The translations under genes and the position numbers were made by a program. Below the pieces are notes generated by a model. The model was not told the DNA's origin. It saw only the letters and a program-made list of their open reading frames with translations, and ran no database searches. Below are positions 1-64,000 of a stretch of 64,000 bases of DNA, in pieces; position 1 is the stretch's first letter, and every line of letters begins with the position of its first letter. This DNA is from Escherichia phage EO1, in sequence record OQ223305.1; one strand, written 5' to 3'.

Positions 1-60
1 AGACTAAGAAAGCAGTGAGCGCTTGGTTCAGTGGAAAAAATTGTGAAAGAAGTTTCTTTT

Positions 61-125
61 AGTTGTTTACAAGACTGTTCCTCTGTGGTACTATACAACT
101 ATCAACTACGGAGGAACAGAAAATG
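61..125 (+). repeat. 65-bp promoter cassette, copy 1 (copy 2 at 52673-52737)
   Basis: 60 of 65 positions identical between the copies; all 5 differences lie in one 8-bp block of the -10 region. Confidence 0.8.
65..96 (+). promoter_or_regulatory. early promoter cassette (-35 GTTTAC, -10 region GGTACTATAC) flanked by inverted repeat
   Basis: GTTTAC at 65-70; -10 region 87-96; inverted repeat CTGTTCCTC (75-83) / GAGGAACAG (111-119) brackets it. Confidence 0.65.
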
Positions 126-650
126 AACGCTAAAGATATTTTCAACTTGGTAAACTACAATGATGGTAAATTTAAATCTGAAGCACAAAGTAAGTTCTTT
201 AATGACATCTCAATCGGAGGTGAAATCACTGTTGATGGAGGACAAATTTACAAATCCCGTTGGAATTGGATCGTTATTATTGATGAGATTGGTATTGTAG
301 AAATTTACAAAAATACGAATAAAAATCGTACATTACACTGGTCTCGTGATACTAACGAACAGTACAAAAAGGATAAAGCATCTAAGTTATCTCGTGTAAC
401 TCAAGAAGATATTGAGTTCATCAAGAAAGATATTTTGATGTATGATAACTTAATTGCTGAAGAGCAAGCTGTTATTGATAAATTTGATGAGATTAAAGCT
501 TCTCATAAAATTCCTGATTTTATGAAAGAATCAGTAAATGAACGATACACTCTCATTTCAGAGCGTATTGAAACTTACAAAAAGCAAAGAGCTGAACGCC
601 AGAATACTCTTCGGAAGTTTGAAGAACGGTTAAAGACGGTACTCGCATAA
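123..650 (+). CDS. hypothetical early protein, helical/coiled C-terminus (175 aa)
   Basis: ATG 123 lies 6 nt after GGAGG and just downstream of an early promoter; the six-frame ORF 63-650 N-terminal extension is read-through of the promoter. No recognisable domain. Confidence 0.55.
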   Translation: MNAKDIFNLVNYNDGKFKSEAQSKFFNDISIGGEITVDGGQIYKSRWNWIVIIDEIGIVEIYKNTNKNRTLHWSRDTNEQYKKDKASKLSRVTQEDIEFIKKDILMYDNLIAEEQAVIDKFDEIKASHKIPDFMKESVNERYTLISERIETYKKQRAERQNTLRKFEERLKTVLA

Positions 651-705
651 CCGCTTTATACCAAGGATGGTATAATGGTTCTAAGCCCTTTTAATTGAGA
701 TTATT

Positions 706-1113
706 ATGAAACAGCTGATAATTAAAAGATTGAATTTATTGATATGTTGTTTATGTATAGTAATTGCATATGGTTATTACGCAATTAATGATTATATGCA
801 TTATAAAGATTATGATGTTACTGTAGTTAATACCCTTACAGGAACTCAAGGAAAGGGGTCTAGTTTATCGTTTATTGCCGTATATGAACTCAAAGACGGT
901 TATAGATTTAGCGAATATATTTCCCCAGAGATGTATTCATCAATAGAAAAAGGCGATAATATTACTGTAAGTTTACGTCCTTTCGACGTAAAACAGACAC
1001 TGTTTGATAATATTGTTTGGTTCTTTGGAATGGTATTAGTTCAATCTGTGTGTGGTGCTTATATAGTCTGTTCCATCTTATTCTGTATATTTAGTAAAAT
1101 TGAAATTGAGTGA
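706..1113 (+). CDS. hypothetical small membrane protein (135 aa)
   Basis: ORF with hydrophobic N- and C-terminal segments (LLICCLCIVIAYGYY; FFGMVLVQSVCGAYIVCSILFCIF); preceded by a TATAAT-like -10 at 671-676. Confidence 0.5.
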   Translation: MKQLIIKRLNLLICCLCIVIAYGYYAINDYMHYKDYDVTVVNTLTGTQGKGSSLSFIAVYELKDGYRFSEYISPEMYSSIEKGDNITVSLRPFDVKQTLFDNIVWFFGMVLVQSVCGAYIVCSILFCIFSKIEIE

Positions 1114-1120
1114 GGAAAAT

Positions 1121-2008
1121 ATGTCAGTAGTAATTAATAATGTCAATGCAGTAATTAAATCTTTAGTTAATAAAAAATTGAATGAATGGACTGTACTTCG
1201 TCGTGGAGAGCCAGATAAATTTTTTCATAGATTTAACCCAACTTTGGATTTGAATGTTATTGACAGAGATGTTCATACAGAAATTTTAGATAAATTTAAA
1301 GTTGATATTGGATTTGGATTAGAAAAACATTTACAGCGAACAAACGGGTCTGGAATGGGTTTATCTAATCGCATCATGAAAGCCCTTAATAAAATTGGAG
1401 CATTGTCTCGTATTAACGCGAGTGAAATCCTTCGTAATTATAATAAAGGATATGACCTTTATGGCCGACTAATGCCGAAATTGTCATTCGATCAAATGAT
1501 TGCGGATTTGTGGGAAAATCAACGACGATTATTAGCATTAGGCGCTAGATTAGCTAAAGGTCTAGATAAACAAATGATTTTTAAAACTAATAATACAGAA
1601 GACCTTAAATGCTTTAAATTTAGTACTCGTGGAGATGACTATTACATCAGAGCTCACTCTACAGATTATGTCAATATGGGGCATCATCTCTGTTTAGCTT
1701 TTGAAGTTTTAAAAGAAGCCGGAACATTAGAATATTCATCTGGGGCAAAATGCCCGATTGGTTCAAATTGTATTTTAATTTATCGCCCGAATGAATCCAG
1801 TTCAACTAAATTGCCTACAAAACCTGTACCAGTTCGTAGTAACGAAAAACATTCTGAGCAAATTGATTATTTTAATAAGCAAATTGAAGAACTGAATATT
1901 TCTATTCAACAATATGACGATGAAATCTTTAGACTATCTGGATTGAGTAGTAAAGCTAAATCTGAGCGTGAAAAGTTAATTAAAATTGTTGATTTACTTA
2001 AATCTTAA
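1121..2008 (+). CDS. hypothetical protein, member 1 of coiled-coil-tailed ORF array (295 aa)
   Basis: ATG 1121 follows GAGGAA; C-terminal ~45 aa are heptad-like (IEELNISIQQYDDEIFRL...EREKLIKIVDLLKS). Confidence 0.6.
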   Translation: MSVVINNVNAVIKSLVNKKLNEWTVLRRGEPDKFFHRFNPTLDLNVIDRDVHTEILDKFKVDIGFGLEKHLQRTNGSGMGLSNRIMKALNKIGALSRINASEILRNYNKGYDLYGRLMPKLSFDQMIADLWENQRRLLALGARLAKGLDKQMIFKTNNTEDLKCFKFSTRGDDYYIRAHSTDYVNMGHHLCLAFEVLKEAGTLEYSSGAKCPIGSNCILIYRPNESSSTKLPTKPVPVRSNEKHSEQIDYFNKQIEELNISIQQYDDEIFRLSGLSSKAKSEREKLIKIVDLLKS

Positions 2009-2016
2009 GGAATACC

Positions 2017-3036
2017 ATGAAAACTCGTTCTCAAATTGAAGATATGGTTCGTAATGCCAGCTATACCCGTAATGTTATGACATTTTTGTGCCAAAATAAT
2101 TTAGACCCTGATAGAGTTAATAGTTCCATTCACTTTAAGTATATGAATAGCAGTGAATGGTTACGTCATTTTAGTAAAGCGGGATATATTACACAAATGA
2201 CTGCTCGTGAGCAGCTCACCGATTTCTGTAAAACTATTGATTATAAAAATCCTCTATTTGTTCAAGGCGTTGGTCAGAGTAAGGTTGATTTATCAACAGG
2301 ATTTTTTAATCCAAATCATTATCGTATTGAATGGAGATTTATTGCTCTATTCCGTAAACAATTAAAGCAAATTTTGTCTACTGCTAGTCGATTAAAAGGT
2401 TCTGACATTAACTTAAAGAACCTGAAATTCGATGGTTATACTCTTCAGATGGAAGTAAGACCATTAAAAGAAAATAATAGAACTGCACGAATTAGCTTTA
2501 AACCTAATACAAAAAATTCTCTTTCAATTTGTGAATGCCTTAAATCACAGTTGACAGAAGCATTTAAGTATATGGATGTTGTTGCCGCTGTTCATTCTAA
2601 GATTTTACCTCATTTTGAGCGAAATTGGGAACATACAACAACGTATGAACTTGATATGATCGTTTCATTTAAATACGATTTTTTGAGAAAGGATGAAGTC
2701 CCGCAAGAGAAAAAGCAGGAAGTACAAGATAACTTAAATTTATCTAATTGCTCATCAAACTATCCTAAATTTTGGATGTATAGCTCAGGTAATGAGGATG
2801 CATGGAAATTCAATAAAGTGAATTTTCTTCCTGTTGAAAATCCGAGTCTTAAACCTGTTGAAAAATGGCACGCGGATGCGATTGAGAAGTCTCTTAAGGC
2901 AGTAGATGATGAACTCGTTAAAGCGACCAATGAAGTGCTAGAAGCTGAAAAGATGCTAGAAAAAGCACAAGAAAAAGTCAAAAATCTTACGAAGCAACGT
3001 TCTAAACTGAACAGTGCACTAAATGCACTGAACTAG
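2017..3036 (+). CDS. hypothetical protein, member 2 of coiled-coil-tailed ORF array (339 aa)
   Basis: ATG 2017 follows TAAGGA; C-terminus LVKATNEVLEAEKMLEKAQEKVKNLTKQRSKLNSALNALN is strongly heptad/charged. Confidence 0.6.
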   Translation: MKTRSQIEDMVRNASYTRNVMTFLCQNNLDPDRVNSSIHFKYMNSSEWLRHFSKAGYITQMTAREQLTDFCKTIDYKNPLFVQGVGQSKVDLSTGFFNPNHYRIEWRFIALFRKQLKQILSTASRLKGSDINLKNLKFDGYTLQMEVRPLKENNRTARISFKPNTKNSLSICECLKSQLTEAFKYMDVVAAVHSKILPHFERNWEHTTTYELDMIVSFKYDFLRKDEVPQEKKQEVQDNLNLSNCSSNYPKFWMYSSGNEDAWKFNKVNFLPVENPSLKPVEKWHADAIEKSLKAVDDELVKATNEVLEAEKMLEKAQEKVKNLTKQRSKLNSALNALN

Positions 3037-3065
3037 TTTACTTTGCCACAAGGATGTGGTATAAT
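3036..3065 (+). promoter_or_regulatory. early promoter cassette (GTTTAC, CCACAAGGATGTGG hairpin, TATAAT)
   Basis: GTTTAC 3036-3041, inverted repeat CCACA/TGTGG 3046-3059, TATAAT 3060-3065; 18-bp spacer; drives ORF at 3094. Confidence 0.65.
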
Positions 3066-3093
3066 GTTCTTACTTTCTACTGAGGAGATTAAT

Positions 3094-4095
3094 ATGACTC
3101 GTAACGAATATATCAAATCATTCAATAGAGTTATTGATGATAAAGTTAAACCCATGTCTAGTCAGAACGCTGTTCTTTCTATTATCAATCAATGGCTCAG
3201 CAGTATTGATGCAAGTATTGTTTCTTCCAGTAAATTTATTCATGAAGTTCGTGAAATTTCTAGCCGTGTAGATAAAGATGATATTAAGATAATCTTTAAA
3301 GGGTCTCGTCTTCTTTCATATTTAGTTAATCGGGATATTCTTGGTAATTTTGGGAAAGAAATTAAACGAACCAAAGATGTAATAGGATACAATTGGTTCG
3401 GTGATGTTAATTCTTATCATCTTAATAATAAAGAAGACCCTGAGAATATTTTTACTCGTCGTTGGATTAGTAATTTCAGACTTTTTAAAGGACAAATTCT
3501 AAAATCAGCTTCTAAATTATGTTATGGCGATTATCGTCAAATTCATCCTTTGGCTTCTGATATGATTATCGTAAAAGAATATGAGCTTGATAAAAATAAA
3601 GTAGCTATTTTTGTGAATTACGAATTTTTTACACCAAACGCTAACCAAAAGAATATTAATAAATTTTTCTCAATTGCTAGCACTATAACTCATCAATTAG
3701 AGACGGCTTTGGATTGTATGGAAACTGTAAAAAGTATTCATACTTATCCTTTTAAGAATATGTGTGGTTGGGAAGGATACAAAATTGTAGTTAGTCTTCG
3801 TGAAGTGAAATGTGCTTATTCACCTACTGATAAAGAAATTTATCAACAAAAATGTGAGGAAATTGTGAATACTCCTAAAGAAGAAACTACCCTTGAGGAA
3901 CTAATGGAATGTCTTGATGATTCACCTGAACCGGTAGAAATTCGTCCAGAAGTTATTGCATTAGAAAAAGCTTATAAAGAAGTTCTAGAAATTTCTAATA
4001 AAGCGCAGAAAGAATACGAGCAGGCTAAAAAGATTTGGGAAGAATCTGTCAATCGCTTGGATCGTCTTGAACAAGCTTTACAGTTAATTAAGTAA
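3094..4095 (+). CDS. hypothetical protein, member 3 of coiled-coil-tailed ORF array (333 aa)
   Basis: ATG 3094 follows GAGGAG and its own promoter cassette (3036-3065); the six-frame start at 3043 is a TTG inside the promoter. C-terminal coiled coil (EKAYKEVLEISNKAQKEYEQAKKIWEESVNRLDRLEQALQLIK). Confidence 0.6.
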   Translation: MTRNEYIKSFNRVIDDKVKPMSSQNAVLSIINQWLSSIDASIVSSSKFIHEVREISSRVDKDDIKIIFKGSRLLSYLVNRDILGNFGKEIKRTKDVIGYNWFGDVNSYHLNNKEDPENIFTRRWISNFRLFKGQILKSASKLCYGDYRQIHPLASDMIIVKEYELDKNKVAIFVNYEFFTPNANQKNINKFFSIASTITHQLETALDCMETVKSIHTYPFKNMCGWEGYKIVVSLREVKCAYSPTDKEIYQQKCEEIVNTPKEETTLEELMECLDDSPEPVEIRPEVIALEKAYKEVLEISNKAQKEYEQAKKIWEESVNRLDRLEQALQLIK

Positions 4096-4147
4096 TTTAA
4101 AGCCAAGGATGGCTCGGAGCATAAATCATTAACCAAGTGAGAAGAAC

Positions 4148-5074
4148 ATGAAAACTCGTAAACATTATATTGATTATTTTGACAGTCTTATTACTAAACA
4201 TCGTAATTATCAGATAGGACACAGAGCAGTAATCAATAATATTCTTCGTGATTTTTTAGACTATATTGGATGGGAAAACCATATTTGTAAAGATACACAA
4301 AATGCGTATTCACATTCTCTTGGTTCTTTGCTCGAGTGGTTCAAACGTTCCCGATTACTATCTTCTGTGATAGCTGTTAATAATGTTAAAAAATTTATGT
4401 ATCCAAGCTACATTAAGACTAATGTATCAAATGCTAGTGTTGTTACATTTAATATTATTAACGACGTGAAAAGAACTTATTTAGAAGAATGGTTTTCTAA
4501 AGATAGTAAAGAAAAATTTGCCAGTGAATTTTCACACGAATTCAATAATAACGTGAATATGCTTTTTAAGCATTCTCGTAGACTGTTTTGTCATGGTGAT
4601 AATCGTACTATTAATGTGAATGTAAAAGACTGGGTTACGGCTAAATTCACTCCATCGTCCCAGAATGGACAATTTGATTTGTCAATTATCATTTGTGCTC
4701 CGCATGAGATATATAAAAATCTTCCGTATATGAAACCACGCGAAGCTAATAAACACAATGAAACTATTAGTTCTTTGTCTTATAATTTGCATGAGTTATT
4801 ATCTAATATGGATGTAGTTAAATCATTTGATGATAATACGAATTATGGTCTTTCACTGTTTGAAACTAAATTTGTTATTAAGTTAAAGGACCCTAGTGAA
4901 TTTAAATCTGCACCAAAACCTAATCATGGGAATGATACTATGAAAGAAGAACGTGAATATCTCAATGCCCGTTTGATTGAAGTTGAAAAACAAATTGAAG
5001 AGCATACTAAAGTTCTTAAGGCTTTAACCGCCAAAGCAAATGGTTTACGTAATGCTATTGAGGTATTGAAATGA
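4148..5074 (+). CDS. hypothetical protein, member 4 of coiled-coil-tailed ORF array (308 aa)
   Basis: ATG 4148; C-terminus [42 protein letters not shown]; stop overlaps next ATG (ATGA). Confidence 0.6.
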   Translation: MKTRKHYIDYFDSLITKHRNYQIGHRAVINNILRDFLDYIGWENHICKDTQNAYSHSLGSLLEWFKRSRLLSSVIAVNNVKKFMYPSYIKTNVSNASVVTFNIINDVKRTYLEEWFSKDSKEKFASEFSHEFNNNVNMLFKHSRRLFCHGDNRTINVNVKDWVTAKFTPSSQNGQFDLSIIICAPHEIYKNLPYMKPREANKHNETISSLSYNLHELLSNMDVVKSFDDNTNYGLSLFETKFVIKLKDPSEFKSAPKPNHGNDTMKEEREYLNARLIEVEKQIEEHTKVLKALTAKANGLRNAIEVLK

Positions 5075-5460
5075 AAAAGCGTTTATTAGAAGACATTGCA
5101 GCTTCAAGTAATTCCAGTCTAATTAAAATTATTATGGCTGGTGAAGAAGACGATTTGGAAATGCGTGGAAAGATTCACGGCTGCGACGATTTAGATTTTA
5201 AACCTCCAGCATGGGATGCTATTATGGCTATGGTTGAACGGCGTGAAAGAGCTTCTAAAAACGTTCCTAATTGCCCTGAATGCGGTACTGAACAAGTTCA
5301 ATTGATTAACTGGCGTAAACCAGAGCTTGAATATAAATGCCGTCAATGTAAACATAAATTCAGTAAGCATGCTCCGGAAATGGTTAAATTGCCTGACTCT
5401 ACTGAGTTCTTTAAAGAACTTGTGAGTGTTCAACCAATGCCTAATAATATTTTGGATTAA
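5071..5460 (+). CDS. hypothetical zinc-ribbon protein (129 aa)
   Basis: Paired Cys motifs CPECG...CRQC typical of a zinc ribbon; translationally coupled to the upstream ORF. Confidence 0.5.
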
Positions 5461-5462
5461 AA

Positions 5463-5705
5463 ATGACCAAGCGTAAAGAATATATGGAGGCTGCTGAAAA
5501 GGCAGTCCGTGAATTAGCAATAGCTTATTATAATGAACATGGTAAATTTCCTGATAGATACAGCGTGCTTAAATCTGCTTTAACTCGTTCATATAAAAAT
5601 ATGCTATCAGAAGTAAGTGATATTATATACAAACATAAAGAACAAACGGGCCAAAGTCTTGATTACGACGAGACTTTTAAACAAGTACTAGGAATTAAGG
5701 AATAA
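5463..5705 (+). CDS. hypothetical protein (80 aa)
   Basis: ORF immediately upstream of nrdC, typical T4-like tight packing. Confidence 0.45.
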
Positions 5706-5706
5706 T

Positions 5707-5970
5707 ATGTTTAAAGTATATGGTTATGATAGCAACATCCATAAATGTGTGTATTGTGATAATGCAAAACGTCTTTTGACCGTGAAGAAACAGCCGTTTG
5801 AATTTATCAACATTATGCCGGAAAAAGGTGTTTTTGATGATGAGAAAATCGCTGAGCTTCTGACTAAACTAGGTCGTGATACTCAAATCGGCTTGACAAT
5901 GCCCCAGGTATTTGCTCCTGATGGAAGTCATATTGGTGGATTTGACCAACTGCGAGAATATTTTAAATGA
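5707..5970 (+). CDS. nrdC: phage thioredoxin/glutaredoxin NrdC (87 aa)
   Basis: N-terminus MFKVYGYDSNIHKCVYCDNAKRLL with CVYC redox motif matches T4 NrdC as recalled; 87 aa as in T4. Confidence 0.85.
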   Translation: MFKVYGYDSNIHKCVYCDNAKRLLTVKKQPFEFINIMPEKGVFDDEKIAELLTKLGRDTQIGLTMPQVFAPDGSHIGGFDQLREYFK

Positions 5971-6182
5971 TGCTCGAAGGAACTGACTATATTCATGATT
6001 ACCGCGGAAGCGCGGTATATGTAGGTGATGAAGTTGCAGTTTATTATGGGTATGGAACTTTGATGACAGCCAAGGTTATTCAAATTAAAAATAATCGTGC
6101 TAAACTCGAAGTTTATTATTCTAATGGTGAAAAGTCTATTTCTAAGTGGAAATACGGCGATTGTATGGTTAAATTGGGGTAA
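5967..6182 (+). CDS. hypothetical protein (71 aa)
   Basis: ATG overlaps nrdC stop (ATGA); ORF only. Confidence 0.4.
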   Translation: MMLEGTDYIHDYRGSAVYVGDEVAVYYGYGTLMTAKVIQIKNNRAKLEVYYSNGEKSISKWKYGDCMVKLG

Positions 6183-6184
6183 AT

Positions 6185-6355
6185 ATGATTTACGATATTA
6201 GTGTATCAAGAACTCCGTCAATGGTTACTATTCCAGCCGAAGAACTAGATCGTCTTCAGAAAATTGAAGAACTTCTTTGGGAAATTGAATGTGCCCTGCC
6301 ATCAGGACTAGAATCCTGGATTGACGATGAAGAACTTAATAAATTGCGAAATTAA
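6185..6355 (+). CDS. hypothetical protein (56 aa)
   Basis: Short ORF, acidic C-terminus; below the six-frame track length cut-off. Confidence 0.3.
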   Translation: MIYDISVSRTPSMVTIPAEELDRLQKIEELLWEIECALPSGLESWIDDEELNKLRN

Positions 6356-6365
6356 TTGGTGAAAA

Positions 6366-6686
6366 ATGACTATTGAAAATAAATTAGATGTTGATGCAGT
6401 TCTGAGCGAAATCATTGAAGACCATGATGCATTTTCGGAAAACTATGATTTCGATTTTTCCGATTATCTTAAACCTGTCGAAATAGAAGACTGGGTGCAA
6501 GATGGTAAATGCCAATATCGTCAGTGTGTTTACTTTAGTCCAAAACATAATGTACATGTAGCGGTAAATGAATCTCGGTCAGGTTCTTATCATTCTGACT
6601 GGTATTATGCAGTTCCGACTGTTGAACTAGTCGAGCCCCGTGAACGTGTAGTAACTCAGATAGTACGAGAATGGATTACGCTATAA
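6366..6686 (+). CDS. hypothetical protein (106 aa)
   Basis: ORF with start 4 nt after GGTGAAAA; no recognisable motif. Confidence 0.45.
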   Translation: MTIENKLDVDAVLSEIIEDHDAFSENYDFDFSDYLKPVEIEDWVQDGKCQYRQCVYFSPKHNVHVAVNESRSGSYHSDWYYAVPTVELVEPRERVVTQIVREWITL

Positions 6687-6809
6687 AACCTTGGTGGGCG
6701 GCTAGATGGGAAACTGTAGAGCCAGAGCTGGAAGAACCGGTTTACACTGATGAAGAAACAGTATATAATGAACCAACGATAAATGACTTAATTGATATGG
6801 AGATGGGAC

Positions 6810-7295
6810 ATGATTACAGTAGATAAGTGGTTTAGAATTAATCGTGCTGATACGGGGCTGTGTAATTACTGGCCGGAACTTAGTGCAGGTACTGTCTTTA
6901 AAGTTCGTGAACTTGCAAAAGAATGTGAAGATGATATAGAGCCTGACACTGGAATTATTGAAATTGAACTTTCTGATGGAAAGATTATTAACATCTACGA
7001 TAAGCCAATTACGTATTGGTGCTTGTGGAATACTGAATCAGTCGAAAATGGCGAAATTGAAGAAGTTGTAGAGCGAACTAATCAAGTTGTTCAGAAGCCT
7101 AAAGCCGATTTTCAAGGTGAACGTATTTCATACGCATTAGCTAAATTAGCTGCGCAAGAAAATAACGATGGCTATGAAGGTAACCTGATGCAAGCTGCCG
7201 CAGAATACATTGAATGGCTTGAAACTCAAATTTCTTTTTCTGACCAAAAGATTCGGCAATATAAGCGATTGAATCAAATGTTTTACAATACTTGA
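6810..7295 (+). CDS. pin: Pin-like protein (protease inhibitor position, 161 aa)
   Basis: ATG 6810 follows GGAG; 161 aa and position between nrdC and gene 49 match T4 pin. Assignment is by size and synteny only. Confidence 0.45.
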   Translation: MITVDKWFRINRADTGLCNYWPELSAGTVFKVRELAKECEDDIEPDTGIIEIELSDGKIINIYDKPITYWCLWNTESVENGEIEEVVERTNQVVQKPKADFQGERISYALAKLAAQENNDGYEGNLMQAAAEYIEWLETQISFSDQKIRQYKRLNQMFYNT

Positions 7296-7307
7296 AAATA
7301 ATAAATA

Positions 7308-7337
7308 CCCTTATCTATTTAAGGTAAGGGTTTTATT
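7308..7337 (+). terminator. rho-independent terminator after the pin-like ORF
   Basis: Stem CCCTTA (7308-7313) / TAAGGG (7325-7330) followed by TTTTATT. Confidence 0.55.
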
Positions 7338-7811
7338 ATGTTATTGACTGGCAAATTATATAAAGAAGAAAAACAGAAATTTTATGATGCACAAAACGGT
7401 AAATGCTTAATTTGCCAACGAGAACTAAATCCTGATGTTCAAGCTAATCACCTTGACCATGACCATGAATTAAATGGACCAAAAGCAGGAAAGGTACGTG
7501 GATTGCTTTGTAATCTCTGCAATGCCGCAGAAGGTCAAATGAAGCATAAATTTAATCGTTCTGGCTTAAAGGGACAAGGTGTTGATTATCTTGAATGGTT
7601 AGAAAATTTACTTACTTATTTAAAATCCGATTACACCCAAAATAATATTCACCCTAACTTTGTTGGAGATAAATCAAAGGAATTTTCTCGTTTAGGAAAA
7701 GAGGAAATGATGGCCGAGATGCTTCAAAGAGGATTTGAATATAATGAATCTGACACTAAAACACAATTAATAGCTTCATTTAAGAAGCAGCTTAGAAAGA
7801 GTTTAAAATGA
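7338..7811 (+). CDS. 49: endonuclease VII (Holliday junction resolvase), gp49
   Basis: 157 aa; MLLTGKLYKEEKQKFYDAQNGKCLICQRELNPDVQANHLDHDHEL matches T4 endo VII as recalled. Confidence 0.85.
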   Translation: MLLTGKLYKEEKQKFYDAQNGKCLICQRELNPDVQANHLDHDHELNGPKAGKVRGLLCNLCNAAEGQMKHKFNRSGLKGQGVDYLEWLENLLTYLKSDYTQNNIHPNFVGDKSKEFSRLGKEEMMAEMLQRGFEYNESDTKTQLIASFKKQLRKSLK

Positions 7812-9625
7812 CAATTGAAAAAGAAATTGAAGGATTGATTCATAAAACTAATAAAGACCTTTTAAACGAGAATGCTAATAAAGATTCTCGTGTTTTTCCA
7901 ACTCAACGGGACCTTATGGCTGGTATTGTGTCTAAACACATTGCCAAAAATATGGTCCCGTCTTTTATTATGAAAGCGCATGAAAGCGGAATTATTCATT
8001 TCCACGATATTGATTATTCCCCTGCTCTTCCATTTACTAATTGTTGTTTAGTAGATTTAAAAGGAATGCTTGAGAACGGATTTAAGCTTGGTAATGCGCA
8101 GATTGAAACTCCTAAATCAATCGGTGTTGCTACTGCAATTATGGCACAAATTACTGCACAGGTTGCTTCCCATCAATATGGCGGAACGACTTTTGCGAAT
8201 GTAGATAAAGTACTTTCTCCTTATGTTAAACGCACCTATGCAAAACATATTGAAGATGCAGAAAAATGGCAAATCGCTGATGCGTTGAATTATGCTCAAT
8301 CTAAAACAGAAAAAGACGTATACGATGCATTCCAAGCTTATGAATATGAAGTAAATACTCTCTTTAGCTCAAACGGACAAACACCTTTTGTAACAATTAC
8401 ATTTGGTACAGGAACTGACTGGACTGAACGAATGATTCAGAAAGCAATTCTGAAAAATCGTATTAAAGGTCTTGGTCGTGATGGGATAACTCCTATTTTC
8501 CCTAAACTTGTTATGTTCGTTGAAGAAGGTGTTAATCTTTATAAAGACGACCCGAACTATGATATTAAGCAGCTTGCTTTAGAGTGCGCAAGCAAAAGAA
8601 TGTATCCTGACATCATTTCGGCTAAGAACAATAAAGCTATCACCGGCTCATCTATTCCTGTTTCTCCAATGGGTTGTCGTAGTTTCTTGAGCGTATGGAA
8701 AGATTCGACTGGCAATGAAATTCTTGATGGACGTAATAATCTCGGTGTTGTAACACTGAATCTTCCTCGTATCGCATTAGATTCTTATATTGGAACACAG
8801 TTCAATGAACAGAAATTTGTTGAATTATTCAATGAACGAATGGATTTATGTTTTGAAGCTTTGATGTGTAGAATTAGTTCCTTAAAAGGAGTTAAAGCGA
8901 CTGTTGCTCCTATTCTTTACCAAGAAGGTGCATTCGGGGTTCGTCTTAAACCTGATGACGATATAATTGAGTTATTTAAAAATGGCAGAAGTTCAGTGTC
9001 TCTAGGATACATTGGTATTCACGAATTAAATATTCTTGTCGGTCGTGATATTGGACAGGAAATTTTAACTAAAATGAATGCTCGTCTTAAACAGTGGACT
9101 GAAAGAACTGGGTTTGCTTTTAGCTTGTATTCTACTCCTGCTGAAAACCTTTGTTATCGCTTCTGTAAACTTGATACCGAAAAATATGGAAGTGTAAAGG
9201 ATGTTACCGATAAAGGTTGGTACACTAACAGTTTCCATGTTTCAGTAGAAGAAAATATTACTCCGTTTGAAAAGATTTCTCGCGAAGCACCATATCATTT
9301 CATTGCGACAGGTGGTCACATTTCTTATGTTGAACTTCCAGATATGAAAAATAACTTAAAAGGTCTTGAGGCTGTATGGGATTATGCTGCACAACATTTA
9401 GACTATTTTGGTGTTAATATGCCAGTAGATAAATGTTTTACATGTGGAAGTACCCATGAAATGACTCCTACTGAAAACGGATTTGTTTGTTCTATTTGTG
9501 GAGAAACTGATCCTAAAAAGATGAACACAATAAGAAGAACATGTGGTTATTTGGGAAATCCGAACGAACGCGGATTTAATCTCGGCAAAAATAAAGAAAT
9601 CATGCATAGGGTTAAACACCAATGA
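7808..9625 (+). CDS. nrdD: anaerobic ribonucleoside-triphosphate reductase NrdD (605 aa), uninterrupted
   Basis: 605 aa; C-terminal glycyl-radical region (RRTCGYLG) and Zn-ribbon cysteines (CFTCGS...CSICG); no intron or intron-encoded endonuclease ORF interrupts it. Confidence 0.9.
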   Translation: MTIEKEIEGLIHKTNKDLLNENANKDSRVFPTQRDLMAGIVSKHIAKNMVPSFIMKAHESGIIHFHDIDYSPALPFTNCCLVDLKGMLENGFKLGNAQIETPKSIGVATAIMAQITAQVASHQYGGTTFANVDKVLSPYVKRTYAKHIEDAEKWQIADALNYAQSKTEKDVYDAFQAYEYEVNTLFSSNGQTPFVTITFGTGTDWTERMIQKAILKNRIKGLGRDGITPIFPKLVMFVEEGVNLYKDDPNYDIKQLALECASKRMYPDIISAKNNKAITGSSIPVSPMGCRSFLSVWKDSTGNEILDGRNNLGVVTLNLPRIALDSYIGTQFNEQKFVELFNERMDLCFEALMCRISSLKGVKATVAPILYQEGAFGVRLKPDDDIIELFKNGRSSVSLGYIGIHELNILVGRDIGQEILTKMNARLKQWTERTGFAFSLYSTPAENLCYRFCKLDTEKYGSVKDVTDKGWYTNSFHVSVEENITPFEKISREAPYHFIATGGHISYVELPDMKNNLKGLEAVWDYAAQHLDYFGVNMPVDKCFTCGSTHEMTPTENGFVCSICGETDPKKMNTIRRTCGYLGNPNERGFNLGKNKEIMHRVKHQ

Positions 9626-10092
9626 ATTACGATAGATTTTATCCCTGTGATTTTGTGAATGGCCCTGGATGCAGGGTCGTTCTTTTCGTTACAGGTTGTT
9701 TGCATAAATGTGAAGGGTGTTATAATAAATCAACATGGAATGCTAGAAATGGTATTCCATTCACTGGAGAGACACTAGAGCAATTAATTGAATGTTTGAA
9801 TAATGATTATATAGAAGGATTAACTATAACTGGGGGTGACCCTCTTTATCCTGATAACAGAGACGTGATTCACTCTGTGGTTCAAACAGTAAAAAATCTT
9901 TATCCCAATAAAAGCATTTGGTTGTGGACAGGACATAAGTTTGAAGATATTAAACAACTAGAAATGCTTAAATATGTTGATGTTATTATTGATGGGAAGT
10001 ATGAAAAAAATCTTCCGACTAAAAAGCTGTGGCGAGGATCAGATAATCAGCGACTTTGGTCAAATACCGATGGGGTGTGGACACATGATTAA
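9622..10092 (+). CDS. nrdG: anaerobic RNR activating protein NrdG (radical SAM)
   Basis: 156 aa; cysteine cluster GCLHKCEGCYNK near the N-terminus; follows nrdD with overlapping stop/start. Confidence 0.85.
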   Translation: MNYDRFYPCDFVNGPGCRVVLFVTGCLHKCEGCYNKSTWNARNGIPFTGETLEQLIECLNNDYIEGLTITGGDPLYPDNRDVIHSVVQTVKNLYPNKSIWLWTGHKFEDIKQLEMLKYVDVIIDGKYEKNLPTKKLWRGSDNQRLWSNTDGVWTHD

Positions 10093-10207
10093 ATTGAATT
10101 ACATTATTGATACTATAAATGATATGATTTTTCATTTTGGTCCAGAATTTTATTCGCAATATAGTTTAGTGCTTATCAATGCTTGGTTAATCAATTAAGG
10201 GTAAAAT

Positions 10208-10423
10208 ATGTATAAATTTCGTAAAGGTTTAGCTGATTTTCTTACAACTGTAACATTCTTTCTGTTTATGGCAGTTGGAGCTATTTTCCTTATTCCTTTT
10301 ATTGTTGTATTTTTCGTTATTAGTTTAATTTCTCCAGAAAAGGGCTTATCTTCTAGTGAGTTCAATGAGCGTCTGGATAAAATTACTAACAAGCTGAATG
10401 CTGTTCTTGATAAAAAGGCTTAA
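10208..10423 (+). CDS. hypothetical small membrane protein (71 aa)
   Basis: Long hydrophobic stretch TVTFFLFMAVGAIFLIPFIVVFFVISLI; ATG follows AAGGGTAAAA. Confidence 0.45.
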   Translation: MYKFRKGLADFLTTVTFFLFMAVGAIFLIPFIVVFFVISLISPEKGLSSSEFNERLDKITNKLNAVLDKKA

Positions 10424-10425
10424 TT

Positions 10426-10737
10426 ATGATTAGTTTTGAGCGGTATGTAGTAGAGAGTTGGAATGGTTTTGATATGTTCGGTAATGACTATTATTTCTAT
10501 GAATGTAGTCTGAACCCAAGCTTCTGGGCTGGACGTGAACAAGACCTCGAAGAAATTAATGCTCGTGCCGATTTGTTAGGTGAATTGCCTACTACTTATT
10601 TCACCTTTGATGAATCCGGCTTCGTTATCCAGGTTTATTTTCCTGAAGAAAACTCTGGTGAGGATTCTGTTAACCCGCCATACTGGGCTTATCAAGGAAT
10701 TATTTCTCGTGGAACAAAACTCGAACTTAAAGAATAA
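10426..10737 (+). CDS. hypothetical protein (103 aa)
   Basis: ORF with T4-like codon usage; contains an NPPY tetrapeptide but is far too short for a methyltransferase. Confidence 0.45.
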   Translation: MISFERYVVESWNGFDMFGNDYYFYECSLNPSFWAGREQDLEEINARADLLGELPTTYFTFDESGFVIQVYFPEENSGEDSVNPPYWAYQGIISRGTKLELKE

Positions 10738-11032
10738 GATTGAAGTCTATGGAATTCCAGATGAAGTAGGTCGTTGTCCTGGATGTCAATCAGTTACAAA
10801 ACTTCTAAAGGAGCTCAATGCTCCTTTTACTTTCTATAAAGTTCTTACTAATAATGGTAAGATTGAGTACGATCGCCCATTGATTGTATCTCTTGCCAAA
10901 CGCGCCGGATTCACATCTCTTAATATTCGGTATCCTGTCATTTTCATTAATGATTCTAGACAAAAGAACATTAAACAATTCAAAGAAACTCTCATTTCAC
11001 TTGGATATGATAGAGATATCATAGAAGACTAA
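10709..11032 (+). CDS. nrdH: glutaredoxin/thioredoxin-like redoxin (NrdH position); start uncertain
   Basis: CPGC redox motif (IEVYGIPDEVGRCPGCQSV); no in-frame ATG nearby, GTG at 10709 preceded by AAGGA is proposed. The six-frame ORF start at 10580 overlaps the upstream ORF and is unlikely. Confidence 0.5.
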   Translation: MEQNSNLKNKIEVYGIPDEVGRCPGCQSVTKLLKELNAPFTFYKVLTNNGKIEYDRPLIVSLAKRAGFTSLNIRYPVIFINDSRQKNIKQFKETLISLGYDRDIIED

Positions 11033-11035
11033 GAC

Positions 11036-11059
11036 GGGCCCTCTGGGCCTTTCTTTCTT
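11036..11059 (+). terminator. rho-independent terminator candidate after nrdH
   Basis: GC hairpin GGGCCCTCTGGGCC followed by TTTCTTTCTT. Confidence 0.5.
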
Positions 11060-11130
11060 ACATTCTGTATATTACCATTCTAAGCTATCGTTCCCTTCTT
11101 ATCATTCCCTAAAATAATTTTCACAAAGTT

Positions 11131-11160
11131 GTTTACAACGAGCTCAAACTGTGGTATTAT
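11131..11160 (+). promoter_or_regulatory. early promoter (GTTTAC ... GTGGTATTAT)
   Basis: GTTTAC 11131-11136 and TATTAT 11155-11160 with 18-bp spacer; follows the nrdH terminator. Confidence 0.6.
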
Positions 11161-11190
11161 TAACACATGAATTGCCTTTGAGGAATTGAT

Positions 11191-11373
11191 ATGGTTGTGG
11201 TTGATAAAGAAATTAAAAAGGGACAGTATTATCTCATTAATGGTAATGTTGTTCGTGTTACTTACGTAAATGGTTATGATGTTTATTATCTTATACTTAA
11301 GTTATATAAACACATGATTTGTGACCGTGCTGTATTTAGTTCAGTTGCTAAGGAAATTAAACTCCATGGGTAA
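11191..11373 (+). CDS. hypothetical protein (60 aa)
   Basis: First ORF after the early promoter at 11131-11160; SD GAGGAA. Confidence 0.4.
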   Translation: MVVVDKEIKKGQYYLINGNVVRVTYVNGYDVYYLILKLYKHMICDRAVFSSVAKEIKLHG

Positions 11374-11659
11374 AACGTATCGTCGTAAAGACTTAAAAGT
11401 GCGTGATTATGACTATTTCGGAAAGCGTAAAGCTCCTGATGGGGTAAGTTATAAAGATATGGTTGAAAACATTTTTCGCTCAGATAAATGGCGTAGAATG
11501 AAAGGTATTGATTCAGAAGTTAAAGATGAGCTAAATCGCCAATTACGTGGTGAAGTAAGAAAGTTGAAAAAATCAGTTTACATTGACGATGATTTTGATT
11601 ATAATACTTCTCAACGAGTTGCTAAACGTAAATCAAACGAGTGTTATCGTTACAGCTGA
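11366..11659 (+). CDS. hypothetical basic protein (97 aa)
   Basis: Lys/Arg-rich ORF; ATG 11366 overlaps the upstream stop. Confidence 0.4.
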   Translation: MGKTYRRKDLKVRDYDYFGKRKAPDGVSYKDMVENIFRSDKWRRMKGIDSEVKDELNRQLRGEVRKLKKSVYIDDDFDYNTSQRVAKRKSNECYRYS

Positions 11660-11666
11660 GGAAATT

Positions 11667-11798
11667 ATGAATATCAAACGAATGCTTTTTAAGCAAGGGC
11701 TATATACTTTAAATGTTATTCCAAAAGGCGATACAACTAAGTGGTCAGTAAATGACTGGATTAAATTCATTGATGAAAACGGTAATTGGAAAATTTAA
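11667..11798 (+). CDS. hypothetical protein (43 aa)
   Basis: ATG 11667 after GAGGAAATT; short ORF. Confidence 0.3.
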   Translation: MNIKRMLFKQGLYTLNVIPKGDTTKWSVNDWIKFIDENGNWKI

Positions 11799-11999
11799 AT
11801 GAATCCTGAATCTAAATTATCGCAGCGAATTGCTGAAGCTCGTCGTCAGTTCTTTGAAAATATGATAGCACAAGGTATTGATGACGAAGTTTTTCTGAAC
11901 TGGTTTTGGAATCACAAATACTCAAAATGCTCAGGAGCAATATTAATATCAGCCGCAATGATGTACGAAGGCTGGAAGGGTGCCAAAAAGTTTAGCTAA
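11799..11999 (+). CDS. hypothetical protein (66 aa)
   Basis: ORF followed directly by the terminator at 12000-12017. Confidence 0.4.
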   Translation: MNPESKLSQRIAEARRQFFENMIAQGIDDEVFLNWFWNHKYSKCSGAILISAAMMYEGWKGAKKFS

Positions 12000-12017
12000 G
12001 GGCTTCGGCCCTTTTTT
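12000..12017 (+). terminator. rho-independent terminator (GGGCTTCGGCCC + T6)
   Basis: UUCG-tetraloop hairpin 12000-12011 followed by TTTTTT. Confidence 0.8.
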
Positions 12018-12052
12018 GGATAATAAAATTTTAATGCAATTGAGGATAATGT

Positions 12053-12379
12053 ATGACTATTCAAATTAAAAACGCCATCAATTCTTACGCATATGATAAA
12101 GTAGTTTCTTTGTTAGAAAAAGGCGATATTGTAACTCCTCAAATTTTAGATAAATGGGAAAAAGAGCTTCATCAGATGATGAAACAGAATGATCAGAAGA
12201 TTGGACGCAATACTGTCCGTGAATTGTTGGTTCAATATATCTTGTCAGAATTTGATGTTAAAGCTTTTGGCGTAGAATCTAAAGCTTATCAAAAGCATGA
12301 AATTTCCGATAAAACTATTCGTCGCATGAAAAATCAACGCAAGAAAAAATTTGCAGACCTGAAAATTACTAAGGTATAA
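12053..12379 (+). CDS. hypothetical protein (108 aa)
   Basis: ORF with SD GAGGATAA upstream. Confidence 0.45.
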   Translation: MTIQIKNAINSYAYDKVVSLLEKGDIVTPQILDKWEKELHQMMKQNDQKIGRNTVRELLVQYILSEFDVKAFGVESKAYQKHEISDKTIRRMKNQRKKKFADLKITKV

Positions 12380-12381
12380 TT

Positions 12382-12597
12382 ATGAACGAAGCTCTTATTA
12401 ACGATTTACGTCTTGCTGGATATGAAGTAAATACAAATGGCATTGGTTTAACTCAAATTGAAGGAAACGGATTCATCCTTGAGTATGAATTTAGCCAATG
12501 GTGGTTATATGCCAATTATGGCGAATTGATTGAATATGTTGACCAATTTGATTCACTAGATGCAGCTCTTGGAGCGGCTAAGCTGATGAATGTATGA
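12382..12597 (+). CDS. hypothetical protein (71 aa)
   Basis: Tightly packed ORF, acidic. Confidence 0.4.
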   Translation: MNEALINDLRLAGYEVNTNGIGLTQIEGNGFILEYEFSQWWLYANYGELIEYVDQFDSLDAALGAAKLMNV

Positions 12598-12863
12598 AAT
12601 TTATTAATATTTCTATTACTATTGAAAATTATGGCATTTTCTATGTTGACCAATACATGAAAATTTCATTTTTCCCAAATAAGACTGGTGTTGGATATTG
12701 GGAAAGTCATGTTTCTGAATTAAATGAAAGTGAATATGTTAGCACACATGAAAAGTTTTTAGACTTTTTATATCATGCTGATTTAACTAGTCATTACATA
12801 GATATTCATGAATTTAAAAAGATGATGGAGAAAGTGTTCCAAGCATACTGCTTACTTAGATAA
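12594..12863 (+). CDS. hypothetical protein (89 aa)
   Basis: ORF overlapping the upstream stop (ATGA). Confidence 0.4.
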   Translation: MKFINISITIENYGIFYVDQYMKISFFPNKTGVGYWESHVSELNESEYVSTHEKFLDFLYHADLTSHYIDIHEFKKMMEKVFQAYCLLR

Positions 12864-12876
12864 CTGATATCCTCTA

Positions 12877-12904
12877 TGCTTTAAGATAGATCTTCAAATA
12901 TTAT
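12877..12904 (+). promoter_or_regulatory. middle (MotA-dependent) promoter candidate for gene 55
   Basis: MotA-box-like TGCTTTA at 12877-12883 with TATTAT at 12899-12904. Confidence 0.45.
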
Positions 12905-12941
12905 GATATAATAGATCTATGAATTGAGCTAAGAGGTGAAA

Positions 12942-13499
12942 ATGTCAGAAACTAAGCCTAAATATAATTACGTAAACAATAAAGAGCTTTTACAAGCTAT
13001 TATTGATTGGAAAACAGAATTAGCAAATAATAAAGACCCAAATAAAGTAGTTCGTCAGAATGATACTATCGGATTAGCCATTATGCTTATTGCAGAAGGC
13101 TTATCTAAACGTTTCAACTTTTCAGGATACACCCAGTCTTGGAAACAAGAAATGATTGCAGATGGTATAGAAGCTTCTATTAAGGGGCTTCATAATTTTG
13201 ATGAAACGAAATATAAAAACCCACATGCATATATAACTCAAGCTTGTTTTAATGCATTCGTCCAACGTATTAAAAAAGAACGTAAGGAAGTTGCAAAGAA
13301 ATATAGTTACTTCGTTCACAATGTCTATGACAGCCGTGACGACGATATGGTTGCGTTAGTAGATGAAACTTTTATTCAAGACATCTATGATAAAATGACG
13401 CATTACGAAGAATCAACCTATAGAACACCGGGGGCTGAAAAGAAAAGTGTTGTAGACGATTCTCCTAGTTTGGATTTTTTATATGAGGCTAACGATTAA
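12942..13499 (+). CDS. 55: late-transcription sigma factor gp55 (185 aa)
   Basis: [24 protein letters not shown] and 185-aa length match T4 gp55 as recalled; ATG 12942 follows GAGGTGAAA (the six-frame start at 12936 is a GTG). Confidence 0.85.
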
Positions 13500-13701
13500 C
13501 CTCTCCGGATTCTTGGAAGAAATACCTGAAGTTGAAGCTATTCCCTATTTACTTAAAATGTATCTCAGGGAAGTTTTAGCTCTTGACATTGATATTGATC
13601 CAGAAAATCCGTATGATACCGCTTTTAAATCTAATGGTGTAGAATTAAACTATCGGTATCATTTAACAGATGATGATTTTTATTTTATATTAGAGAAATA
13701 A
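13483..13701 (+). CDS. hypothetical protein (72 aa); start uncertain
   Basis: ORF overlapping the end of gene 55; no clear SD. Confidence 0.3.
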
Positions 13702-13702
13702 T

Positions 13703-14020
13703 ATGACTGATAAACCCGAAATTAATGATGAAGTGGAAAAGCTTATTTCTTCTATTGAAGAAAAGAACCGTCTTGAAGCAGAAAGAAAAGCAAATAAGTT
13801 ATTGTCTAAAAACAAACGCGAACTGAATCGTCTTTATAAGCACGCTCAGATTGCAGCTGAAAATAATAATTTTGCTCAATACGAATATGCTATCAAGAAA
13901 AGTCGGGATATTCTAAAACAGCCATATAACGATGAACTCATCAGTATTCTTTGGAAGACTACTAGATCGCAGATTGAGGATATGATTGATGCTTACACAC
14001 GTAAAATTCAAGCGTCTTAA
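13703..14020 (+). CDS. hypothetical protein, charged/helical (105 aa)
   Basis: ORF with Lys/Glu-rich helical composition. Confidence 0.4.
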   Translation: MTDKPEINDEVEKLISSIEEKNRLEAERKANKLLSKNKRELNRLYKHAQIAAENNNFAQYEYAIKKSRDILKQPYNDELISILWKTTRSQIEDMIDAYTRKIQAS

Positions 14021-14192
14021 AATTAATGCAGGATTTACTGAATCTTTGAATGGTCATCTTTGTGTGAAAATTTCTGAAAAAGAATACCATGATAGTTCAA
14101 TTAAAGAAGTTAATCCTCCTATTGTAAGAGCAGACCCTAATATGAAAGTGTGGGTTGATTCTTATCAAGTCAAAAAATGGTGGCAGTTATGA
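13989..14192 (+). CDS. hypothetical protein (67 aa); start uncertain
   Basis: ORF overlapping the previous ORF end; ATG at 13989 chosen over the six-frame TTG at 13986. Confidence 0.3.
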   Translation: MLTHVKFKRLKINAGFTESLNGHLCVKISEKEYHDSSIKEVNPPIVRADPNMKVWVDSYQVKKWWQL

Positions 14193-14252
14193 AAGATGAA
14201 CACCCAGACTTCTGAAATAGATTATAATAAAGTTCGTTCCTTTAAAGAGGAA

Positions 14253-14282
14253 ATCATGAGACTCTTTAAAGAGTCTCATGAT
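14253..14282. repeat. 30-bp perfect palindrome
   Basis: ATCATGAGACTCTTTAAAGAGTCTCATGAT equals its own reverse complement; lies in the gene 55 / alpha-gt intergenic region. Confidence 0.85.
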
Positions 14283-14368
14283 AAAGCTAAAGCAGAAGGA
14301 ACTATAACATATAAGCGCATAAAATTTAAAAGTTCTAACGAGCCTCTGTATGGCGTATTATGTGGATA

Positions 14369-14390
14369 GGAGCTTCGGCTCCTATATTGC
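14369..14390 (+). terminator. terminator-like hairpin (GGAGCTTCGGCTCC)
   Basis: UUCG-tetraloop hairpin 14369-14382 followed by a weak U-tract. Confidence 0.45.
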
Positions 14391-14435
14391 TTTATAAATT
14401 TTTGGTAAAATAAACCAAAACAAAGAGGATATTAA

Positions 14436-15638
14436 ATGAAAGTATGTATTTTTATGGCTCGAGGTCTTGAAGGTTGTGGTGTAACAAAATTCTCACTCGA
14501 GCAACGTGATTGGTTTATTAAAAATGGTCATAAAGTGACTTTGGTTTATGCTAAAGATAAATCATTTACTCGTAACTGTGCACATGATTATAAATCATTT
14601 TCAATTCCGGTTTTATTGGCAAAAGAATACGATAAAACACTTAAGCTGGTAAATGATTGTGATATTCTAATTATCAATTCAGTTCCTGCTACTTCAGTTG
14701 AAGAAGACACTATTAATAACTATAAAAAAATTATTGATAACATTAAACCTTCTGTTCGTGTTGTAGTTTATCAACATGACCATTCTTCTCTTTCTTTGCG
14801 CCGAAATTTGGGATTAGAAGAAACTGTTCGTCGAGCTGATGTTATTTTTAGCCATTCTGATAATGGTGATTTTAATAAAGTTCTGATGAAAGAGTGGTAT
14901 CCAGAAACTGTTTCTCTGTTTGATGATATTGAAGAAGCACCGACCGTATATAACTTTCAGCCTCCTATGGATATTGCGAAGGTTCGGTCAACTTACTGGA
15001 AAGATGTTTCTGAAATTAACATGAATATCAACCGTTGGATTGGTCGTACGACTACATGGAAAGGTTTTTATCAGATGTTTGATTTTCACGAAAAACATCT
15101 TAAACCTGCAGGACTAAGTACTATTATGGAAGGTCTGGAACGTTCTCCAGCATTCATTCCTATTAAAGAAAAAGGAATTCCATATGAGTATTATCGTCTT
15201 CATCAAGTAGACCAAATTAAAATTGCTCCTAATTTGCCAACGCAAATTCTCGACCGTTATGTAAATAGCGAAATGCTTGAGCGCATGAGTAAATCCGGAT
15301 TTGGTTATCAGCTGAGTAAATTAGATAAAAAATATCTACAGCGTTCTTTAGAATACACTCATCTCGAGCTTGGTGCATGCGGAACAATTCCAGTATTTTG
15401 GAAATCTACTGGCGAAAATTTAAAATTCCGTGTTGATAATACTCCTTTGACCTCGCATGATAGCGGTATCATTTGGTTTGATGAAAATGATATGGAATCA
15501 ACATTTGAACGTATTAAAGAACTGTCATCTGACCGAGCTCTTTATGACCGTGAACGTGAAAAAGCTTATGAATTTTTGTATCAGCATCAAGATTCAAGCT
15601 TCTGCTTTAAAGAACAGTTTGACATTATTACAAAATAA
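14436..15638 (+). CDS. a-gt: DNA alpha-glucosyltransferase (hmC glucosylation), 400 aa
   Basis: 400 aa; sequence closely resembles T4 alpha-gt as recalled (…CIFMARGLEGCGVTKFSLEQRDWFIKNGH…); flanked by terminators. Confidence 0.8.
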   Translation: MKVCIFMARGLEGCGVTKFSLEQRDWFIKNGHKVTLVYAKDKSFTRNCAHDYKSFSIPVLLAKEYDKTLKLVNDCDILIINSVPATSVEEDTINNYKKIIDNIKPSVRVVVYQHDHSSLSLRRNLGLEETVRRADVIFSHSDNGDFNKVLMKEWYPETVSLFDDIEEAPTVYNFQPPMDIAKVRSTYWKDVSEINMNINRWIGRTTTWKGFYQMFDFHEKHLKPAGLSTIMEGLERSPAFIPIKEKGIPYEYYRLHQVDQIKIAPNLPTQILDRYVNSEMLERMSKSGFGYQLSKLDKKYLQRSLEYTHLELGACGTIPVFWKSTGENLKFRVDNTPLTSHDSGIIWFDENDMESTFERIKELSSDRALYDREREKAYEFLYQHQDSSFCFKEQFDIITK

Positions 15639-15639
15639 A

Positions 15640-15656
15640 GGGCTTCGGCCCTTTAG
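15640..15656 (+). terminator. rho-independent terminator after alpha-gt
   Basis: GGGCTTCGGCCC 15640-15651 followed by TTT. Confidence 0.7.
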
Positions 15657-15677
15657 CTTTATACGGAGTTTGATATA

Positions 15678-15818
15678 ATGATATTTCTTGGATATGTGAT
15701 ACTTTTTCTTGCATTTTATCTATTCACTAGAGCATGTTGGATTGGGTTCTTTAGCACACCAGATGGATTTATTTCAATAATTTTATTTTGCATTTCAATG
15801 ACGGTTCTTGATATATGA
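15678..15818 (+). CDS. hypothetical small membrane peptide (46 aa)
   Basis: ATG 15678 is 9 nt after ACGGAG; hydrophobic; stop overlaps the homing endonuclease start. Confidence 0.3.
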   Translation: MIFLGYVILFLAFYLFTRACWIGFFSTPDGFISIILFCISMTVLDI

Positions 15819-16438
15819 AAAAATATATAACTTATTTAACAATATATAGTGGAGATAAACTTCCTCCTTTTTATATTGGATCTACGTCTTTAGATAGGCA
15901 TTTAGCTGGATATCATGGTTCAGTTTTATCTAAAAAGTATAAGAAAATTTATAATAAAGAGCTTTCAGATAATCCTCACTTATTTGATTCATGCATTTTA
16001 GCTGAATTTGATACGCGTGAAGAAGCTATTAAATGCGAGTTATATTATCAACGATTGCATGATGCAGTTAAAAATCCATTATTCTTTAATATGTCATATG
16101 CTGCTCCAGAAGGTTCATTTGGAAGAGATAATAAAGGACAAAATCATCCATTATATGGTTCTCATAATTGTAAAGGAAATATACATTCACATGATCCATT
16201 AACAGGAAAATCTGCCTTTTTGCCTTATATTCCAGAAGGTTATGTAAAAGGAAGGTCAAATAAATTTAAAGCTTCATCACATAATAAAGGTAAAAAATGG
16301 TATAATAACGGAGTTAAGCAAATGTTATGTCATGAACCTCCTGGTCCTGAATGGACAAAAGGAAAAATTAAAGAACTGGTTTCAAAAGCAGCTAAATTAG
16401 GATGGAAAAGACACCATGAAAATACTAAACTTGGGTGA
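15815..16438 (+). CDS. freestanding GIY-YIG homing endonuclease (Seg-like)
   Basis: N-terminal YITYLTIYSG...FYIGSTS (GIY-YIG), conserved R/E/N positions, C-terminal NHPLYG motif; very AT-rich; 3' end overlaps the gene 47 start. Confidence 0.7.
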   Translation: MKKYITYLTIYSGDKLPPFYIGSTSLDRHLAGYHGSVLSKKYKKIYNKELSDNPHLFDSCILAEFDTREEAIKCELYYQRLHDAVKNPLFFNMSYAAPEGSFGRDNKGQNHPLYGSHNCKGNIHSHDPLTGKSAFLPYIPEGYVKGRSNKFKASSHNKGKKWYNNGVKQMLCHEPPGPEWTKGKIKELVSKAAKLGWKRHHENTKLG

Positions 16439-17435
16439 TTGGCATTTAGGCGTTAAAGCTGATGATGAGTGGATTCGCGGTATTCAAATTGATGGAATTA
16501 AGCAAGCGATAGAATATTCTAAGAAAAATGGAATTACTGTATGGATTCAATATGGTGATATTTTTGATGTGCGAAAAGCAATCACACATAAAACTATGGA
16601 GTTTGCCCGTGAAATAGTTCAAATGCTTGATGACGCTGGAATCACATTACATACTATTGTAGGAAATCACGATCTCCACTACAAAAATGTAATGCATCCA
16701 AATGCCTCTACTGAGCTTTTGGCTAAATATCCTAATGTTAAAGTATATGATAAGCCTACTACAGTAGATTTTGACGGATGTTTGATTGATTTGATTCCTT
16801 GGATGTGCGAAGAAAATACTGGTGAAATTCTTGAGCACATCAAAACTTCATCTGCTTCTTTTTGTGTTGGTCACTGGGAACTGAATGGATTTTATTTTTA
16901 TAAAGGAATGAAATCTCACGGTCTTGAACCTGATTTCCTTAAGACTTATAAAGAAGTGTGGTCTGGTCACTTCCATACTATCTCTGAGGCTGCTAACGTT
17001 AGATATATTGGGACACCATGGACACTAACTGCAGGTGACGAGAATGACCCTCGTGGGTTCTGGATGTTTGATACAGAAACAGAACGAATGGAATTTATTC
17101 CAAACAATACTACCTGGCATCGTAGAATTCATTATCCATTTAAAGGAAAAATTGACTATAAAGATTTTACAAATCTATCAGTACGTGTTATAGTAACTGA
17201 AGTAGACAAAAATCTGACGAAGTTCGAATCTGAACTAGAAAAAGTTGTGCATTCATTACGAGTTGTGTCAAAGATTGATAACTCTGTCGAGTCAGATGAC
17301 AGTGAAGAAGTTGAAGTTCAATCTCTTCAGACATTGATGGAAGAATACATTAATGCAATTCCAGACATCACTGATTCTGACCGTGAAGCACTTATTCAAT
17401 ATGCAAATCAGCTATATGTAGAGGCAACACAATGA
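16416..17435 (+). CDS. 47: recombination endonuclease subunit gp47 (Mre11-like), 339 aa
   Basis: 339 aa; phosphoesterase motifs (GDWHLG, GNHD, GHWE); followed by gp46. Confidence 0.85.
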   Translation: MKILNLGDWHLGVKADDEWIRGIQIDGIKQAIEYSKKNGITVWIQYGDIFDVRKAITHKTMEFAREIVQMLDDAGITLHTIVGNHDLHYKNVMHPNASTELLAKYPNVKVYDKPTTVDFDGCLIDLIPWMCEENTGEILEHIKTSSASFCVGHWELNGFYFYKGMKSHGLEPDFLKTYKEVWSGHFHTISEAANVRYIGTPWTLTAGDENDPRGFWMFDTETERMEFIPNNTTWHRRIHYPFKGKIDYKDFTNLSVRVIVTEVDKNLTKFESELEKVVHSLRVVSKIDNSVESDDSEEVEVQSLQTLMEEYINAIPDITDSDREALIQYANQLYVEATQ

Positions 17436-17695
17436 CTTTTGATGAATTTAAAAATGTTATGATGAGTCAGCATTTTGAATGCGAAGTAAAAGATGATATT
17501 GGACATAAAGAAATTATTGAATATTGGTTTGAACCGCTAGAGGTTGAAGATAATTGTATTAAAAAGGTCACGGTCTGCACTGACTGGGCTGTATCTTTTA
17601 ACTTCAACATTTTAGATAATGACACACCTAAATCATTACGAGATATGGCTGTATCTTGTATTAAGGATGCATACTGTGAAGTTTTCGACATTTGA
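17432..17695 (+). CDS. hypothetical protein (87 aa)
   Basis: ORF translationally coupled to gene 47. Confidence 0.4.
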   Translation: MTFDEFKNVMMSQHFECEVKDDIGHKEIIEYWFEPLEVEDNCIKKVTVCTDWAVSFNFNILDNDTPKSLRDMAVSCIKDAYCEVFDI

Positions 17696-17882
17696 CATTA
17701 ATGATGAATTCATAGCAAACATTGATTATACCGAAGAAGATTCTAGATATGTTGGAATAATTTATATCACATCAAAAACAGCACAAGGTGTTGTTTGCAT
17801 GGCTGAATTTGATGAATACTTTTTAGATTATGATGATATGATAGAATGGTCTAAAAGATACATTAAAAGGAATCTTTTGTGA
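17619..17882 (+). CDS. hypothetical protein (87 aa); start uncertain
   Basis: ORF overlapping the previous one; alternative ATG at 17667. Confidence 0.3.
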   Translation: MTHLNHYEIWLYLVLRMHTVKFSTFDINDEFIANIDYTEEDSRYVGIIYITSKTAQGVVCMAEFDEYFLDYDDMIEWSKRYIKRNLL

Positions 17883-19561
17883 AGAATTTTAAACTTAATA
17901 GAGTAAAATATAAAAATATAATGTCAGTTGGTCAAAATGGGATTGACATTCAATTAGATAAGGTTCAAAAAACTCTTATTACTGGACGAAATGGCGGTGG
18001 TAAGTCTACTATGCTAGAAGCCATCACATTTGGGCTTTTTGGCAAGCCATTTCGTGATGTAAAGAAAGGTCAATTAATAAACAGCACAAATAAGAAAGAA
18101 CTTTTAGTTGAACTGTGGATGGAATATGATGAGAAAAAGTACTATATCAAAAGAGGACAAAAACCGAACGTTTTCGAAATCACCGTTAACGGTACACGTC
18201 TTAATGAATCTGCCAGCAGTAAAGATTTCCAAGCAGAATTTGAACAGCTTATCGGAATGTCATATGCCAGTTTCAAGCAGATTGTTGTCCTTGGTACAGC
18301 AGGGTATACCCCTTTCATGGGTTTGTCGACCCCTGCGCGAAGAAAGCTTGTGGAAGACCTGCTCGAGGTAGGAACATTAGCTGAAATGGATAAGCTTAAT
18401 AAAGCACTAATACGTGAATTAAATTCACAAAACCAAGTGCTTGATGTTAAAAAAGATAGTATTATCCAACAAATTAAAATATATAATGATAACGTTGAAC
18501 GCCAGAAAAAATTAACGGGTGACAACCTTACTCGTCTTCAAAATATGTATGATGATTTGGCAAAAGAAGCTAGAACGCTAAAATCGGAAATAGAAGAAGC
18601 TAATGAAAGATTAGTTAATATTGTTTTAGACGAAGACCCGACTGATGCATTTAATAAAATCGGCCAAGAAGCAGTTTTAATTAAATCAAAAATTGACTCG
18701 TATAATAAAGTCATTAATATGTATCACGAAGGTGGATTATGTCCAACCTGTTTGTCACAATTAAGTTCTGGTGATAAAGTTGTTTCTAAAATTAAAGATA
18801 AAGTTTCTGAATGCACGCATTCGTTTGAACAGCTTTCAACACATCGTGATAATTTAAAAGTTCTTGTTGATGAATACCGAGATAATATTAAAACCCAGCA
18901 GTCGCTGGCAAATGATATTCGCAATAAAAAGCAATCTCTAATCACGACGGTAGATAAAGCTAAAAAGGTTAAAGCGGCTATAGAAAAAGCATCTTCTGAG
19001 TTTATTGACCATGCTGATGAAATAGCATTGCTTCAAGAAGAACTTGATAAAATTGTTAAGACAAAAACTAATTTAGTAATGGAAAAATACCACCGAGGAA
19101 TTTTGACTGATATGCTCAAAGATTCTGGTATTAAAGGTGCTATTATTAAAAAGTACATTCCATTATTTAATAAGCAGATTAACCATTATCTTAAAATAAT
19201 GGAAGCGGATTATGTGTTTACATTAGATGAAGAATTTAATGAGACAATTAAATCCCGTGGTCGTGAAGATTTTAGTTATGCTTCATTTAGTGAAGGTGAA
19301 AAAGCAAGAATTGATATTGCTCTTTTATTTACTTGGCGTGATATTGCTTCTATTGTATCTGGTGTTAGTATTAGTACATTAATACTCGATGAAGTGTTTG
19401 ATGGGTCATTTGATGCCGAAGGTATTAAAGGTGTAGCTAATATTATAAATTCAATGAAAAACACTAATGTTTTTATAATTTCGCATAAAGACCATGACCC
19501 GCAAGAATACGGTCAGCATCTTCAAATGAAGAAAGTTGGTCGATTTACTGTAATGGTTTAA
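17879..19561 (+). CDS. 46: recombination endonuclease subunit gp46 (Rad50/SbcC-like ATPase), 560 aa
   Basis: 560 aa; Walker A GRNGGGKST, central coiled coil with CPTC zinc hook, C-terminal signature/Walker B; GTG start as in T4. Confidence 0.85.
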   Translation: MKNFKLNRVKYKNIMSVGQNGIDIQLDKVQKTLITGRNGGGKSTMLEAITFGLFGKPFRDVKKGQLINSTNKKELLVELWMEYDEKKYYIKRGQKPNVFEITVNGTRLNESASSKDFQAEFEQLIGMSYASFKQIVVLGTAGYTPFMGLSTPARRKLVEDLLEVGTLAEMDKLNKALIRELNSQNQVLDVKKDSIIQQIKIYNDNVERQKKLTGDNLTRLQNMYDDLAKEARTLKSEIEEANERLVNIVLDEDPTDAFNKIGQEAVLIKSKIDSYNKVINMYHEGGLCPTCLSQLSSGDKVVSKIKDKVSECTHSFEQLSTHRDNLKVLVDEYRDNIKTQQSLANDIRNKKQSLITTVDKAKKVKAAIEKASSEFIDHADEIALLQEELDKIVKTKTNLVMEKYHRGILTDMLKDSGIKGAIIKKYIPLFNKQINHYLKIMEADYVFTLDEEFNETIKSRGREDFSYASFSEGEKARIDIALLFTWRDIASIVSGVSISTLILDEVFDGSFDAEGIKGVANIINSMKNTNVFIISHKDHDPQEYGQHLQMKKVGRFTVMV

Positions 19562-19616
19562 TTTATAAGAGATTATGCTTTAATTTATTAGAGTATAATC
19601 TCTATGGAGGAAAAAC

Positions 19617-19805
19617 ATGGAATATTCAACTGGACAGCATCTATTAACTTTTCCTGAAATAAAACGATATATTCTGAGAAATAATTTTTCTAATGAAGAG
19701 CATATAGTTACTGAATCTATGCTTAGGAATGCATTTAAAGCAGAATATACAAAAATAATGTCCAATAGAAATGAAGCTTGGACTGTTACTGATTATTATG
19801 ACTAA
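19617..19805 (+). CDS. hypothetical protein (62 aa)
   Basis: ATG 19617 after GGAGG. Confidence 0.4.
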   Translation: MEYSTGQHLLTFPEIKRYILRNNFSNEEHIVTESMLRNAFKAEYTKIMSNRNEAWTVTDYYD

Positions 19806-19814
19806 AGGTGTATT

Positions 19815-20204
19815 ATGACTAAAATTACTGTGAATTATAACGTTGATGTAAAAGATATTCAGCCAAAACACGTGCGTTCTGAATCAAATCCACAAAACCA
19901 AAATAAAATTCGTCGAGCATGGGTTTTGTCTCTTTCTGATAACGCAATGGAAGTTATTCAAAACAAAATTAAATCTGCACCTGCTCGTCATGCGTATTAT
20001 GAAGCTATCGATCGTGAAGTAAGTAATAAATGGATTGAACTAATGCGCAAACATACTACAGAATCCCTAAACGCCGGTGCTAAATTTATTATGACTTCAT
20101 GTGGTGAACGCCTTGAAGATGATTATTGCGGTAATGCAGATGAACGTCTAATTGTTGCTGCTCAAATTGTTGCGGAAACAATTGCGGCTGATTTTAATCG
20201 TTAA
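19815..20204 (+). CDS. rpbA: RNA polymerase binding protein RpbA (129 aa)
   Basis: 129 aa, located between 46 and 45 as in T4. Confidence 0.65.
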
Positions 20205-20205
20205 T

Positions 20206-20228
20206 TGCTTTATTAAATTAGTTATAAA
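20206..20228 (+). promoter_or_regulatory. middle (MotA-dependent) promoter candidate for gene 45
   Basis: TGCTTTA at 20206-20212 and TATAAA at 20223-20228 upstream of gene 45. Confidence 0.45.
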
Positions 20229-20259
20229 ATTAAATCTCATTTGAATTGAAGGAAATTAC

Positions 20260-20946
20260 ATGAAACTGTCTAAAGATACTACTGCTCTGCTTAAAAATTT
20301 CGCTACTATTAACTCCGGTATTATGCTTAAATCCGGTCAATTTATTATGACTCGCGCAGTTAATGGTACAACTTACGCAGAAGCAAATATTTCTGACACT
20401 ATTGATTTTGATGTAGCAATTTACGATTTGAACGGTTTTCTCGGTATTCTGTCCCTAGTTAATGACGATGCAGAAATTTCCCAGTCAGAAGATGGAAATA
20501 TTAAAATTGCTGATGCCCGTTCAACAATTTTTTGGCCAGCAGCCGATCCGAGTACAGTAGTTGCTCCTAATAAACCAATTCCATTCCCGGTAGCATCTGT
20601 TGTTACTGAAATTAAAGCTGAAGACCTTCAACAACTGTTGCGTGTATCTCGTGGTCTGCAGATTGATACAATTGCTATCACGGTAAAAGAAGGTAAAATC
20701 GTAATTAACGGTTTTAATAAAGTGGAAGATTCTGCTTTGACCCGTGTTAAATATTCTTTGACTCTTGGTGATTATGATGGTGAAAATACATTTAATTTCA
20801 TTATCAATATGGCAAATATGAAAATGCAACCAGGAAATTATAAACTTCTGCTCTGGGCAAAAGGTAAACAAGGTGCTGCTAAATTTGAAGGTGAACATGC
20901 GAATTATGTAGTAGCTCTTGAAGCTGATTCTACCCACGATTTTTAA
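20260..20946 (+). CDS. 45: sliding clamp gp45 (228 aa)
   Basis: 228 aa; MKLSKDTTALLKNFATINSGIMLKSGQFIMTRAVNGTTYAE matches T4 gp45 as recalled. Confidence 0.9.
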   Translation: MKLSKDTTALLKNFATINSGIMLKSGQFIMTRAVNGTTYAEANISDTIDFDVAIYDLNGFLGILSLVNDDAEISQSEDGNIKIADARSTIFWPAADPSTVVAPNKPIPFPVASVVTEIKAEDLQQLLRVSRGLQIDTIAITVKEGKIVINGFNKVEDSALTRVKYSLTLGDYDGENTFNFIINMANMKMQPGNYKLLLWAKGKQGAAKFEGEHANYVVALEADSTHDF

Positions 20947-20950
20947 TAGA

Positions 20951-20965
20951 GGGCTTCGGCCCTTT
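20951..20965 (+). terminator. rho-independent terminator after gene 45
   Basis: GGGCTTCGGCCC 20951-20962 followed by TTT. Confidence 0.7.
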
Positions 20966-20997
20966 ATAATTTACACTAAAACTTGAATGAGGAAATT

Positions 20998-21957
20998 ATG
21001 ATTACCGTAAATGAAAAAGAACACATTCTTGAACAGAAATATCGTCCATCTACTATCGATGAATGTATTCTTCCCGCCTTTGATAAAGAAACCTTTAAAT
21101 CTATTACAAGTAAAGGTAAGATTCCACATATTATTCTTCATTCTCCTTCTCCAGGAACAGGTAAAACAACTGTAGCGAAAGCATTGTGTCATGATGTAAA
21201 TGCTGATATGATGTTTGTAAATGGATCAGACTGTAAAATTGATTTCGTTCGTGGTCCTTTGACTAATTTTGCTAGCGCCGCTTCATTTGATGGGCGTCAA
21301 AAAGTAATCGTTATTGATGAATTTGACCGTTCAGGTTTAGCAGAATCTCAGCGACATCTTCGTTCCTTTATGGAAGCTTATAGTTCAAACTGTAGTATTA
21401 TTATTACTGCTAACAATATTGATGGTATTATTAAACCTCTCCAGTCACGCTGCCGAGTTATTACATTCGGTCAACCGACCGATGAAGATAAAATTGAAAT
21501 GATGAAGCAGATGATTCGTCGATTGACTGAAATCTGCAAGCATGAAGGAATTGCTATAGCTGATATGAAAGTTGTAGCAGCTTTGGTTAAAAAGAATTTT
21601 CCTGATTTTCGTAAAACTATTGGCGAGCTCGATAGTTATTCATCTAAAGGTGTTTTGGATGCTGGTATTTTATCACTGGTTACTAACGATCGTGGTGCTA
21701 TTGATGATGTTCTTGAGTCTCTCAAAAATAAAGATGTTAAACAACTCAGAGCTTTAGCACCAAAATATGCGGCTGATTATTCGTGGTTCGTTGGTAAACT
21801 TGCCGAAGAAATCTATTCGCGTGTAACTCCACAAAGTATTATTCGTATGTACGAAATTGTCGGCGAAAATAATCAGTATCATGGTATTGCAGCTAATACT
21901 GAATTGCATCTAGCTTATCTTTTCATTCAGTTAGCATGTGAAATGCAGTGGAAGTGA
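20998..21957 (+). CDS. 44: clamp loader large subunit gp44 (319 aa)
   Basis: ATG 20998 (six-frame start at 20983 is TTG); Walker [11 protein letters not shown]; 319 aa as in T4. Confidence 0.9.
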
Positions 21958-21958
21958 T

Positions 21959-22522
21959 ATGAGCTTATTTGAAGATGATATTCAATTAAACGAGCATCAA
22001 GTTGCTTGGTATTCAAAAGATTGGACAGCTGTCCAATCCGCTGCTGATTCTTTTAAAGAAAAAGCTGAAAATGAATTTTTTGAAATAATTGGAGCTATTA
22101 ATAATAAAACTAAATGCTCTATTGCTCAAAAAGATTATTCAAAATTCATGGTCGAAAATGCATTATCACAATTTCCGGAGTGCATGCCAGCTGTATATGC
22201 TATGAATTTAATTGGATCAGGTTTAAGTGATGAAGCCCATTTTAATTATCTGATGGCTGCAGTTCCTCGTGGTAAAAGATATGGTAAATGGGCAAAACTG
22301 GTCGAAGATTCCACCGAAGTATTGATTATTAAGTTACTTGCTAAGCGGTATCAAGTTAATACAAATGATGCAATTAACTATAAATCAATTCTTACTAAAA
22401 ATGGAAAACTTCCTTTAGTATTAAAAGAACTAAAAGGTTTAGTCACGGATGATTTTTTGAAAGAAGTGACTAAGAACGTAAAAGAACAGAAACAACTCAA
22501 AAAACTAGCATTGGAATGGTAA
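21959..22522 (+). CDS. 62: clamp loader small subunit gp62 (187 aa)
   Basis: ATG 21959 overlaps the gp44 stop; 187 aa as in T4. Confidence 0.8.
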
Positions 22523-22523
22523 A

Positions 22524-22892
22524 ATGATTGAAATTACTCTTAAAAAACCTGAAGATTTTCTGAAAGTAAAAGAAACTTTGACTCGTATGGGAATTGCTAA
22601 TAATAAAGATAAAGTTCTGTATCAGTCCTGTCATATTCTTCAGAAAAAAGGACTATACTATATCGTTCATTTTAAAGAAATGCTTCGTATGGATGGTCGC
22701 CAGGTTGAAATGACAGAAGAAGATGAAGTTCGTCGTGATTCAATTGCATGGCTGTTAGAAGATTGGGAACTGATTGAAATCGTTCCTGGTCAAAGAACTT
22801 TTATGAAAGATTTAACTAATAACTTCCGCGTTATTTCTTTTAAACAAAAACATGAATGGAAACTCGTTCCTAAATATACGATTGGTAATTAA
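22524..22892 (+). CDS. regA: translational repressor RegA (122 aa)
   Basis: 122 aa; MIEITLKKPEDFLKVKETLTRMGIANNKDKVLYQSCHILQKKGLYYIVHFKEMLRMDGRQ matches T4 RegA as recalled. Confidence 0.85.
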   Translation: MIEITLKKPEDFLKVKETLTRMGIANNKDKVLYQSCHILQKKGLYYIVHFKEMLRMDGRQVEMTEEDEVRRDSIAWLLEDWELIEIVPGQRTFMKDLTNNFRVISFKQKHEWKLVPKYTIGN

Positions 22893-22896
22893 GCAA

Positions 22897-22916
22897 GGGG
22901 CTTCGGCCCCTTATTT
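22897..22916 (+). terminator. rho-independent terminator after regA
   Basis: GGGGCTTCGGCCCC 22897-22910 followed by TTATTT. Confidence 0.7.
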
Positions 22917-22970
22917 GGAGTATAATATATCAAGAGCCTAATAACTCGGGCTATAAACTAAGGAATATCT

Positions 22971-25667
22971 ATGAAAGAATTTTATATCTCTATTGAAACA
23001 GTCGGAAATAACATTGTTGAACGTTATATTGATGAAAACGGAAAGGAACGTACTCGTGAAGTAGAATATCTTCCAACTATGTTTAGGCATTGTAAGGAAG
23101 AGTCAAAATACAAAGACATCTATGGTAAAAATTGTGCTCCTCAAAAATTTCCATCAATGAAAGATGCTCGAGATTGGATGAAACGAATGGAAGACATCGG
23201 TCTCGAAGCTCTCGGTATGAACGATTTTAAACTCGCTTATATCAGTGATACATATGGTTCAGAAATTGTTTATGACCGAAAATTTGTTCGTGTAGCTAAC
23301 TGTGACATTGAGGTTACTGGTGATAAATTTCCTGACCCAATGAAAGCTGAATATGAAATTGATGCTATCACTCATTACGATTCAATTGACGATCGTTTTT
23401 ATGTTTTCGACCTTTTGAATTCAATGTATGGTTCAGTATCAAAATGGGATGCAAAGTTAGCTGCTAAGCTTGACTGTGAAGGTGGTGATGAAGTTCCTCA
23501 AGAAATTCTTGACCGAGTAATTTATATGCCATTCGATAATGAGCGTGATATGCTCATGGAATATATTAATCTTTGGGAACAGAAACGACCTGCTATTTTT
23601 ACCGGTTGGAATATTGAGGGATTTGACGTTCCGTATATCATGAATCGCGTTAAAATGGTTCTCGGTGAACGTAGTATGAAACGCTTCTCTCCAATCGGTC
23701 GAGTAAAATCTAAATTAATTCAAAATATGTACGGTAGCAAAGAAATTTATTCTATTGATGGCGTATCTATTCTTGATTATTTAGATTTGTACAAGAAATT
23801 CGCTTTTACTAATTTGCCGTCATTCTCTTTGGAATCAGTTGCTCAACATGAAACCAAAAAAGGTAAATTACCATACGACGGTCCTATTAATAAACTTCGT
23901 GAGACTAATCATCAACGATACATTAGTTATAACATCATTGACGTAGAATCAGTTCAAGCAATTGATAAAATTCGCGGGTTTATCGATCTAGTTTTAAGTA
24001 TGTCTTATTACGCTAAAATGCCTTTTTCCGGTGTAATGAGTCCTATTAAAACTTGGGATGCTATTATTTTTAACTCATTGAAAGGTGAACATAAGGTTAT
24101 TCCTCAACAAGGTTCGCACGTTAAACAGAGTTTTCCGGGTGCATTTGTATTTGAACCTAAACCAATTGCTCGTCGATATATTATGAGTTTTGACTTGACG
24201 TCTCTGTATCCGAGCATTATTCGTCAGGTTAACATTAGTCCTGAAACTATTCGTGGTCAGTTTAAAGTTCATCCAATTCATGAATATATCGCAGGAACAG
24301 CTCCTAAACCGAGTGATGAATATTCTTGTTCTCCGAATGGATGGATGTATGATAAGCATCAAGAAGGTATCATTCCAAAGGAAATCGCTAAAGTATTTTT
24401 CCAGCGTAAAGACTGGAAAAAGAAAATGTTCGCTGAAGAAATGAATGCCGAAGCTATTAAAAAGATTATTATGAAAGGCGCAGGGTCTTGTTCAACTAAA
24501 CCTGAAGTTGAACGATATGTTAAGTTCAGTGATGATTTCTTAAATGAACTATCGAATTATACTGAATCTGTTCTCAATAGTTTGATTGAAGAATGTGAAA
24601 AAGCAGCTACACTTGCTAATACAAATCAGCTGAACCGTAAAATTCTTATTAACAGTCTTTATGGTGCTCTTGGTAATATTCATTTCCGTTACTATGATTT
24701 GCGAAATGCTACTGCTATCACAATTTTCGGCCAAGTTGGTATTCAGTGGATTGCTCGTAAAATTAATGAATACCTGAATAAGGTGTGTGGAACTAATGGC
24801 GAAGATTTCATCGCAGCAGGTGATACTGATTCGGTATATGTTTGTGTAGATAAAGTTATTGAAAAAGTAGGTCTTGACCGCTTTAAAGAACAAAATGATT
24901 TAGTTGAATTCATGAATCAGTTCGGTAAGAAAAAGATGGAACCTATGATTGATGTTGCATATCGTGAGTTATGTGATTATATGAATAACCGCGAGCATCT
25001 GATGCATATGGACCGTGAAGCTATTTCTTGTCCTCCGCTCGGTTCAAAGGGTGTTGGTGGATTTTGGAAAGCGAAAAAACGTTATGCTCTGAACGTTTAT
25101 GATATGGAAGATAAGCGATTTGCTGAACCGCATCTAAAAATCATGGGTATGGAAACTCAGCAAAGTTCAACACCAAAAGCAGTACAAGAAGCTCTTGAAG
25201 AAAGTATTCGTCGTATTCTTCAGGAAGGTGAAGAGTCTGTCCAAGAATATTACAAGAACTTCGAGAAAGAATATCGTCAACTTGACTATAAAGTTATTGC
25301 TGAAGTAAAAACTGCGAACGATATAGCGAAATATGATGATAAAGGTTGGCCAGGGTTTAAATGCCCGTTCCATATTCGCGGTGTGCTAACTTATCGTCGA
25401 GCTGTTAGCGGTCTGGGTGTAGCTCCAATTTTGGATGGAAATAAAGTAATGGTTCTTCCATTACGTGAAGGAAATCCATTTGGCGACAAGTGCATTGCTT
25501 GGCCGTCGGGTACGGAACTTCCAAAAGAAATTCGTTCTGATGTACTGTCTTGGATTGACTACTCAACTTTGTTCCAAAAATCGTTTGTTAAACCGCTTGC
25601 GGGCATGTGTGAATCGGCTGGTATGGACTATGAAGAAAAAGCTTCGTTAGACTTCCTGTTTGGCTGA
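22971..25667 (+). CDS. 43: DNA polymerase gp43 (family B), 898 aa
   Basis: 898 aa; exonuclease and polymerase motifs (DIE, YGDTDS); uninterrupted. Confidence 0.95.
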   Translation: MKEFYISIETVGNNIVERYIDENGKERTREVEYLPTMFRHCKEESKYKDIYGKNCAPQKFPSMKDARDWMKRMEDIGLEALGMNDFKLAYISDTYGSEIVYDRKFVRVANCDIEVTGDKFPDPMKAEYEIDAITHYDSIDDRFYVFDLLNSMYGSVSKWDAKLAAKLDCEGGDEVPQEILDRVIYMPFDNERDMLMEYINLWEQKRPAIFTGWNIEGFDVPYIMNRVKMVLGERSMKRFSPIGRVKSKLIQNMYGSKEIYSIDGVSILDYLDLYKKFAFTNLPSFSLESVAQHETKKGKLPYDGPINKLRETNHQRYISYNIIDVESVQAIDKIRGFIDLVLSMSYYAKMPFSGVMSPIKTWDAIIFNSLKGEHKVIPQQGSHVKQSFPGAFVFEPKPIARRYIMSFDLTSLYPSIIRQVNISPETIRGQFKVHPIHEYIAGTAPKPSDEYSCSPNGWMYDKHQEGIIPKEIAKVFFQRKDWKKKMFAEEMNAEAIKKIIMKGAGSCSTKPEVERYVKFSDDFLNELSNYTESVLNSLIEECEKAATLANTNQLNRKILINSLYGALGNIHFRYYDLRNATAITIFGQVGIQWIARKINEYLNKVCGTNGEDFIAAGDTDSVYVCVDKVIEKVGLDRFKEQNDLVEFMNQFGKKKMEPMIDVAYRELCDYMNNREHLMHMDREAISCPPLGSKGVGGFWKAKKRYALNVYDMEDKRFAEPHLKIMGMETQQSSTPKAVQEALEESIRRILQEGEESVQEYYKNFEKEYRQLDYKVIAEVKTANDIAKYDDKGWPGFKCPFHIRGVLTYRRAVSGLGVAPILDGNKVMVLPLREGNPFGDKCIAWPSGTELPKEIRSDVLSWIDYSTLFQKSFVKPLAGMCESAGMDYEEKASLDFLFG

Positions 25668-25680
25668 TAGAATAAATCTA

Positions 25681-25701
25681 GGGACCTCCAGGTCCCTTTT
25701 T
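25681..25701 (+). terminator. rho-independent terminator after gene 43
   Basis: GGGACCTCCAGGTCCC 25681-25696 followed by TTTTT. Confidence 0.8.
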
Positions 25702-25783
25702 CATACAAGTAATATAAATCTATACTTATGAAAAACAGATGATTCTGGACATTTAGAATTCCCTAAAAAATTTTCACAAAACT

Positions 25784-25815
25784 GTTTACAAGAATGTTCT
25801 TCCATGGTACTATAC
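25784..25815 (+). promoter_or_regulatory. early promoter cassette with conserved 32-bp core
   Basis: GTTTAC 25784-25789; core GGTACTATACAACTATCAACTACTGATACGGA at 25806-25837. Confidence 0.65.
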
Positions 25816-25850
25816 AACTATCAACTACTGATACGGATTTGGATAATAAA

Positions 25851-26087
25851 ATGAAAATTGTTATGGGTTGCTTAGCAGTTTGTTTAGTTGCATTAGCAGC
25901 AGTTCCATTTGTTAGTGTTGAAAATGATACTCAACCTGTGATTGAATCTAGCACTGTTATTCACACTAATGGTAAAATATCAGTTAAAATTGATGATAAT
26001 CTTCATGTGAATACAAATGGATCTTTAGGTGTGCAAATGGGTAATACCTGCATAAGCACTACTGGAGTAATTACTACTTGCATTTGA
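25851..26087 (+). CDS. hypothetical secreted small protein (78 aa)
   Basis: ATG 25851 after promoter core and GGAT; N-terminal signal-like segment MKIVMGCLAVCLVALAAVPFVSV. Confidence 0.45.
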   Translation: MKIVMGCLAVCLVALAAVPFVSVENDTQPVIESSTVIHTNGKISVKIDDNLHVNTNGSLGVQMGNTCISTTGVITTCI

Positions 26088-26097
26088 GGAAATTATT

Positions 26098-26478
26098 ATG
26101 AAAATCGCTATTTTGGTTATTGCATTAGGTCTTACTGGTTGTGTGGCTCAAGGACCGGTAGTAAATCAGTCTGATGCAGGAAAAATTGTAAACTGTTCAA
26201 GCAAGTTTTATAATCCTAATGTCAAGTGTTATAAAGAAGCTCCAAAGCAAACAGTCGAACAAATGCAGGCGAATTTTGACGAAGCTATTCGTCCAGATGA
26301 ATCTGCTCAAGCATATCGTAATTCGGATGTAATTACACGCGAAGAAAAAATTGAAAACTACTGCGCCGAGCTTTGGGCAAATTGGGCTAATAATTACCAA
26401 TGGCGTACCGGTAAAAATGCTCCGATGGAGTATGTAGTGAATTCTTATAATTCATGCGTAAAAAATTTGACTAAGTGA
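26098..26478 (+). CDS. hypothetical lipoprotein (126 aa)
   Basis: Signal peptide with lipobox-like LTGC (MKIAILVIALGLTGCVAQG); adjacent to imm. Confidence 0.5.
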   Translation: MKIAILVIALGLTGCVAQGPVVNQSDAGKIVNCSSKFYNPNVKCYKEAPKQTVEQMQANFDEAIRPDESAQAYRNSDVITREEKIENYCAELWANWANNYQWRTGKNAPMEYVVNSYNSCVKNLTK

Positions 26479-26485
26479 GGAAAAC

Positions 26486-26737
26486 ATGGAAACTTTAGTA
26501 GCAGGTTCAATTTTTATGGTTTTAGTTTCAGGTGTGTTGGCTATTATTATATACATGCTTCCATGGTTTATCGCCTTGATGCGTGGGTCAAAATCGACAG
26601 TAGGAATCTTTTTCACATCTTTACTGTTTAACTGGTCAATTATTGGTTGGTTTATTACATTTATTTGGTCAATTGCGGGTGAAACTAAAAAGTCTGCACA
26701 ACCAAATCAGGTAATTATCATCAGAGAGAAGGAATGA
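26486..26737 (+). CDS. imm: superinfection immunity protein Imm (83 aa membrane protein)
   Basis: 83 aa, two hydrophobic helices, located between 43 and 42 as in T4. Confidence 0.7.
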   Translation: METLVAGSIFMVLVSGVLAIIIYMLPWFIALMRGSKSTVGIFFTSLLFNWSIIGWFITFIWSIAGETKKSAQPNQVIIIREKE

Positions 26738-26883
26738 AAAGCAAAATTATAGCAGTGTTGCTTTTAATCTTGATGATTATAATAAGTATATACTATAGTG
26801 TAACGGTTCCTCTTATGATTCCAACTATTATTTTAGGTTGGGGTTTATTACTGTTACAAGTTAAATATGAATGTATCAATTGA
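26734..26883 (+). CDS. hypothetical small membrane protein (49 aa)
   Basis: ATG overlaps the imm stop (ATGA); hydrophobic. Confidence 0.35.
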   Translation: MKSKIIAVLLLILMIIISIYYSVTVPLMIPTIILGWGLLLLQVKYECIN

Positions 26884-26890
26884 GGTTTAA

Positions 26891-27631
26891 ATGATTAGTG
26901 ACTCTATGACAGTTGAAGAAATCCGTCTTCATTTGGGGCTTGCATTAAAAGAAAAAGATTTCGTAGTTGATAAAACCGGTGTTAAAACTATTGAAATTAT
27001 TGGCGCATCATTTGTAGCAGATGAACCGTTTATTTTTGGCGCTCTTAATGATGAATACATTCAGCGTGAACTTGAATGGTATAAATCTAAGAGCTTGTTT
27101 GTTAAAGATATTCCAGGTGAAACACCAAAGATTTGGCAGCAGGTAGCATCTTCTAAAGGCGAAATTAACTCGAATTATGGTTGGGCTATTTGGTCAGAAG
27201 ATAACTATGCCCAGTATGATATGTGTTTAGCTGAACTTGGTCAAAATCCTGATTCTCGGCGTGGTATCATGATTTATACTCGTCCATCCATGCAATTTGA
27301 CTACAATAAAGATGGTATGTCAGATTTCATGTGTACTAATACAGTACAGTACCTGATTCGTGATAAGAAAGTCAATGCGGTTGTTAGCATGAGAAGCAAT
27401 GATTGCTGGGCAGGCTATCGTAATGATTATGCTTGGCAAAAATACGTACTAGATAAATTAGTATCTGATTTGAATGCAGGCGACCCATCGCGGCAATATA
27501 AAGCAGGTTCTATTATATGGAACGTTGGAAGTCTTCATGTGTACGAAAATCAGTTTTATTTAGTTGACCATTGGTGGAATACTGGCGAAACTCATATTGT
27601 GAAAAAAGACTATAAAGGTGAGTGGAAATGA
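26891..27631 (+). CDS. 42: dCMP hydroxymethylase gp42 (246 aa)
   Basis: 246 aa; thymidylate-synthase-like sequence matching T4 gp42 as recalled (MISDSMTVEEIRLHLGLALKEKDF…). Confidence 0.9.
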   Translation: MISDSMTVEEIRLHLGLALKEKDFVVDKTGVKTIEIIGASFVADEPFIFGALNDEYIQRELEWYKSKSLFVKDIPGETPKIWQQVASSKGEINSNYGWAIWSEDNYAQYDMCLAELGQNPDSRRGIMIYTRPSMQFDYNKDGMSDFMCTNTVQYLIRDKKVNAVVSMRSNDCWAGYRNDYAWQKYVLDKLVSDLNAGDPSRQYKAGSIIWNVGSLHVYENQFYLVDHWWNTGETHIVKKDYKGEWK

Positions 27632-28470
27632 TTCAATTCGTAATTCCAAGTTATCAGCGTGTCGGGGCAGTTTCTGCCCTTGATATGTTTCCGACTAATT
27701 ATGAACCCCATATTGTAGTGCGTGAACATGAAGAAAAAGCTTATTATGATGCCTATGGGTCTAGAGCTAAAATTATAACTATTCCTGACGATGTAAATGG
27801 AATTGCTGGTACTCGTAAAGCAATTACTGATATGTATGCAGGTCAACGAATCTGGATGATTGACGATGATACTACTATTCGTATGAGTTCAATGCGAAAA
27901 AGAGATGACCGTCGTTGTGTAGATAAAGTCAATCAATTAACCCGTGAACAGTTCTATGAATTGATTCAATACGTCGAAGATGCCATGGATTGCGGGTATT
28001 ATCATGGCCATGCTCGTCTACCTATTTTTAAAATTACTTCATCTTGGGGTAATTATCGTGAAAATTCATATGGATTCACGAATACATGGTATGACCTCGG
28101 AAAACTTACGACAGAACAAATTGGGTATGGAAAAATTGATTTATGCGAAGATATGTATGCATTTCTCAATTTAATTAATCAAGGTTATCCGCATTTGGCC
28201 TTGTTCAAATATCTGGTTGTATCTGGAAAAGCACAAGCTCCTGGCGGGTGTAGTTCAATTCGTAGTAATTCTAAACATAATAGAGCGCTTGAGCAAATCA
28301 ATAGAGAGTTTCCAGAGCAAGCTCGTTGGAAAACGTCGAATATTGAAAAACGAAAATCGTTGGGTGAAGAAGACGAGCCATTAAAGGTTCTTCGTATGTG
28401 TGTTTCGCGCAAAGAAAAATCAGAAGCATTTCATAAGTTTAATGCTATTCATCCGATAGCAGTTGATTAA
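27628..28470 (+). CDS. glycosyltransferase with DxD (GT-A-like) motif at the beta-gt locus; possible beta-alpha-glucosyl transferase
   Basis: ATG 27628 overlaps the gp42 stop; motif IWMIDDDTTI; sequence does not resemble T4 beta-gt as recalled. Confidence 0.55.
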   Translation: MIQFVIPSYQRVGAVSALDMFPTNYEPHIVVREHEEKAYYDAYGSRAKIITIPDDVNGIAGTRKAITDMYAGQRIWMIDDDTTIRMSSMRKRDDRRCVDKVNQLTREQFYELIQYVEDAMDCGYYHGHARLPIFKITSSWGNYRENSYGFTNTWYDLGKLTTEQIGYGKIDLCEDMYAFLNLINQGYPHLALFKYLVVSGKAQAPGGCSSIRSNSKHNRALEQINREFPEQARWKTSNIEKRKSLGEEDEPLKVLRMCVSRKEKSEAFHKFNAIHPIAVD

Positions 28471-28525
28471 TGCCTAAATTTATTGTGTTATAATTACTCT
28501 ATCTTTAACCAGTGAGGAAAATATA

Positions 28526-28582
28526 ATGATGCCTATGGAAAAAATGAATGTCTATTGTAGATTTAAAATCCCGTTTGATTAA
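28526..28582 (+). CDS. upstream ORF (18 codons) overlapping the uvsX start
   Basis: ATG 28526 sits 8 nt after GAGGAA, whereas the uvsX ATG (28548) has no good SD; uORF MMPMEKMNVYCRFKIPFD ends 34 nt into uvsX in another frame. Confidence 0.3.
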   Translation: MMPMEKMNVYCRFKIPFD

Positions 28583-29729
28583 AGCTTCCACTTCTAAAAT
28601 GACTGCTGAACTGACTACATCTAAATTCTTTAATGAAAAGGATGTAATCCGTACAAAAATTCCAATGCTGAATATTGCTATTTCTGGTGCGATTGATGGC
28701 GGCATGCAGTCTGGTTTAACTATTTTTGCAGGTCCTTCTAAACACTTTAAATCAAATATGTCTTTGACTATGGTTGCGGCATATTTGAACAAATATCCTG
28801 ACGCGGTTTGTCTATTCTATGATAGCGAATTTGGTATTACTCCAGCTTATTTGCGATCCATGGGAGTTGACCCGGAACGAGTAATTCATACGCCAATCCA
28901 GTCAGTTGAACAGCTGAAAATTGATATGGTGAACCAGCTTGAAGCTATTGAGCGGGGTGAAAAAGTTATTGTATTCATCGACTCAATTGGTAATATGGCT
29001 TCTAAGAAAGAAACGGAAGATGCCTTGAATGAAAAATCTGTGGCAGATATGACTCGTGCTAAATCACTGAAGTCATTATTCCGTATTGTTACTCCTTACT
29101 TTAGCATTAAAAATATTCCATGTGTTGCGGTTAACCATACAATTGAAACAATTGAAATGTTTAGTAAAACCGTGATGACAGGCGGTACAGGCGTAATGTA
29201 TTCGGCTGATACTGTATTCATTATCGGTAAACGTCAAATTAAAGATGGTTCTGATCTTCAGGGGTATCAATTTGTTCTAAATGTAGAAAAATCTCGTACC
29301 GTTAAAGAAAAAAGTAAATTCTTTATTGATGTTAAATTTGACGGTGGTATCGATCCTTATTCTGGATTGTTAGATATGGCTCTAGAATTAGGATTTGTAG
29401 TAAAACCTAAGAATGGTTGGTATGCTCGTGAATTTCTTGACGAAGAAACCGGCGAGATGATTCGCGAAGAAAAATCTTGGCGTGCAAAAGATACTAACTG
29501 CACTACATTCTGGGGTCCTTTATTTAAGCATCAACCATTCCGAGATGCTATTAAACGTGCTTACCAGTTAGGTGCTATTGATAGTAATGAAATTGTTGAA
29601 GCTGAAGTTGATGAATTGATTAACTCAAAGGTTGAAAAATTTAAATCTCCAGAAAGTAAAAGTAAATCAGCAGCTGATTTAGAAACTGACCTCGAACAGT
29701 TAAGTGATATGGAAGAATTTAATGAGTAA
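28548..29729 (+). CDS. uvsX: recombinase UvsX (RecA-like), 393 aa
   Basis: Near-identical to T4 UvsX as recalled (…DLKSRLIKASTSK…, GPSKHFKSN Walker A). Confidence 0.9.
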   Translation: MSIVDLKSRLIKASTSKMTAELTTSKFFNEKDVIRTKIPMLNIAISGAIDGGMQSGLTIFAGPSKHFKSNMSLTMVAAYLNKYPDAVCLFYDSEFGITPAYLRSMGVDPERVIHTPIQSVEQLKIDMVNQLEAIERGEKVIVFIDSIGNMASKKETEDALNEKSVADMTRAKSLKSLFRIVTPYFSIKNIPCVAVNHTIETIEMFSKTVMTGGTGVMYSADTVFIIGKRQIKDGSDLQGYQFVLNVEKSRTVKEKSKFFIDVKFDGGIDPYSGLLDMALELGFVVKPKNGWYAREFLDEETGEMIREEKSWRAKDTNCTTFWGPLFKHQPFRDAIKRAYQLGAIDSNEIVEAEVDELINSKVEKFKSPESKSKSAADLETDLEQLSDMEEFNE

Positions 29730-30066
29730 AGATGATTTAGATTTAGATCTAGAAATTATCGATGAATCCCCCTCTTCGGAGGGGGAAGAAGAAAGAAAAG
29801 AACGTCTTTTTAATGAATCTCTTAAGATAATTAAATCCGCTATGGAAAATGTTATCCAGGAGATTGTCATTAAACTAGAAGATGGTTCTACACATATAGT
29901 GTATGTGACAAAATTAGATTGGGTTGATGGAAAGGTTGTAATGGACTTTGCTGTTCTTGACCAAGAAAGAAAAGCTGAGTTAGCTCCTCATGTAGAAAAA
30001 TGTATTACAATGCAACTACAAGATGCATTTAATAAAAGGTCAAAGAAAAAATTTAAATTCTTTTAA
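29722..30066 (+). CDS. 40: head vertex assembly chaperone gp40 (114 aa)
   Basis: ATG 29722 overlaps the uvsX stop; size and position match T4 gene 40. Confidence 0.65.
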   Translation: MSKDDLDLDLEIIDESPSSEGEEERKERLFNESLKIIKSAMENVIQEIVIKLEDGSTHIVYVTKLDWVDGKVVMDFAVLDQERKAELAPHVEKCITMQLQDAFNKRSKKKFKFF

Positions 30067-30075
30067 GGAGTAAGT

Positions 30076-31503
30076 GTGGTAGAAATTATTCTTTCTCATC
30101 TCATATTTGATCAAGCTTATTTTTCAAAAGTTTGGCCATATATGGATTCAGAATATTTTGAAAGTGGTCCAGCTAAAAATACATTCAAATTAATTAAATC
30201 TCATGTTAATGAGTACCATAGCGTTCCATCTATTAATGCGTTAAATGTTGCATTAGAAAATAGTTCATTTACTGAAACAGAATATTCTGGTGTAAAAACA
30301 CTTATTTCAAAACTGGCTGATTCTCCAGAAGACCACAGCTGGTTAGTAAAAGAAACAGAAAAATATGTTCAGCAAAGGGCGATGTTTAACGCCACATCTA
30401 AAATAATTGAAATTCAAACTAATGCTGAGCTTCCTCCAGAAAAACGAAATAAGAAAATGCCAGATGTTGGTGCTATTCCTGACATCATGCGACAAGCATT
30501 ATCAATTTCATTTGATAGTTATGTTGGTCATGATTGGATGGATGACTACGAAGCACGTTGGCTATCTTATATGAATAAAGCTCGTAAGGTTCCATTTAGA
30601 CTCAAAATTCTAAATAAAATTACTAAAGGCGGAGCTGAGACTGGAACACTGAACGTTTTAATGGCTGGCGTTAACGTTGGTAAATCATTAGGACTTTGTT
30701 CATTAGCAGCAGATTATTTGCAGCTTGGTCATAACGTTCTTTATATCTCCATGGAAATGGCAGAAGAAGTCTGTGCTAAACGTATTGATGCTAATATGCT
30801 CGATGTTTCTCTTGATGACATTGATGATGGACATATTTCTTATGCCGAGTATAAAGGAAAAATGGAAAAATGGCGTGAGAAATCTACTCTCGGTCGTTTA
30901 ATCGTTAAACAGTACCCTACTGGTGGAGCAGACGCTAATACATTCAGGTCTCTCTTGAATGAATTGAAGCTCAAAAAGAATTTTGTTCCAACAATCATTA
31001 TTGTCGACTATCTAGGTATTTGTAAATCTTGCCGCATTAGAGTTTACTCAGAAAATAGTTACACAACTGTTAAAGCCATTGCAGAGGAATTGCGTGCTCT
31101 TGCTGTTGAAACCGAAACTGTTCTTTGGACTGCAGCACAGGTTGGTAAGCAAGCTTGGGATTCTTCTGATGTTAACATGAGCGATATTGCAGAATCTGCC
31201 GGTCTTCCAGCAACAGCCGATTTTATGCTTGCGGTCATTGAAACCGAGGAGTTAGCAGCTGCTGAACAACAACTAATTAAGCAAATCAAATCACGATATG
31301 GTGATAAGAATAAATGGAATAAGTTTTTGATGGGTGTTCAAAAGGGAAATCAGAAATGGGTAGAAATTGAACAAGATTCTACTCCAACTGAAGTGAGTGA
31401 AGTAGCAGGTTCACAACAGATTCAGGCTGAACAGAATCGCTATCAAAGAAATGAATCTACTCGAGCTCAGTTAGATGCTTTGGCAAATGAATTAAAATTT
31501 TAG
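30076..31503 (+). CDS. 41: replicative DNA helicase gp41 (DnaB-like), 475 aa
   Basis: 475 aa, GTG start; Walker A GVNVGKS; matches T4 gp41 as recalled. Confidence 0.9.
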   Translation: MVEIILSHLIFDQAYFSKVWPYMDSEYFESGPAKNTFKLIKSHVNEYHSVPSINALNVALENSSFTETEYSGVKTLISKLADSPEDHSWLVKETEKYVQQRAMFNATSKIIEIQTNAELPPEKRNKKMPDVGAIPDIMRQALSISFDSYVGHDWMDDYEARWLSYMNKARKVPFRLKILNKITKGGAETGTLNVLMAGVNVGKSLGLCSLAADYLQLGHNVLYISMEMAEEVCAKRIDANMLDVSLDDIDDGHISYAEYKGKMEKWREKSTLGRLIVKQYPTGGADANTFRSLLNELKLKKNFVPTIIIVDYLGICKSCRIRVYSENSYTTVKAIAEELRALAVETETVLWTAAQVGKQAWDSSDVNMSDIAESAGLPATADFMLAVIETEELAAAEQQLIKQIKSRYGDKNKWNKFLMGVQKGNQKWVEIEQDSTPTEVSEVAGSQQIQAEQNRYQRNESTRAQLDALANELKF

Positions 31504-31537
31504 TTTACAAGCTGACGAGACTATGGTATAGTAGTCT
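31503..31537 (+). promoter_or_regulatory. early promoter for dmd with -10 inside a stem-loop
   Basis: GTTTAC 31503-31508; TATAGT 31527-31532 lies between inverted repeat AGACTA (31518-31523) / TAGTCT (31532-31537). Confidence 0.6.
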
Positions 31538-31561
31538 TGTTGGTTAAATGAGGAGATTGTT

Positions 31562-31744
31562 ATGGAATTGGTAAAGGTAGTTTTTATGGGGTGGTTTAAG
31601 AATGAAAGCATGTTTACTAAAGAAACCACAATGATGAAAGATGACGTTCAATGGGCTACTACTCAGTATGCTGAAGTTAATAAAGCATTAGTTAAAGCTT
31701 TCATTGATGACAAGAAAGTATGTGAAGTGGATTGCCGAGGATAA
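31562..31744 (+). CDS. dmd: Dmd (discriminator of mRNA degradation; antitoxin against RnlA/LsoA), 60 aa
   Basis: 60 aa, first gene after 41 behind its own early promoter, as for T4 dmd (61.5). Confidence 0.65.
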   Translation: MELVKVVFMGWFKNESMFTKETTMMKDDVQWATTQYAEVNKALVKAFIDDKKVCEVDCRG

Positions 31745-31745
31745 T

Positions 31746-32003
31746 ATGCATATTGTTTTATTTAAACCTACTCCGTATAACGTTAGGAAAAATACTCAAT
31801 TCAAAGCACTTATTGCAGATACGTGGGAATTGGTGTTAGATATTCCATCAGAAGAAAGTCCTCCATTTGGTCGAGTGGAATTTATTAAGTTTGCTGTGCG
31901 CCCTACGAAGCGACAGATTCGTCAGTGTAAAAGGTATTTTCGTAAGATTGTTAAGCTAGAGAAACAGTTTGTAACATGTGATTATGCAGAAGTTTTAAAA
32001 TAA
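31746..32003 (+). CDS. hypothetical basic protein (85 aa), 61.4 position; possible TifA-like anti-toxin factor
   Basis: ATG 31746 overlaps the dmd stop; basic C-terminal half. Functional call is positional only. Confidence 0.4.
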   Translation: MHIVLFKPTPYNVRKNTQFKALIADTWELVLDIPSEESPPFGRVEFIKFAVRPTKRQIRQCKRYFRKIVKLEKQFVTCDYAEVLK

Positions 32004-32061
32004 TTGTTTACTTTTATTGGAAATTGAGATACTATAAACATAAACTACTGAGGAGATTATC

Positions 32062-32355
32062 ATGAAAAAATTTATCTTTGCTGCAATTTTTGCTTTATCT
32101 TCTTGTGCTGCTCAGCCTGCTATGGCAGGTTATGATAAAGATTTGTGTGAGTGGTCTATGACTGCAGACCAGACTGAGGTTGAAACTCAAATTGAAGCAG
32201 ATATTATGAATATCGTTGAGCGTGATCGTCCTGAAATGAAAGCTGAGGTGCAAAAACAACTTAAGTCTGGTGGTGTAATGCAGTATAATTATGTTCTGTA
32301 TTGCGATAAAAACTTTAATAATAAAAATATCATCGCTGAAGTGGTAGGTGAATAA
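32062..32355 (+). CDS. sp: Spackle (periplasmic superinfection-exclusion protein), 97 aa
   Basis: 97 aa with N-terminal signal peptide MKKFIFAAIFALSSCAAQPAMA; size and position match T4 sp (61.3). Confidence 0.6.
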   Translation: MKKFIFAAIFALSSCAAQPAMAGYDKDLCEWSMTADQTEVETQIEADIMNIVERDRPEMKAEVQKQLKSGGVMQYNYVLYCDKNFNNKNIIAEVVGE

Positions 32356-32981
32356 TGCTCTATCAAATGCACAAGTGTAAAGATACATACAAATATAAAG
32401 GTGCCCAGTGTTATATCATTAATCGTGAAAACGCGGGTCCGGGTCATTCACATCAATCACGGTTTGTATTCGTTAAAAACAATGAAATTATAGCAGTTGC
32501 TAATTATATGCTTGTGACTAATGATGTTAATCCGGTGCCTTTTACATATTATAATCTAATGGATTTGGCGTACGATTATAATTGGTTTAATCATGATAAT
32601 TTGGCTCATATTGAAGGCGTAGGATTTGACATCTCTTATTCTAGTTACTCGTTATGTCCTATAAGCAGAGCTCATAAAGAGCCTGAATATTTTTCATTTC
32701 GTCGGCGTGTAGATTTTAAACACAGCACAGAGTATGTCGGTGGAATCTTTGTTAAAGATGATCGAATTACTCGCATTATTTATCCTTTGGGCTGTGGTCA
32801 AAAAGATATTGATGTTGATTTAGACTTTACTGAAAACATCATTAATCATATTGCTTCTGTGTATTTTGATATTGATCACAAAATTGTAATATGTGGATAT
32901 GAATTACCATCAGAAAAACAGTCTAAAGTAGATGTTTCTATTGATGACCAAATTTTTAATGCTTTTATGAATAGAGGTTAA
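32355..32981 (+). CDS. hypothetical protein (208 aa), gp61.2 position (AdfA-like anti-DarT candidate)
   Basis: ATG overlaps the sp stop; 208 aa; positional equivalent of T4 61.2. Confidence 0.45.
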   Translation: MLYQMHKCKDTYKYKGAQCYIINRENAGPGHSHQSRFVFVKNNEIIAVANYMLVTNDVNPVPFTYYNLMDLAYDYNWFNHDNLAHIEGVGFDISYSSYSLCPISRAHKEPEYFSFRRRVDFKHSTEYVGGIFVKDDRITRIIYPLGCGQKDIDVDLDFTENIINHIASVYFDIDHKIVICGYELPSEKQSKVDVSIDDQIFNAFMNRG

Positions 32982-32982
32982 T

Positions 32983-33147
32983 ATGAAAACATATAAAGAA
33001 TTTATTAAAGAAGATATGGTAGCTGGAGATTCAGGTGGTAATCCTGAAAATATCTCCACTGGAACAACGTCAGGTGCTGTAGTAAATAAAGGTCCTGAAC
33101 AGATTCCTAAAAAGAAAAAAGAGGAATCTAAAGAAAAAGAAGAGTAA
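32983..33147 (+). CDS. hypothetical protein (54 aa)
   Basis: Short ORF with Gly/Lys/Glu-rich tail, immediately upstream of gene 61. Confidence 0.35.
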   Translation: MKTYKEFIKEDMVAGDSGGNPENISTGTTSGAVVNKGPEQIPKKKKEESKEKEE

Positions 33148-33149
33148 AA

Positions 33150-34178
33150 ATGTCATCAATACCTTGGATTGATAATGAGTTTGCATACCGTGCATTGGCT
33201 CATTTACCTAAATTCGCACAAGTAAATAATAGTTCAACTTTTAAATTACGGTTTAGATGTCCTGTTTGTGGAGATTCAAAAACCGACCAAAATAAAGCCC
33301 GTGGATGGTATTATGGCGATAATAATGAAGGAAATATTCATTGTTATAATTGCAACTATCATGCACCAATCGGAATATATTTAAAGGAGTTTGAACCCGA
33401 TTTATATCGTGAGTATATCTTTGAAATAAGAAAAGAAAAAGGTAAAAGTCGTCCAGTAGAAAAACCTAAAGAACTTCCTAAACAACCTGAGAAGAAAATA
33501 ATTAAATCTCTTCCGTCATGTATTAGATTAGATAAACTGGCGGAAGACCATCCAATTATAAAATATGTAAAAGCTCGTTGTATTCCAAAGGATAAATGGA
33601 AATATCTTTGGTTTACAACCGAATGGCCTAAATTAGTTAATAGCATAGCACCGGGAACATACAAAAAGGAAATTTCTGAGCCTCGTCTTGTTATTCCAAT
33701 TTATAATGCTAATGGAAAAGCTGAGTCTTTTCAAGGACGTGCATTAAAGAAAGATGCTCCTCAAAAATATATCACCATTAAAGCTTATCCTGAGGCAACA
33801 AAAATTTACGGTGTTGAACGAGTTAAAGATGGCGATGTATATGTTCTAGAAGGACCTATAGATTCACTTTTTATTGAAAATGGTATAGCTATTACGGGTG
33901 GTCAATTAGACCTAGAAGTTGTTCCATTTAAAGATAGGCGTGTGTGGGTCTTAGATAATGAACCTCGTCATCCTGACACTATTAAGCGAATGACTAAATT
34001 AGTTGATGCAGGAGAAAGGGTTATGTTTTGGGATAAATCTCCCTGGAAATCAAAAGATGTTAATGATATGATTAGAAAGGAAGGTGCAACCCCTGAACAA
34101 ATTATGGAATATATGAAAAATAATATTGCCCAGGGATTGATGGCTAAAATGCGGCTATCTAAATATGCTAAGATTTAA
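33150..34178 (+). CDS. 61: DNA primase gp61 (342 aa)
   Basis: 342 aa; N-terminal zinc-binding cysteines (CPVCGDS...CYNC) and TOPRIM region. Confidence 0.9.
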   Translation: MSSIPWIDNEFAYRALAHLPKFAQVNNSSTFKLRFRCPVCGDSKTDQNKARGWYYGDNNEGNIHCYNCNYHAPIGIYLKEFEPDLYREYIFEIRKEKGKSRPVEKPKELPKQPEKKIIKSLPSCIRLDKLAEDHPIIKYVKARCIPKDKWKYLWFTTEWPKLVNSIAPGTYKKEISEPRLVIPIYNANGKAESFQGRALKKDAPQKYITIKAYPEATKIYGVERVKDGDVYVLEGPIDSLFIENGIAITGGQLDLEVVPFKDRRVWVLDNEPRHPDTIKRMTKLVDAGERVMFWDKSPWKSKDVNDMIRKEGATPEQIMEYMKNNIAQGLMAKMRLSKYAKI

Positions 34179-34375
34179 ATTAACCCAACTAAAGCAAATG
34201 CTAAATCTACAAATGTATCAAGAGTAACTACTGGAATATTAATACCATGCGCAATTGCAACAGGTGATAGAATAAAGTTCCAGAGTAAAATTCCTACCAT
34301 AGCAGAAATAGTAAAAGCTATACGTTTTTTATTACCTTTTATGGCATTAACAAGTGCCATTAATTTTTGTACCAT
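34175..34375 (-). CDS. hypothetical small membrane protein on the opposite strand (66 aa)
   Basis: Minus-strand ORF with strong SD (GGAGG, 4 nt spacer) and T4-like codon usage; two hydrophobic segments; stop overlaps the gene 61 stop. Confidence 0.4.
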   Translation of the reverse strand: MVQKLMALVNAIKGNKKRIAFTISAMVGILLWNFILSPVAIAHGINIPVVTLDTFVDLAFALVGLI

Positions 34376-34388
34376 ATGTCCTCCTTAT

Positions 34389-34412
34389 TGCTTTATATAT
34401 TTATTGTATAAT
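34389..34412 (+). promoter_or_regulatory. middle (MotA-dependent) promoter candidate for gene 56
   Basis: TGCTTTA at 34389-34395, 11-bp spacer, TATAAT at 34407-34412. Confidence 0.5.
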
Positions 34413-34448
34413 TAATCTACTAACCCATGAATTGAAAGGAAAAATAAC

Positions 34449-34967
34449 ATGCCACATTTCAACGAATGTAGTCAACTGATCGAAGGCGCTGATAAAGCTC
34501 AAAATGAATATTGGGATATTCTCGGTGATGAAAAAGACCCGCTGCAGGTAATGCTTGACATGCAGAAATCTCTGCAAATTCGTTTAGCTAAAGATAAACC
34601 TGAATATAATCGTCATCCTGATGACTTGGCTACTGCCGGTGAAGTTGTTGATTGGTTGCGTAATCAGAAAGATTATATTGACGATGAATTCCGTGAACTT
34701 CTGACTTCTCTTGGTGGTATGAGTAATGGTGAAAAAGACGCATCTGCTGTATGGAAACCTTGGAAGTCGCAGCATGGTGAGCGTCGTGAAACTCTGATTA
34801 CTGATTTGTCTCCGCAAGACCAGTTAGAAATTAAATTTGAAATGATTGATATTCTTCATTTCGTTCTGAATATGTTCCAGGGTCTTGGTCTTACAGCTGA
34901 AGAAATCTTTAAACTTTATTACCTGAAAAATGCTGAAAATTTCGCACGTCAGGACCGAGGTTATTAA
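34449..34967 (+). CDS. 56: dCTPase/dUTPase gp56 (MazG-like), 172 aa
   Basis: 172 aa; position after 61 and a MotA-box promoter upstream. Confidence 0.7.
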   Translation: MPHFNECSQLIEGADKAQNEYWDILGDEKDPLQVMLDMQKSLQIRLAKDKPEYNRHPDDLATAGEVVDWLRNQKDYIDDEFRELLTSLGGMSNGEKDASAVWKPWKSQHGERRETLITDLSPQDQLEIKFEMIDILHFVLNMFQGLGLTAEEIFKLYYLKNAENFARQDRGY

Positions 34968-35107
34968 TGTCTCGTTTAAATAAACGTCAACTCAAAAAGT
35001 TGAATAAGAAAAGGGCGAAAGCCCTTACTGCTTTATTACGTAATGAAATAACTAAAGAAATAGACCAAGAGATTATTGAACAACTCTGGAAAGCCGCTAA
35101 ATTGTAA
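34967..35107 (+). CDS. hypothetical basic peptide (46 aa); may be non-coding
   Basis: ORF overlapping the gp56 stop; contains GGGCGAAAGCCC hairpin at 35013-35024. Confidence 0.25.
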   Translation: MSRLNKRQLKKLNKKRAKALTALLRNEITKEIDQEIIEQLWKAAKL

Positions 35108-35109
35108 GT

Positions 35110-35117
35110 TATAAATA
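35110..35117 (+). promoter_or_regulatory. late promoter (TATAAATA) for soc
   Basis: Exact TATAAATA 32 nt upstream of the soc ATG. Confidence 0.7.
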
Positions 35118-35148
35118 CACCTGTAATTAAACAATAAAGGAGTTTATT

Positions 35149-35385
35149 ATGGGTGGTTTCGTTAACATCAAGACCTTTACTCATCCAGCAGGTGAAGGCA
35201 AAGAAGTTAAAGGTATGGAAGTTTCTGTAGCATTTGATGTATATTCAAATGAACACCGTATTGCAGATTCTCATTATCAAATCTTTCCGTCAGAAAAAGC
35301 AGCTTATTCTGATGTAGTTTCCGATGCAGCAACTTGGAAAACTAAGAATGCTGCAATGTTTACGCCTACAGAAATAGGTGGTTAA
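35149..35385 (+). CDS. soc: small outer capsid protein Soc (78 aa)
   Basis: VNIKTF...VSVAF...HYQIFPSEKAAYS matches T4 Soc as recalled; late promoter TATAAATA upstream and strong terminator downstream. Confidence 0.75.
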   Translation: MGGFVNIKTFTHPAGEGKEVKGMEVSVAFDVYSNEHRIADSHYQIFPSEKAAYSDVVSDAATWKTKNAAMFTPTEIGG

Positions 35386-35393
35386 TAATTCAA

Positions 35394-35417
35394 GGACTCC
35401 CTAGGGAGTCCTTTTTT
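35394..35417 (+). terminator. rho-independent terminator after soc
   Basis: GGACTCCCTAGGGAGTCC 35394-35411 followed by TTTTTT. Confidence 0.85.
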
Positions 35418-35483
35418 CATTTTACCGGTTTACTTTCCAAAATGAGTATGGTATAATAAAATTATCTTATAGAGGAGAGCACT

Positions 35484-35690
35484 ATGTTAAATCGTTGGAT
35501 TAAACCAAATGAAGATTTAGATATTATCATTTCACGACATGTAATGAAGAAATATGAACTGCAGCCATGGTCCACAGAAGTTGTTGTGCATTCATTTATG
35601 ATGTACGCAGATGGTTCTGTCGAATTTAATGCAGAGATTCGATATGATTATGGCGAGAAGCAAGTTGAATTCAAGAGAGGTTTTTTGTAG
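35484..35690 (+). CDS. hypothetical protein (68 aa)
   Basis: ORF after GGAGAG SD. Confidence 0.4.
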   Translation: MLNRWIKPNEDLDIIISRHVMKKYELQPWSTEVVVHSFMMYADGSVEFNAEIRYDYGEKQVEFKRGFL

Positions 35691-36022
35691 TGTTTATCTT
35701 TAATTGGTTTAAAAGTTTCTTTACGGATTTTTTCTCTACGACTCCTGGGGAAGGTGTAGTTCCTATTTCAAATGACTACCTTCCTTTAACTGTAGTTGAG
35801 TATGTTTATATGGGAGATGGAACAGTAGAAGCAGTTACTATGACTTATGAAGAAGCCCAAGAATATTATAAAAATCCTTGGCGATGGTCAGTACCTACAT
35901 CTTCTAACGAAGTTAAAAGTTCTAATTCTTCATATGATACAAATGTTCCTGTTCACGTATGGGCAAGTGATTCATGCGGAAGTTCTTGTGATTCTAGTTG
36001 TTCATCTACATCTTGTGATTGA
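35690..36022 (+). CDS. hypothetical protein with Cys/Ser-rich C-terminal tail (110 aa)
   Basis: GTG start overlapping the upstream stop; C-terminus [18 protein letters not shown]. Confidence 0.35.
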
Positions 36023-36030
36023 GGAAAATT

Positions 36031-36516
36031 ATGGAAGCAATTTTGTTTGAAATGTTTATTAATAGTATTAGTATGGCGTTTGTCAAGGATGTTCCAATTA
36101 CTGTAGCAGTAATGATTGACAAAAGATATGACAATAGCATGTATCTAGTAGAAGATTTTATTTCAATGCCAGTTCCAGAAGATGTTGAAATAAAACTTAA
36201 AAAGATCGGAATTATTGAAACTGTACAAAATTCTCCATTTACGTCAATTCAAGCATTTACTAAATCTAACTATATTGATGTTGGTGAAGCATTTTATAAC
36301 AATAAACCGCTGTCCTTCTATTCATATGATTCAGTACATGACTGGAAAATAGATAAGGGAAATAAATTCATAATTGCGGAAGAAATTGCGCTATCATATT
36401 TTATTACTTCTTTATGGAATAAATTAACTCCAAATTTGCTAAAAATTCATAAATTTGACGATGCTCCTACTATTGTTTTAGGTAAAATGAATGAAAGTCC
36501 TAAAGAAAATATTTGA
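36031..36516 (+). CDS. hypothetical protein (161 aa)
   Basis: ATG 36031 after GAGGAAAATT. Confidence 0.45.
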
Positions 36517-36694
36517 ATGGTTTAATCGACCAAACTCAATGTATATTGATGATGGCTGGGTTGAACAAGCAAATAAAGAAATGCAGAATGAATCAGAAGA
36601 GTGGATGAAATCTATGATTAAAGCTGAGCAAGAAAAGAAATTAGAGCGCTCAGCGCTTAAATTGATGAGAGACATCTATGGTGATAAATCATGA
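36491..36694 (+). CDS. hypothetical protein (67 aa)
   Basis: ORF overlapping the previous one; Glu/Lys-rich. Confidence 0.35.
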
Positions 36695-36855
36695 CCAAAG
36701 ATATGACGTTAGAAGAGGCTAAAGCTAAAGCAAATGAAGCCTTAGATTTGCTTCTTAAAATCGGTAGTAAAATGATGGAAGAAAATGAGAAGTATATCCA
36801 GGAAAATAAAATTCCTGACGGTCCATTAGTAGGCAAAAGGAAATCACATGATTGA
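36691..36855 (+). CDS. hypothetical protein (54 aa)
   Basis: Short ORF, ATGA overlap with the upstream gene. Confidence 0.3.
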
Positions 36856-37318
36856 AGTAGCAAAATTATATTCAATAGAATTTATGTCTAAAGAAGGTAA
36901 ATCAGTAAATACACTTGATAAAAAGTGCTCATTAATTATTCCTTTAGCAGAAAATCCAGATATTTTAATTAAAAATATAAAAGAAAGAAAATATCCAGAA
37001 AATGTTATTCTAATTATAAAGCATACTGAAGATATTTTGCAGAATACAGATTCACCATTTTCTTCTTCTGAAGCTTTAACTATTAAAGGCTATAAAAGAG
37101 CTCATGAATATGGTCTTTTTGACATGTTTGAAGACGATAAAGTTAAATTAGCGAGTCAACCTTCTAAAAGTAAAACATTCATTATTGAAGATATTAAAGA
37201 TATAAATGCATTTGTTAGGATGGTCTGGGCTCATTTTGATGTTGGACTACGCTGGAGAATGTCCGAAGAAGAAAGAAAGATCATTGAAACTAATCGTAAA
37301 TTTGGTTTTTATCGCTAG
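36848..37318 (+). CDS. hypothetical protein (156 aa)
   Basis: ORF after AAAGGAAATCAC. Confidence 0.45.
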
Positions 37319-37326
37319 GAATTAAT

Positions 37327-37509
37327 ATGGATTTATTTGAGATGTTAGAAGATAATCATTCTACGAATATCCAGAATGATTCTAGTGATTATAAAAAAGA
37401 GTACCGTATAGTATTACAGAATTATGGAATTGAAGCCCCAGATGCTCTTCTAGAAGAACTAGCTTCATACCATCTTGACCCTCCGCCTTGGGCTCCCTGG
37501 GCAAAATAA
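37327..37509 (+). CDS. hypothetical acidic protein (60 aa)
   Basis: ORF; C-terminus PPPWAPWAK. Confidence 0.35.
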   Translation: MDLFEMLEDNHSTNIQNDSSDYKKEYRIVLQNYGIEAPDALLEELASYHLDPPPWAPWAK

Positions 37510-37520
37510 TTCAAAAAGTT

Positions 37521-37576
37521 GTTTACTTTCCTTTCTAACGATGATATGATAGCTTCTGAAGTATACGGAGGCTATC
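37521..37576 (+). promoter_or_regulatory. early promoter and leader hairpin upstream of the first mod-family gene
   Basis: GTTTAC 37521-37526, -10-like TATGAT 37545-37550; inverted repeat GATAGC (37548-37553) / GCTATC (37571-37576) brackets the SD GGAGG. Confidence 0.55.
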
Positions 37577-38200
37577 ATGATTATTAATCCTGCAGATGTT
37601 GAACAGTTATCTATAAAAGCTGAAAGCGTTGATTTTCAATATGATATGTATAAAAAAGTCTGTGAAAAATTTACTGACTTTGAGCAGTCTGTTCTTTGGC
37701 AATGTATGGAAGCCAAAAAGAATGAAGCTCTTCATCAGCAGTTGAATAAAATCGTTAAAAAGCATTTAACTAAATCACCTTATCAGCTATATCGTGGTAT
37801 ATCAAAATCGACAAAAGAACTCATTAAAGATTTACAAGTTGGAGAAGTGTTTTCAACGAACAGGGTAGATTCATTTACTACTAGTTTGCACACAGCATGT
37901 GGTTTTTCTTATGTTGAGTATTTCACTGAAATAATATTTCGCTTAAAAACTGATAAAGCTTTTAATTATTCTGACTATATCAGCGATATTATACTTTCTT
38001 CTCCTAATACTGAGTTTAAGTACACGTATGAAGATACTGACGGGTTAGATTCAGAAAGAACTGATAACTTAATGATGATTGTACATGAACAAGAATGGAT
38101 GATTCCAATTGGAAAGTATAGAATAACTTCTATTTCAAAAGAAAAATTACACGATTCATTTGGAACATTTAAAGTTTATGATATTGAGGTAGTTGAATGA
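37577..38200 (+). CDS. ADP-ribosyltransferase, ModA/ModB family (207 aa)
   Basis: R-S-E signature (LYRGIS, FTTSL, HEQEWMIP); own early promoter; located between soc and dda as T4 modA/modB. Confidence 0.6.
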   Translation: MIINPADVEQLSIKAESVDFQYDMYKKVCEKFTDFEQSVLWQCMEAKKNEALHQQLNKIVKKHLTKSPYQLYRGISKSTKELIKDLQVGEVFSTNRVDSFTTSLHTACGFSYVEYFTEIIFRLKTDKAFNYSDYISDIILSSPNTEFKYTYEDTDGLDSERTDNLMMIVHEQEWMIPIGKYRITSISKEKLHDSFGTFKVYDIEVVE

Positions 38201-38799
38201 AATACTCAATAATGCAACTAAAAGATTTTAAAATAAAATCAATGGATGCATCGGTGCGTGCTTCTATTCGTGAAGAATTGCTTTCTGAAGGGTTTAATTT
38301 ATCTGAAATTGAACTTTTAATTCATTGTATTACCAATAAGCCAGATGACCATACTTGGTTAAATGAAATAATCAAATCTCGTTTGGTTCCAAACGATAAA
38401 CCTCTTTGGAGAGGTGTTCCAGTTGAGACTAAACAGGTGTTAAATCAAGGAATTGATATTATTACATTTGATAAAGTAGTATCAGCTTCATATGATAAAA
38501 ATATAGCTCTACATTTTGCTTCTGGATTAGAATACAACACACAAGTTATTTTTGAATTCAAAGCTCCTATGGTGTTTAATTTCCAGGAGTATGCTATAAA
38601 AGCTTTACGTTGTAAAGAATATAGTCCGAGTTTTAAGTTTCCGGATAGCCATCGCTATCGTAATATGGAATTAGTTTCAGATGAACAAGAAGTAATGATA
38701 CCAGCTGGAAGTGTATTTAGAATTGCGGATAGATACGAGTATAAAAAGTATTCAACATACACTATCTATACTCTTGATTTTGAAGGATTTAATCTATAA
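38197..38799 (+). CDS. ADP-ribosyltransferase, ModA/ModB family paralog (200 aa)
   Basis: Same motif pattern (LWRGVP, VVSASYD, DEQEVMIPAGS); translationally coupled to the upstream paralog. Confidence 0.6.
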   Translation: MKYSIMQLKDFKIKSMDASVRASIREELLSEGFNLSEIELLIHCITNKPDDHTWLNEIIKSRLVPNDKPLWRGVPVETKQVLNQGIDIITFDKVVSASYDKNIALHFASGLEYNTQVIFEFKAPMVFNFQEYAIKALRCKEYSPSFKFPDSHRYRNMELVSDEQEVMIPAGSVFRIADRYEYKKYSTYTIYTLDFEGFNL

Positions 38800-38855
38800 T
38801 GGAAGGACTTAGATTCATTATACCATGAAAGTTTTAAAGCATTTTTCATAAAGTT

Positions 38856-38885
38856 GTTTACAAGCTGAAGTAAAAATGTTATAAT
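38856..38885 (+). promoter_or_regulatory. early promoter (GTTTAC ... TATAAT) for the srd-position gene
   Basis: GTTTAC 38856-38861, TATAAT 38880-38885, 18-bp spacer. Confidence 0.65.
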
Positions 38886-38915
38886 ATAAGTAGTTAACCC
38901 GTCCGTGAGAAAAAT

Positions 38916-39662
38916 ATGAAACTGTCTAAAAATCAAATTCGTAAAATTACACGTCGTCTAGAGCACACTCAGGCATCTGCTAAAAGACGTTCTAAAGATT
39001 TTAACTTAGACTTCAATTACATTAAGAACATTTTAGATCAGAAAGTTTGCGCTTACTCAGGAGAACCTTTTGATAATCGTATTGAAGGAGAGAAATTATC
39101 ATTAGAACGTTTTGATAATAACGTTGGATACATTAAAGGGAATGTTATTGCAGTAAAGAAAAAGTATAATACATTTCGTTCTGATTATACTTTAGAAGAG
39201 TTGATTGAAAAGCGTGATTTATTTGCTTTGCGAATTGGTCGTTCATCTGCGAAAAAAGTTCATAAACTAAATTTAGATGAAAAGAAATGGGCTAAAATCA
39301 AAAAGACTTATAATCAAATTAAAGCTATACAGAAAAAACGTGAAAACCGAATTGAACACATTTCTCAGCTTTCTAAATCAAAACAAACCTCTGACGTTAA
39401 GCTAACGATTGTATCACTCAAAGCTCGTATTGATGGTTCTCGTATAGCAGAAGGCGCTGAAGTTGTTAAACTGAACGTTCTTCTTAAAGGCTCGGATTGG
39501 AAAATTGTGAAAAAGTTGTCAGAAGCAGAAATGCAATATGATATGTGTGATAAAATTATTCAAGGTGTAGAGCGGTATCAAAATTTGTCTTTTATTGATA
39601 AACTTAAACTGAAAAGAGGATATCCGCTAAATTGTTCAATTTTTAAACTTATCCGAGGATAA
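38916..39662 (+). CDS. hypothetical protein at the srd position (248 aa)
   Basis: Own early promoter (38856-38885); size and position fit T4 srd. No motif confirmed. Confidence 0.4.
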   Translation: MKLSKNQIRKITRRLEHTQASAKRRSKDFNLDFNYIKNILDQKVCAYSGEPFDNRIEGEKLSLERFDNNVGYIKGNVIAVKKKYNTFRSDYTLEELIEKRDLFALRIGRSSAKKVHKLNLDEKKWAKIKKTYNQIKAIQKKRENRIEHISQLSKSKQTSDVKLTIVSLKARIDGSRIAEGAEVVKLNVLLKGSDWKIVKKLSEAEMQYDMCDKIIQGVERYQNLSFIDKLKLKRGYPLNCSIFKLIRG

Positions 39663-39663
39663 T

Positions 39664-39975
39664 ATGGTTTATGTATATGCGATAGTTTACCGAGACAAAG
39701 ACGGATTTACGGCGCCAGTTCCGCTTGATGAACATCGTCCTGCTGTGTTTTTTGAAAGAGAGATTGCTGATAGAGTTTTTACTACTCTCAAAGACCAATA
39801 TAAACTAGCTTTAGGTATGGGAATTCCAAGACTAGTTGAGACTCCACGCAAGTTTTGGTTTAATAAAATAGAAGTTAAACATGTTAAGCCTGATGTAGAT
39901 ACACAAAGATTATATCAACGAATTCTAGATACTGGGCGTATTGTTAGTATTCCAATTGCAGGGACTTTCCGATGA
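39664..39975 (+). CDS. hypothetical protein (103 aa)
   Basis: ORF immediately upstream of dda. Confidence 0.4.
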   Translation: MVYVYAIVYRDKDGFTAPVPLDEHRPAVFFEREIADRVFTTLKDQYKLALGMGIPRLVETPRKFWFNKIEVKHVKPDVDTQRLYQRILDTGRIVSIPIAGTFR

Positions 39976-41291
39976 CATTTGATGATTTGACAGAAGGCCA
40001 GAAAAATGCCTTTAACATCGTTATGAGGGCTATTAAAGAAAAGAAACATCATGTAACTATTAATGGACCTGCTGGTACTGGTAAGACTACTCTTACTAAG
40101 TTCATCATTGAAGCTTTAATATCTACGGGTGAAACTGGTATTATTTTAGCAGCTCCTACTCATGCAGCTAAAAAGATTCTTTCAAAACTGTCGGGGAAAG
40201 AAGCGAGTACTATTCACAGTATTCTTAAAATTAACCCAGTTACGTATGAAGAAAACGTTCTTTTTGAACAAAAAGAAGTACCAGATTTAGCTAAATGCAG
40301 GGTATTAATCTGCGACGAAGTGTCAATGTATGATAGAAAGCTCTTCAAAATTTTGCTTTCAACTATCCCACCGTGGTGTACTATAATTGGAATAGGCGAT
40401 AATAAGCAAATTAGACCTGTTGACCCAGGAGAAAATACTGCTTATATCAGTCCATTCTTTACACACAAAGATTTTTATCAGTGTGAACTTACTGAAGTTA
40501 AACGCAGTAATGCTCCTATTATTGATGTAGCTACTGATGTTCGCAACGGTAAGTGGATTTATGATAAAGTTGTTGACGGGCATGGAGTACGTGGATTTAC
40601 TGGTGATACCGCTTTACGTGATTTTATGGTAAATTATTTTTCAATCGTAAAATCATTAGATGATTTGTTTGAAAATCGCGTAATGGCATTTACGAATAAA
40701 TCTGTTGACAAGTTAAATAGCATTATTCGTAAAAAGATTTTTGAAACTGATAAAGATTTTATTGTTGGTGAAATTATTGTAATGCAGGAACCATTAATTA
40801 AAACATATAAAATTGATGGAAAGCCTGTATCAGAAATTATTTTTAATAATGGACAATTAGTTCGTATTATAGAAGCAGAGTATACATCAACATTTGTTAA
40901 AGCTCGTGGTGTTCCTGGAGAATATCTAATTCGTCATTGGGACTTAACAGTAGAAACTTACGGCGATGATGAATATTATCGTGAAAAGATTAAAATAATT
41001 TCATCTGATGAAGAGCTATATAAGTTTAACCTATTTTTAGGTAAAACGGCAGAAACTTATAAAAATTGGAACAAAGGCGGAAAAGCTCCATGGAGTGATT
41101 TTTGGGATGCTAAATCACAGTTCAGTAAAGTGAAAGCACTTCCTGCATCAACATTCCATAAAGCTCAGGGTATGTCTGTAGACCGTGCTTTCATTTATAC
41201 GCCTTGTATTCATTATGCAGATGCTGAATTAGCTCAACAACTTCTTTACGTTGGTGTAACACGTGGTCGTTATGATGTGTTTTATGTGTGA
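39972..41291 (+). CDS. dda: Dda DNA helicase (SF1), 439 aa
   Basis: 439 aa; Walker A GPAGTGKTT; MTFDDLTEGQKNAFNIVMRAI matches T4 Dda as recalled. Confidence 0.85.
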   Translation: MTFDDLTEGQKNAFNIVMRAIKEKKHHVTINGPAGTGKTTLTKFIIEALISTGETGIILAAPTHAAKKILSKLSGKEASTIHSILKINPVTYEENVLFEQKEVPDLAKCRVLICDEVSMYDRKLFKILLSTIPPWCTIIGIGDNKQIRPVDPGENTAYISPFFTHKDFYQCELTEVKRSNAPIIDVATDVRNGKWIYDKVVDGHGVRGFTGDTALRDFMVNYFSIVKSLDDLFENRVMAFTNKSVDKLNSIIRKKIFETDKDFIVGEIIVMQEPLIKTYKIDGKPVSEIIFNNGQLVRIIEAEYTSTFVKARGVPGEYLIRHWDLTVETYGDDEYYREKIKIISSDEELYKFNLFLGKTAETYKNWNKGGKAPWSDFWDAKSQFSKVKALPASTFHKAQGMSVDRAFIYTPCIHYADAELAQQLLYVGVTRGRYDVFYV

Positions 41292-41297
41292 GGCTAT

Positions 41298-41558
41298 ATG
41301 ATTAACATCAATTCAAAATATTTAAATCGTCTAATAGATGGTATAAGGAAGCATACTAATAAGCAAGATAATCTCGATGTTATGGTAACAGGAGCTGAGC
41401 TCCTTCATAAGCTTTATCTTATAAGTGATACTATATTAGCAATTAAACGAATTGAAAAACAATCATATCACAGTAATACAGATACGGTAATTACACTAGA
41501 TGAAAGTGTCTGTAAATTACTAATTAAATTTGAGGAAGCTATTCGTGGAAATAACTAA
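41298..41558 (+). CDS. hypothetical protein (86 aa), member of a local paralog trio
   Basis: ORF after dda; same size class as the two following ORFs. Confidence 0.4.
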   Translation: MININSKYLNRLIDGIRKHTNKQDNLDVMVTGAELLHKLYLISDTILAIKRIEKQSYHSNTDTVITLDESVCKLLIKFEEAIRGNN

Positions 41559-41790
41559 AGATCAGTTTTATCTGCTTCAAGATAAAGTGAGCGAAATTTA
41601 TGAAATAGCTTATAGTAAAAATCGTAGAAATGTAAAAATTGAATCTAGTAAGTTGAGGCTTCAATTAGAAGAAATTGAACGAGATTTAATTGCGTTAGAA
41701 TTCTTTTGTGGTGAAGTGAAAACTGTTACAATCAGTGATTATGTTTTAGGCGAAATTAGCCATCTTTATAAGGCGATTATTAATGATTGA
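41530..41790 (+). CDS. hypothetical protein (86 aa), paralog
   Basis: C-terminus TISDYVLGEISHLYKAI resembles the next ORF. Confidence 0.4.
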   Translation: MRKLFVEITKDQFYLLQDKVSEIYEIAYSKNRRNVKIESSKLRLQLEEIERDLIALEFFCGEVKTVTISDYVLGEISHLYKAIIND

Positions 41791-42025
41791 ATTAAGTTGG
41801 TATCAGTTTAAATCTCTTATGGCAAATGTTAAAGCTGTCATTGAAGAAAATCCGGGTCCTGAAAATATTACTATTCGCGAAAAAGCTTCAAAGATAGTAT
41901 ACAGTCTTGAAGAGATACAAAAAGACATTGAATCTATGGCAAAATTTATTGATGAGCCTATTAATAAAGTTTATATTCAAGACTATACTGTAGGTCAAAT
42001 TCGCGATTTAGCAAGGAAAATTTAA
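41783..42025 (+). CDS. hypothetical protein (80 aa), paralog
   Basis: C-terminus YIQDYTVGQIRDLARKI resembles the previous ORF. Confidence 0.4.
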   Translation: MIELSWYQFKSLMANVKAVIEENPGPENITIREKASKIVYSLEEIQKDIESMAKFIDEPINKVYIQDYTVGQIRDLARKI

Positions 42026-42709
42026 TGTTTGATTTTATTATAGATTTTGAAACAATGGGAAGCGGCGAAAAGGCAGCTGTTATTGATTTAGCTGTAATTG
42101 CTTTTGACCCTAATCCAGAAGTCGTTGAAACATTCGATGAATTAGTTTCACGTGGCATTAAAATCAAATTTGATTTAAAAAGCCAAAAAGGACATCGTCT
42201 TTTTACTAAAAGCACTATCGAATGGTGGAAGAATCAATCCCCTGAAGCTCGAAAAAAATATTGCACCGTCAGATGAAGATGTAAGCACTATTGATGGTAT
42301 TGCAAAATTCAATGATTACATCAATGCGCATAATATAGATCCTTGGAAATCTCAGGGTTGGTGCCGTGGAATGTCGTTTGATTTTCCAATTTTAGTCGAT
42401 CTCATTCGTGATATTCAACGTTTTAATGGCGTTTCTGAGAATGAACTTGACACATTTAAGTTAGAACCATGTAAATTCTGGAATCAGCGTGATATTCGTA
42501 CCAGAATTGAAGCACTTCTGCTCGTTCGTGATATGACCACATGTCCTCTTCCAAAGGGAACTTTAGATGGATTTGTTGCACATGATTCTATTCATGACTG
42601 TGCGAAAGATATTCTGATGATGAAGTATGCTTTGCGATATGCTATGGGTCTTGAAGATCCTCCGTCAGAGGAAGAGTGCGATCCTCTATCTCTTCCAACA
42701 AAACGATAA
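42025..42709 (+). pseudogene. dexA: dexA (exonuclease A) interrupted by a +1 frameshift in an A7 run
   Basis: N-terminal 83-aa ORF (MFDFIIDFETMGSGEKAAVIDLAVIAF) stops at 42276; continuation is in another frame to 42709. Removing one A from the run at 42252-42258 gives one ~227-aa reading frame. Confidence 0.6.
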
Positions 42710-42715
42710 AAAGTT

Positions 42716-42745
42716 GTTTACTTCCTCGGTTAGTTGTGGTATTAT
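42716..42745 (+). promoter_or_regulatory. early promoter (GTTTAC ... GTGGTATTAT)
   Basis: GTTTAC 42716-42721, TATTAT 42740-42745. Confidence 0.6.
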
Positions 42746-42772
42746 AACACCATAGCTACTGAGGATAATAAA

Positions 42773-43273
42773 ATGAAAATTTATCGTGTTGAATCATCGT
42801 TTAGTATTCTTGATTATGAAGATGCTATAACAATACGTCGAAATCTTTGTGTTCAAATAACGCCGTACAGGAGTATAATAGATTCATGGAGCGAAGAGTG
42901 GCTATTACACGTAGGTTATGACAGACCTAATTTTATGCATCATAGCGATAATAATAAAAGAATTCCTTTACCACACGAAGATAAACTATTAGTTAAAAAC
43001 GCTAATATAGTAATTAATACTAAGTTCAAGAAAGATTATGTTGGAGTAGAATATCATATTCCAGGATGGTTTATAGCTCTTTATCATTTTGCTTTCGCTA
43101 GTGAGTATGATATGATGAGATGGTTCACACGAGAAGAGCGGGAAGAATTATCTTCTAAAGGATTTTATCTCGCTGTATACGAAGTTCCTGAAGATGAAGT
43201 TATCATTGGTGGGCACCAAGTAATGTTCCGCAAATCGCATGCTGAACTCGTAGATTTTATTGAAATGAGATAA
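42773..43273 (+). CDS. hypothetical early protein (166 aa), motB-region
   Basis: ATG 42773 behind an early promoter (42716-42745); the six-frame start at 42734 lies in the promoter. Confidence 0.45.
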   Translation: MKIYRVESSFSILDYEDAITIRRNLCVQITPYRSIIDSWSEEWLLHVGYDRPNFMHHSDNNKRIPLPHEDKLLVKNANIVINTKFKKDYVGVEYHIPGWFIALYHFAFASEYDMMRWFTREEREELSSKGFYLAVYEVPEDEVIIGGHQVMFRKSHAELVDFIEMR

Positions 43274-43393
43274 TTATGAAATTTAATTATAATCCTGAAT
43301 ACACACCAAATCCGGTAGCTAAACTGATTGATTTTGATGTTGTAAAGCACTTATGTATGCCCTGTTAAACCACTGGAAATTAAGGAACCTACT

Positions 43394-43816
43394 ATGACTA
43401 CCGCCATTGAAATCGGCAAAACCTACAAACTGGTTGAAACTGAAATTAAAACTACTGAACTAAATTTGGGTTATAAAGCATTGACTAATGCTTTTGGTGA
43501 AGGCGAGTTTGTGGTTAAAAGCTTTTCAAAAAGTAACTGGTATGATAAGAATAAAGCTTACGTGATTCGAGTACGCCGTTTAGATAATGATGAAGTAATT
43601 AAAACTATAGTTTTTGAAGCAGAGTTCATCCTCTTTCAAGAATGCGATCCTACTGACCTTCTAACTCATGCGGTAGCTATCAAGACCCCATTTATTTCGG
43701 TTTGTGGTTGGGTAACAGACCAATGGATTGAAGATGGTGTTGAACTTCTGAACGTTGTTCATGCAGGTGATTTTAGCGTAGTACCTCGTAGTGCAGTGGT
43801 AGCTATTTTGAATTAA
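43394..43816 (+). CDS. hypothetical protein (140 aa), paralog A
   Basis: C-terminal region VCGWVTDQWIEDGVELLNVVHAGDFSVVP resembles the next ORF. Confidence 0.45.
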   Translation: MTTAIEIGKTYKLVETEIKTTELNLGYKALTNAFGEGEFVVKSFSKSNWYDKNKAYVIRVRRLDNDEVIKTIVFEAEFILFQECDPTDLLTHAVAIKTPFISVCGWVTDQWIEDGVELLNVVHAGDFSVVPRSAVVAILN

Positions 43817-43818
43817 TA

Positions 43819-43853
43819 GTTTACAAACTCTTGGGACCAGAGTATAATGGTCC
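43819..43853 (+). promoter_or_regulatory. early promoter with TATAAT in a stem-loop
   Basis: GTTTAC 43819-43824; TATAAT 43843-43848 bracketed by inverted repeat GGACCA (43834-43839) / TGGTCC (43848-43853). Confidence 0.65.
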
Positions 43854-43892
43854 TGTGGAGTATAAAATCTTTTTAACAAGTGAGAGATAACT

Positions 43893-44390
43893 ATGATTAT
43901 TAATATTGGTGAAATTGCTCGTGTATCTGATAAATCCCGTTCTAAAGCAGCAGGAAAATTGGTCGAAATTGTAAGCATTCAGCTTAAACACGGCGTTAAA
44001 GATGAAGATTCTGAAGTAAAAGTGCGTATCATTCCTAAAGATGGAAAGTCTAAACCTCAGTTTGGTTATGTTCGATGGAAATTTCTTGAGCCTGCGTTTT
44101 TGAAAGCTGTTCCCGCTAAAGGAATTGAAACGATTGATACTTCGCATGTAGGTGTAGACTTTAAGTGGAAACTCGGTCAGGCTATTAAGTTCGTTGCTCC
44201 TTATGAATTCGAATTTACTGAAGATGAGGAAGGGGTTGTTCAAAAACACCGTACTCGCGCTATGTGTGCATACATTACTGATCAATGGGTAGAAGACGGT
44301 GTTAAGCTGTACAACGCGGTATTTTTAGGAACATACAAAGTCATTCCTGAAAGTTGGATTAAACACTACAGCAAAGCTCGCTGTGCATAA
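43893..44390 (+). CDS. hypothetical protein (165 aa), paralog B
   Basis: C-terminal region MCAYITDQWVEDGVKLYNAVFLGTYKVIP resembles the previous ORF; own promoter at 43819-43848. Confidence 0.45.
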   Translation: MIINIGEIARVSDKSRSKAAGKLVEIVSIQLKHGVKDEDSEVKVRIIPKDGKSKPQFGYVRWKFLEPAFLKAVPAKGIETIDTSHVGVDFKWKLGQAIKFVAPYEFEFTEDEEGVVQKHRTRAMCAYITDQWVEDGVKLYNAVFLGTYKVIPESWIKHYSKARCA

Positions 44391-44424
44391 AGTTTAAATT
44401 TTTTTTTTTCATAAAACTATATAC

Positions 44425-44467
44425 ATCAGTAGTTGATTATGGTACTATATCAATATCAACTACTGAT
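44425..44467 (+). promoter_or_regulatory. promoter-like stem-loop element: 13-bp perfect inverted repeat bracketing a -10 region
   Basis: ATCAGTAGTTGAT (44425-44437) and ATCAACTACTGAT (44455-44467) flank TATGGTACTATAT; variant of the 32-bp core; no GTTTAC -35. Confidence 0.5.
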
Positions 44468-44491
44468 ACAGAAAATAACTTGGAGAATAAA

Positions 44492-44761
44492 ATGGAAAAT
44501 TTAATTATCATCGAGCAATCTTTCAATGATTATGGTATGGCTTACGGTTATCGTGCGATAATGGAAGATTCTCGTGGATGTGTTATCGATATTGCTGAAT
44601 GTAAAGATTTACTGCAGCTTTTGAAGATTGTTCGCAAAAATTGGGATTGTGAAAACATTAAAGCTCGTGTTGTAACGGAAGAAGAAACTGTTTTTCATGA
44701 TGTAAAATTCGCCAAAGGTGCTGCTACTCTTCTGAAACGCATTGCTCCACTGTTCAATTAA
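44492..44761 (+). CDS. hypothetical protein (89 aa)
   Basis: ATG 44492 after TTGGAGAATAAA downstream of a promoter stem-loop. Confidence 0.4.
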   Translation: MENLIIIEQSFNDYGMAYGYRAIMEDSRGCVIDIAECKDLLQLLKIVRKNWDCENIKARVVTEEETVFHDVKFAKGAATLLKRIAPLFN

Positions 44762-44774
44762 TGAGGAAATTGTA

Positions 44775-44990
44775 ATGAAACGTAAAATTGTTCAGAATTG
44801 CACTAATGACGAATTTGAAGATGTATTATTCGATCCAGATTTGGTAGTAGTTCAAAAGGAACACACCATCAAGTTTACTCACTTGACTTCGGTTTATGTG
44901 TATGAAAAGGTTGGTGATAAACAACCAATTTACGGTGTATTTCGTGAAATTACTGAAGATGGCACAACTTACTGGAAGGAAATTTATTAA
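44775..44990 (+). CDS. hypothetical protein (71 aa)
   Basis: ATG 44775 after GAGGAAATTGTA. Confidence 0.4.
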
Positions 44991-45415
44991 TGGCTATTAA
45001 ATTTGAAGTTAATAAATGGTATCAATTTAAAAATAAACAAGCTCAAGAAAATTTTATTAAAGACCATACTGATAACGGAATCTATGCACGCCGTTTAGGT
45101 ATGCATCCTTTTAAAATTTTAGATGTTGACCATCTTGGTCGTCCTACTAAAATTGTGACATCTACTGGCACAGTTGGATATGCAACACATGGTGATATCC
45201 TTGACGAAAACTTTATCTGGCTTTCTACTACCGAAGCTGGGTTCTTTGATGAAGTGGAAAATCCATACCAGGCAGCTGAAGAGCAAGAGCAGGAAGAGAA
45301 AGAGCAAGAACAAATAGAAGATTTCACAGAATTCCCGGTCATGAAAGTTACTATTGAAAATAATGAACAGGCATGGTCTTTGTATCAGATGTTGAAAGCA
45401 CACTTTAAGGAATAA
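44990..45415 (+). CDS. hypothetical protein with acidic low-complexity segment (141 aa)
   Basis: ORF with [12 protein letters not shown] tract. Confidence 0.4.
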
Positions 45416-45417
45416 TT

Positions 45418-45594
45418 ATGCCAATGTATGATTATAAATGCCAATCCGAAGATTGCGGGCATGAATATGAAAAAATTAAAAAGATTTCTGAACGAGAAAA
45501 TGATGTTTGCCCTAAATGTCATCGTTTGTCTACTCGTCGGCCTTCTGCTCCTAAGCATGTGAATGGCGGTTTTTACGATTTACTTAAAGGGTGA
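45418..45594 (+). CDS. small zinc-ribbon protein (58 aa)
   Basis: CxxC...CPxC arrangement (YKCQSEDCGHEY...DVCPKCH). Confidence 0.4.
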   Translation: MPMYDYKCQSEDCGHEYEKIKKISERENDVCPKCHRLSTRRPSAPKHVNGGFYDLLKG

Positions 45595-45596
45595 TT

Positions 45597-45971
45597 ATGT
45601 TTAAAATCGGTAAGAAATATCGTGTTCGCGAAGGTGAAGAAAAGAAATATCTACTTTCTGCTAGTAATAGGAATGGTTCTATTAATGCCGTAATATCTAC
45701 AAGCGAATTTATCGTTGAAGATATGAAAGGTCATAATGTTACAATGATTAGTACAGCAACTAGCAGAAATGCTGGAAAAATTCTTCACAGTCTGCGGAGT
45801 GAAGTTCTAATTTATGATGAAGAATTTGACTTCTTCGAAGAAGTCACTGAAGATTTTGATTTTGAATGCACTATCACTATGAAATCTGGCGACCCTCTTT
45901 CTTTTACAGTTAAAGATGAAAGAAGTCGCTTGAGAATTATTAGTCTTCTTCAAGCCATTAAATTTGAGTGA
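45597..45971 (+). CDS. hypothetical protein (124 aa)
   Basis: ATG 45597; no recognisable motif. Confidence 0.4.
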   Translation: MFKIGKKYRVREGEEKKYLLSASNRNGSINAVISTSEFIVEDMKGHNVTMISTATSRNAGKILHSLRSEVLIYDEEFDFFEEVTEDFDFECTITMKSGDPLSFTVKDERSRLRIISLLQAIKFE

Positions 45972-45975
45972 AATT

Positions 45976-46236
45976 ATGAAATATATTAATCGTTCTATCG
46001 CAGCATTAGTATTAGCAGTGTCTTTAGCAGGATGTACTGATGCTGATAATGCAACCAAAATTTTGTCATCAAGCGGTTTTACTAATATTGAAATCACTGG
46101 ATACAATTGGTTCGGTTGCTCTGAAAATGATTTCCAACATACTGGATTTCGTGCTATTGGACCTACTGGGCAGAAAGTAGAAGGAACAGTATGTTCTGGG
46201 TTGTTCTTTAAGGATTCAACTATTCGTTTTAAATAA
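45976..46236 (+). CDS. hypothetical lipoprotein (86 aa)
   Basis: Signal peptide with lipobox LAGC (MKYINRSIAALVLAVSLAGCTD); followed by a terminator. Confidence 0.45.
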   Translation: MKYINRSIAALVLAVSLAGCTDADNATKILSSSGFTNIEITGYNWFGCSENDFQHTGFRAIGPTGQKVEGTVCSGLFFKDSTIRFK

Positions 46237-46237
46237 A

Positions 46238-46254
46238 AGGCCTTCGGGCCTTTA
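46238..46254 (+). terminator. rho-independent terminator upstream of gene 39
   Basis: AGGCCTTCGGGCCT 46238-46251 followed by TT. Confidence 0.6.
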
Positions 46255-46305
46255 GCTTTATGATTACCGGAGTATAATATTCCCGAAACCAAACGAGGAT
46301 AAGTG

Positions 46306-48123
46306 ATGATTAAGAATGAAATTAAAATTCTGAGCGATATTGAACATATCAAAAAGCGTAGTGGCATGTACATTGGCTCTTCTGCTAATGAAATGCATGA
46401 GCGCTTTCTGTTTGGTAAATGGGAAAGTGTTCAGTATGTACCTGGTCTTGTTAAGCTTATTGATGAAATTATCGATAACTCAGTCGATGAAGGTATTCGT
46501 ACTAAGTTTAAATTCGCGAATAAAATTAATGTTACCATTAAAAATAATCAGGTAACAGTTGAAGATAACGGTCGTGGTATTCCACAAGCGATGGTTAAAA
46601 CACCTACCGGTGAAGAAATTCCTGGTCCAGTTGCTGCTTGGACTATTCCAAAAGCGGGTGGTAACTTTGGTGATGATAAAGAACGTGTCACCGGTGGTAT
46701 GAATGGTGTTGGTTCTAGTTTAACTAACATTTTTTCTGTGATGTTTGTCGGTGAAACTGGCGATGGTCAAAATAATATTGTAGTTCGTTGTTCAAATGGT
46801 ATGGAAAATAAATCCTGGGAAACTATTCCTGGAAAATGGAAAGGAACTCGTGTTACTTTCATTCCTGATTTTATGTCATTTGAAACTAATGAGCTGTCCC
46901 AGGTTTATCTTGACATTACACTGGATCGTCTCCAGACACTTGCTGTCGTTTATCCTGATATTCAATTTACCTTTAATGGTAAAAAGGTTCAGGGCAATTT
47001 TAAGAAATATGCACGACAGTATGATGAACATGCTATCGTTCAAGAACAAGAAAATTGTTCTATTGCGGTTGGTCGTTCACCGGATGGATTTCGTCAATTA
47101 ACTTACGTGAATAACATTCACACTAAGAATGGTGGTCATCACATTGATTGTGTTATGGATGATATTTGTGAAGACCTTATTCCACAAATCAAACGTAAAT
47201 TCAAAATTGATGTAACTAAAGCACGCGTTAAAGAATGTTTGACTATCGTTATGTTTGTTCGTGATATGAAAAACATGCGATTTGATTCTCAAACTAAAGA
47301 GCGTTTGACTTCTCCATTTGGCGAAATTCGTAGTCATATTCAACTTGATGCTAAAAAGATTTCACGCGCTATTCTAAATAATGAAGCAATTTTAATGCCG
47401 ATTATTGAAGCTGCGTTGGCTCGTAAATTGGCGGCAGAAAAAGCAGCAGAAACTAAAGCAGCTAAAAAGGCTTCTAAAGCTAAGGTTCATAAACATATCA
47501 AAGCGAATCTCTGTGGTAAAGATGCTGACACTACTCTTTTCTTGACTGAGGGTGATTCTGCTATCGGATATCTTATTGATGTTCGTGATAAAGAACTTCA
47601 TGGTGGTTATCCATTGCGTGGTAAAGTTCTCAACAGTTGGGGTATGTCATATGCTGATATGCTTAAAAACAAAGAACTATTTGATATTTGCGCAATCACT
47701 GGATTAGTTCTTGGTGAAAAAGCTGAAAACTTGAATTATCATAATATTGCTATTATGACCGATGCTGACCATGATGGTTTAGGAAGCATTTATCCTTCTC
47801 TGCTCGGATTTTTTAGTAATTGGCCAGAATTGTTTGAGCAAGGACGAATTCGCTTTGTCAAAACTCCTGTAATCATCGCTCAGGTCGGTAAAAAACAAGA
47901 ATGGTTTTATACAGTCGCTGAATATGAGAGTGCTAAAGATGCTCTACCTAAACATAGCATCCGTTATATTAAAGGACTTGGCTCTTTGGAAAAATCTGAA
48001 TATCGTGAGATGATTCAAAATCCAGTATATGATGTTGTTAAACTTCCTGAGAACTGGAAAGAGCTTTTTGAAATGCTCATGGGAGATAATGCTGACCTTC
48101 GTAAAGAATGGATGAGCCAGTAG
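46306..48123 (+). CDS. 39: DNA topoisomerase II large (ATPase) subunit gp39, uninterrupted 605-aa form
   Basis: GHKL ATPase motifs (IDNSVDEG, GRGIP) and TOPRIM region (LTEGDSA) in one ORF; 605 aa, i.e. not split into 39 + 60. Confidence 0.9.
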   Translation: MIKNEIKILSDIEHIKKRSGMYIGSSANEMHERFLFGKWESVQYVPGLVKLIDEIIDNSVDEGIRTKFKFANKINVTIKNNQVTVEDNGRGIPQAMVKTPTGEEIPGPVAAWTIPKAGGNFGDDKERVTGGMNGVGSSLTNIFSVMFVGETGDGQNNIVVRCSNGMENKSWETIPGKWKGTRVTFIPDFMSFETNELSQVYLDITLDRLQTLAVVYPDIQFTFNGKKVQGNFKKYARQYDEHAIVQEQENCSIAVGRSPDGFRQLTYVNNIHTKNGGHHIDCVMDDICEDLIPQIKRKFKIDVTKARVKECLTIVMFVRDMKNMRFDSQTKERLTSPFGEIRSHIQLDAKKISRAILNNEAILMPIIEAALARKLAAEKAAETKAAKKASKAKVHKHIKANLCGKDADTTLFLTEGDSAIGYLIDVRDKELHGGYPLRGKVLNSWGMSYADMLKNKELFDICAITGLVLGEKAENLNYHNIAIMTDADHDGLGSIYPSLLGFFSNWPELFEQGRIRFVKTPVIIAQVGKKQEWFYTVAEYESAKDALPKHSIRYIKGLGSLEKSEYREMIQNPVYDVVKLPENWKELFEMLMGDNADLRKEWMSQ

Positions 48124-48152
48124 TTTACTTTACCACAAGGATGTGGTATAAT
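48123..48152 (+). promoter_or_regulatory. early promoter cassette (second copy of the 3036-3065 type)
   Basis: GTTTAC 48123-48128, CCACAAGGATGTGG 48133-48146, TATAAT 48147-48152; differs from the 3034-3065 copy by one base. Confidence 0.65.
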
Positions 48153-48177
48153 TAATTGGGCAAATGAGGATATTGAA

Positions 48178-48381
48178 ATGAAATCATATAGAGTAAATTT
48201 AGAACTTTTTGATAAAGCAGTTCATCGAGAATATAGAATCATTCAACGCTTTTTCGATATGGGAGAAGCCGAAGAATTTAAAAACCGCTTTAAAGATATT
48301 AGAGATAAAATTCAATCCGACACCGCAACTAAAGATGAACTACTAGAAGTTGCTGAAGTTATTAAGCGTAATATGAATTAA
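48178..48381 (+). CDS. hypothetical protein (67 aa), rIIA.1 position
   Basis: ORF between gene 39 and rIIA behind a promoter cassette. Confidence 0.4.
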
Positions 48382-48391
48382 TGAGGAAATT

Positions 48392-50569
48392 ATGATTATC
48401 ACCACTGAAAAAGAAACAATTCTTGGTAATGGTTCTAAATCAAAAGCATTTAGCATCACAGCATCTCCTAAAGTATTTAAAATTCTGTCATCTGATTTGT
48501 ATACAAACAAAATTCGCGCAGTAGTCCGTGAATTGATTACCAACATGATTGATGCTCATGCACTTAATGGAAATCCTGAAAAATTTATCATACAAGTTCC
48601 TGGACGTTTAGATCCACGATTTGTTTGCCGAGATTTTGGTCCGGGTATGAGTGATTTTGATATTCAAGGTGATGATAATTCTCCTGGGTTGTATAATTCA
48701 TACTTCAGTTCATCTAAGGCTGAATCTAACGATTTCATTGGCGGATTTGGTTTAGGTTCTAAATCTCCGTTTAGTTATACTGATACGTTTAGTATTACTT
48801 CGTATCATAAAGGTGAAATTCGTGGTTATGTAGCTTACATGGATGGTGATGGTCCACAGATTAAACCTACATTCGTAAAAGAAATGGGTCCAGATGATAA
48901 AACTGGTATTGAAATCGTAGTTCCAGTTGAAGAAAAAGACTTTAGAAACTTTGCTTATGAAGTTTCTTATATCATGCGACCGTTCAAAGATTTGGCTATC
49001 ATTAATGGTCTTGACCGCGAAATTGATTATTTTCCGGATTTTGATGACTATTACGGTGTAAATCCAGAAAGATACTGGCCAGATCGCGGTGGATTATATG
49101 CTATCTATGGCGGTATTGTTTATCCTATCGATGGTGTTATTAGAGACCGTAACTGGCTAAGCATTCGCAATGAAGTGAATTACATTAAGTTTCCAATGGG
49201 TTCACTTGATATTGCTCCATCACGTGAAGCTCTTTCATTGGATGATCGCACTCGTAAAAATATTATTGAACGAGTTAAAGAGCTTAGTGAGAAAGCATTT
49301 AATGAAGATGTAAAACGATTTAAAGAATCTACATCTCCCCGTCACACATATCGTGAATTGATGAAGATGGGGTATTCTGCTCGAGATTATATGATTAGTA
49401 ATTCAGTCAAATTCACGACTAAAAATCTGTCATATAAAAAGATGCAGAGTATGTTTGAACCTGACAGTAAGTTATGTAATGCAGGCGTGGTGTATGAAGT
49501 AAATCTTGACCCTCGACTGAAGCGCATTAAGCAAAGTCATGAAACATCAGCCGTTGCGTCAAGTTATCGTCTGTTTGGTATTAATACAACAAAAATTAAT
49601 ATCGTTATTGATAATATTAAAAATCGTGTTAATATTGTCCGTGGATTAGCACATGCGTTAGATGATAGTGAATTTAATAACACTTTAAATATTCATCACA
49701 ATGAGCGTCTTCTGTTTATTAATCCGGAAGTAGAATCGCAGATTGATTTACTACCTGATATTATGGCAATGTTTGAAAGTGATGAAGTTAACATTCATTA
49801 TTTGTCAGAAATTGAAGCTTTAGTAAAAAGTTATATTCCAAAGGTAGTTAAAAGTAAAGCTCCTCGTCCTAAAGCTGCTACAGCATTTAAGTTTGAAATT
49901 AAAGACGGGCGCTGGGAAAAAGAGGAATTATTTACGCTCACATCAGAAGCAGATGAAATTACTGGTTATGTAGCGTATATGCATCGTTCTGATATTTTCT
50001 CTATGGATGGTACTACATCACTTTGTCATCCATCTATGAATATTTTGATTCGTATGGCTAATCTTATTGGCATTAATGAATTTTATGTTATTCGTCCGCT
50101 TTTACAGAAAAAGGTAAAAGAACTCGGTCAGTGCCAATGTATTTTTGAAGCTTTACGTGATTTATATGTAGATGCTTTTGATGATGTAGATTATGATAAG
50201 TACGTAGGTTATTCAAGTTCAGCTCAACGATATATTGATAAAATTATCAAGTATCCTGAACTAGATTTTATGATGAAGTACTTCAGTACAGATGAAGTTT
50301 CTGAAGAATATACACGACTCGCTAATATAGTTAGTTCATTGCGTGGTGTATATTTTAATGGTGGAAAAGATACCATCGGTCATGACATCTGGACAGTAAC
50401 TAATCTTTTTGATGTATTATCAAATAATGCTTCAAAAAACAGTGATAAAATGGTTGCTGAGTTTACCAAGAAATTCCGTATTGTTTCCGACTTCATCGGA
50501 TATCGCAACTCTTTAAGTGATGATGAAGTTTCCCAAATCGCTAAAACTATGAAGGCCCTTGCGGCCTAA
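48392..50569 (+). CDS. rIIA: rIIA protein (725 aa)
   Basis: 725 aa as T4 rIIA; N-terminal GHKL-like region; followed by rIIB. Confidence 0.85.
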
Positions 50570-50580
50570 TAAGGAAAATT

Positions 50581-51519
50581 ATGTACAATATTAAATGCCT
50601 GACCAAAAACGAACAAGCTGAAATTGTTAAACTGTATTCAAGCGGTAATTATACTCAGCAGGAATTGGCTGATTGGCAAGGTGTATCAGTTGATACAATC
50701 CGTCGTGTTTTGAAAAATGCTGAAGAAGCTAAACGCTCTAAAGTTACTATTAGCGGTGATATTACAGTTAAAGTTAATAGCGATGCAGTTATTGCTCCAG
50801 TTACTAAATCTGACATTATTTGGAATGCATCTAAAAAATTCATTTCGATTACTGTCGATGGTGTAACTTATAATGCAACACCTAATACTCATTCAAACTT
50901 TCAGGAAATTCTCAATCTGCTTGTAGCGGATAAGCTGGAAGAAGCGGCACAAAAAATTAATGTTCGTCGCGCTGTTGAAAAATATATTTCCGGCGATGTT
51001 CGAATTGAAGGTGGAAGCTTATTCTATCAAAATATTGAATTGCGGTCTGGTTTGGTTGATCGTATTCTTGATTCGATGGAAAAAGGCGAAAACTTTGAAT
51101 TTTATTTTCCGTTCTTGGAAAATCTGCTGGAAAACCCAAGCCAGAAAGCGGTATCTCGACTTTTTGATTTCTTGGTAGCAAACGATATTGAAATCACCGA
51201 AGATGGTTACTTCTATGCTTGGAAAGTAGTTCGTGACAACTACTTTGACTGTCACTCAAACACCTTTGATAACAGTCCGGGTAAAGTAGTTAAAATGCCG
51301 CGTACTCGTGTGAATGACGATGATACACAAACTTGTTCTCGTGGTCTGCATGTGTGTTCTAAATCTTATATTCGTCATTTTGGCAGTTCAACCAGCCGAG
51401 TTGTAAAAGTTAAAGTTCATCCTCGCGATGTAGTATCAATTCCGATTGATTACAACGACGCTAAAATGCGTACCTGCCAATACGAAGTAGTTGAAGACGT
51501 TACTGAACAATTTAAATAA
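50581..51519 (+). CDS. rIIB: rIIB protein (312 aa)
   Basis: 312 aa as T4 rIIB; follows rIIA. Confidence 0.85.
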   Translation: MYNIKCLTKNEQAEIVKLYSSGNYTQQELADWQGVSVDTIRRVLKNAEEAKRSKVTISGDITVKVNSDAVIAPVTKSDIIWNASKKFISITVDGVTYNATPNTHSNFQEILNLLVADKLEEAAQKINVRRAVEKYISGDVRIEGGSLFYQNIELRSGLVDRILDSMEKGENFEFYFPFLENLLENPSQKAVSRLFDFLVANDIEITEDGYFYAWKVVRDNYFDCHSNTFDNSPGKVVKMPRTRVNDDDTQTCSRGLHVCSKSYIRHFGSSTSRVVKVKVHPRDVVSIPIDYNDAKMRTCQYEVVEDVTEQFK

Positions 51520-51534
51520 GGGCTTCGGCCCTTA
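51520..51534 (+). terminator. terminator-like hairpin after rIIB
   Basis: GGGCTTCGGCCC 51520-51531; weak U-tract. Confidence 0.5.
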
Positions 51535-51547
51535 ACTAAGGAAAATT

Positions 51548-51742
51548 ATGTTAGGTTATCAAGCACGAGTAAAAGAAGAATACGATCAATTAATGCTCAA
51601 AATTAATGCACTGAGTAAATTTTTAGAAAGCGCAAAGTTTCTAACGGTTAGTGCAGTTGAGCAAGAACTGTTACTTTCGCAGTTTATCTCAATGAAATCT
51701 TATGCTGAGTGTCTAGAGAAAAGAATTGCGCAATTCAAATAA
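51548..51742 (+). CDS. hypothetical protein (64 aa)
   Basis: Small ORF flanked by two GGGCTTCGGCCC terminator hairpins. Confidence 0.4.
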   Translation: MLGYQARVKEEYDQLMLKINALSKFLESAKFLTVSAVEQELLLSQFISMKSYAECLEKRIAQFK

Positions 51743-51747
51743 AATAA

Positions 51748-51763
51748 GGGCTTCGGCCCTTTT
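51748..51763 (+). terminator. rho-independent terminator
   Basis: GGGCTTCGGCCC 51748-51759 followed by TTTT. Confidence 0.7.
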
Positions 51764-51824
51764 GTTTTAAGAGAAATTATGATTTATATGAATATCAGTG
51801 ATTCCGACATAAAGGAAAGTTTAA

Positions 51825-52382
51825 ATGCAGAAAACGAATCCGGGGCTACAGAGACTATTTCAGATTCCGACATTTACCCTATCGAACAGTGACTTGACTA
51901 GTGAAATGAAAGTCAAAATTGCTGATACAGCAAGATACTCTTTAAAACAAAACCCGAACCAGGATAAGGCAGAAGTTATCGAAAGATGCCGTATCGCTGT
52001 GTACGCAGAGTTTTTTGTAGCAGATTGGTTAAGCGGGTATGTTAATAAAGGTCAAGAAGATGTCGATGATCCGTACACATATGCATGGGATGTATTGGCG
52101 CATCCAAAATACTGTGGGCTTCGTGTAGAAGTCAAAACACATCAAACTGACTCACGATGGATTTCGGTAACAACCGGATGCAGCGGAGAGTATCCATACG
52201 GTTCTGGAATAAATCTAGGGCCCATTCTGAATCACCAAGTCGCTGACTGTATAATTATATTCAACACTAAAGAAATTCACCCAGGTGTCATCCAGTACAC
52301 TCCGAAATTCATCGGTGATAGAGAAGACCTTCGTAAGGTTGTAAGAAAAAGCAACTACAACGGATGGTATCTTTCCATTTAA
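51825..52382 (+). CDS. denB: endonuclease IV DenB-like (185 aa)
   Basis: 185 aa and position next to rIIB match T4 denB; assignment by size and synteny. Confidence 0.55.
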   Translation: MQKTNPGLQRLFQIPTFTLSNSDLTSEMKVKIADTARYSLKQNPNQDKAEVIERCRIAVYAEFFVADWLSGYVNKGQEDVDDPYTYAWDVLAHPKYCGLRVEVKTHQTDSRWISVTTGCSGEYPYGSGINLGPILNHQVADCIIIFNTKEIHPGVIQYTPKFIGDREDLRKVVRKSNYNGWYLSI

Positions 52383-52397
52383 AAATTTCACAAAACA

Positions 52398-52451
52398 GTT
52401 TACATACCACAAGGACCGTGGTACTATACAACTATCAACTACTGATACAGA
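52398..52451 (+). promoter_or_regulatory. chimeric early promoter cassette
   Basis: GTTTAC 52398-52403, CCACAAGGACCGTGG 52407-52421 (second cassette type) fused to the 32-bp core at 52420-52451. Confidence 0.6.
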
Positions 52452-52570
52452 TTTGGAGAATAAAATGAAAATCGCTGAGATTGAACTATGAGTTCATTAT
52501 GGTGGTGTTTTGTTTGGTTAATTAGTATTCCAGTAATTTGTTTAACATTTACTTTTGTGATGAGGTTATT

Positions 52571-52669
52571 ATGAAAATTTTGAATTCTGTACTTATTGCT
52601 TGTGCGTGGTGGGTTGCGCAAGTTTCAGCAGTAGTAGTTGGTATTCACATTTATTACGAATATTTTTAA
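52571..52669 (+). CDS. hypothetical hydrophobic peptide (32 aa)
   Basis: ATG after GAGG; single hydrophobic helix. Confidence 0.25.
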   Translation: MKILNSVLIACAWWVAQVSAVVVGIHIYYEYF

Positions 52670-52672
52670 AAA

Positions 52673-52737
52673 AGTTGTTTACAAGACTGTTCCTCTGTGG
52701 TATTATTACCCTATCAACTACGGAGGAACAGAAAATG
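52673..52737 (+). repeat. 65-bp promoter cassette, copy 2
   Basis: AGTTGTTTACAAGACTGTTCCTCTGTGGTA[TTATTACC]CTATCAACTACGGAGGAACAGAAAATG, versus CTATACAA in copy 1. Confidence 0.8.
52677..52731 (+). promoter_or_regulatory. early promoter cassette, duplicate of the 61-125 element
   Basis: GTTTAC 52677-52682; inverted repeat CTGTTCCTC (52687-52695) / GAGGAACAG (52723-52731); -10 block GGTATTATTACC. Confidence 0.65.
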
Positions 52738-52848
52738 AAAAAGATTGTTAAAGCTATATGGAATGTAGTTATAATACTAGTAGTTTTGAGTATATTCCCA
52801 ATCGTTTTAATGATTGATGTATTAAACGTTTACTTTGGATTTATGTGA
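52735..52848 (+). CDS. hypothetical hydrophobic peptide (37 aa)
   Basis: ATG 52735 after GGAGG, behind a duplicated promoter cassette; hydrophobic. Confidence 0.35.
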   Translation: MKKIVKAIWNVVIILVVLSIFPIVLMIDVLNVYFGFM

Positions 52849-52855
52849 GGAAAAT

Positions 52856-53053
52856 ATGAAGCGTAAACGCAGTGCTTTTACATTTATTGAATGGTTTTTC
52901 GATAATATTTTTCCGGCTTTATTCATTTTCATGCTGATTTTTGCCTTAGGTTCAGTTGTAGTTGGAATCTATTTGATGGCAGTAGTCGGAATGGATATTC
53001 ATCAAAATGGTTTAAAATCCGCGGTTGAAACAATTTGGAATGGTGTAAAATAA
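52856..53053 (+). CDS. hypothetical small membrane protein (65 aa)
   Basis: ATG 52856 after GAGGAAAAT; two hydrophobic segments. Confidence 0.4.
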   Translation: MKRKRSAFTFIEWFFDNIFPALFIFMLIFALGSVVVGIYLMAVVGMDIHQNGLKSAVETIWNGVK

Positions 53054-53156
53054 GCATTTGGTTTTATATTCTTATGTTTTACATTGGTGCAAATTTTCCA
53101 TATTGGATGGGATGGTCAACAACTGCATTTGGATTTTATACTCCTTGAGGTGAATT

Positions 53157-53372
53157 ATGAAAAGTTTTAAAGATGTAAAAGTTGGTGAAATTTTCTGTTT
53201 AGATAACGGTGATCAGTTAATTCGTATTTCACCTCTTAAGAGCACTAGCGAGAAACCGACAGTTAATGCTACTTTAGCAAATAACAGTAATGAACGTTTC
53301 TGTATTGAAAATGATACTGAAACTTATACCGTAGAAGAGTTTTGGGAATTGAGCGTCGACTGCGACGATTAA
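53157..53372 (+). CDS. hypothetical protein (71 aa)
   Basis: ATG after GAGGTGAATT. Confidence 0.4.
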   Translation: MKSFKDVKVGEIFCLDNGDQLIRISPLKSTSEKPTVNATLANNSNERFCIENDTETYTVEEFWELSVDCDD

Positions 53373-53432
53373 TTTAATGGCTGCGTGTATTCATGCGGCC
53401 TTGGAGTAGAAAATAATTTAGAGGAAATTAAT

Positions 53433-53891
53433 ATGAAATATATGACTGTTACTGATCTGAATAATGCAGGCGCTACTGTTATTGGTACAATCAAGGGCGG
53501 TGAGTGGTTTTTGGGAACTCCACATAAAGACATTTTATCTAAACCTGGATTTTACTTTTTAGTGAGCAAATTAGATGGTCGTCCATTTAGTAATCCATGT
53601 GTGTCTGCACGATTTTATGTAGGTAATCAACGTTCTAAGCAAGGATTCAGCGCAGTTCTAAGTCATATTCGTCAACGTCGGTCTCAGCTTGCACGTACTA
53701 TTGCAAATAACAATGTTCCATACACAGTATTTTATCTGCCTGCTTCTAAGATGAAACCTCTGACGACGGGATTTGGAAAAGGACAGTTAGCTTTAGCGTT
53801 TACTCGTAATCATCATTCCGAGTATCAAACACTTGAAGAAATGAATCGTATGTTGGCTGATAACTTTAAATTCGTTTTGCAGGCATATTAA
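53433..53891 (+). CDS. ndd: nucleoid disruption protein Ndd-like (152 aa)
   Basis: ATG 53433 after GAGGAAATTAAT; size and position (immediately upstream of stp) match T4 ndd. Confidence 0.55.
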
Positions 53892-53971
53892 TGAGTAATT
53901 TCCACAACGAACATGTGATGCAGTTCTATCGCAACAATCTTAAAACTAAAGGCGTCTTCGGACGCCAGTGA
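53891..53971 (+). CDS. stp: Stp peptide (26 aa)
   Basis: Translation [26 protein letters not shown] matches the T4 Stp peptide as recalled. Confidence 0.75.
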
Positions 53972-53978
53972 GGAAAAT

Positions 53979-54137
53979 ATGAATATCGCAAAATTATTAG
54001 GAGTTATTTCATTTATTTGTTGGATAGTAGCATGTGTTTTAACTATCTGTATCGATGCTAGCAGTGTGTTTTCACAAGCTTTAGCCCAGGGTATGTGTGC
54101 ATATTTAACATTTGTGTTGTTATCTACTAATGATTAA
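53979..54137 (+). CDS. ac: Ac (acriflavine sensitivity) small membrane protein (52 aa)
   Basis: 52-aa hydrophobic ORF between stp and gene 52, as T4 ac. Confidence 0.5.
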   Translation: MNIAKLLGVISFICWIVACVLTICIDASSVFSQALAQGMCAYLTFVLLSTND

Positions 54138-54270
54138 GAAAATCTTGGGCTATTCACTAGCCCTTGCTATTTTATTGATAGCATTATATTATGGAGTAAT
54201 GTTCGGATTAATTCAAGTCGTGCTTTTCATTTCTGATGTTATTATGGCACTACATTCACTAGTATGGTAA
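54130..54270 (+). CDS. hypothetical small membrane protein (46 aa)
   Basis: Hydrophobic ORF overlapping the ac 3' end, immediately upstream of gene 52. Confidence 0.3.
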   Translation: MIKKILGYSLALAILLIALYYGVMFGLIQVVLFISDVIMALHSLVW

Positions 54271-54274
54271 ATTT

Positions 54275-55603
54275 ATGCAACTGAATAATCGCGATTTAAA
54301 AAGTATCATTGATAATGAAGCATTGGCTTATGCTATGTACACGGTTGAAAATCGTGCCATTCCAAATATGATTGATGGATTTAAGCCAGTTCAACGATTT
54401 GTTATTGCTCGAGCTCTTGATTTGGCACGAGGAAATAAAGATAAGTTTCACAAACTCGCTTCTATCGCAGGTGGTGTAGCGGACCTTGGATATCATCATG
54501 GTGAAAACTCTGCACAAGACGCAGGTGCTTTGATGGCTAACACTTGGAATAATAACTTTCCTCTGTTAGATGGTCAAGGAAACTTTGGTTCTCGTACCGT
54601 CCAAAAAGCAGCAGCAAGTCGTTATATTTTTGCTCGTGTAAGTAAAAATTTCTATAACGTATATAAAGATACTGAATATGCTCCGGTACATCAAGATAAA
54701 GAACACATTCCGCCTGCTTTCTATTTGCCTATTATTCCTACTGTTCTTCTTAATGGTGTTTCCGGTATTGCAACTGGTTATGCAACTTACATTCTTCCTC
54801 ATAGTGTTTCTTCTGTCAAGAAAGCTGTATTACAAGCTCTTCAAGGAAAGAAAGTAACTAAACCGAAGGTAGAATTCCCAGAATTTCGTGGTGAAGTCGT
54901 TGAAATTGACGGGCAATATGAAATTCGTGGAACATATAAGTTTACTTCACGAACTCAAATGCATATCACTGAGATTCCGTATAAGTATGATCGTGAAACT
55001 TATGTGAGTAAAATCTTAGACCCACTTGAAGATAAAGGCTTCATTACATGGGATGATGCTTGTGGTGAGCATGGTTTTGGCTTTAAAGTTAAATTCCGTA
55101 AAGAATATTCTTTGAGCGATAATGAAGAAGAACGTCATGCAAAAATTATGAAAGACTTCGGGTTGATTGAGCGTCGTTCCCAGAATATTACCGTTATTAA
55201 TGAGAAAGGAAAACTACAAGTTTACGATAACGTAGTTGATTTAATCAAAGACTTCGTCGAAGTTCGTAAAACTTATGTCCAAAAACGAATTGATAATAAA
55301 ATTAAAGAAACTGAGTCAGCTTTTCGTTTAGCTTTTGCCAAGGCACATTTCATTAAGAAAGTAATTTCAGGTGAAATCGTTGTGCAGGGTAAAACTCGTA
55401 AAGAACTGACCGAAGAACTTTCTAAAATTGATATGTATTCTTCTTATGTTGATAAACTAGTTGGAATGAATATTTTTCATATGACTTCCGACGAAGCAAA
55501 GAAACTTGCTGAAGAAGCTAAAGCTAAAAAAGAAGAAAACGAATATTGGAAAACTACTGATGTAGTTACAGAATACACCAAAGATTTAGAGGAAATCAAA
55601 TGA
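54275..55603 (+). CDS. 52: DNA topoisomerase II medium subunit gp52 (442 aa)
   Basis: 442 aa; gyrase-A-like region with active-site Tyr context; matches T4 gp52 as recalled. Confidence 0.9.
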   Translation: MQLNNRDLKSIIDNEALAYAMYTVENRAIPNMIDGFKPVQRFVIARALDLARGNKDKFHKLASIAGGVADLGYHHGENSAQDAGALMANTWNNNFPLLDGQGNFGSRTVQKAAASRYIFARVSKNFYNVYKDTEYAPVHQDKEHIPPAFYLPIIPTVLLNGVSGIATGYATYILPHSVSSVKKAVLQALQGKKVTKPKVEFPEFRGEVVEIDGQYEIRGTYKFTSRTQMHITEIPYKYDRETYVSKILDPLEDKGFITWDDACGEHGFGFKVKFRKEYSLSDNEEERHAKIMKDFGLIERRSQNITVINEKGKLQVYDNVVDLIKDFVEVRKTYVQKRIDNKIKETESAFRLAFAKAHFIKKVISGEIVVQGKTRKELTEELSKIDMYSSYVDKLVGMNIFHMTSDEAKKLAEEAKAKKEENEYWKTTDVVTEYTKDLEEIK

Positions 55604-55749
55604 GTCCATTCATAGGTATTACAAGCGCAGCGCTAGTATCTGGAGGTGTTTTGCTAGCTGGTCTAGGTGTTGTTCCAGCCGTAGCAGGAGGTCTTCTTGC
55701 GTTCGGCATTCAACGTGTTATCATGACAGTTATCACAGTCATGCAGTAA
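55600..55749 (+). CDS. hypothetical Gly-rich hydrophobic peptide (49 aa)
   Basis: ATG overlaps the gp52 stop; GxxxG-type helix (SGGVLLAGLGVVPAVAGGLLAFG); followed by a strong terminator. Confidence 0.35.
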   Translation: MSPFIGITSAALVSGGVLLAGLGVVPAVAGGLLAFGIQRVIMTVITVMQ

Positions 55750-55754
55750 TTTTA

Positions 55755-55780
55755 GGGAGAGCCGAGGCTCTCCCTTTTTT
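55755..55780 (+). terminator. rho-independent terminator upstream of the motA promoter
   Basis: GGGAGAGCCGAGGCTCTCCC 55755-55774 followed by TTTTTT. Confidence 0.85.
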
Positions 55781-55806
55781 ATTTCAAAAATTTTTTTCAC
55801 AAAAAG

Positions 55807-55860
55807 GTTTACAACCAAAGCATACTGTGGTACTATACAACTATCAACTACTGATACAGA
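55807..55860 (+). promoter_or_regulatory. early promoter of motA with conserved 32-bp core
   Basis: GTTTAC 55807-55812; core GGTACTATACAACTATCAACTACTGATACAGA at 55829-55860. Confidence 0.65.
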
Positions 55861-55877
55861 ATTACGGAGATTAGAAA

Positions 55878-56513
55878 ATGTCTAAAGTAACTTACATCAT
55901 CAAAGCTTCTAACGATGTTCTGAATGAAAAAACTGCTGCGATTTTAATTACTATTGCTAAGAAAGATTTCATTACAGCCGCAGAAGTTCGTGAGGTGCAT
56001 CCAGATTTAGGTAACGCAGTAGTTAATAGTAATATTGGGGTATTGATTAAAAAAGGCCTGGTGGAGAAATCTGGTGATGGATTAATCATTACTGGTGAAG
56101 CTCAGGATATTATTTCAAATGCAGCAACTTTATATGCACAGGAAAATGCTCCGGAACTGCTGAAAAAACGAGCAACTCGTAAAGCTCGCGAGATTACTTC
56201 CGATATGGAAGAAGATAAAGACCTCATGTTAAAACTTTTAGATGAAAATGGATTTGTTCTTAAAAAGGTTGAAACTTATCGTAGTAATTATCTTGCTATT
56301 TTAGAAAAACGCACTTACGGAATTCGCAATTTTGAAATTAACAACAATGGAAACATGCGAATTTTTGGATACAAAATGATGGAACATCATATTCAGAAAT
56401 TTACTGATATCGGAATGTCTTGTAAAATCGCTAAAAACGGTAATGTGTATCTTGACATTAAACGTTCGGCAGAAAACATTGAAGCAGTAATCACTGTAGC
56501 ATCTGAACTGTGA
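55878..56513 (+). CDS. motA: middle-transcription activator MotA (211 aa)
   Basis: 211 aa; MSKVTYIIKASNDVLNEKTAAILITIAKKDFITAAEVREVHPDLGNAV matches T4 MotA as recalled. Confidence 0.85.
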   Translation: MSKVTYIIKASNDVLNEKTAAILITIAKKDFITAAEVREVHPDLGNAVVNSNIGVLIKKGLVEKSGDGLIITGEAQDIISNAATLYAQENAPELLKKRATRKAREITSDMEEDKDLMLKLLDENGFVLKKVETYRSNYLAILEKRTYGIRNFEINNNGNMRIFGYKMMEHHIQKFTDIGMSCKIAKNGNVYLDIKRSAENIEAVITVASEL

Positions 56514-56523
56514 GGAATAAATA

Positions 56524-56853
56524 ATGAACAAGTTAGAAATTGTTAATGAACTTCGTCGTTGCGCAGAACCCACTCAAGAGGGTTGGGACATCTGGTATCA
56601 TGGAGCTTATCTTGGAACTATTGTAAAGATTAAGACTGGTAAATACATGATTATTCGTGAAAGTAAAGATGCTCCAGTAGGTATTCGCAATAATTTTATG
56701 GCAGCGATAAGTTCATTTACGGATGCAGCTTACGAAATTTACCTTGCTGATTATAAAGAATTCCAGGAATCTCAACCAGTTATTCGTTCAATTGGTGTTA
56801 ACAAAGCTCAACAGAAAACGTTGTGGCAGCGTATTAAAGGATGGTTTAAATGA
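56524..56853 (+). CDS. hypothetical protein (109 aa)
   Basis: ORF after GAGGAATAAATA. Confidence 0.4.
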
Positions 56854-57311
56854 AAACTTTTAAAGAACGTTTAGCTCTGTTAGATAAAGCTTTGTTACGT
56901 GAGACTCCGGAAAGTCTGGCTGCTAAATTAGCTTCTTACGGCGGTGAATATACAAAACAAAATGTTTTAGATGAAGTTCCTGAAATCTGTTGGCAGACTG
57001 CATATTGGGATGAAAATCAAAAGTATCAACGACGAATTGTCTGTGCAGCCAACCGTTTTAAATTAAAAGATGGACGAACTCTTATTATTCCAGGTGCTCG
57101 TCATTATTCTAAAGATATGGCAGAAGTTTTAGATGTAGTTAAACCTCAATTAGTTACTCAACAAGTTTGTGATGATGACCAAGGGTTTATTGACCAATAT
57201 AGTAATTATTGGACACGTGAAGAAGCAATGATTATTGCAACTTACGCTGGACAAGTACGTATTGAACGTGGTGGTAGTGAAAAAGAACTTTACTCTGAGG
57301 ACCTTTACTAA
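56850..57311 (+). CDS. hypothetical protein (153 aa)
   Basis: ORF; no motif I can name. Confidence 0.4.
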
Positions 57312-57607
57312 TGAATATTAAAAAGTTTCAAATCGATGGAATTATGAATCAAATCCAGGCGTTGGAATATGCCAATAAAATGATGTCAACTAATTGGGGA
57401 ATTTATACCAATGAGCCGGCATTTAAATTTTGTGATATGGAATTTGCCAAAAAGCTTGTAGGAAAAGATTATGTATGTCCATTTAGTTTTCCAGTAAATG
57501 GAATGCTAAAACCTGCTTTACGCGATCTTTATATTGCGATGAACGAAGAAATGATAAAAGAATTAAAACGTCAACTGAAGGTGATTCAATTTGGCCAGGG
57601 AAATTAA
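57311..57607 (+). CDS. hypothetical protein (98 aa)
   Basis: Translationally coupled ORF. Confidence 0.4.
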   Translation: MNIKKFQIDGIMNQIQALEYANKMMSTNWGIYTNEPAFKFCDMEFAKKLVGKDYVCPFSFPVNGMLKPALRDLYIAMNEEMIKELKRQLKVIQFGQGN

Positions 57608-57809
57608 TTCAAAATCTGATTATTTTAATTCTCTCAATGATAAAGATAAAAATCTAATACGGCATTTTATTGTTGAGATGGGATATACCGATACACGCGA
57701 TTTAAGAGAACATATATTTGAATGTGGTGTAGCTAAAAAGTTTTCATTCACATGCAAATGTTTGAGAGAGGTAATTCAGCACTATGAACAATTTAGTCGC
57801 AAAACATAA
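57591..57809 (+). CDS. hypothetical protein (72 aa); start uncertain
   Basis: ORF overlapping the previous one. Confidence 0.3.
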   Translation: MAREINSKSDYFNSLNDKDKNLIRHFIVEMGYTDTRDLREHIFECGVAKKFSFTCKCLREVIQHYEQFSRKT

Positions 57810-57892
57810 TTTTAATAAAGCTTCTGTTCATAAAGATAAGAAGAAAGCGTTTAAAGAATCTAATCGCAAACAGAAACATAAGGGGAAGGTCT

Positions 57893-58171
57893 ATGATTAT
57901 TGATTCTCAGTCCGTGGTTCAATACACAATCAAAATTGATATTCTAGAAAAGCTATATAAGTTTCTACCAAATTTATACCACTCAATTGTTAATGAATTA
58001 GTTGAAGAACTACATCTCGAGAATAATGATTTCTTGATTGGAACTTATAAAGACCTCTCAAAAGCAGGATATTTTTACGTAATTCCAGCTCCAGGAAAAA
58101 GTATTGATGATGTATTAAAAACTATAATGATTTATGTCCATGATTATGAAATTGAAGATTATTTCGAATGA
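57893..58171 (+). CDS. arn: Arn-like protein (92 aa)
   Basis: 92 aa and position between motA and asiA match T4 arn; acidic. Confidence 0.55.
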   Translation: MIIDSQSVVQYTIKIDILEKLYKFLPNLYHSIVNELVEELHLENNDFLIGTYKDLSKAGYFYVIPAPGKSIDDVLKTIMIYVHDYEIEDYFE

Positions 58172-58320
58172 GTCATAATCTTGAAAAAGTAATCGAGCAT
58201 AATGTAGCTCAGGAACGTGAGTCGTTCAAGGAATTCGTAGAAAAAATTTTTCAAGAAAATAACACAGACCAGTTTACAAAACAAACGTCTGATGATATTA
58301 TAACAAAGTCAACTAATTGA
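58168..58320 (+). CDS. hypothetical protein (50 aa)
   Basis: ATG overlaps the arn stop. Confidence 0.3.
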   Translation: MSHNLEKVIEHNVAQERESFKEFVEKIFQENNTDQFTKQTSDDIITKSTN

Positions 58321-58332
58321 GTGGTATAGTTA

Positions 58333-58605
58333 ATGAATAAAAATATTGATACAGTTCGTGAAATTATTACCGTTGCGTCTATTTTGATTAAATTTTCCAG
58401 AGAAGATATTGTTGAAAATCGTGCTAATTTTATTGCATTTCTGAATGAGATTGGAGTAACGCATGAAGGTAGAAAATTAAATCAGAATTCATTCCGTAAA
58501 ATTGTTTCTGAATTAACTCAAGAAGATAAGAAAACCCTCATCGACGAATTCAACGAGGGTTTTGAGGGTGTATATCGATATCTAGAGATGTATACGAACA
58601 AATAA
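58333..58605 (+). CDS. asiA: anti-sigma70 factor AsiA (90 aa)
   Basis: 90 aa; MNKNIDTVREIITVASILIKFSREDIVENRANFIAFLNEIGVTHEGRKLNQNSFRKIVSELTQEDKKTLIDEF matches T4 AsiA as recalled. Confidence 0.85.
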   Translation: MNKNIDTVREIITVASILIKFSREDIVENRANFIAFLNEIGVTHEGRKLNQNSFRKIVSELTQEDKKTLIDEFNEGFEGVYRYLEMYTNK

Positions 58606-59262
58606 TTATTTAGCCCTTCCTAATATTCTGGCCGCCTGAGCACATATTGATTCAAGGCGGTCATTACTTATATGATCATTTCTATACCAGTACATAGTTA
58701 TCGTTCCAGCATAGATATTATCCAAATTAAAATATGGACAACTGTACATGTAGTTTATTTCGGGAGTAGGCTTTTTAGTTGGTAAAAAAGCAAATTTTGA
58801 GTTGGAATAATAATGACGTCCATTTAAATGAACTGTATATTCATCCATAGTTTTATCAACAGGATATCCTCCAAGTGATTTTTCACTTATTGTTGAAGGT
58901 AATTTTCCTTCATATGCTATAATATCAACAAAATAGTTTAAGTTTTTAGGGCGGAAAGAATACACCGCACTAAAGTCTGCCTCAGATGATATATGAACTA
59001 TCTGGAGTTGTTCCAGGGCGACAGATTCAAAGCGTGCATTTCTTTCCTTTTCAATAATTTCACTGTATGTTTCATACTTTGATTGCTTATAGTACTCAAA
59101 GAAACTATCTCCCCTATACCAAACAATCGCCATTATAAACAAAAGAATTACGACAGCTACCCGGGAAGCAAGAACATTCCCGGTAGCGTTATCTTTGAAC
59201 AAGCGATCTAGAACACCCAACAGAATATCAGAGGGCGAAAATGATATTCTAGGTACTGCCAT
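58606..59262 (-). CDS. t: holin T (218 aa)
   Basis: 218 aa; one N-terminal transmembrane segment and large C-terminal domain; late promoter TATAAATA and AGGAGG SD upstream on the minus strand. Confidence 0.85.
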   Translation of the reverse strand: MAVPRISFSPSDILLGVLDRLFKDNATGNVLASRVAVVILLFIMAIVWYRGDSFFEYYKQSKYETYSEIIEKERNARFESVALEQLQIVHISSEADFSAVYSFRPKNLNYFVDIIAYEGKLPSTISEKSLGGYPVDKTMDEYTVHLNGRHYYSNSKFAFLPTKKPTPEINYMYSCPYFNLDNIYAGTITMYWYRNDHISNDRLESICAQAARILGRAK

Positions 59263-59280
59263 AGACCCTCCTTTTAAGGA

Positions 59281-59288
59281 TATTTATA
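59281..59288 (-). promoter_or_regulatory. late promoter (TATAAATA) for holin t
   Basis: Minus-strand TATAAATA (plus-strand TATTTATA at 59281-59288), followed by AGGAGG SD and the ATG at 59262. Confidence 0.7.
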
Positions 59289-59307
59289 TGCTGAGAGGTA
59301 TTACCAT

Positions 59308-60087
59308 TTAAATCCAGGAACCGTAGATCGTGCCTGTTGCACCCCATGATGGTGAAGAACCAAATACCGCTCTACCTGGAGCACCACCGCCGGATCTAGA
59401 TAAGTGATTACCCCATCCATCTCCACCCCGACCTCCAGCATCACCGCCATTGCCTCCGCCGAATTGGGAAGTGTAACCGGCACCGCCCGGGGCGTCATAA
59501 CTAGCATTACCACCCGGCCAATTAACGCCGCCTCCGCCGATGCCAAATGGTCTACCACCACCGCCACCTGCTGTAGCATTTGGCGCCCAGCTATTCTGTA
59601 ATGACACTGCACCACCACCACCGCCGCCTGATGCAATAACGCCATAGTTCCAAATACGAAGTCTTCCGCCGATATCATTTTGGATTACATCGCCGCCATT
59701 TGTGCCTGGGTTTCCGTTTACAGTACCGTTACCACCTCGTCCCCACATATGAACTCCACCATGAATATTCAAAGTAACATATTCATTTGGCGTATCGCCA
59801 TACATAAAGAATAATGGAACATCTTTACTATATGATACCAAATTTCCGGTGATATTAAACACTATAGGTGCACTACCTGCCTCAAAACATCTATCTCGGA
59901 ACCATTGACCATTGAAGTTATGGTCTGCTCCAAGCGTGTGAATAATTTCTCGTGAGCGACCTGCAAATTGACTCATCCAGCAAGGAACACCCAATCTTAA
60001 TTGACCAGCCGCTTGACTCATCCAGCGCTGTCCAGTTTCATTTGCGGCTGAACTTCCAATCCAACCAGGAACACTAACTACTGCCAT
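59308..60087 (-). CDS. 38: receptor-recognising adhesin gp38, T2-type with glycine-rich motifs (259 aa)
   Basis: Poly-Gly tracts ([39 protein letters not shown]) separating variable segments; immediately downstream of gene 37. Confidence 0.8.
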
Positions 60088-60123
60088 AATTTATACTCCA
60101 AAGGGGGCGTTGCCCCCTTGTTG

Positions 60124-63100
60124 TTAGAATTTAAAATATTTACTAATTTTTCGAGCAATTTTAGTAAAGAAAGGCGTTTTCAATTCTTTAATTTCCTCAC
60201 TCATTTCCTGAATAGCCTTAATTAAAAGAGCATTCACAGCAGAGTTAGAAATTGTCAGAACATCAGATCCATCAACTTCAACTTTAGATACAGCTTCCAG
60301 TAATTCCTTTTCAAGGTCCTGAGCAATAATACCAACTTCACGTTTAATAACACTACGGTCTTTAATAGACTTAACTTTATCGTAAGTATAAACTTTCAGA
60401 CGGCATACTTTTTCAAGTGCTCCGTTTTCTAACTCTTCTTTATTAATCTTAAGACGATCATCAGAACGAATATAAACATCGTTAAAGTTACCATTACCAG
60501 GACAGTAAAAAGTACCATCATGATGGAACTCGAATACAGCTTGAGGATGACCAGCCGCTGGCGAGTTCTCCGCAGATCCAACACGAATGATTGCTTGCCC
60601 CCAATTTTGAGGAACACGACGCATACCAAAATCTACGGCAGTTGTATATCCTTGATTGGTGATTAAACTTCTGCCTTTAATAATTGGATAATAGCTATCC
60701 GGTCCAACATAGCCATGATCGACGAATATCGGAGCTTCTAAGCCCCATTGGTCGTTCCAACCTCCAGATTGACTAGCAGTCCAACGTTCACCATGAACAT
60801 AGAATCGAACGTTATTGACATGAGTCATTTCGATGCCTTTTGGACTTAGCGCGATATCCCCTCCGTTTGTAATGTATATACCGCCTTGCGTAACGTAACT
60901 GTAAAAACCTAGACCATTGTTTGCGCCACCTTTACCAATATACCAATTATTGACCCCGGCCGTATCAGAACGAATAAATGATGAATCACTGGCCAAAGGA
61001 GGATTAAGAACTATTCCAGCAGCATCTTTATTAATCCAAAGAGCGCCGGTCATCGTATCGCCTTCTTTGGCAACACGAGTAGCTATTGCATCACGAATAT
61101 TTGTAGTGTCTCCCGCAGAAGTAAACGTTTTCCAAATATCCGAGAAAATATTACCATTGCGAGCAATAGTAGCTTCACCGCCGCCGACCTGAACGTTATT
61201 GGGGAAATTAACTGTACCATCAGCATTAAATCTTGATGTATGGCCCTGTGATCCATCTTCTTTCAGATGATGTAAAACAAATGTACCCGAATTAATTTCA
61301 GTACCTAAAGACCAAACAGCTTTACTGTTTAAAAACTTCTGTTTAACAATAGGATAATATTTACTTACTGCGTCATCATCGATTTCCTGGAAAATAGGAG
61401 CTGCTTGAACATATTGAATATCATAACCACCAGCGCCTGCGCCGTGACCAGTAAATTTAATATAGCCGTTTGCTGCGAACGTATTGTAACTTGATTGTAA
61501 ATCTGGAATAGTAACTTTACCGGTATCTAAAGCCATACTAAACGGGCGAAGTGGACCGATATCACCATGTTTACCTTCACCATAAGCAGTTGGAATAATA
61601 TGAAGACTACCTTCTGAACGTCTAAAAATGGCTCCATAATCTGCATTCCAAATGCGAAGTGCATTCACAGCCCCAGATGAAATTTCGCCTGTTGTGTGAA
61701 CTCCTCTATTTCCAGCAGTAACACCAGATGATTCAAATGAACCGTTAACGTTCATTTCTATTTCACCGGTAGTAAGTCTTTGAATATAGCTCATCCAGCT
61801 AGTTGCATCGGAAATTTCCATGACATTTTTGCGATTACCTTCGCTAGGATTAGTAAATGTATTACCCCACACAGAAATTGTCATGTTATCCACAGAACTA
61901 CTACCTGTTGTGTTACCTCTAAACATCAGTGTAGAAGCATTATTTCTACCATCGATATTAACAGAACCACCAATAACGTCAATATTGCCTGGAGTAACTA
62001 ACAAACCGCCGTGAGTATTAATGTTTGTAGTGCCCTTGCCGCGGAAATAATGATGATAGTTACCGCCTTGATAATATCCTAAAAGAGTCTGACCATCTCC
62101 AAACGCGTTATTATCATGATATGTAACAACAGTAGCAAGAGCATAATTTTCAGTTGGAGGAGTAGTTAAATCGGTTCCGTTAGTAGAATATCCAGCTACA
62201 AATTTTCTTAGGCTAGTTGTTTCGCTAGGACTAAATAAAAACGTTTTTGTTCCATTATTAACGCTAAAATAATATCCATCTTGATGCCATTTAAATCCAG
62301 TATCATTATCTCCTAAAGCAATACTAGATGGTCCTAATATTGAATAATCTTTATTACCAGGTGTTAAACCAATAGAAATTGAGTGACTTGATTTAATTCC
62401 GCCGCTCCAAGTAAATGACCAAAGATAGGTGTCAAGTCCATCACCTGCATACCAAGTTATTCCATCATTATCTTTAACTTCATGGAAAATACCAGAACCA
62501 ACGGCATTACGCATGACACGAAGATGATTAATAGCAGTAGTGCTTTCAGACAATGGAACATTGTCTGCCATCGAATAGATGTCATAATCACCCGTAGATT
62601 TATTATTAGTAATGACTTTGTTGGTCAGAATTTGTGGAGACGAAATAGATTTCCATGCTGATACTTCAGGTGAAGTAAATAGTCCACTGCCTGAAAATGC
62701 ATAAGTGCTTTCGCTACCAGCGGCGTAGTCTTGAACCCTGATATTAAGTACTTGTGTAGTTAAACCATCATTAGCCGGGGCATAAATGATTCCGCGTTCG
62801 CGACTATTGTTATCGAAAAAACGAACATGCGCTGTACCTGAACTTTTTGTAATAAGTTCTCCGCCTTCAGTCATAATCTGCCCGGCGGCAATAATATCGC
62901 GAGTTACTCGAGCAATACCAGTTAAATTAAAATTACCAGTCTGAGTGAAGACGCCATTTAAAGTATAATCGCCAGTTTGGTTATAATTGCCTGTATGAAT
63001 AACATTCCCGTCAATACTACCGCCTTTAGCAAAACCCAGATCAATAATATTTCCTTGGTCATCTTTAGTAAAAAGTACACGGTCTTTTAAGTTTATAGCC

Positions 63101-63186
63101 AATTCACCTTCGGCTAATACTGAAGCGGCAGGACGTGCTCCTGCAGTTTTGCTTCTTTTAAATTGTATTTGTTTTAAAGTAGCCAT
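60124..63186 (-). CDS. 37: long tail fibre distal subunit gp37 (1020 aa)
   Basis: 1020 aa; N-terminus MATLKQIQFKRSKTAGARPAASVLAEGELAINLKDRVLF; order 36-37-38. Confidence 0.9.
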   Translation of the reverse strand: MATLKQIQFKRSKTAGARPAASVLAEGELAINLKDRVLFTKDDQGNIIDLGFAKGGSIDGNVIHTGNYNQTGDYTLNGVFTQTGNFNLTGIARVTRDIIAAGQIMTEGGELITKSSGTAHVRFFDNNSRERGIIYAPANDGLTTQVLNIRVQDYAAGSESTYAFSGSGLFTSPEVSAWKSISSPQILTNKVITNNKSTGDYDIYSMADNVPLSESTTAINHLRVMRNAVGSGIFHEVKDNDGITWYAGDGLDTYLWSFTWSGGIKSSHSISIGLTPGNKDYSILGPSSIALGDNDTGFKWHQDGYYFSVNNGTKTFLFSPSETTSLRKFVAGYSTNGTDLTTPPTENYALATVVTYHDNNAFGDGQTLLGYYQGGNYHHYFRGKGTTNINTHGGLLVTPGNIDVIGGSVNIDGRNNASTLMFRGNTTGSSSVDNMTISVWGNTFTNPSEGNRKNVMEISDATSWMSYIQRLTTGEIEMNVNGSFESSGVTAGNRGVHTTGEISSGAVNALRIWNADYGAIFRRSEGSLHIIPTAYGEGKHGDIGPLRPFSMALDTGKVTIPDLQSSYNTFAANGYIKFTGHGAGAGGYDIQYVQAAPIFQEIDDDAVSKYYPIVKQKFLNSKAVWSLGTEINSGTFVLHHLKEDGSQGHTSRFNADGTVNFPNNVQVGGGEATIARNGNIFSDIWKTFTSAGDTTNIRDAIATRVAKEGDTMTGALWINKDAAGIVLNPPLASDSSFIRSDTAGVNNWYIGKGGANNGLGFYSYVTQGGIYITNGGDIALSPKGIEMTHVNNVRFYVHGERWTASQSGGWNDQWGLEAPIFVDHGYVGPDSYYPIIKGRSLITNQGYTTAVDFGMRRVPQNWGQAIIRVGSAENSPAAGHPQAVFEFHHDGTFYCPGNGNFNDVYIRSDDRLKINKEELENGALEKVCRLKVYTYDKVKSIKDRSVIKREVGIIAQDLEKELLEAVSKVEVDGSDVLTISNSAVNALLIKAIQEMSEEIKELKTPFFTKIARKISKYFKF

Positions 63187-63194
63187 AAGTCCTC

Positions 63195-63851
63195 TTAATA
63201 ATAGCCGAAATCTTGAACAGAATCCTTAATAACAATTTGGTCAAATCGTGGAACATGCGAGGGTTGAGATGCAGGATTCTGTGAAAAAAGGTTTGGCGCA
63301 GTTAAATTTCCTGTCATAGTGTCTCCAGAGCGTAATACCCTAGAGTTTGCGTTTGCGGTAACAATATTTATTGCTCCATCAACATAATCTTTCCGCGTAA
63401 GGTCATAATTATTTACTGGTGATAACGAAGTTACACGGATTTGTGATGCTTCAATTACGCCCTTTGAACTAATATCTCCGTTTCGCGTGTTAATTACTAC
63501 AGTTCTACCTGCTGCCCCTTGTGATGATTTAAAGCCGATACCATACCATGAAACAATATCCATATTTGTAGTATCATATGTGGCATTATCACCAGGACCG
63601 GCAAAAATGCCGTTGTCACCTGACCCAGCACCAGGAACAGTCATTCCTTTATTAAAAATTACTTTATTTAAATAAGTACCACCATTAGCTTTAGAAACGA
63701 AATCGTTATCAGTTGCTTGTGGTTTATTATATTCTGAATATATTTTAAATGATTTATAGAGTACATCGTCACCGGCTGGATTCAATGGAAAATTTCCTTG
63801 ATGCCAAATGACAGAGCCTCCAGTTGTTGAACCTACTTTTAAATCAGCCAT
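63195..63851 (-). CDS. 36: long tail fibre distal connector gp36 (218 aa)
   Basis: 218 aa; late promoter TATAAATA (rc at 63875-63882) upstream; precedes gene 37. Confidence 0.8.
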   Translation of the reverse strand: MADLKVGSTTGGSVIWHQGNFPLNPAGDDVLYKSFKIYSEYNKPQATDNDFVSKANGGTYLNKVIFNKGMTVPGAGSGDNGIFAGPGDNATYDTTNMDIVSWYGIGFKSSQGAAGRTVVINTRNGDISSKGVIEASQIRVTSLSPVNNYDLTRKDYVDGAINIVTANANSRVLRSGDTMTGNLTAPNLFSQNPASQPSHVPRFDQIVIKDSVQDFGYY

Positions 63852-63874
63852 TGTATGCCCCTTTATTTTAATAG

Positions 63875-63882
63875 TATTTATA
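63875..63882 (-). promoter_or_regulatory. late promoter (TATAAATACTATT) for gene 36
   Basis: Minus-strand TATAAATA (plus TATTTATA 63875-63882) between the gene 35 terminator and the gene 36 ATG. Confidence 0.7.
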
Positions 63883-63883
63883 A

Positions 63884-63908
63884 AGAAAAAGGGAACCCGA
63901 AGGCTCCC
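63884..63908 (-). terminator. rho-independent terminator after gene 35
   Basis: Minus-strand GGGAGCCTTCGGGTTCCC (plus 63891-63908) followed by TTTTTC on the minus strand. Confidence 0.7.
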
Positions 63909-63913
63909 TCAAT

Positions 63914-64000
63914 TTAAACTTCTCTAAATTCTTGTCCAAACACTTTACCAGTTTTAGACGATGCTTGTGTAGGAAGTACCATTATATCTGGAGGCGAAGC
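63914..64000 (-). CDS. 35: long tail fibre hinge protein gp35, C-terminal 28 codons (5' end outside window)
   Basis: Open frame from the window edge to a stop at 63914-63916 on the minus strand, followed by a terminator hairpin; upstream neighbour of gene 36. Confidence 0.5.
   Translation of the reverse strand, partial: ASPPDIMVLPTQASSKTGKVFGQEFREV

Follow-up and report, generated by a model that had tools for sequence, protein, structure and literature searches.

The question raised by gene 38 of Escherichia phage EO1 is whether it encodes a gp38 of the T4 type or of the T2 type and, in the latter case, which receptor the protein recognizes. The gp38 of phage T4 is a tail fiber assembly chaperone that is absent from the virion and unrelated to the T2-type adhesin (the RB69 record carries a similar note), although its gene has the same name and the same place downstream of gene 37 as the EO1 gene. 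We examined the locus in a window of 64,000 nucleotides of the EO1 sequence (OQ223305.1), by which we mean the whole stretch of DNA analyzed. Our reading, to which we assign a probability of about 0.88, is that gene 38 encodes the monomeric long-tail-fiber tip adhesin of a T4-like (Tequatrovirus-type) coliphage, of the kind found in T2, T6 and S16, and that this adhesin most probably recognizes OmpF.

Part of the answer is already known. The exact 259-amino-acid protein is present in GenBank as WDS52262.1, the “tail fiber adhesin” of EO1, from a 166,941-bp contig; this annotation is correct, and publications already cover the gene and its family, the class of its structure and the receptor used by identical alleles, so that the locus carries little weight as a discovery. 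EO1 is a sewage isolate from Seoul which plates on Escherichia coli O157:H7, on K-12 and on Shigella, but not on Salmonella Typhimurium, and its announcement reports the host range and names no receptor (PMC10281158). The added value of the present analysis lies in a specific and testable OmpF call for an O157:H7/Shigella phage without a reported receptor, which, with its switch residue Q208, can help in the design of phage cocktails and in anticipating ompF-based resistance. Furthermore, the locus offers a clean example of modular exchange, in which the receptor-binding domain is one independently assorting module and the attachment domain, with the adjacent gp37 chaperone domain, is another.

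Gene 38 (59308..60087, minus strand), assigned from the ORF listing and from the Pfam, PDB and GenBank matches, is an intact, full-length reading frame from ATG to stop, with 259 codons before the stop codon. The coordinates and the length given by a sequence-only reading of the window proved exact, and the strand, which that reading had left out, is the minus strand. Glycine accounts for 64 residues of gp38 (24.7%), 52 of which fall within residues 111 to 259, and runs of four or more glycines are exactly three (G6 at 154 to 159, G5 at 174 to 178 and G4 at 184 to 187), accompanied in the same region by 11 shorter GG or GGG runs. The G+C content at 59300-59750 rises to 55 to 56%, compared with about 30% in the flanks, because of the GGN codons. 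Two further ORFs overlap gene 38, one of 125 amino acids at 59301..59678 (minus strand) and one of 65 amino acids at 59404..59601 (plus strand), and both are regarded as spurious products of a stop-poor, GGN-rich sequence of high G+C content. Since a local G+C content of 56% against about 30% is able to generate long spurious frames, gene 38 itself might be viewed as a compositional artefact of its glycine richness, or as a decaying gene. However, the frame is intact and preceded by an SD sequence (GGAG, 60096-60099) located 8 nt 5' of the ATG, its product scores 279 bits against the curated Pfam model GP38, and its receptor-binding part shows many synonymous changes and zero replacements with respect to related phages. 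The chance that the frame is an artefact or a decaying gene is thus negligible, and this explanation can be considered already ruled out.

The match to GP38 (PF05268; 3.9e-83, with a cut-off of 25 bits) aligns residues 47 to 259 with positions 1 to 218 of the 218 in the profile, and residues 1 to 42 match Gp38_N (PF21721) with 1.5e-19 and 70.1 bits (cut-off 25). No other family was found for gp38 in Pfam at E<=0.01, and in particular no family of T4-type assembly chaperones. Among the PHROGs, gp38 belongs to phrog_2056 (“tail fiber protein; host specificity”, 8.2e-110). A second PHROG, phrog_1121 (“tail fiber adhesin”, profile length 181), covers only residues 1 to 87 (59827-60087, minus strand; 6.8e-25), a partial match that points to a family of shorter adhesins, which would resemble gp38 in the attachment domain and the first part of the beta-helix and differ from it distally. 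The NCBIfam library contains no family for gp38, but it is aimed at bacterial annotation and is uninformative here.

Only two relatives were detected by sequence in the PDB, namely, the receptor-binding domain of PP01 gp38 (9v85; 3.2e-73) and S16 gp38 (6f45_D; 2.3e-47). An AlphaFold2 model of gp38, built with 59 homologues, has a mean pLDDT of 85.8, with the strands of residues 49 to 115 above 90, and is weak only at residues 1 to 19 (pLDDT below 50). This low confidence at the N terminus is expected because the gp37 partner is absent from the model, and docking through the N terminus, which would follow by analogy with S16, gains no support from the model itself. When the model was compared with the PDB by Foldseek, 9v85 was retrieved with a TM score of 0.92 by target and an rmsd of 1.5 Å over 218 columns, and 6f45_D with E = 8e-21 and probability 1.00; besides these two, nothing was found in the PDB at E<1, the next match having E = 2.5. 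The predicted fold is thus that of a beta-helix joined to a polyglycine-II sandwich.

The gene context agrees with this assignment. On the minus strand the order is gp36 (63195..63851), gp37 (60124..63186), gp38 and holin t (58606..59262), so that gene 38 immediately follows gene 37 and precedes t. Gene 37 encodes the distal subunit of the long tail fiber, of 1020 amino acids (phrog_1699; Pfam Gp34_trimer, gp37_trimer and Peptidase_S74), which gp38 would cap. Residues 908 to 1020 of gp37 (60127..60465, minus strand; Pfam Peptidase_S74 at 908 to 966) form an intramolecular chaperone domain with a predicted cut after R907, in the motif DVYIR^SDDRLK at residues 903 to 913, which includes S908. 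At the equivalent site of S16, DLNVS^SDRRIKK, autocleavage releases a 113-residue intramolecular chaperone and exposes the docking face for gp38, and Salem et al. predicted DVYIR^SDGRLKI for Yersinia phage fPS-2 (PMC7917993).

A T4-type role for gp38, in which the protein would help gp37 to fold and would not enter the virion, is the alternative on which these data bear most directly. Several GenBank records of close homologues are labelled “long tail fiber assembly catalyst” or “chaperone”, labels that have been carried over from T4, and a possible chaperone step before attachment is mentioned in the fPS paper (PMC7917993). Nevertheless, a protein of 259 amino acids that matches only GP38 and Gp38_N in Pfam at E<=0.01, and that is homologous to the S16 gp38 crystallized on the gp37 tip (6f45), does not fit this role; moreover, gp37 brings its own intramolecular chaperone domain, and the RB69 record states that the unrelated “gp38” of the T2 subfamily is the adhesin. 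We looked for a short gp38 of the T4 type, and only adhesin matches emerged from the Pfam, PDB and fold searches. Given the family, the fold, the C-terminal chaperone domain of gp37 and the gene context, practically no credence is left for a T4-type chaperone, which at the sequence level is ruled out. The sequence-only reading had proposed the T2/T6 arrangement with gp38 as the adhesin, and both Pfam adhesin models, the PDB relatives, the fold, the gp37 chaperone domain and the gene order agree with it.

Adopting the domain names of PMC12892980, gp38 can be divided into three parts. Residues 1 to 48 (59944..60087, minus strand; Gp38_N at 1 to 42) correspond to an N-terminal attachment domain and linker, predicted to dock on the tip of the gp37 trimer; three tryptophans are conserved here, W9 and W22 in 90% or more of 59 homologues and W37 in 80% or more of 118 aligned sequences. 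Residues 49 to 115 (59743..59943, minus strand) make up a conserved beta-helix domain, in which 59 to 67 of the 67 residues are identical in the gp38 of phages of other receptor classes (59 to 64 with respect to T6, M1, AV119 and FL08). Residues 116 to 238 (59374..59742, minus strand), delimited through the glycine columns and the superposition on PP01, correspond to the glycine-rich polyglycine-II sandwich with five receptor-recognition loops.

All five loops lie on the minus strand and were delimited by their variability across 117 homologues. They are loops A (residues 122 to 129, TVNGNPGT; 59701..59724), B (residues 161 to 173, between the G6 and G5 runs; 59569..59607), C (residues 185 to 200; 59488..59535), D, or HVS3 (residues 203 to 212, containing Q208; 59452..59481), and E (residues 221 to 234; 59386..59427). 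In the HMMER alignment, these five variable segments map one-to-one onto loops A to E of PP01, which span W119-I124, Q161-V170, N184-W189, N204-Y209 and N225-S231, with loop E as the main contact to OmpC (PMC12892980); loop A of EO1 aligns with W119-I124. Between the loops, the glycines of the runs at 154 to 159 and 174 to 178 are invariant or nearly so across 117 homologues, as are those at positions 116, 118, 119, 121, 128, 131, 132, 140 and 149 and at positions 182, 185, 201, 212, 214, 215, 218, 221, 235 and 238, and the five high-entropy segments fall between these glycine columns.

This arrangement modifies the picture of three polyglycine tracts separating variable segments, which had been drawn from the sequence alone. 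The three long runs are real, but they flank no more than loop B and the beginning of loop C, and the family has about ten glycine motifs and five loops. The adhesin was described as five GRMs and four HVSs by Trojet et al. in 2011 (PMC3157838), and ten polyglycine motifs around five loops are attributed to Dunne et al. (2018) as cited in PMC7917993.

The inter-glycine segments were then aligned with the gp38 of phages of known receptor, as had been suggested for this locus. By tblastn against 50,697 phage records, among which EO1 itself is absent, the closest gp38 is that of vB_EcoM_G2540 (99.6% identity), followed by those of ChristianSchoenbein (Bas46), fPS-2, phage 132 and phiC120 (98.8% each), FL33 (96.9%), AugustSocin (Bas38; 94.2%), AlbertHofmann (Bas47; 93.8%), RB51 and RB68 (92.8%) and RB69 (92.4%). 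Over residues 49 to 259, with all five loops, EO1 gp38 is identical to its counterparts in RB69, G2540 and phage 132; N82D is the single difference from RB51 and I183L the single difference from Bas46, three to four residues outside the loops distinguish Bas38 and Bas47, and FL33 shows four changes in loop C. Counted loop by loop from A to E, the identities with RB69 and Bas47 are 8/8, 13/13, 16/16, 10/10 and 14/14, and loop C matches that of FL33 at 13/16 positions.

The loops of phages with other receptors are clearly different. With respect to T6 (Tsx) and to M1, AV119 and FL08 (OmpA), matches amount to 0 to 3 per loop (1 to 3 of 8 in loop A, 0 to 2 in loop B), with the exception of loop C, which shares 10/17 positions with the OmpA phages AV119 and FL08, and of loop E, which reaches 7/14. 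T6 and M1 have the same attachment allele as EO1 (45/48 and 47/48, respectively) and the same glycine scaffold, but share only 1 to 7 residues per loop and use other receptors. S16 gp38 (6F45) is built of the same three parts, an attachment domain, a beta-helix and a polyglycine-II sandwich that bears the distal loops, but is only 45% identical, carries other loops and recognizes Salmonella OmpC. PP01 gp38 (9V85), a comparison that rests on the 9v85 sequence only, is 63% identical and superposes at 1.5 Å over 218 columns, but its loop sequences are unrelated from loop A on, and PP01 binds the OmpC of O157. The gp38 of wV7 had been considered as a PP01-like, OmpC-binding example and was dropped, since it groups with AV119 and FL08 (OmpA) and differs from the PP01 protein of 9v85.

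The loops of EO1 gp38 are, instead, those of OmpF-dependent phages. OmpF was identified by RB-TnSeq for RB51, RB69, Bas38, Bas46, Bas47, CEV1 and K20 (bioRxiv 10.64898/2026.04.02.716166, supplement), and it is the receptor listed in the S-table of the BASEL collection for Bas38, Bas46 and Bas47, with ompF complementation for Bas47. FL31, FL33 and FL34 require OmpF (Lutz 2025; PMC12032242), RB69 and RB51 require OmpF together with FhuA and a full LPS core (Trojet et al.; PMC3157838), and fPS-2 and fPS-90 depend on OmpF and the LPS core, with ompF complementation (PMC7917993). As the OmpF-specific gp38 subgroup we consider RB69, RB51, K20, CEV1, Bas38/46/47, FL31/33/34 and fPS-2/90. RB69 (a Mosigvirus) and RB51 (a Tequatrovirus) share with EO1 the same five loops and the same Q at the position that switches between OmpF and OmpW, and differ from it in the adjoining gp37 chaperone domain, which is only about 29% identical. 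In fPS-2, which unlike EO1 was isolated on Yersinia pseudotuberculosis, Gp246 is the gp38 that is 98.8% identical to that of EO1 (95.8% at the nucleotide level between the genes); Gp245, its gp37, is the best match of EO1 gp37, with 92% identity over the full length and the remaining 8% different, and the two share the predicted cleavage-site type DVYIR^SD(G/D)RLK.

A single residue deserves attention. In HVS3 of RB51, the substitution Q206L is required for a change of receptor from OmpF to OmpW and brings it about on its own (bioRxiv 10.64898/2026.04.02.716166). The corresponding residue of EO1 gp38 is Q208, encoded by CAA at 59464-59466 (RB51 numbering equals EO1 numbering minus 2), and, judging from the aligned sequences, it is in the OmpF state of the switch. 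We also noticed that the GenBank gp38 sequences of RB51 (FJ839693) and RB68 (KM607004) are identical, and that Q206L, which the preprint (bioRxiv 10.64898/2026.04.02.716166) gives as the cause of the OmpW specificity of RB68, is therefore absent from the deposited RB68 record; either the stocks or the record differ.

A T2-type adhesin could still have a primary receptor other than OmpF on its natural host, with OmpW, OmpC or an LPS epitope as candidates, or could strictly need a further factor such as FhuA. The single substitution in HVS3 that retargets RB51 to OmpW gives some weight to this hypothesis, as do the FhuA and LPS-core needs of RB69 and RB51 (PMC3157838), the mapping of fPS-2 resistance also to LPS-core genes (PMC7917993) and the binding of OmpC by PP01, whose gp38 is the nearest solved structure. 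However, the PP01 loops differ throughout, the LPS-core dependence of such phages is ascribed to the short tail fiber gp12 or to indirect effects, and Q208 is in the OmpF state; above all, the five loops are identical to those of RB69, RB51 is one non-loop residue away, and both phages depend genetically on OmpF in independent studies. We therefore consider a different primary receptor quite improbable. The confidence in OmpF, derived from the identity of the loops with those of OmpF-dependent phages and from Q208, is high but not experimental, and EO1 itself would be expected to depend on OmpF. A receptor predicted from sequence is in principle a fragile call, as one loop residue can switch the specificity, but the EO1 loops are identical, and not merely similar, to those of the reference phages. 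Whether OmpF is the sole requirement is less certain, and OmpF may not suffice, given the FhuA and LPS-core needs of RB69 and RB51.

The proposal that the inter-glycine segments determine receptor specificity holds across the family, where it has been published (PMC3157838, PMC12032242, PMC12892980, bioRxiv 10.64898/2026.04.02.716166); within the clade of EO1 it finds no variation to act on, as the loops do not vary there.

On the basis of S16, PP01 and fPS-2, it is possible to outline how the OmpF-directed adhesin may work. The gp37 chains would trimerize with the aid of their own C-terminal intramolecular chaperone domain, which would then cleave itself after R907 (DVYIR^SDDRLK), and one copy of gp38 would dock on the exposed tip of the trimer through residues 1 to about 42, including W9, W22 and W37. 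The rest of gp38 would fold into the beta-helix, made of residues 49 to 115 and of the C-terminal strands 239 to 259, and into the polyglycine-II sandwich of residues 116 to 238, whose conserved glycine motifs would hold the five distal loops, so that loops A to E could contact the extracellular loops of OmpF. Once several fibers are reversibly bound, the baseplate would be triggered to rearrange, and the short tail fibers would then bind the LPS core. The cleavage of gp37 and the presence of gp38 on the mature fiber tip are predicted here by analogy with the S16 structure (6F45) and with the analysis of fPS-2.

Within the OmpF clade, apart from the few replacements in the receptor-binding domain listed above, all the differences in gp38 fall within residues 1 to 48. 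The attachment allele of EO1 is common to G2540, Bas46, FL33 and phage 132, and also to T6 (45/48) and M1 (47/48), whereas RB69, with an identical receptor-binding domain, carries a different attachment allele (24/48). As T6 and M1 share the attachment allele of EO1 and differ from it in loops and receptors, the attachment and specificity modules assort independently, as described by Trojet et al. (PMC3157838). One residue of the EO1 attachment domain is peculiar, namely, S5 (codon at 60073-60075, minus strand), which is Gly in 9/9 close relatives and is Ser also in the deposited EO1 protein.

The boundaries of nucleotide homology are consistent with this modularity. By blastn, homology to RB69 and Ec_O157kw stops at 60001, at about codon 29, and homology to Bas38 stops at 60088, at the start codon, while for FL33 and phage 132 it runs into the gp37 chaperone domain, to about 60490-60500. 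The chaperone domain (residues 906 to 1020 of gp37) is 96% identical to that of G2540, 69 to 75% to those of Bas46, FL33 and phage 132 and 25 to 31% to those of Bas38, RB69, AV119 and Ec_O157kw. The N-terminal allele of gp38 thus covaries with the adjacent chaperone domain (96% and 75% versus about 30%), and the 55 residues of gp37 that precede the cleavage site do not follow this pattern. From the blastn breaks and the identities of the chaperone domain, we conclude that the gp37 chaperone domain and the gp38 attachment domain travel as a unit, apart from the receptor-binding domain, in agreement with Trojet et al. and Salem et al. (PMC7917993); the linkage between the two may be physical, as they are encoded by adjacent DNA, and not functional.

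Upstream of this unit, in the gp37 of phages other than fPS-2, residues 1 to 896 are about 90% identical to those of EO1, and the sequences diverge after them. The EO1 gp37 is mosaic and short, with 1020 amino acids compared with 1073 to 1109 in most relatives, and both EO1 and G2540 lack about 85 residues (…SAGGGDPAWGG…DNDTGL…) that precede the chaperone domain in RB69, AV119, Bas38 and Ec_O157kw.

The receptor-binding domain is, by comparison, strongly constrained. In the 211 codons after residue 48, 14 to 30 nucleotide differences separate EO1 from phage 132, RB69 and G2540, with 0 amino acid changes, a pattern of strong purifying selection, acting on the very segments that are termed hypervariable at the family level. 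The Nei-Gojobori method returned 0 to 3 “non-synonymous” steps for these identical-protein pairs, which derive from multi-step codon paths (for instance, between Ser AGY and TCN codons), and direct amino acid comparison was used instead; the row for Ec_O157kw was discarded, being misaligned between proteins of different lengths.

In the phage collection, which does not include EO1, gene 38 has its best DNA match at 97.2%, and the 24-kb flank reaches about 95% with its best matches, for example Ec_O157kw and AV119; the gp38 of AV119 is of the OmpA type. It is possible to hypothesize, although we regard it as unlikely, that the OmpF-binding residues 49 to 259 are a frozen cassette (dS of about 0.1 to 0.2, with no replacements) that has spread over Tequatrovirus and Mosigvirus and has been joined to at least three alleles of the attachment domain and gp37 tip; the rare combination found in EO1, with a short, fPS-2-like gp37 and the unique S5, might then alter the geometry of the fiber or the host range (E. 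coli O157, Shigella, Yersinia) and leave the receptor unchanged.

The intercistronic regions on either side of gene 38 contain further elements. Between genes 37 and 38, the folding of minimum free energy (MFE) and the comparison with relatives identify a candidate RNA element (60096..60130, minus strand). Its core is a GC hairpin, GGGGGC-AAC-GCCCCC, at 60102-60118, which lies between the gp37 stop codon (60124-60126) and the gp38 ATG (60085-60087) and adjoins the SD sequence; the MFE fold also has an outer stem, formed by AUUCUAA at the gp37 stop codon and the SD-containing UUGGAGU. The element has an MFE of -15.5 kcal/mol (z = -3.2), and 0 of 200 shuffled sequences fold as well. A hairpin occurs at the same place in G2540, Bas46, FL33, phage 132, Bas38 and RB69, but its stem and loop sequences differ, with UUCG tetraloops in RB69 and Bas38. 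The hairpin may thus belong to a conserved RNA element that stabilizes the mRNA or couples gp38 translation to the termination of gp37.

A scan for sigma-70 promoters and terminators gave only background counts (5 promoters versus 5.1 expected, and 2 terminators versus 1.3). The late genes of T4 use a promoter type other than sigma-70. Between the gp38 stop codon and the start of gene t, TATAAATA, the T4 late-promoter consensus, occurs at 59281-59288 on the minus strand, some 20 nt before the SD and start codon of that gene, and it is kept in 6/6 of the relatives compared.
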